A stretch of DNA of 24,929 nt from an uncultured Erysipelotrichaceae bacterium (GTDB taxonomy: Bacteria > Bacillota_I > Bacilli_A > RF39 > UBA660): NCBI GenBank assembly GCA_902766135.1, contig CACXCK010000060.1, positions 1 through 24,929 of the forward strand. Direction: 5' to 3'. Positions 1 through 24,929 of the stretch are shown piece after piece. The notes beneath the pieces are model-generated. The model saw nothing but the letters and a program-made list of their open reading frames with translations, ran no database searches and was not told the origin of the DNA. Position 1 is the stretch's first letter. Every line of letters begins with the position of its first letter. A program made the translations under genes and the position numbers.

Positions 1-1001
1 GCTAGTACTTCTGCCTTGTTAGCAAGACCATCTATTACACTTGCATCTCCAGCGTAAATCATTCTAATTGAGCCATCTCCATTAATACGTACTATTCGCC
101 AATAATACCCACCAAATTTAACATAATTATTTGTTACATTCCCTCTAAAATAATAAGAGGTTCCATAATCATCTTCTAATTCAAACAACCCACTTGTTTG
201 CTCTGCTTTTCCATCGTTATCTACATTAGCTGCTCTTGGGGCTATAATACTAAAGTCAGGATTAGAGGTAGTACTTGGAGTTACAACTAAAGTACTATCT
301 AATGCTTGCAGTTGTTCTAATGTTTCCATTGATGGGTCTGTTACTTCAAGTACATATTTAACTGTTATTTTACTACTAAAATCTAGTCCTTGTTGAGCAT
401 TTTGATTACCATTATCTAAGTATTCATAAATAGCATAATATGTATAGAATCCATCTGGTGTTGTATCAGGTGTTTCAAATTCGGCTCCATCTATATTAAA
501 TTCTACTTGTTCTAATACTGTTTCATCTGTATTTTTTAAAGGCCCTTCATATACCTTTGTAAGACTACCAGTTATTAGTAAATTATCTTGTTTTACATAT
601 CTGTTATTGGAAACTGTTAAAGATCCTTCTTCACTTGTAATACTGTTTTCATCACTGTCACTTGTTTTATATATAGTTAGTTTTATGTCATTATTAAACG
701 CCGCTGGAACAGTTGCTTGTAAGTCTATTTCATACACTCCATGTCCATCACTATAAGGCCCAATTGTAAATTTTTGAACCCCGATAAAACCAGGATAGAT
801 ATCTCTTCCTATATTTGTTGTATCAAATGTATCCTCCCCGTAAAACTCTACTTCACCTATTGTTGCCGTACGAGCACTAGCTTCGGCATTCGTATTACCG
901 GTACCTTGTACTTGTGCCATATAATAGGCATAAGTTATACCTATTGTTATGACTAAGATGCTTATTATCAAAAGTGTTAAGCTATACTTTTTGTTATTCA
1001 T
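1..1001 (-). CDS. Secreted protein with TasA/CalY-like N-terminal module and DUF6273-like downstream domain; 3' end outside the window; paralog of 6467..8167
   Basis: Not in the ORF track. Manual translation: ATG at 1001 after an AGAGGT RBS, then 333 stop-free codons to the edge. Reads MNNKKYSLTLLIISILVITIGITYAYY...IYPGFIGVQKFTI...EYLDNGNQNAQQGLDFSSKITVKY...DDYGTSYYFRGNVTNNYVKFGGYYWRIVRINGDGSIRMIY. Approx. 60% identical by hand alignment to the first 215 aa of the 8167 gene. Confidence 0.9.
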   Translation of the reverse strand, partial: MNNKKYSLTLLIISILVITIGITYAYYMAQVQGTGNTNAEASARTATIGEVEFYGEDTFDTTNIGRDIYPGFIGVQKFTIGPYSDGHGVYEIDLQATVPAAFNNDIKLTIYKTSDSDENSITSEEGSLTVSNNRYVKQDNLLITGSLTKVYEGPLKNTDETVLEQVEFNIDGAEFETPDTTPDGFYTYYAIYEYLDNGNQNAQQGLDFSSKITVKYVLEVTDPSMETLEQLQALDSTLVVTPSTTSNPDFSIIAPRAANVDNDGKAEQTSGLFELEDDYGTSYYFRGNVTNNYVKFGGYYWRIVRINGDGSIRMIYAGDASVIDGLANKAEVL

Positions 1002-1068
1002 TAGTATTACCTCTATTCTACATAAAGGATAACACACTTCATTAATTAATTCTAGACCTAATTATTAT

Positions 1069-1092
1069 AAAAAAAGATAACTTTCGTTATCT
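1069..1092 (-). terminator. Intrinsic terminator of the DUF4153 gene
   Basis: Stem AGATAAC/GTTATCT, GAAA loop on the minus strand, then a T-run; overlaps the TAG stop. Confidence 0.7.
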
Positions 1093-2647
1093 AATGTTTT
1101 AGCAAATATCCTTCCATCAATATATGCTCTACTTTATGCGTTTCTTCATCATAATATAAAGACAAATGTTTAACATAATAACTAGAAGAATCTTTAAAAT
1201 GAATATTTTTTTCTTCTACCTTACCATTCTTCATAGCCCGCTCTAAGAAGACTTTAATACCATCTTCTAAGCCTTCAACATCATGAAACATATTATAAGA
1301 TAAGGAAGAAATTTCTACCCCTTCTGTAAATGATTCATCCATAACTACTTCCATCAAATATTTATAATCCCCAATTGGTATTTCTCTTGTATCATCATAA
1401 TAATATAATTCCTTATATTTATCACTATTATCACCATAATAACTTCTAATCGAAGACACATTTACATATGAAGGTAACTGTCCAAGTTCATGATTATGAT
1501 ACAAATACCAATAAGCACTCACCATTTTTTCTTTTTCTTCTTTAGAGTATTCGTCAAAAGATGTTCCTTCTTTATAAATACTTGTTATTCTTCTAACTTG
1601 ATTTTTAATAGAAACATTCTTCATATTTACATATGGAAGTGAAAAAGAAATAATAACAAAACAAGCCCCAACAAGCAAAATATATTTTAACCAATTTAAT
1701 TTTTCCAATATTATTACCAAAAGAACTAGTATCTCTAAAAGTATAAACACTATTCCTAAATATCGCATCTCCGTAATACCATACGAATTAATTCTTAAAT
1801 ATAAACTATAACTTTGAACAAAAAGTAAAATAACAAACAAATAAGGAAGAATAGTTATTATTTTCTTACTAAGTCCTACTTCTCTTCTCTGAAGTAAAAC
1901 TAAAACAAAACTTCCAACCACAATAAGCCATAAAATAATAGAATACAAAATATTAGAAGGTACTTCTCTAACAACAATTATCTTTATTAAATATATAAAT
2001 AGTATTCCAGTCGTTAGTAATACCAAAGGAAATAATATGTACTTAACAATAATTCTAACAATTGCAAATATATCACTATGAATATAATGAAAACATAATA
2101 ACTGTCCAGGCAAAAAAACAAATCCCACCCATAACATACTAAGTCTAGAATATAAATCAACCGTAAAATTATTAATTAATAAAGAATGAATTACAAAAGC
2201 GATAAACAAAAGCCCAAAAAGAATAATCATGGATACAACCCCAAATATTAATTCATTTTGGAAAACATTCCACAGATAATTATCAATACTTTCCTTACTC
2301 TTACTAACAATTTTATACAATGAAAGAATAGCCAAAGCCCCGAATATTCCAAACATAAATAAACCATGAGATGGTAAAAATATACGGCATACTAAAGCAA
2401 AAACAAACCCAACAATATAAAAAATAATACGCCACGTTTTATCAGAAAAAAACGACTCAATTGTAAGTAAAACAACCAGATATAAACAAAGCACTTCCAC
2501 AAAAGAACTAATAGTGCTAGACTCTAGCCCAAAAATTACAAACAATAAAGTCATAATAAATAAAATCAAAAACGTAAATCGATAACTACTAAATACATCT
2601 TTAAAGCAATCAATAACTTGCTTTTTATAATCTTTAACATTTTTCAT
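1091..2647 (-). CDS. DUF4153-family multi-pass membrane protein
   Basis: Many hydrophobic segments and an LRINSYGITEMRY motif typical of DUF4153. ATG at 2647 lies 7 nt after a GGAGGG RBS, preferred to the TTG at 2653. Confidence 0.75.
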   Translation of the reverse strand: MKNVKDYKKQVIDCFKDVFSSYRFTFLILFIMTLLFVIFGLESSTISSFVEVLCLYLVVLLTIESFFSDKTWRIIFYIVGFVFALVCRIFLPSHGLFMFGIFGALAILSLYKIVSKSKESIDNYLWNVFQNELIFGVVSMIILFGLLFIAFVIHSLLINNFTVDLYSRLSMLWVGFVFLPGQLLCFHYIHSDIFAIVRIIVKYILFPLVLLTTGILFIYLIKIIVVREVPSNILYSIILWLIVVGSFVLVLLQRREVGLSKKIITILPYLFVILLFVQSYSLYLRINSYGITEMRYLGIVFILLEILVLLVIILEKLNWLKYILLVGACFVIISFSLPYVNMKNVSIKNQVRRITSIYKEGTSFDEYSKEEKEKMVSAYWYLYHNHELGQLPSYVNVSSIRSYYGDNSDKYKELYYYDDTREIPIGDYKYLMEVVMDESFTEGVEISSLSYNMFHDVEGLEDGIKVFLERAMKNGKVEEKNIHFKDSSSYYVKHLSLYYDEETHKVEHILMEGYLLKH

Positions 2648-2667
2648 AAGCAAACCCTCCTAACTTC

Positions 2668-2696
2668 ATTATAATTGCAAAAAACTAAAAAGACAA
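2668..2696 (-). promoter_or_regulatory. SigA-type promoter for the DUF4153 gene
   Basis: TTGTCT-17 nt-TATAAT; the -35 lies in the upstream terminator stem. Confidence 0.6.
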
Positions 2697-2725
2697 TACT
2701 AAATCTTTTTAAGTATTGCCTTTTT
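2687..2725 (-). terminator. Intrinsic terminator of the SMI1/KNR4 gene
   Basis: Minus-strand stem AAAAGGCAATACT/AGTATTGTCTTTT (one G-U pair) directly after the stop. Confidence 0.65.
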
Positions 2726-3260
2726 AATCTGTATTATCTAACTTATATGGAATAGGTTCTAGTGAACCATCACTAATCATCTCAATAGAAGCATCAGTTT
2801 CATCACCTAAAAAATCATTAAAACTATCCCAAATAGTATCAAAATCTTGTTCTTCTACATTCCACAAATATACTTTATCATTATCTTTACTAACACATAT
2901 AGGGTCTCCATAACTTCTTAAACCAATAATGTAATATCCTTCTGGTAGCCCCAATGTTTTATAATTCTCTTCCTTATTATTTTCATCAAAAGACGCAAAA
3001 TCTAAATCTAACTCATTATCATAATTATCCATTGACAATAAAGTAGAATCAAACAATAACCCCCCATTACATACACGATACCATAGTAAAACAGCACTAG
3101 GTATATGCGAAAATTTCATCTTTAATTGATCACTAATCACCATGTTTCCATTTCTTAATAAATGAAACTCATCAAATTTTTCCATCCTGTTAATAGTCTC
3201 TAACATGTCTTCATTATCTTGATAAACCTGTCTTGCATTGTCATAATCTAATAATGCCAT
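2724..3260 (-). CDS. SMI1/KNR4 (SUKH) family protein
   Basis: Pattern IPSAVLLWYRVCNGG...GLPEGYYIIG..SYGDPICV...KVYLW......WDSFNDFL; GGAGG RBS. Confidence 0.75.
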   Translation of the reverse strand: MALLDYDNARQVYQDNEDMLETINRMEKFDEFHLLRNGNMVISDQLKMKFSHIPSAVLLWYRVCNGGLLFDSTLLSMDNYDNELDLDFASFDENNKEENYKTLGLPEGYYIIGLRSYGDPICVSKDNDKVYLWNVEEQDFDTIWDSFNDFLGDETDASIEMISDGSLEPIPYKLDNTD

Positions 3261-3282
3261 AAAAAGATTCCTCCATAATTAA

Positions 3283-3356
3283 TGGTGCCAACTATGAGAA
3301 TCGGACTCATGTTTCATGATTACCATTCATGCGTACTACCACTGTACTAAGTCGGC
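3283..3356 (-). tRNA. tRNA-Thr (anticodon GGT), CCA encoded
   Basis: 74-nt cloverleaf: acceptor GCCGACT/AGTTGGC, D stem GTAC/GTAC, anticodon stem CATGA/TCATG with loop ATGGTAA, T stem ATGAG/CTCAT with loop TCCGATT, ending ACCA. Confidence 0.95.
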
Positions 3357-3399
3357 ACACCATCATTTTAACATATAATAATAGAAATAGAAATATTTT

Positions 3400-4281
3400 T
3401 TATTTTCTTTTATTTTCACTAATAAGTTCCATATCCACACTTAATTGTTTAATTCTTTCCATTATTCTTCTTGCTTTAATCTTACTATCAACTTCATCTC
3501 TTGAGACAAAATGATTCTCTAATTCATCTATAGTTAAATTAGAAGTAAAGAATGTTGTTTTATTTTGATTCATTCGATGCTGTAAAATTGTTCCCAAAAC
3601 TTCATCCCGACTCCATTCTGTAACTTTCTCAGCCCCAATATCATCAATACACAAAATATCAACATTAAGTAAAGTATTGATTTTTCTATCATATAATTCC
3701 CAATCACTTTTCAATTCTCTTATTAACTCAGGAAAATACACAACCATGGTACTAACCATTTTTTTCTCTTCTAACTCATGAAGTAATGCACTAACCAAAA
3801 AAGTTTTTCCACAACCAAAACTACCATGTAAATAAAGTCCTTTTAAATTAGTTTTATAATCATACTTATCATAAAAGTCATCAAGCCACTTAATAACCTC
3901 TATTCGTCTCTTATCTTTAACATCAATATCTTTCATTCTGGCTTTTTCATTAGTCTTTTCTTCACTCTCTCTGGTTACTTTCAACTCATGCATCTTTTTT
4001 GTATAACGGCACGCATCATAGAAAAAAGATATTTTCCCATTTTCTTTTTTAGGCATTGATACATATCCAGGATAAGCATTTTTACACATAAATAATCCTT
4101 TACAGTTCTTACAATTAAGTAACTCCTCGCAAGTGTTTTGAAGCTTTGAAGTTCTCTTCATTACCTCTTCTTTACTCCAATGAAGTTTATTAACTAACTT
4201 TTTAAAGACTTCATCATTCATAGCCTCTTGATAATTCTTCTCTAAACTTATAATTTGTTCATCACTTAAAGTAAACTTCAT
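3400..4281 (-). CDS. dnaI: Primosomal helicase loader DnaI
   Basis: N-terminal Cys cluster (CKNC...C), Walker A GSFGCGKT, Walker B LCIDDIGAE, TFFTSN, ARRIMERI; follows dnaB as in Bacilli. Confidence 0.95.
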   Translation of the reverse strand: MKFTLSDEQIISLEKNYQEAMNDEVFKKLVNKLHWSKEEVMKRTSKLQNTCEELLNCKNCKGLFMCKNAYPGYVSMPKKENGKISFFYDACRYTKKMHELKVTRESEEKTNEKARMKDIDVKDKRRIEVIKWLDDFYDKYDYKTNLKGLYLHGSFGCGKTFLVSALLHELEEKKMVSTMVVYFPELIRELKSDWELYDRKINTLLNVDILCIDDIGAEKVTEWSRDEVLGTILQHRMNQNKTTFFTSNLTIDELENHFVSRDEVDSKIKARRIMERIKQLSVDMELISENKRK

Positions 4282-4295
4282 ACCATCACCATCTC

Positions 4296-5573
4296 CTAAT
4301 CATGATATTTCTTTAACATTTCATCTAATTCTTTTTCTTCCTCTACTGACAAAGATTCTTTTTCAATTTGTTCATTAAACCACACTGGCATCTTTTCATT
4401 AACAACACGTTTAGTCTCTTTCTGTAATTTACTAACATATTTCTTATGCTCTTTTTCGGCAACTTCCATCGCCTCTTTAGCAGTCTTTATATTAAGCCTT
4501 TTCCATTGCCCCGCGATTGTTTCAATAAAAGCATTATTTAATTTATTATTATTCTTTTTTAAAACATAATCAATTAAAACATTTACTACTGCCGGTTTAA
4601 GTTCTAAATCTACAAGCAAATATTCAAGTATTTTTAAATCTCTATTAGTAGGCGCAACTCCCTTATATTTACTTGATAAAAAGTCATAAGGACTCATATT
4701 CTCAAACACTTCTATTATTTGTCCTTTTTTACTCATATCCCCTGTTGGGCTTTTCAAATACTCAGGCTGTGAACGATAAACCAAAGTAGGTAATTTTCCA
4801 TAATTATTATACTGATAATACTTTCTAGTTTGCACCCTTAAATTATCTCTATCCAAATAACCATTCTCATTAATTGATAATCTTATAATCTCAATCATTT
4901 TTAAAGTATCAATATTATATACTAAAGCTAGTTCATTAATTAATTCTCGAACCTTTTTAGTAAAAGTTCTTTCATGAACAACACCCTTAGGAAGACTACT
5001 AATAATAAGATCAAAATCAACTTGATCATGCATTTGAATCGAAGAGCTTTCCTTTCCAACAGCTTCAAAAGAAGGTAAGATATTAGAACTTTCAAAAACA
5101 TCATCAAACAAAGACGTAATATTATCATAATCTTTTAAGGAAATATTCATCGTCTGAAATTCACTTTTTAAATCATCATATTCCTTAGCCCCAACATTAT
5201 TATATAAAACAACATTAAAAATCGGATTAGAAAAGAATTCTCTTGGTGTCATAGGTGAATATAATTCATACACATACTGATTCTGTTCACCAGCTTTATA
5301 AAATGTTTTTAACAGTCCCATTCCTTCTAAGGCTTTCCGAGACTTCTTAATATCTTCTAAAGACACTTTTAAAAGCGTCATCAAATGATGATGTGTATAA
5401 TCAGCACTCACAAAATGATACCTATCTAAATCACGCCATAAAGTCAAAAACAAACTAACTGCTACAGCTCCAATAATAGGTTCATATAAACTAACAAGAA
5501 TCTTTTTATCTTCTTCTGTTAAGATTGTTTTATTTACAACTATATATTTATCTGCAGGTAATAATGTAACCAT
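4296..5573 (-). CDS. dnaB: Replication initiation and membrane attachment protein DnaB (Bacilli type)
   Basis: LLPADKY start, LYEPIIG, YELYSP, VVNVLIDYVL, FIETIAGQW; dnaB-dnaI synteny. Confidence 0.93.
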   Translation of the reverse strand: MVTLLPADKYIVVNKTILTEEDKKILVSLYEPIIGAVAVSLFLTLWRDLDRYHFVSADYTHHHLMTLLKVSLEDIKKSRKALEGMGLLKTFYKAGEQNQYVYELYSPMTPREFFSNPIFNVVLYNNVGAKEYDDLKSEFQTMNISLKDYDNITSLFDDVFESSNILPSFEAVGKESSSIQMHDQVDFDLIISSLPKGVVHERTFTKKVRELINELALVYNIDTLKMIEIIRLSINENGYLDRDNLRVQTRKYYQYNNYGKLPTLVYRSQPEYLKSPTGDMSKKGQIIEVFENMSPYDFLSSKYKGVAPTNRDLKILEYLLVDLELKPAVVNVLIDYVLKKNNNKLNNAFIETIAGQWKRLNIKTAKEAMEVAEKEHKKYVSKLQKETKRVVNEKMPVWFNEQIEKESLSVEEEKELDEMLKKYHD

Positions 5574-5589
5574 AAAACCCCCCCATTAA

Positions 5590-6276
5590 TTAACACGCAT
5601 CATCACATATATCTTCTGTAACACTTTTAAACATTGCTACATATACATCTTTAAGTTTCTTAAGACTATCTTTATCTATCTCTTCATCCTCATTTAAAGA
5701 AACCGAATACACACTTTGTATTTCCCCATTATAAACAGCAACTAAAGTTGGCATATATATCCTTTTTTCCCCAACATTAACTTTTTTGCCGTCACTACCC
5801 TCTAACACATATGAAACTAATTCCTTATCTAACGCTTCTAATAATTTTTTATAATCTTTAGTTCCCTCTTTACTTTCAATAGGCTTATTTATTTTATCTA
5901 AAGTATATTCATCTCTATCTTCCATTATATCTAAATAAGCAACATTCCCAAATTTAAGTTCATGGGCTATCTCACTAATTAAAGATATAACACTTCTAGA
6001 ACTATTACTTTTAGCTGAAGCAAACAATATAATCCCGCTTTTCTCTTCTATCATCTTAATTATATCTTCATAACTACGATACACATAAGGATTATCATCA
6101 TCTAATGAAACACTTATATAACCTTCATTACCATTTAATGCTTCATATTCCTCTTTAATTAATACAGCGTCTTTCTTCTTCACTTCCCTTTTATCATTAA
6201 AAGAAAAAAATACACACCCAACTAATACTATAAATACTACACCAAGTAGTCCAATAAACAATTTATTCTCTTTCAT
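5590..6276 (-). CDS. Membrane-anchored thioredoxin-like fold protein lacking the CxxC motif
   Basis: N-terminal TM helix, GIILF strand, IYMPTLVAVYNGEI (cis-Pro/G motif of the Trx fold), C-terminal CDDAC. Start moved to ATG 6276 (MKENKL) from the RBS position. Confidence 0.55.
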   Translation of the reverse strand: MKENKLFIGLLGVVFIVLVGCVFFSFNDKREVKKKDAVLIKEEYEALNGNEGYISVSLDDDNPYVYRSYEDIIKMIEEKSGIILFASAKSNSSRSVISLISEIAHELKFGNVAYLDIMEDRDEYTLDKINKPIESKEGTKDYKKLLEALDKELVSYVLEGSDGKKVNVGEKRIYMPTLVAVYNGEIQSVYSVSLNEDEEIDKDSLKKLKDVYVAMFKSVTEDICDDAC

Positions 6277-6298
6277 AACATATACTTCCTTCCACATA

Positions 6299-6328
6299 AT
6301 TATATAATATAACCAATTAATTAGACAA
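6299..6328 (-). promoter_or_regulatory. SigA-type promoter upstream of the Trx-like gene and dnaB-dnaI
   Basis: TTGTCT-18 nt-TATAAT. Confidence 0.55.
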
Positions 6329-6384
6329 GAAAAAGAATAGAAATATAGTTTTAAAAAAACTATTTAAACATACATTTATACCAT

Positions 6385-6420
6385 AAAAAAACTAATGTAT
6401 TTTTATATTACATTAGTTTT
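6385..6420 (-). terminator. Hairpin/terminator downstream of the putative DGR target gene
   Basis: Perfect 12-bp inverted repeat AAAACTAATGTA (6388-6399)/TACATTAGTTTT (6409-6420), 9-nt loop, T-run on the minus strand. Confidence 0.7.
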
Positions 6421-6466
6421 ACTATTTTCATTTGTTAACCTGATATACATGAAACAATATATTTAC

Positions 6467-8167
6467 TCAAACACTCAAAGTGAATGGGGCACTTGGTGTT
6501 CCTTCCCCTGAAATTTGGACAGAGGATATCAGAAACAAGGCCGGCCGGACAACATAGAGATTGAAAGCAGTGCGGTTGCTGACACGCCCGCCTGAATACA
6601 CGCTGAACACATAGACAGAATAGATGGAATACGCAAACGGCGACATTGTCCATTGATATGTTGAATTATATAACCAGTCATTTGTATAACAATTGTTGGT
6701 ATCGTAATTATTAAGATTGGTATTTGCAAGACAATTTGTTCTTGCTTCTCCTCCTACTGCATACCCATAATCTGATGGACTCATTAAGCCTACATATCCT
6801 TCCCATGTTGTTGTTCTATTTACTGTATCATTACACCAGGAACCTGAAGTACATATCTTTCCAGTATTATTACTTCTTTCGTATTCATAGAATTTACTTG
6901 CAAGTCCTAATCCATCTCCGCTTTTAAAATCATCATTTTCCCCTTGACTTCCTAAGTTCCATGTATGTTTATCTATCATGCTTTTAGCTGATTCACTAAG
7001 TCCTGTTGCACTAAAATCACAGGTAGTATAGGCATTTTTACTTGAATTATAGCAATTTCCTGACTGTTTATTCCAGTACAAACTATTATTGGCATAAGTA
7101 CCTGAAATCGTATTTCCTGAACTATCTTCAGCTAAATTCGTATCAAACCCTGGGTTTAATAGTTTCATTAAGTCTGCTCCCTTGTATGTTCCTGACTCTC
7201 CCCATTGATTAATTCCGTATCCTTTATTTACACTTGATGCAGATGTATCCCATGAATACCCACCTATGGATTCATTCCTGATCAGTTTAATTTGGTTATC
7301 AAACACTCCTATGATTCTCCAGCCTGCTTCTTCTCCATTAAAAGTAACATAGTTGCATGGATTAGACCCTACATATCTTAGGTTTCCAAAGTCGTCATAG
7401 GCTAAAGTGTTGGTACACCCAGATGCATCTGTTCCTTTATCTATAACTGCTGTACTCGCAGGGTCTGCATCCCCTACAAGGCTAAGAATTGCATCAGCAG
7501 CATATTTAGTCTTCTCTTTTAAATACTTAACTGTAATCTTACTACTAAAATTATAACCTTGTTGACTGTTTTGATCACCATTATTTAAATATTCATATAC
7601 GGCATAATACGTATAATATCCATCTGGTGTTACTGTAGGTATCGTAAATGCATCATTTAAAATAGTAAATTCTACTTGTTCTAAAACTGTTTTAGAAGTA
7701 GAAACTAAACTATCTTCATAAACTTTAGTTAAAGTGCCATTAACATTTAAAGTATCTTGCTTTACAAATTGATTATTTATAATCGTTAAACTTCCTTCTT
7801 CTCTTGTTAAATTATTAACACCTGTATTACTTGATTTGTAAAGAGTAAGTTTTATATCATTTAAAAACACTTCAGGGACATTGGCTTGTAAGTCTATTTC
7901 ATATACGTTAGACCCATCTTGATAAGGCGATATTGTAAACTCTTGAACACCAATAAAACCAGGATATATTTCATCTAAGTTAGCAGTATCAAAAGTATTA
8001 CCACCGTTAAACTCCACTTCCCCGATTTGACTTGTAACCGTAGTTGAAGTTGCATTAACATCTGTGGTGCCACTAACACCAGAAGCGTAATAAGCATATG
8101 TAATACTTAAAGTAACAACCAATATACTTAGAATAACTATTAATAATATAACTCTTTTTTTATTCAT
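6467..8167 (-). CDS. Secreted 566-aa protein: signal peptide, TasA/CalY-like module, DUF6273/C-type-lectin-like C-terminal domain; putative DGR target
   Basis: ATG 8167 lies 6 nt after AGGAGA; the ORF-track start at 8251 runs through the promoter and terminator. Motifs: ITYAYY, EYLNNGDQNSQQG, NYVTFNG..WRIIG, VGLMSPSDYGYA, WTMSP...VFSV.SGG.V....A.....VRPALFL. Confidence 0.9.
   Translation of the reverse strand: MNKKRVILLIVILSILVVTLSITYAYYASGVSGTTDVNATSTTVTSQIGEVEFNGGNTFDTANLDEIYPGFIGVQEFTISPYQDGSNVYEIDLQANVPEVFLNDIKLTLYKSSNTGVNNLTREEGSLTIINNQFVKQDTLNVNGTLTKVYEDSLVSTSKTVLEQVEFTILNDAFTIPTVTPDGYYTYYAVYEYLNNGDQNSQQGYNFSSKITVKYLKEKTKYAADAILSLVGDADPASTAVIDKGTDASGCTNTLAYDDFGNLRYVGSNPCNYVTFNGEEAGWRIIGVFDNQIKLIRNESIGGYSWDTSASSVNKGYGINQWGESGTYKGADLMKLLNPGFDTNLAEDSSGNTISGTYANNSLYWNKQSGNCYNSSKNAYTTCDFSATGLSESAKSMIDKHTWNLGSQGENDDFKSGDGLGLASKFYEYERSNNTGKICTSGSWCNDTVNRTTTWEGYVGLMSPSDYGYAVGGEARTNCLANTNLNNYDTNNCYTNDWLYNSTYQWTMSPFAYSIYSVYVFSVYSGGRVSNRTAFNLYVVRPALFLISSVQISGEGTPSAPFTLSV
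6520..6655 (-). other. Putative DGR variable region (VR); boundaries approximate
   Basis: 57/110 G+C at 6541-6650 versus 15/60 at 6661-6720. Coding-strand A is 14/100 at 6541-6640. 25 of 30 codons from TTT(6637) to GTC end in T/C. Confidence 0.75.
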
Positions 8168-8191
8168 GTCCTGTCTCCTATTTACATATAA

Positions 8192-8220
8192 ATTATATAA
8201 TAAATCACAATTTCTATCAA
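8192..8220 (-). promoter_or_regulatory. SigA-type promoter of the putative DGR target gene
   Basis: TTGATA-17 nt-TATAAT, 25 nt upstream of the ATG. Confidence 0.75.
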
Positions 8221-8221
8221 T

Positions 8222-8248
8222 AAAAAACATCCTCATATGAGGATGTTT
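8222..8248 (-). terminator. Intrinsic terminator of the YIP1-like gene
   Basis: Stem AAACATCCTC/GAGGATGTTT, 4-nt loop, T-run on the minus strand. Confidence 0.8.
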
Positions 8249-8257
8249 CAAATATAA

Positions 8258-8914
8258 CTAACTAAAAATTTTAGGTAATATGTAACCTACAACAAATACT
8301 GCTACCGCAATTGTACAAACAAATGCATAAATAACTTTGTTTTTATCAATTTCAAATGATTCAAAATATCCATGATATAATGCATAATTATAAATCATAG
8401 AACCAAGAACAAAAACAATAACAGCTAAAGTAACATTTACATACATTAAAATGCCTGTTAATAATACTACTACCGATAAAATAACAGAAGCTGTTCCAAC
8501 TAAGGCAAAACTCTTCTTGATATCCGCGTCCTTTACTTTAAATAGAGGACCTGCAAATACATGAAGCATTGAAGCAATCACAGCATAATAAGCAACACAG
8601 TAAAGCATAACTGTAATAATAATCTTAAATGCACTGTCTTTTAAAGCTCCAGAACTAATTCCCATCATTCCATAATAAAATCCCATACCTGATGCACTAA
8701 ATAGTTCTTTTATTGCCAAATAAGATACAATACCAGCAAGTAAACTACTAATACCTATCAAAATTAAACCTAAAACAAAATTATTAGTTTTAGCATACTT
8801 TTTAATTGTATCAACAGGTTTCTTAAAAATCTCCTTTACAATATCAAGACCATCCTTAACATAATCAGGATTATTAGAAACTTTTACTGTCTCCTTTTTT
8901 TCTTCTTTTTCCAC
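8258..8914 (-). CDS. YIP1-family membrane protein
   Basis: Approx. five hydrophobic helices after an IFKKPVDTIK motif. The start is a GTG at 8914 or 8923. Confidence 0.6.
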   Translation of the reverse strand: MEKEEKKETVKVSNNPDYVKDGLDIVKEIFKKPVDTIKKYAKTNNFVLGLILIGISSLLAGIVSYLAIKELFSASGMGFYYGMMGISSGALKDSAFKIIITVMLYCVAYYAVIASMLHVFAGPLFKVKDADIKKSFALVGTASVILSVVVLLTGILMYVNVTLAVIVFVLGSMIYNYALYHGYFESFEIDKNKVIYAFVCTIAVAVFVVGYILPKIFS

Positions 8915-8938
8915 ACATCTCACTCACTTTCTGACTAT

Positions 8939-8967
8939 AGTATAATATTAAATGTATGAAAAAACAA
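8939..8967 (-). promoter_or_regulatory. Possible SigA-type promoter of the YIP1-like gene
   Basis: TTGTTT-17 nt-TATACT. Confidence 0.4.
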
Positions 8968-8976
8968 TCATTTTTT

Positions 8977-9663
8977 TTACATACTAACATTAAAAAAATG
9001 TTTAATATTTTTTATAACTTTTTTCTCAATTCGTGAAATATAAGACTGACTTATCCCTAGAATATCTGCAACTTCTTTTTGTGTATAACTCCTTGTATTA
9101 TTAAGTCCATAACGCATAACCATTATTTGTCTTTCCCTCTCATTTAGTTTATTTATTTCTGAAGAAACAAACTTACTTTCTATTTTCTTAATATAACTAT
9201 CACTTACTAGATCAGAATCAGTTCCTAAAACATCCTCTAAATGTAATTCATTACCTTCACTGTCATAATTTAAACTATCTTCCAAAGATACTTCTTTCCG
9301 TCTTTTTTTATTTTTTCTAATATACATTAATATTTCATTAGCAATACATCTAGAAGCATATGTAGCGAGCTTAATATTCTTATCAATCTTATATGTTTCA
9401 ATCCCCTTAATTAAGCCAATTGACCCAATACTTATTAAATCTTCCATATCATAACCTGTACTCTCATACTTCTTTGCTAAAAAAACAACTAACCTTAAAT
9501 TATGCTCTATTAAAGTTTCCCGAGCATCATCACTCCCTTTATGCATCTCTATTAATAAAGCTCTTTCCTGTTCCAAATCAAGTGGGGGTGGAAGCTTATC
9601 ACTACTCCCAATATAAAAACATTCATTATATTTTTTTAACCAACGAAGTATTTTCTTTATCAT
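8977..9663 (-). CDS. sigE: Sporulation sigma factor pro-SigE
   Basis: YIGSSDKLPPPL, LIEHNLRLVV, EDLISIGSIGLIK, KLATYASRCIANEILM, TQKEVADILGISQSYISRIEK. ATG 9663 follows GGAGG and overlaps the spoIIGA stop (ATGA). Confidence 0.93.
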   Translation of the reverse strand: MIKKILRWLKKYNECFYIGSSDKLPPPLDLEQERALLIEMHKGSDDARETLIEHNLRLVVFLAKKYESTGYDMEDLISIGSIGLIKGIETYKIDKNIKLATYASRCIANEILMYIRKNKKRRKEVSLEDSLNYDSEGNELHLEDVLGTDSDLVSDSYIKKIESKFVSSEINKLNERERQIMVMRYGLNNTRSYTQKEVADILGISQSYISRIEKKVIKNIKHFFNVSM

Positions 9664-10409
9664 AGTTCCTCCAAACATTTAATATTTAATATACAATCAG
9701 TAGTCCCATTCATTAAATTATTATTACTAACCCCTACATAACAATTTTGAATTTTTTTTCCTTCCACAAAAATATTACATACCCTAATACATTTTAATAG
9801 CCCATGTCCATTCAAAGTATTAAAAGGAACATATATAGTACAATAATCGTAAGTTGGAATCAAACCATCACGTACTAAAATAATCGGTCGATGCGTAAAT
9901 GGTTCAATTAACTTATTACCAGTATCTAAATACATATTTAAAAAAACAATTTTGCCCTTATAAAATTCAATATATCCCGTATATAAATGCTGGTACACAA
10001 CTCTTCTTTTATATAACTTCATAAAAAGATATGCACTTAAAGGTCCAAATAGAACTACTAATATAACATAAATTAAATTTGCTTCACTTATTAAATATAA
10101 AAAATAACAACAACCAGCCGTAATAGTTCCGAGCATATAAAAATAAATAACATTTTCTAAAACATAATGAAAAGACTTTGCTCGAAAAGAAATAATACAC
10201 ATCATAGTACTACTAAGTACTCTAATACCAAGCATCATAATTTTATTAATATCAAGTACTAAAAAAATTAATGATAATTCACCAATAAAACTTGCTAGAA
10301 AAATTCTTCTAAATGAAGCTTGCCTTTTAAGTATTTTATTAACACAAATTAAGAGTATTAAATCCATTATATAATTTATAACTAGTAAAACATCAACATA
10401 TATAACCAT
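9660..10409 (-). CDS. spoIIGA: Pro-SigE processing aspartic protease SpoIIGA
   Basis: IYVDV...NYIMD start, multi-TM N-half, catalytic LDTGNKLIEPFTHRPII; directly upstream of sigE. Confidence 0.9.
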   Translation of the reverse strand: MVIYVDVLLVINYIMDLILLICVNKILKRQASFRRIFLASFIGELSLIFLVLDINKIMMLGIRVLSSTMMCIISFRAKSFHYVLENVIYFYMLGTITAGCCYFLYLISEANLIYVILVVLFGPLSAYLFMKLYKRRVVYQHLYTGYIEFYKGKIVFLNMYLDTGNKLIEPFTHRPIILVRDGLIPTYDYCTIYVPFNTLNGHGLLKCIRVCNIFVEGKKIQNCYVGVSNNNLMNGTTDCILNIKCLEEL

Positions 10410-10426
10410 TTAACACCTCCTAAAGT

Positions 10427-10470
10427 ATTTTACAAAAAAAAGACAATAAACTATGTCGTTTACTGTCAAA
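10427..10470 (-). promoter_or_regulatory. Spo0A-activated spoIIG-type promoter with two 0A-box-like heptamers
   Basis: Plus strand TGTCGTT (10454-10460) and TGTCAAA (10464-10470), 10 bp apart, versus the TGNCGAA consensus. The -10 TAAAAT (10427-10432) is 21 bp from the proximal box. Confidence 0.6.
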
Positions 10471-10472
10471 AA

Positions 10473-12836
10473 CTAACGCTCTACAAGAATAGTAGGATCA
10501 AATTTATGAAATAACCACGTTATAAAGAAATTTAATCTTCGATAAATATATAGAGAATCAATTGTAAGTACTAAACCAATTAAAACCGTAACATTATTAA
10601 GTGGCATTAAATTAAAGAATTCATATTGAAATAATAAACAATATAAATAACCACCAAACATCACAAAGAATAATGAACCACGAAGAATTGTAAAAGGTTT
10701 ACATATCTTATATAAATAAATAAAACCTGTAACACTAGTAAGTAAAACTGTTAATGAACTCTGCATATCATAAGGAAGTTCAAATATTCTCGTAAAACAA
10801 GTAACTAATACAGCATTAAAGAAAACCGTTAAAGCAGTTGGCAAACTTCTACTAACTATTTTTAATAAGAAATTACCTCTAACCAAATCATGATTAGGTT
10901 CTAAAGCTAAGATAAAAGAAGGAGTCCCTATCGTAAAAGTTGTAATTAAAGTAAGTTGTATAGGAACAAAGAAATAACGCGTTGATACACATATACTAAA
11001 TAAAATTAATAATACCGTATAAATAGTTTTAACAAGTAACAATGAAGCACTTCTCTCTACATTATTAATTGTTCTTCTTCCTTCAGATACAACTTCTGGT
11101 AATGAAGAAAAATCATTATTTAATAACACCAACTGAGCAACGTTCTTAGCTGCATCAGAGCCACTTGCTACTGAAATAGCACAATCACTTTGTTTTAATG
11201 CTAATACATCATTTATTCCATCTCCAGTCATAGCAACTGTATGTCCAGATTCTTGTAAAATACTAACCAATAGTTTCTTTTGACTAGGTGTTACACGTCC
11301 AAATATTTGATAGTTATTAACCTCCTCTCGAAGTTCCGTTTCATTTAAATGACCAACATCAATTCCTTTTAAATCATCTAAGCCAACCTTCTTAGCAATA
11401 TTTAAAACCGTCTTAACTTGATCTCCAGAAATGATTTTAACCGCTACTCCCTGCTTTTTAAAATAATCTAATGTATCTTTACTACTAGGTCTTATAACAT
11501 CTTCTAAAACAATAAAACCAAGTATTTTTAAATTTTTAGGATTTTCGCTTATTCCCTGTCTATTACGAACAACAGTAAGAACTCTATAATCTTCTAAATA
11601 TGGTTCGACCATATCACTATATTCTTTTGGTATATTACTAAGCAAAAAATCACTAGCCCCAATATAAATAGTCCCCATATCTTTAAACTCTATCCCTGAA
11701 AACTTTCTTTCTGATGAAAAAAGAATTTGATTAACTTTTATAAATGGCTCATCAGTTTTAAAATGTTCCTTTAAAGCTTTCATTGTATCATTATTATCTT
11801 CACTCAAAGTAGCATAACTTGCTAAAATACTGTTCAACTCATCTTCACTAACACCATCATATGGTACAGTTTTAACAACATTCATTCTTCCTTCAGTAAT
11901 AGTTCCCGTCTTATCTAAACATATAACATCTACTCTTGCTAAAGTCTCAATGCAATATAACTGTTGAACTAAAACTTTATACTTAGAAAGCCTAATAACA
12001 CTTACGGCCATAACCGAACTAGTTAATAGAACAAGACCTTCAGGTATCATCCCTATTAATGCAGCAACAGTCGTAAAAATAGCTTCAAAAGCATTTCCCG
12101 TTACATGATATTGACTATAAAACATAATAACAGATATCGGAATAATAAGTAATGATAATACTTTGAGTAACTTTTCAAAAGATTCTAAAATAACAGAATT
12201 AACTTTTTTCTCATATTTAGCTTCTCGTGAAATAGTAGAAACATAATTATCAGACCCGATATGTTCCACCTTACAATAGGCACTACCACTTACTACAAAA
12301 GACCCGGATAATACCAAATCACCCTTTTTTTTAGCTACGGGATCACTTTCACCAGTTAAAGAATCTTCATTTACTTCTAAAGAACCATCCATTAAAATGG
12401 CATCAACTACAACTTGATGTCCCGTTTCAATTCTAATTACATCATCTAAAACTAATTCTTCTAAGCCAAGTTCTTTCCACACCCCATCACGAATTGTAGT
12501 AACCTTAAATTCAGATAACATTGATAACTTATCTATTATTTTTTTTGATATTACCTCTTCAATAATACTTATAATCGAGTTTATTATAATAACGCCCATA
12601 AATAAACAGTTTTTAAGTCCTTGCAATAACTGTCCATTTAATAATCCAGCTAAAAAAACCGCAGCCCCCAAAGCAATATTTAAAAAATTAAAGTAAGTAA
12701 AAAAATTATCTTTAACAATTTGCTTAATTGTTTTTGTTTTAGGCTGATCATCATAGTTTACAAGTCCTTCACTAATTCTTAAATCAACTTGCTCTTTAGT
12801 TAAGCCATCTTTTATACTAGGGTTAAAACGTTCCAT
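10473..12836 (-). CDS. P-type cation-transporting ATPase, CtpE-like
   Basis: LTGES, MIPEGL, CLDKTGTIT, ISGD, TGDGIND, QLTLITTFTIGTPSF. Start ATG 12836 after GGTGA. Confidence 0.85.
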   Translation of the reverse strand: MERFNPSIKDGLTKEQVDLRISEGLVNYDDQPKTKTIKQIVKDNFFTYFNFLNIALGAAVFLAGLLNGQLLQGLKNCLFMGVIIINSIISIIEEVISKKIIDKLSMLSEFKVTTIRDGVWKELGLEELVLDDVIRIETGHQVVVDAILMDGSLEVNEDSLTGESDPVAKKKGDLVLSGSFVVSGSAYCKVEHIGSDNYVSTISREAKYEKKVNSVILESFEKLLKVLSLLIIPISVIMFYSQYHVTGNAFEAIFTTVAALIGMIPEGLVLLTSSVMAVSVIRLSKYKVLVQQLYCIETLARVDVICLDKTGTITEGRMNVVKTVPYDGVSEDELNSILASYATLSEDNNDTMKALKEHFKTDEPFIKVNQILFSSERKFSGIEFKDMGTIYIGASDFLLSNIPKEYSDMVEPYLEDYRVLTVVRNRQGISENPKNLKILGFIVLEDVIRPSSKDTLDYFKKQGVAVKIISGDQVKTVLNIAKKVGLDDLKGIDVGHLNETELREEVNNYQIFGRVTPSQKKLLVSILQESGHTVAMTGDGINDVLALKQSDCAISVASGSDAAKNVAQLVLLNNDFSSLPEVVSEGRRTINNVERSASLLLVKTIYTVLLILFSICVSTRYFFVPIQLTLITTFTIGTPSFILALEPNHDLVRGNFLLKIVSRSLPTALTVFFNAVLVTCFTRIFELPYDMQSSLTVLLTSVTGFIYLYKICKPFTILRGSLFFVMFGGYLYCLLFQYEFFNLMPLNNVTVLIGLVLTIDSLYIYRRLNFFITWLFHKFDPTILVER

Positions 12837-12856
12837 ACTAATCACCATCGAGCAAT

Positions 12857-12885
12857 ATTATAACACATTTACAACTACACACCAA
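12857..12885 (-). promoter_or_regulatory. SigA-type extended -10 promoter for the CtpE-like ATPase
   Basis: TTGGTG-17 nt-TATAAT with TGn extension. Confidence 0.55.
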
Positions 12886-15451
12886 GTTCATAATGGTGTT
12901 TTTTTAAAGTCATCTTTCTTATTATATCAAAAGGTATTACTGTTATTGCTAAAATACTTACTAAAAGAAATTCAAAAGGTGTTAAACCAAACGTTCGAAA
13001 CAAAGCCCCACCATCATATATTAATATTACCTGTACAACAAGAATAAACAAAAAAATAATAACAAAAACAATATTCCTATTTAAATTAGCCAAAATATTT
13101 AATCTATGCGTTCGAGCATTAAAGGCATTACATATCCCAATAAAAATAAATAAAGCAAAATATGCCGTAAGTAAGTATTCATTATTAGCTCCTGGCCTAA
13201 TTAAAGAATGGATAAGAGGACTTTTCAAAAACCACAAACAAAGTATTGCTGAATATCCACCCGTAACTATTATTTCAGAATACATATAACGATTAATTAT
13301 TGGCTCATCTTTTCTCTTAGGTAACTCTCTCATTGTTTCTAGAAGCTCTGGTTCAAACGAAAAAGCAAGTCCTGCAAAAGTATCCATTATCATGTTTATC
13401 CATAACATTTGCACTATTGTAATAGGCGTATGAATACCAATAAAAGGGCCAATAATAGACAAGAATAAAGCACAAAAATTACATGTTAATTGATAAATAA
13501 TAAATTTTCTAATGCTTTTAAAAATTGTTCTTCCATATAATATAGCCTTACTAATAGATAGAATATTATCATCAAGAATTACAATATCACTTGCTTCTTT
13601 ACTAACTTCTGTCCCACTACCCATTGCAAAACCAACATTAGCTTGTTTAAGCGCTGGAGCATCATTAACCCCATCTCCAGTCATCCCAACAACATAACCA
13701 TCTTCCATCGCAATATTAACAAGTCTACTCTTATCAGTTGGTAACGCCCTTGCAATCACTCGTAATTTTGGTAGAATTTTCCTAACTTCGGCATCAGAAT
13801 ACTTATTTAATTCTTCACTCGTTAGAACAATCTCCCCAACATGTAATATCCCAGCATCAGAAGCTATTGCTTTAGCAGTTGCAGGATGATCGCCAGTTAT
13901 CATTACAACATGAATACCAGCCGCTGAGATTTGCTTAACAGCTTCTTTTGTCTCCTTCCGTAATTCATCTTTCATTACAGCTAAACCTATTAATATCAAA
14001 CTATTCATATCAGTATTAGTATAAAACAAACCTATTACTCTAGTTCCTTTCGAAGTACTTCGATAAATCATTTCATTTACTAAACTACTGGATAGCTTCT
14101 TAACCTCACCATCTAAATCTACATAATATTTACATTTAGATACTAATACTTCACAAGCCCCCTTTACAAAAGTTGTTGTAACCCCCTTTTCTAGTATTGT
14201 AACACTTGCATACTTTCGCCTACTATCAAATGGCACACTTCCGACTTTTGAAACCTTAATTGGTCCATCATAAGCATATTTTAACAGTGCTCTATCAGTA
14301 TAATTACCACCAATTATTTGGCCATCAAAACTCATTTCACTTTCATTATTTAACACCATACTTTTTTGAAGTAACGCATAATATTTAGGATAAGATAAGA
14401 TAGACTCCTTTTTTACAAATTTTTTACCATTACCTGTATAAATCTCCACAACCTCTAATTTTCCCTTAGTAAGGGTTCCCGTTTTATCGGTAAATAGCAT
14501 ATTCATTGAACCAGTCGTTTCAATACCAACAAGTTTTCTAACTAAAACATTATTTTTAAGCATTTTCTTCATATTACTTGATAAAACTAATGTAATCATC
14601 ATCGGTAATCCCTCTGGTACAGCCACCACAATAATTGTAACCGCAAGTGTTAAAGAATATATTAAATGATTAGCCATTAAAGGAAAATTTGTTAAAGTGC
14701 CTATTATTTTAGCATACCGAAAACCATTAGCAATAACTACAACCGATAATAAATAAGAAAACATTACCAGTATTGCCCCAATATAGCCAATTTTACTAAT
14801 TGTTTTGGCAAGCATCGATAGTTTTATCTTTAATGGGCTATCAGGTTCTTGAACTTGTAATTCACGGGCTATTTTACCATACATAGTATTATCTCCAACA
14901 CTTCTTATTTCTACTTCACAATTTCCTGCATAAAGAACCGTCCCTCTATAAACTTCATCACCAACAACCTTGTTTTTTTCCTTACTTTCCCCATTAAGCT
15001 TCGATTCATCAATTCTCACACTACCACTAACAATAACTCCGTCTGCTGGGACCTCGTCTCCTCCTTGAAGAATAACAATATCAGAGACAACAACATCATC
15101 TAAAAGTATCTCTCTTAACTGTCCATCTCTTCTTACTTTAACAGATAAATCTCCTTCTACCTCTTGTAATCTCTTAAAAGCTTCCTCACTTCCATACTCA
15201 CTAAGACTAGATATTAAACTAGACAAAAGAATAGCAATTAATATCCCAAGCGTTTCAAACCAATTAAAATCTTTAAATAAAAAAACAACTTTCACTAATA
15301 AAGCGACCAATAATATTTTAATAATGGGGTCACCAAATGTTTCCAAAAAAATACTTACAAAACTTCTTTTTTTTAACTCAGTTAAACTATTAGTACCATA
15401 CTTTTTTCTAGATTCTTCTACTTCATCATTGCTAAGACCATTTCTATTCAT
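12875..15451 (-). CDS. Calcium-translocating P-type ATPase, PMCA-type (IIB)
   Basis: LNGES, VAVPEGLP, TDKTGTLT, ITGD, TGDGVND, QLTCN (TM5), QMLWINMIMD (TM6). Start ATG 15451 after AGGTGA. Confidence 0.9.
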   Translation of the reverse strand: MNRNGLSNDEVEESRKKYGTNSLTELKKRSFVSIFLETFGDPIIKILLVALLVKVVFLFKDFNWFETLGILIAILLSSLISSLSEYGSEEAFKRLQEVEGDLSVKVRRDGQLREILLDDVVVSDIVILQGGDEVPADGVIVSGSVRIDESKLNGESKEKNKVVGDEVYRGTVLYAGNCEVEIRSVGDNTMYGKIARELQVQEPDSPLKIKLSMLAKTISKIGYIGAILVMFSYLLSVVVIANGFRYAKIIGTLTNFPLMANHLIYSLTLAVTIIVVAVPEGLPMMITLVLSSNMKKMLKNNVLVRKLVGIETTGSMNMLFTDKTGTLTKGKLEVVEIYTGNGKKFVKKESILSYPKYYALLQKSMVLNNESEMSFDGQIIGGNYTDRALLKYAYDGPIKVSKVGSVPFDSRRKYASVTILEKGVTTTFVKGACEVLVSKCKYYVDLDGEVKKLSSSLVNEMIYRSTSKGTRVIGLFYTNTDMNSLILIGLAVMKDELRKETKEAVKQISAAGIHVVMITGDHPATAKAIASDAGILHVGEIVLTSEELNKYSDAEVRKILPKLRVIARALPTDKSRLVNIAMEDGYVVGMTGDGVNDAPALKQANVGFAMGSGTEVSKEASDIVILDDNILSISKAILYGRTIFKSIRKFIIYQLTCNFCALFLSIIGPFIGIHTPITIVQMLWINMIMDTFAGLAFSFEPELLETMRELPKRKDEPIINRYMYSEIIVTGGYSAILCLWFLKSPLIHSLIRPGANNEYLLTAYFALFIFIGICNAFNARTHRLNILANLNRNIVFVIIFLFILVVQVILIYDGGALFRTFGLTPFEFLLVSILAITVIPFDIIRKMTLKKHHYELGV

Positions 15452-15501
15452 GGTATTTATCACCTATCAAAATATATGTAATAAGAACTAAAAAAGACCA
15501 C

Positions 15502-15527
15502 AAAAAAACTTCACAATTGTGAAGTTT
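15502..15527 (-). terminator. Intrinsic terminator of the NPQTG protein gene
   Basis: Stem AAACTTCAC/GTGAAGTTT, AATT loop, T-run. Confidence 0.75.
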
Positions 15528-15532
15528 AATTA

Positions 15533-16237
15533 TTAAACATTATATATTTTACTCTTCTTAGTCATCATAAATGCTGCAACAGCAAGAGCAATACCACCAA
15601 CAATAATTATATAACTAACAGCAGATCCTGTTTGAGGATTTTCAGAAGAACAAGCTTTCTCATATTCTTCTTTAGTTACTTGATTACCATTATTATCATA
15701 ATATTCACCATTCTTACCAGTAGTACATTTAGGTGTTACTGGAGTTTCTCCAGGTTCACCACTTATTTCCATTGATATTTCACAAACATCTGCAGAAGTT
15801 GCCCCAGTAGAATCAATATTAATTGTTGCAAGTTTAGTTTGTTTAGGTCCACTAATATCTTTAGAAGCCTTAGCAGTAAACGTTACATTAGTCCCACTAA
15901 CTGAACAAGAAACATCATAATTAGTCTTACTAGTTATTGCTTCACAAGCACTTATAGCATACTTTGAATTACTAAAATTAACACTACCAGAAAGGACATA
16001 ACCTGTAGTAATAGTTTCCCCTTCTAATATATTAGCAAAAATAGCAACAGATTTATCAGATTGTTTTAATTCAAAACTACCACTAAAATCACTAGGAGCA
16101 GTAAAAGTAGAGTTATCAGAATTAACAGCACTCCATGAAGTAGCAGTAGAAGCAACAACACCAGAAGCATTAACTCTAGCAAATGGTAATATCAATAAAC
16201 TAACTAAAGCAATTACACCCAAGACCTTTTTTTTCAT
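15533..16237 (-). CDS. Cell-wall-anchored Ser/Thr-rich surface protein with NPQTG sorting signal
   Basis: Signal peptide MKKK...ARVNA; C-terminal NPQTG, hydrophobic helix and KKSK tail. Confidence 0.85.
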   Translation of the reverse strand: MKKKVLGVIALVSLLILPFARVNASGVVASTATSWSAVNSDNSTFTAPSDFSGSFELKQSDKSVAIFANILEGETITTGYVLSGSVNFSNSKYAISACEAITSKTNYDVSCSVSGTNVTFTAKASKDISGPKQTKLATINIDSTGATSADVCEISMEISGEPGETPVTPKCTTGKNGEYYDNNGNQVTKEEYEKACSSENPQTGSAVSYIIIVGGIALAVAAFMMTKKSKIYNV

Positions 16238-16370
16238 TAAACTTCCCTCTTTCTTTTTCTATTATGTAACCATTATAACATAAAAATACAAATATTCCAC
16301 ATTTTTTGTATTTTTTTACAATTATTTTGCAAAATATGATATGATAGTAAAGGAATAAGGATGGGTGAAT

Positions 16371-17942
16371 ATGAAAAAAATCTTAATACGAATTCAAAAC
16401 AATCAATTATACTTCTCCTATAAAAAAGATAAGACCATCCGCGAAGACCTAATGAATACTAACATCATATCAGATTCAGAACTTGTTTTCAGCGATGATT
16501 ATATAGCCGATAACCAAAAAATAGTTATACCTTTTTTCAAAGAATTATGTTTAATGAACTCTATCGATACATTAGTTTTTCAAAACATTGAATTAGCCTA
16601 TTCAATCGTCGATCTCTTTAAAGATATCAAAATAAGAACTATTAGACTAAAAAAAGAGGAACCACTTACACACACTTTAAGCGAAAAACTAATTTCTTTA
16701 AAACATTTAAAAGAAATCCAATGCTATAGTGTACCAAACTACTTACTTGATTTACTAGATAAACATCATCTTATTGTAAACACAACAAACGAAATATTCT
16801 ATATATCTAGTTTCATGCTAACTAATAACTTAACAAGTTATTCAGCTATATTTTATAAAAGAAGAATTAAAATATACAAAAAATTATCTAATGAAGACAT
16901 AGAAGACTGGCATTCTTTTCTAAAAATAAATAAATACTTAAGAGAAGTCTCTTTAGAAGAACTTCACCATGATGATTTAGAATTAATTATTGAAACTCTA
17001 ATTCTCTATCATCATAAAAATATTTCTATAGAACTATGTGAAAATATTAATAACCTAGATGATATCCAATACTTACGTACATTAAATAAAAAGAATAAAA
17101 AGAATAAAATATCTATTCATCTAAAATATTCAGATGAATACCTAGAAACCAATATAATGAGACAAATATCTTTAAACACTCTAAAACTATGTGGTATCTT
17201 CTTAATAATAATGTTAGTTGGAACCATAGGCTACATTTCCATTGGCAACTACAATGCCATGCAAGAAGTAAGTAAAATCCAAGAAGAAGTAGCCAAAAAA
17301 ATTGAAAAAAGCGAAGAAATTGACACAGAAGAAATAATTCCTACAGATGAAGAATACAAAATAAAAAATAAGTATATAGCTTCTCTTCTTTCTATCAATA
17401 AAGACGTAGTAGGATACTTAAAAGTTAAAAACACCAATGTCGATTATCCCGTTGTTATAGGCGAAGATAACAAATACTATCTAAAAAAGAATCTTTACAA
17501 TGAAGATGATAAAAACGGTTGGATCTTCATGGACTTTAGAAATTCAGACAAAATACTAAATGACAATACCATCATATATGGTCATAACATGTATTACAGT
17601 GGCGTTATGTTTGGTACTCTTCACAATGTTTTAAATGCTTCTTGGTATAATAACGAAGAAAACCTAACAATTCAGTTTGACACCATGTACGAAAGTATGA
17701 ATTGGCAAATCTATTCCATCTATACAATTCCTAAAACAAGCGATTACTTAAAAGTATCTTTCCAAGATGAAAATGCTAAACTAGATTTTATTAATATGAC
17801 CAAAAATAGAAGTATTAAAAACTTTAATATTGATGTTACAGCAAATGATCATTTATTAACATTATCCACTTGTACTGGCGATAACTCAAGATTAGTAATT
17901 CATGCTAAATTAATAACACCAATTACCGTTTCTGATGAATAA
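16371..17942 (+). CDS. srtB: Class B sortase with an approx. 270-aa N-terminal extension before the TM helix
   Basis: VVGYLKV, NVDYPVV, GWIFMDFRN, NTIIYGHNM (His), LTLSTC (Cys), SRLVIHAK (Arg). The start is ATG 16371 or GTG 16365. Confidence 0.88.
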   Translation: MKKILIRIQNNQLYFSYKKDKTIREDLMNTNIISDSELVFSDDYIADNQKIVIPFFKELCLMNSIDTLVFQNIELAYSIVDLFKDIKIRTIRLKKEEPLTHTLSEKLISLKHLKEIQCYSVPNYLLDLLDKHHLIVNTTNEIFYISSFMLTNNLTSYSAIFYKRRIKIYKKLSNEDIEDWHSFLKINKYLREVSLEELHHDDLELIIETLILYHHKNISIELCENINNLDDIQYLRTLNKKNKKNKISIHLKYSDEYLETNIMRQISLNTLKLCGIFLIIMLVGTIGYISIGNYNAMQEVSKIQEEVAKKIEKSEEIDTEEIIPTDEEYKIKNKYIASLLSINKDVVGYLKVKNTNVDYPVVIGEDNKYYLKKNLYNEDDKNGWIFMDFRNSDKILNDNTIIYGHNMYYSGVMFGTLHNVLNASWYNNEENLTIQFDTMYESMNWQIYSIYTIPKTSDYLKVSFQDENAKLDFINMTKNRSIKNFNIDVTANDHLLTLSTCTGDNSRLVIHAKLITPITVSDE

Positions 17943-17947
17943 GTATT

Positions 17948-17980
17948 AAAAAAAATCTCGATTACATATCGAGATTTTTT
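17948..17980. terminator. Bidirectional terminator between convergent genes
   Basis: 13-bp perfect stem AAAAAATCTCGAT/ATCGAGATTTTTT, 5-nt loop. Confidence 0.85.
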
Positions 17981-17990
17981 ATATTATTTA

Positions 17991-19394
17991 TTAACCTTGT
18001 AAAGCACAAGTTCCTTCAAACAATTCATCTAAATCGTCTTCATTAGAAGGTTCATAATCTAAACTCAATTCAGTAGCTACATCACTTACAGTAGTATCTA
18101 CATCAATCGTAATAGCAAGACCAGCATCATCAAAATTAGCAGCTCCAGAAAAACCATCTAAAGAATTAGATTGCTTATAAGTATTAACAGCAGTTTGATA
18201 TTCTGTTTCATCAGCATAAGTCCAATTAATCTTCTTAATTACATTATATATTTCACCATCAGGTGTTATACCAAACACATAATTAACACTATAAGTTCCT
18301 TCACTTGAAGTAGAAGGACAAGAAGTATAATGCTCAGGAGCATTTTCATCAATAACTAGTTTACCAGTAAAAGTTTCAGAATTATCGTAAGAATCACTTG
18401 CAATTATATTAACATCATAACTTCCAACATCCATAGCAGAATAATCGTTTTCTGCCTCAAATTTGAAAGTAACAGGCGAAGCATCAGAACTTGATGCTAC
18501 AAAATCTTCAGGACTAACTGCAGTACCAGGAACAACAACTACTTCACGAAGAGTAACAACTGGTGCTTTAGTGTCTTTTACTTCAACTACAGAATGAGCA
18601 GAATCTTTTCCACAAGTAACTGTATATTCATAAGTGCCAAAAGTACTAGGATCTAAATTTGTATCAACCTTACATTCAGAAGAAGTATAACCCTTTAAAT
18701 TAACATAATTAGCAACTAATGAAGTATCAAGTGGCGTTCCAAGCTCTAAAGTTGTTAAAATAGGAGAAATAGATTTAGCATCTTTTTGCTTAGCTATAAC
18801 CAAGAAATAATATACACCAAAACCTACTCCTAAAACCAAAACAACAGCTAAAATAATTATTAATATTTTCTTACCACCCTTCTTTGGTTTAGCATCAGCT
18901 TCACTTGGTAGAGGTGGTGGTGTTGGCACACCGCCAATCATTCCTATTTGATTATTTGGGTTAGGTGGCATTGGTGCTTGTGGAGCCTGAGGAGGCACTG
19001 GAGCACCTGGTACAGGTGGTTGTTGAAAAGCAGTCGTATTATTTAAAGAAGTACTCATAAGTGGTTCAACTACACCACTTGCTTGATTATTCTCTGGCGC
19101 AGGTGGAACAACAACACCTTCTGGTTGTAAATTCATTGGTGCAGGAGGAACAGGACTTGCCATTACCCCATCATTAGGTTGAACAGGTGAAACTGTAGGA
19201 GACAGAGGTGCCTGAGGAGGCACTGGCGCACTTGGTGCAGCAGGTGCTTGTGGCACAGGTGCAGGGCCTACCGGTCCACTAACTATAGTATTAGCTGGCA
19301 TAGCTCCCTCTGTACCGGGCATAGGTTGTGGTGTCTGAGGTACTTGGGGAGTAATCGTTCCAACTTGATTTAATTGATTTTGATCATTATTCAT
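17991..19394 (-). CDS. Single-pass membrane protein with a Pro/Gln-rich N-terminal region and Ig-like extracellular region
   Basis: Approx. 170 aa Pro-rich low-complexity region, KPKKGGKK then a TM helix, then DTKAPVVTL...YDVNIIASDSYDN (bacterial Ig-like/HYR-type pattern). Confidence 0.75.
   Translation of the reverse strand: MNNDQNQLNQVGTITPQVPQTPQPMPGTEGAMPANTIVSGPVGPAPVPQAPAAPSAPVPPQAPLSPTVSPVQPNDGVMASPVPPAPMNLQPEGVVVPPAPENNQASGVVEPLMSTSLNNTTAFQQPPVPGAPVPPQAPQAPMPPNPNNQIGMIGGVPTPPPLPSEADAKPKKGGKKILIIILAVVLVLGVGFGVYYFLVIAKQKDAKSISPILTTLELGTPLDTSLVANYVNLKGYTSSECKVDTNLDPSTFGTYEYTVTCGKDSAHSVVEVKDTKAPVVTLREVVVVPGTAVSPEDFVASSSDASPVTFKFEAENDYSAMDVGSYDVNIIASDSYDNSETFTGKLVIDENAPEHYTSCPSTSSEGTYSVNYVFGITPDGEIYNVIKKINWTYADETEYQTAVNTYKQSNSLDGFSGAANFDDAGLAITIDVDTTVSDVATELSLDYEPSNEDDLDELFEGTCALQG
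18985..19231. repeat. Short intragenic direct repeat encoding APVPPQAP
   Basis: GCCTGAGGAGGCACTGG identical at 18985-19001 and 19210-19226, extending to 22 nt with one mismatch. Confidence 0.8.
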
Positions 19395-19432
19395 ATATTA
19401 ATCCCTTCTATTCTATTCATTAAACTACTAAC

Positions 19433-19461
19433 ATTATACATGCATTTTTTAAAATAAGCAA
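19433..19461 (-). promoter_or_regulatory. SigA-type promoter of the Pro-rich protein gene
   Basis: TTGCTT-17 nt-TATAAT. Confidence 0.65.
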
Positions 19462-19462
19462 G

Positions 19463-19484
19463 AAAAAAAAGCGATTGCTCGCTT
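19463..19484 (-). terminator. Intrinsic terminator of the glucosaminidase gene
   Basis: AAGCGA-GCAA-TCGCTT followed by a T-run on the minus strand. Confidence 0.75.
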
Positions 19485-20151
19485 ATGCATTTCTTATTTT
19501 AAATAAATAATTATTAATCTTTTCAGCCCATGTAGCACTCATTGCATATTTAGGACCAATCGTCTCCGGTGTTGTAAGGCCATAAGCAATATAATTACGT
19601 GACAAATTACGAATCATTGCTTCAATTCCGGCATCAAGTGATTCAAATGCTAACCAGCCACCATTGCCTCTCATACCACCAACATTATTCTTATTACGAA
19701 CTAATGAACTACAAGTCCAAGTACAACCAGTCTCGTGCAAAGAAATAGCAACAGCCAAATAAGGATCTACACCATACTCAATAGAATATTTAGCAAACGA
19801 AAGACCATAACCACTTAAATCACTATTTAAACTAGCATTTAACTTTTCGGCTAATTCATTTAAAGTCATTCCTTCATAAACAATTTCAGGTGTACTAGCT
19901 CTTAAAGATGCAATCTCTATTTCTTGTTTAATATTTAATGTAGCAATTTTTGCATTGTCTAACTGAGATGCTTGTAAACGATCTCTCTGCCCTTTTAAGA
20001 CAACAGATTCAAGCAAACTATTACCGATAGTTGTAAAAGAACTATCAAAAGGTAATATCGTAACATGTTCCAAACGAACAGCTACTAATTGTATAAAACT
20101 AATTACGACCAAAGCAATAATAACTGCCTTAATCGAAGGTAAATTTTTCAT
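19483..20151 (-). CDS. Membrane-anchored glucosaminidase/lysozyme-like peptidoglycan hydrolase (GH73-like)
   Basis: N-terminal TM helix; YGVDPYLAVAISLHETG (putative catalytic Glu), KNNVGGM, TIGPKYA...WAEKI. Confidence 0.75.
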   Translation of the reverse strand: MKNLPSIKAVIIALVVISFIQLVAVRLEHVTILPFDSSFTTIGNSLLESVVLKGQRDRLQASQLDNAKIATLNIKQEIEIASLRASTPEIVYEGMTLNELAEKLNASLNSDLSGYGLSFAKYSIEYGVDPYLAVAISLHETGCTWTCSSLVRNKNNVGGMRGNGGWLAFESLDAGIEAMIRNLSRNYIAYGLTTPETIGPKYAMSATWAEKINNYLFKIRNA

Positions 20152-20184
20152 TTTTTAACCATCCTTTTTTCCGGAATCAATAAA

Positions 20185-20214
20185 ATTATACTATAGTTTA
20201 CTCTAATTTGTCAA
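20185..20214 (-). promoter_or_regulatory. Consensus SigA promoter of the glucosaminidase gene
   Basis: TTGACA-18 nt-TATAAT. Confidence 0.75.
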
Positions 20215-20286
20215 ATTTTTCTCCTAAAATAAGCGAACAAAAGTATTATAAAAGCGTTAGATACACGATAAAATATAACAAAAAAA

Positions 20287-20808
20287 TTATCTAAAAAATA
20301 TATAAGAAATTAAAAATGCCATCAGTATTCCAAAAAAATCAGCGATTAATCCGCTTGTTAAAGCATGTTTAGTTTTCACAACCCCAACAGAACCAAAATA
20401 AAGCGCTAAAACATATATTGTTGTATCGGTACATCCTTGCAAAATAGAAGCCAGATTACCAACAAAACTATCAGGTCCATAAGTTGCCAAAATATTACTC
20501 ATAATAGCCAAAGTAGCTGTCCCAGATATAGGTCTAATAAGAGCCATAGGAATAATCATCAAAGGTATCGATAATTTATTAAAAAAAGGGGTCAAAAATG
20601 ACAACACAAACTGAATCACTGAAGAATTTATAAAAATATTAATAGCCAGTACCATCCCCACAATCGTTGGCGCAATATCAAAAACTAATGCAATTCCTTC
20701 TTTAGCGCCTTTCAAAAAAGAATCATACACATTAATTTTATGTGCAAAAGCATAAATAATAATAAAAATAACAAAAAATGGAATTAAATAATTAGCAATA
20801 CTATTCAT
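20287..20808 (-). CDS. spmB: Spore maturation protein B
   Basis: VYDSFLKGAKEG, MALIRPISG, GCTDTTIYVLALYFGSVG. True start ATG 20808 (MNSIANY) overlaps the spmA stop by 8 nt. Confidence 0.92.
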   Translation of the reverse strand: MNSIANYLIPFFVIFIIIYAFAHKINVYDSFLKGAKEGIALVFDIAPTIVGMVLAINIFINSSVIQFVLSFLTPFFNKLSIPLMIIPMALIRPISGTATLAIMSNILATYGPDSFVGNLASILQGCTDTTIYVLALYFGSVGVVKTKHALTSGLIADFFGILMAFLISYIFFR

Positions 20809-21385
20809 AACGTTTCTTTCTTCTCTTACAATAATCATATAATAATCCAGCAATATTAGAACTAAAAGTAGCAATAATACTTGGAATTATAATTGCCGAT
20901 GGATTAGTACTTCCATAACTTATTCTAAGCGCCAACACGGTAGTCGGAATAATTGTTACACCACCCGTATTAAGTACTAAAAAAGTTACCATAGCTTCTG
21001 TTGCTTCCAACTTATTTGGATTATCATTCTGTAAAGCCTGCATTGCCTTTAAACCAAATGGTGTTGCAGCACTACCAAGTCCTAATAAATTTGCAGCTAT
21101 ATTACTAGAAATATAGCCCAAAGCTGGATGATTACTATCTAAAGAAGGAAATAAAATTCTTAATAAAGGCCTTAATACTTTAGCAAACTTCTTTAGTAGT
21201 AAAGAATCTTCAGCTATCTTCATTATTCCACTCCACATAATTAATAAAGGCATCATACTAAACAGAAGCTTTAATCCATCAGTACCACCCTTTAAAATCT
21301 GCTCATTTAAAGCACTGACATTTCCACTAAAAAGATAAAATAGACTACCTGATAATATAAAAAATACCCATATTTTGGTTACCAT
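20801..21385 (-). CDS. spmA: Spore maturation protein A
   Basis: WSGIMKIAE, SNIAANLLGLGSAATPFGLKAMQALQ, FLVLNTGGVTIIPTT. Confidence 0.95.
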   Translation of the reverse strand: MVTKIWVFFILSGSLFYLFSGNVSALNEQILKGGTDGLKLLFSMMPLLIMWSGIMKIAEDSLLLKKFAKVLRPLLRILFPSLDSNHPALGYISSNIAANLLGLGSAATPFGLKAMQALQNDNPNKLEATEAMVTFLVLNTGGVTIIPTTVLALRISYGSTNPSAIIIPSIIATFSSNIAGLLYDYCKRRKKRYE

Positions 21386-22434
21386 TTAAACACCCACCTA
21401 AAAAAACGCTTAATAATATTATCTTGTTTTAAATGTTTATAAATAAATATTTTCTCCCCCATAACATAATTATTATCTAAATAAACAGAAATATATCCTG
21501 CTTCATCACCAATAATATCTTTATTTAATTCTATTTTAGTACTCACATTTTTCTTCTCTTTTTCATTTAAAAGCATATAAAGATCATTATTAACATAATA
21601 CTTTCCATCATAAGCAGGAACATAAAACCGTTCATGATTAACTACTAAAACTCTTTCATAATTATTAAATACTTCATTTGCCATATCCTCATGATCTTTA
21701 AAATCATTACCATCATTTAAAGTTACAACAATAACCCTCTTATGATTTTTTTCACTTACCGTTACAAGCGTTCTATGTGCTTTCTTAGTATATCCAGTTT
21801 TTCCCCCAAGCATATATTTATAACTATGTAAAAGCTTATTTTTATTTACCCAGGTATATTTTTTCATATTAGTTTGGCACTCATACTTTTTAGTATTAAT
21901 AATAGCCCTAAAAATATCATTTTTAATTGCGTAGCGCATAAGTTTAGCCATATCAAAAGCTGTTGAAACATTACCATTATCTCCTTCTTCTAAACCATGA
22001 TTATTAATAAAATGTGTACTCATAAGCCCTAGTTCATAAGCTTTTTTATTCATTAACTCTGTAAATTCCGGCATTCCTCCTGATACATGATAAGCTATTT
22101 CAATAGCGGCATCATTCCCACTTCGAAGCATTAAAGCATACAATAAATCCTTTAAACTAAGACGTTCTCCTACACTTAAATACACAGCACTACCATAAGA
22201 TTTTAAAACTTCATTTCCTACTTCTCGATAAGAATTAATATCCTTATTCTCTATCGCTACGATTGCTGTCATAATCTTAGTTGTACTAGCTATAAGCATT
22301 TTTTTAGAAGCACTCTTTTCCATGAGTACTCTTCCACTATCATAATCCATTACTAAATAAGACTCCGCCGAATAAGCTTTAACTACATTCATTTCTAGCA
22401 AAGCCAATATAAATACAAGTATTATCTTCATCAT
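21379..22434 (-). CDS. dacB: D-alanyl-D-alanine carboxypeptidase (S11), spore cortex DacB
   Basis: ASTTK (SxxK), SGN, GGKTG motifs; first gene of dacB-spmA-spmB. Confidence 0.9.
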   Translation of the reverse strand: MMKIILVFILALLEMNVVKAYSAESYLVMDYDSGRVLMEKSASKKMLIASTTKIMTAIVAIENKDINSYREVGNEVLKSYGSAVYLSVGERLSLKDLLYALMLRSGNDAAIEIAYHVSGGMPEFTELMNKKAYELGLMSTHFINNHGLEEGDNGNVSTAFDMAKLMRYAIKNDIFRAIINTKKYECQTNMKKYTWVNKNKLLHSYKYMLGGKTGYTKKAHRTLVTVSEKNHKRVIVVTLNDGNDFKDHEDMANEVFNNYERVLVVNHERFYVPAYDGKYYVNNDLYMLLNEKEKKNVSTKIELNKDIIGDEAGYISVYLDNNYVMGEKIFIYKHLKQDNIIKRFFRWVFKW

Positions 22435-22456
22435 CTCACCAATAAATTTTATTACA

Positions 22457-22490
22457 CAAAAAAAGAAATAATACCCATATATTATTTCTT
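22457..22490 (-). terminator. Terminator between the RNHCP gene and dacB
   Basis: 11-bp stem AAGAAATAATA/TATTATTTCTT, 6-nt loop, T-run on the minus strand. Confidence 0.7.
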
Positions 22491-22806
22491 AATCTACATC
22501 ATGAGACATTATTTTAATAATCATATCTATATCATCATCTTTAGCGCTAATATTTCGTTTAATCATCCCACATTTATCACACTCATAGACAATTTTATAC
22601 TGTCCTTTTTTCCAATTAACAACATCAATCGGCCGCTATACTCCGTGGCACTCGCACAATCTGTCTCCAGGATTATTATCAACATGCTTACTACATAAAC
22701 AAAAAGGACAATGATCACGAGCTGTATAAGATAACTTAGAAACATGCTTACCACAAACATCGCAGATAAACTCTTCATCTCGCATTATAAATTTAGCAAC
22801 ATCCAT
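22489..22806 (-). pseudogene. RNHCP-domain Zn-binding protein interrupted by one in-frame TAG at codon 57 (105 aa if read through)
   Basis: MDVAKFIMRDEEFICDVCG...ARDHCPFCLCSKHVD..PGDR.CECHGV-TAG(22636-22638)-RPIDVVNWKKGQYKIVYECDKCG..KRNISAKDDD...DVD-TAA(22489). The domain continues in frame. Confidence 0.8.
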
Positions 22807-22839
22807 AACATTCACCAATATAATTTTACTACAAAAAAA

Positions 22840-23433
22840 TTAATTAGAAAACATTTTTACTAATTCACTCATCCGATGTAATTCATAAGTATCACCATTA
22901 TTTAAATAGTATTTTAATTTCTTAATAATTTTATCATAATTACTCTCTTCAGATCCAAACCACTCATAATGTAAAAATCTCGCTTCTTCTTGATTATTAC
23001 TACTAATAATATTATTTATTTCATTAGTTAATAACTCTTTATCCATAATAGCCCTTCTAACATCTTTATTAAATGGTATTTTAAAACCCATTGATATATC
23101 AACATTATCAAGAGACATATCACTATATTTATCTATAATTGTAGCTTCCTCTTCTAATAACAACCTGCTTCTTTTTAATTCCTTGCCTAAGTTATCAAAT
23201 AAAATAGCTAATGCATCATAAGTAGAGACAAAAAGTATCCATCCATTTCCACTCATATATTTACTAACATTTCCAATACTAATACGATGTCTCATAATAT
23301 CCATCATTTTTCTTTTAGTAATTTTTATGACTGGCACTCGTCTAACACTCTCATAAGAGTCCCTAACATTCCAATCATAAACCATCCATTCTCCCCCAGT
23401 TTTATTAACTAATAAACTACGATAATATTGCAT
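22840..23433 (-). CDS. DUF3603 / YjbA(MdfA)-like protein
   Basis: Recalled similarity to B. subtilis YjbA: W..RD.YE....VP, KRSRLL.EEE, NNQEEARFLHYEW. ATG 23433 follows AAAGGAG. Confidence 0.5.
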   Translation of the reverse strand: MQYYRSLLVNKTGGEWMVYDWNVRDSYESVRRVPVIKITKRKMMDIMRHRISIGNVSKYMSGNGWILFVSTYDALAILFDNLGKELKRSRLLLEEEATIIDKYSDMSLDNVDISMGFKIPFNKDVRRAIMDKELLTNEINNIISSNNQEEARFLHYEWFGSEESNYDKIIKKLKYYLNNGDTYELHRMSELVKMFSN

Positions 23434-23623
23434 CTTTATGTCTCCTTTCATAATAGTTTAAGGCTAATAGAAGCACTCCCCAAACTACTAACCAACACTC
23501 CATTTTTCTACTTATAAAATGGACGTATTCAAAAAAACTATACCCCATTGATAAAACATTTAAATATAAAACCAAAAAAAACAACCCTATTGAACACATT
23601 AAAATTCCTAATACTATTTTCAT
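23417..23623 (-). CDS. Small two-helix membrane protein (68 aa), unknown function
   Basis: Two hydrophobic segments; fills the gap, and its stop overlaps the next gene's start. No visible RBS. Confidence 0.6.
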   Translation of the reverse strand: MKIVLGILMCSIGLFFLVLYLNVLSMGYSFFEYVHFISRKMECWLVVWGVLLLALNYYERRHKDAILS

Positions 23624-23688
23624 AACATAACATATGAAAACAATTTCTATTTTATTATTTTTATAGTATAATGTACTAAGGTGATAGT

Positions 23689-24501
23689 ATGAATTTATTA
23701 AAATATATCTTATTAGGCATTTTACAAGGTTTTACAGAGCCATTACCCATTTCCTCCTCAGGACACTTAGTACTCGCTAAAAACCTATTTAACACCAACA
23801 TGATAAACGACGTCAATTTTGAAATAATTGTTAACTTCGGCTCATTTATTGCTATAGTATTAATCTTTTGGCAAGATATCATTAGACTAATCAAATCTTT
23901 TTTCACCTACATTCTAAAAAAAGAAAAAAGAGCGTCTTTACATAATGACTTCCATTACTGCCTCTTAATTATTATTGGTACTATTCCAGTAGGATTAGCA
24001 GGAGTCCTCCTAAAAGATAAAATTGATGAATTATCCGGTAATATGACTATTCTTGGTATTGCCTTTATTATTACCGCAATAATGCTTTTTATAGTAAAAA
24101 ACTCCAAAGGCAAAAAAGAAGATAATGACATTACCATTAAAGATGCCATAACAATTGGCCTAATTCAAATGATTGCTTTAATGCCTGGAATTAGTAGAAG
24201 TGGTTCGGTTTTAGTAGGATGCCTACTATGTGGATTATCAAGAAAAAGTTCTTTAAAATATACATTCATGTTATATCTTCCAGTATCAATAGCTTCAATG
24301 CTTTTAGGCGTTAAAGACTTAATGGAAACTGGTATCTCCTCTTCACTCTTAATATCATACTTCTTAGGTGGATGTGCCGCATGTGTCGTAACATATTACT
24401 CATATAAATGGTTATCTAAAATAGTTCAAAATGGTCGTCTATGGAAATTTTCAATCTACTGTTTTTTACTAGGGATATTCGTTCTCATATACTTTCGTTA
24501 A
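23689..24501 (+). CDS. uppP: Undecaprenyl-diphosphate phosphatase (BacA/UppP)
   Basis: GILQGFTEPLPISSSGHL and PGISRSGS signature motifs. Confidence 0.96.
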   Translation: MNLLKYILLGILQGFTEPLPISSSGHLVLAKNLFNTNMINDVNFEIIVNFGSFIAIVLIFWQDIIRLIKSFFTYILKKEKRASLHNDFHYCLLIIIGTIPVGLAGVLLKDKIDELSGNMTILGIAFIITAIMLFIVKNSKGKKEDNDITIKDAITIGLIQMIALMPGISRSGSVLVGCLLCGLSRKSSLKYTFMLYLPVSIASMLLGVKDLMETGISSSLLISYFLGGCAACVVTYYSYKWLSKIVQNGRLWKFSIYCFLLGIFVLIYFR

Positions 24502-24530
24502 AAAAAAGATCTACAGTTGTAGATTTTTTT
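24501..24530. terminator. Bidirectional terminator between uppP and rmuC
   Basis: ATCTAC/GTAGAT stem flanked by A and T runs. Confidence 0.7.
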
Positions 24531-24929
24531 TATTCTTTATAATCTAATTTATCTAAATCAACATGATTTATAGAATCAAACCTTTTAGTAATTTTCTCCG
24601 TTGTAATATGTATATCTTTAACATCTTTACTAACTGTATCAATACTTCTAGATAGTTTATCCCAACGTTCTCTATAACGATCAAAATCAAGTGCTAACTT
24701 ATTTAACTCAGATTGAATAACTTTTGCATACTTATCTCTTTCCATATTCTTAATAATCATATGCACAGTAGTTAAAGTACTCATTAAAGTTGTCGGACTT
24801 GCTATCCACACATGATGTTCATAAGCATATTTTAAAATATCAGAATGATATGCATGAATCTCTGCAAATATCGCTTCAGCTGGCAAAAACATAATAGCTT
24901 GATCAGCCGTAACATCAGGAATAATATAC
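24530..24929 (-). CDS. rmuC: RmuC-family DNA recombination protein, C-terminal part (5' end outside the window)
   Basis: YIIPDVTADQAIMFLPAEAIFAEI...VWIASPTTLM followed by a coiled coil; the frame is open to the window edge. Confidence 0.88.
   Translation of the reverse strand, partial: YIIPDVTADQAIMFLPAEAIFAEIHAYHSDILKYAYEHHVWIASPTTLMSTLTTVHMIIKNMERDKYAKVIQSELNKLALDFDRYRERWDKLSRSIDTVSKDVKDIHITTEKITKRFDSINHVDLDKLDYKE

Follow-up and report, generated by a model that had tools for sequence, protein, structure and literature searches.

In a DGR, an RT and bAvd copy the RNA of a template repeat (TR) with misincorporation at template adenines, and the cDNA then replaces a homologous variable region (VR) of ~100 nt, by which AAY codons become NNY and scaffold codons remain fixed. 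The founding DGR is that of Bordetella phage BPP-1, which diversifies Mtd (1yu0). DGR targets that are remote, or several per DGR, have been described before, such as those of the TvpA family of Treponema denticola, Legionella, and CPR/DPANN, and the mechanism is established biology. A further relevant family is DUF6273, a C-terminal DGR-target domain of Firmicutes and their phages. Remote DGR targets are missed by metagenome surveys (Roux et al. 2021, PMC8144416), and our literature search yielded no paper in which DGRs and RF39 are named together.

The stretch of DNA analyzed here (24,929 nt, hereafter the window) is the entire contig C60 of a MAG comprising 978 kb in 142 contigs, with a completeness of 73% and a G+C content of 29.9%. 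The 3' end of one of its genes is very probably a DGR-written VR of a surface protein, located remotely from the system that wrote it (Table 1). Similar to the multi-target and remote-target DGRs mentioned above, one TR/RT cassette goes together with several distant VRs (here seen in relatives), the VR forms the C-terminal ~100 nt of a C-type-lectin fold and follows the AAY-to-NNY pattern, and bAvd and an RT with the IGxxxSQ motif are present in relatives. On the other hand, the host of the window is an uncultured gut member of Bacilli with a reduced genome (about 1.3 Mb), the N-terminal module of the targets is a jelly roll, possibly TasA-like, and the cassette of this host was not found in the MAG. 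The BPP-1 system shares the CLec fold, the C-terminal VR, and adenine-specific mutagenesis with this locus, whereas the fold match between the window protein and Mtd is weak (Z 3.8), the target is chromosomal rather than phage-borne and does not adjoin an RT, and no significant hairpin or cruciform was detected after the VR, since folds on its 3' side did not surpass those of shuffled controls (z about 0).

Table 1. Features of the probable DGR target gene and of a related gene in the window
Feature	Position	Strand	Description	Basis
Second family member	3..1001	(-)	C-terminus lost at contig end	BLASTP, 50% identity over 317 aa
Probable DGR target gene	6467..8167	(-)	566 aa, surface protein, start ATG 8167	ORF listing
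Enlarged C-type-lectin-like domain	6470..7450	(-)	327 aa, VR at its end	AlphaFold2 model, pLDDT 93.7, pTM 0.91
Conserved 23-nt element	6525..6547	(-)	CGGCCGGCCTTGTTTCTGATATC, VR 3' boundary	Candidate IMH-like recognition site
Variable region (VR)	6542..6643	(-)	TCGCCG to CGGCCG, aa S509..P543, WTMSP...VRP	Alignment with TRs of congeners
Hypervariable codons	6551..6637	(-)	n = 29, NNY type, FAYSIYSVYVFSVYSGGRVSNRTAFNLYV	Codon-position differences and column entropy
N-terminal module	7451..8167	(-)	239 aa, membrane anchor or signal (aa 1-22) and jelly-roll beta-sandwich	Model, pLDDT 73

The region had been singled out in the initial annotation by its base composition, and most of the figures given there were reproduced exactly. 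G+C was again 57/110 at 6541-6650, 32/70 at 6471-6540, and 15/60 at 6651-6710, and the 30 quoted codons, which are codons 511-540 (6548-6637), include 25 ending in T/C and one in A, the remaining four ending in G. This number of pyrimidine-ending codons is the highest for any 30-codon window of the gene (mean 16.5); outside codons 511-540, 54% of the codons end in a pyrimidine and 37% in A. The reported drop of coding-strand A is also present, but the count is 17/100 at 6551-6650 and not 14/100, and the minimum over the best 100-nt window is 13/100 compared to a gene mean of 35. In the 24.9-kb window, a G+C of at least 52/110 is reached by only three further stretches; one lies in the same gene (7391-7502), and the other two overlap each other within coding sequence rich in Pro and Ala (18873-19376). 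The W..SP and VRP landmarks had been correctly assigned to the two flanks of the VR.

Comparison of 64 homologues showed that column entropy is 2.56 bits in the VR versus 1.08 elsewhere. The residues K, E, Q, M, and W, which cannot be encoded by AAY-derived codons, make up 4.2% at hypervariable positions versus 13% in the background, and most residues at these positions are Y, S, N, D, G, or R. Conserved scaffold residues (A273, S275, V281, F282, V284, G288, V290, A295, V301, R302, and P303 in domain numbering) alternate with the hypervariable ones. In the window VR, changes that do not involve adenine are seen at two scaffold codons (ATC versus TCN in most homologues, and TCT versus GCN in 50 of the 64), suggesting some drift since the last homing event. 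At the 3' boundary, 20 of the 23 columns of the conserved element are invariant across five paralogous copies, and divergence appears beyond it, further 3'; judged from its sequence, this element may be a candidate IMH-like recognition site.

The five copies consist of the 254-nt 3' end of the window gene and four further ones with 72-78% identity, on contigs C35, C42, C7, and C27 of the MAG. All four terminate a homologous ORF that is cut by the contig end, so that none of the copies is a free TR. Over the 29 hypervariable codons, pairs among the window, C35, and C42 VRs differ 14-15 times at the first codon position, 12-16 times at the second, and only 1-3 times at the third. In the 5' flank, the window and C35 copies differ at 80 first, 78 second, and 144 third positions of 374 codons, and third-position divergence in the flanks is about 38%. 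The variation among the three VRs follows the pattern expected of DGR targets, in which changes stay at AAY-to-NNY positions while the scaffold codons and third positions are preserved. The near-identity of third positions in the VR relative to the flanks implies that the shared template is far younger than the paralogs. Ordinary divergence cannot saturate the first and second positions while the third is frozen, but such a pattern can result if a single template is copied again and again and the errors are limited to fixed sites. The C7 and C27 VRs have third-position differences as well; therefore, either they are older or another template serves both.

A template of 105 nt was inferred by setting each column that varies among the window, C35, and C42 VRs to A (42 of 99 core columns vary), which yielded an AAY-rich sequence. 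Across eight real TRs, the columns in which A is the majority base coincide with the variable columns (2x2 table 55/3/16/26, odds ratio 29.8, Fisher p = 4e-10), and the TRs of congeners align with the window VR codon for codon. The template predicted in the initial annotation (..TCGCCGAATGCG..GTGTTCAACGTGAAT..GTCAACAACAACAATGC..) turned out to be a near-match to that inferred from the three paralogous VRs, and it also resembles actual TRs adjoining DGR RTs in congeners. The cognate template would be expected to contain the motifs GTGTTCAACGTGAAATCA and GTCAACAACAACAATGC, with TCGCCGAATGCGAATTCC at its 5' end. The nearest TRs elsewhere have just 66-78% identity to the inferred template.

Congeners possess intact homologous cassettes that serve several remote VRs. 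At RT-bearing loci of these organisms, 15 TR/VR pairs were detected by self-comparison, the adenines of one copy accounting for 88-100% of the mismatches, and the gene order is TR, accessory ORF, bAvd, and an RT with the IGxxxSQ motif. In one congener (G005), the cassette consists of a TR, a 121-aa ORF, a bAvd-like ORF, and a 358-aa RT with LPIGNLTSQ and YMDD. Its single TR was compared with VRs on other contigs, and 14/15, 18/18, and 18/18 mismatches lie at A; two additional, more degenerate VR copies match the same TR. This layout, with one TR and several remote VRs, is the architecture that we propose for the window. In other relatives, bAvd and the RT have an adjacent target, and in one close relative, two such target genes have housekeeping neighbors and no RT up to 10 kb away. 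Of 47 genomes examined in the genus, 40 carry RVT_1, and the cognate RT clade, which sits beside such TRs, occurs in 26 of 46 congeners, including 12 of the 15 high-quality ones; at E<=1e-30, the cognate RT is absent from 20 of the 46. Among congeners rich in VR copies, decayed RTs were observed in G001 (six stops, yet ten VR-like matches) as well as in G004, G012, G017, and G051, which makes present activity in the genome of the window uncertain. A TR-like copy and a DGR RT, whose absence from both the genome and its close relatives had been named beforehand as evidence against a DGR, both occur in relatives.

The cognate cassette was also sought in the MAG and in public collections. When the VR and four TRs of relatives served as BLAST queries, only the five VRs were matched in the MAG; tblastn with the G005 cassette proteins retrieved a distant RT on contig C85 but neither the cognate RT nor accessory genes, and no bAvd was found by a PF22296 search of the MAG. 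The C85 gene, which lies outside the window, was the single RT identified in the whole MAG by a PF00078 search. Within the window, DNA searches revealed no second VR or TR copy, and together with the PF00078 and PF22296 results they agree with the initial annotation that these 25 kb hold no RT, Avd, or second copy. Its view that the VR was written from a template elsewhere in the genome is borne out insofar as the VR is remote from any RT or TR; since the cognate TR and RT were not found in the 73%-complete MAG, that location is something we infer. The absence of the cassette is weak evidence given this completeness and the division into 142 contigs. Among other data, JGI metagenome contigs were scanned twice for the TR pattern, first with a 3' anchor that probably overshoots the TR/VR homology and then without this anchor, and viral contigs were scanned once; none of these scans gave a match. 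The TRs on the contigs of the RTs nearest to that of G013 (P0123-P0125) share only 68-73% identity with the inferred template and are therefore not cognate, and a family-wide pattern search detected related TRs in five of 300 other family genomes and none that was cognate.

Variation in public runs was viewed via Logan contigs, which break in the VR and in which alleles are not separable from paralogs. With this limit, four contigs of run X6 span both flanks with 68-80 nt replaced in between, and the presumed source run contains one more VR variant, an allele or a paralog, that is absent from the MAG. In the Logan contigs of another run belonging to the same study, the C35 VR was identical.

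Several explanations other than an operating DGR could be considered. It is very improbable that the pattern arose without a DGR, through ordinary diversifying selection, gene conversion among paralogs, or local codon bias. The paralogs are many and could exchange segments, and no TR was found in the MAG; however, neither selection nor gene conversion would spare third positions while saturating the first two, the variable columns are those at which relatives' TRs have adenines, the residue spectrum fits AAY-derived codons, and in relatives, the mismatches between homologous VRs and their actual TRs are almost entirely A-specific. Equally improbable is the idea that the C85 RT diversifies the window VR in trans. 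Although it is the only RT of the MAG and carries the DGR hallmarks IGNYLSQ and YCDD, its reading frame is interrupted by five in-frame TAG codons that must be sense, on account of which it resembles a fragment of a recoded phage. It is about 30% identical to the RTs beside TRs of the window VR family, and contig C85 has no TR like the window VR and holds a different target of its own, ending in GFPVRGVIDE. The C85 RT was therefore rejected as the driver.

A fossil VR is a considerably more serious alternative, of appreciable but minor probability. The region would have been written by a DGR earlier, the cassette would since have been lost or inactivated, and the five VRs would represent frozen paralog differences under ordinary mutation. 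Such a history would agree with the failure to find the cognate TR, RT, and bAvd in the MAG, the RT pseudogene beside many VR-bearing paralogs in G001, the congeners lacking the cognate RT, the two non-adenine scaffold changes in the window VR, the third-position differences of C7 and C27, and the unchanged C35 VR in a second run. In contrast, the incompleteness of the MAG makes the missing cassette a weak argument, most high-quality congeners do have the cognate RT, and the paucity of third-position differences in the VR compared with the flanks implies homing long after the paralogs diverged. On balance, we lean modestly toward a live cassette in the genome of the window.

The modeled structure of the target protein agrees with the initial annotation in placing the VR in a C-terminal C-type-lectin fold. 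The best fold match of the lectin-like domain is the N-terminal CTLD of the Thomasclavelia ramosa IgA peptidase (9qa6; Z 16.1 over 220 residues, Foldseek E 1.2e-7), and nearly all other listed matches are C-type-lectin-like or related FGE/PvdO-type folds, including the DGR proteins TvpA (2y3c, Z 4.2) and Mtd; a sequence-profile search of the PDB gave no meaningful match. The N-terminal domain of 9qa6 is an enlarged, double-sized C-type-lectin-like domain (PMC12237041). Both domains are enlarged CTLDs with large irregular insertions from gut organisms of the Bacilli class, but they share 18% identity, and the IgA peptidase CTLD is N-terminal to a metallopeptidase and not reported to be diversified by a DGR, whereas the window protein has no peptidase domain. 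The similarity hints that host glycoproteins or antibodies may be ligands of the modeled domain. DUF6273 matches weakly over the VR-bearing end, including the W..SP and VRP landmarks (profile positions 109-170 of 172, E 0.15), but the score is below the gathering cut-off (12.3 versus 23.5 bits) and the window domain is about twice as large; weak DUF6273 matches were also seen in six of the 64 homologues (best E 9.5e-5). The lectin-domain family comprises at least 6,832 homologues (E<=1e-5), and single MAGs hold at least eight of its paralogs. For the N-terminal module, the TasA fibre (8aur, Z 7.3) ranks first in the fold comparison, only marginally ahead of generic jelly rolls (6-7). Weak Peptidase_M73 matches were found in four of 47 homologues, and an NCBIfam search gave no match; the modeled module is possibly TasA/camelysin-like. 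It is about 60% identical to the segment 354-1001 of the sixth family member of the MAG, the paralog at the contig end, whose BLASTP similarity to the target protein extends into the start of the lectin-like domain.

Taken as a DGR target, the last beta-strands of the enlarged lectin-like domain would form a ligand-binding face that is rewritten by the DGR. The chromosome would hold at least five paralogous targets at scattered sites, this VR included, and one TR would have served for the window, C35, and C42 copies. The TR-bAvd-RT cassette would lie, or would recently have lain, in the 27% of the genome that is unassembled. A more far-reaching and so far tentative extension is that 5-11 dispersed lectin-fold surface proteins, some on possibly fibre-forming TasA-like stalks, are all reprogrammed by one trans-acting RT-bAvd-TR cassette in this probably RF39-like gut Bacilli lineage of ~1.3 Mb. 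If this is true, a CPR/DPANN-like hypervariation of the surface would exist in a Firmicute, and such targets would for the most part escape metagenome DGR surveys relying on an adjacent VR. Remote targets can be recognized from the VR alone, by an NNY patch and the codon-position test among paralogs. The commitment of several genes to a DGR system by one small genome of this lineage suggests that variable adhesion is important to these uncultured bacteria of the ruminant and human gut.

ATG 8167 is preferred over TTG 8251 as the start of the target gene, because the interval between them contains a hairpin resembling a terminator (8249-8224) and a promoter close to consensus (TTGATA-17-TATAAT, 8220-8192). 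The target gene is flanked by genes for DnaB_2, a DnaI-like ATPase, Yip1, sigma-E, SpoIIGA, and P-type ATPases, none of which is of prophage origin, consistent with the earlier description of a housekeeping and sporulation neighborhood rather than a prophage. The window sequence is present in bovine and sheep gut metagenome runs. A sortase gene was also observed within the window, and the sortase and sporulation genes agree with the RF39-like Bacilli described previously (PMC10868615), which would be compatible with such an affiliation without amounting to a placement.

Decay of the diversity-generating retroelement (DGR), with repertoires left frozen, seems to be common in this genus. One to six in-frame stops were present in reverse transcriptases (RTs) of the cognate DGR clade, the type found beside template repeats (TRs) resembling the variable region (VR) of the window, in five congeners (G001, at G001:C4:13573-14592; G004; G012; G017; and G051), all of which retained many VR-bearing paralogs despite their stop-carrying RTs. 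The draft genome itself (G000) has a DGR-type RT on contig C85, whose frame is open only when five in-frame TAG codons are taken as sense. This contig is 2.5 kb long, with the TR of its RT lying beyond it, and is probably a piece of a TAG-recoded phage that was binned with the genome.

In several relatives (L094-L097), an entire cassette (target, TR, accessory ORF, bAvd and RT) is located immediately upstream of spoIIGA-sigE. No such cassette was found upstream of this operon in the window, where the order is instead spoIIGA, sigE, Yip1 and target (8977-10409 compared), the target being placed just downstream of the operon, and this arrangement may represent a rearranged ancestral neighbourhood.

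For the lectin-like domain of the gene under study (6470-7450, minus strand), the closest solved structure to the predicted model (m6c6514b7db89) was 9qa6 (Z 16.1), matched at the N-terminal lectin-like domain of an IgA protease from a gut bacterium; the two may belong to one large family of enlarged C-type-lectin-like domains. The truncated family member in the window has the same N-module and the beginning of the same domain, and contig ends of the draft genome recurrently fall within this surface-protein family (C35, C42, C7 and C27). The presumed source sample, a bovine gut metagenome (run X1), holds an additional family member or strain: in one of its contigs, with a loose end at window position 6641, the conserved 5' flank runs into a VR variant (TCGGGCACCTATTCCACTTATGC...) that differs from all five copies in the draft genome.

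A further GC-rich peak in the window is not another VR. It codes for a low-complexity Pro/Ala/Val-rich N-terminus; the membrane protein concerned had no Pfam match.

Features in the window and on contig C85 (locus L009)
Feature	Position	Strand	Remarks
Surface-protein family member, truncated at contig end	window 3-1001	minus	50% identity over 317 aa to gene under study
Second GC-rich peak	window 18873-19376, inside ORF 17991-19394	minus	N-terminus of 467-aa membrane protein
DGR-type RT, 351 aa	L009:1192-2247	minus	motifs IGNYLSQ, YCDD
Target neighbouring this RT, 252 aa	L009:92-850		C-terminal end GFPVRGVIDE
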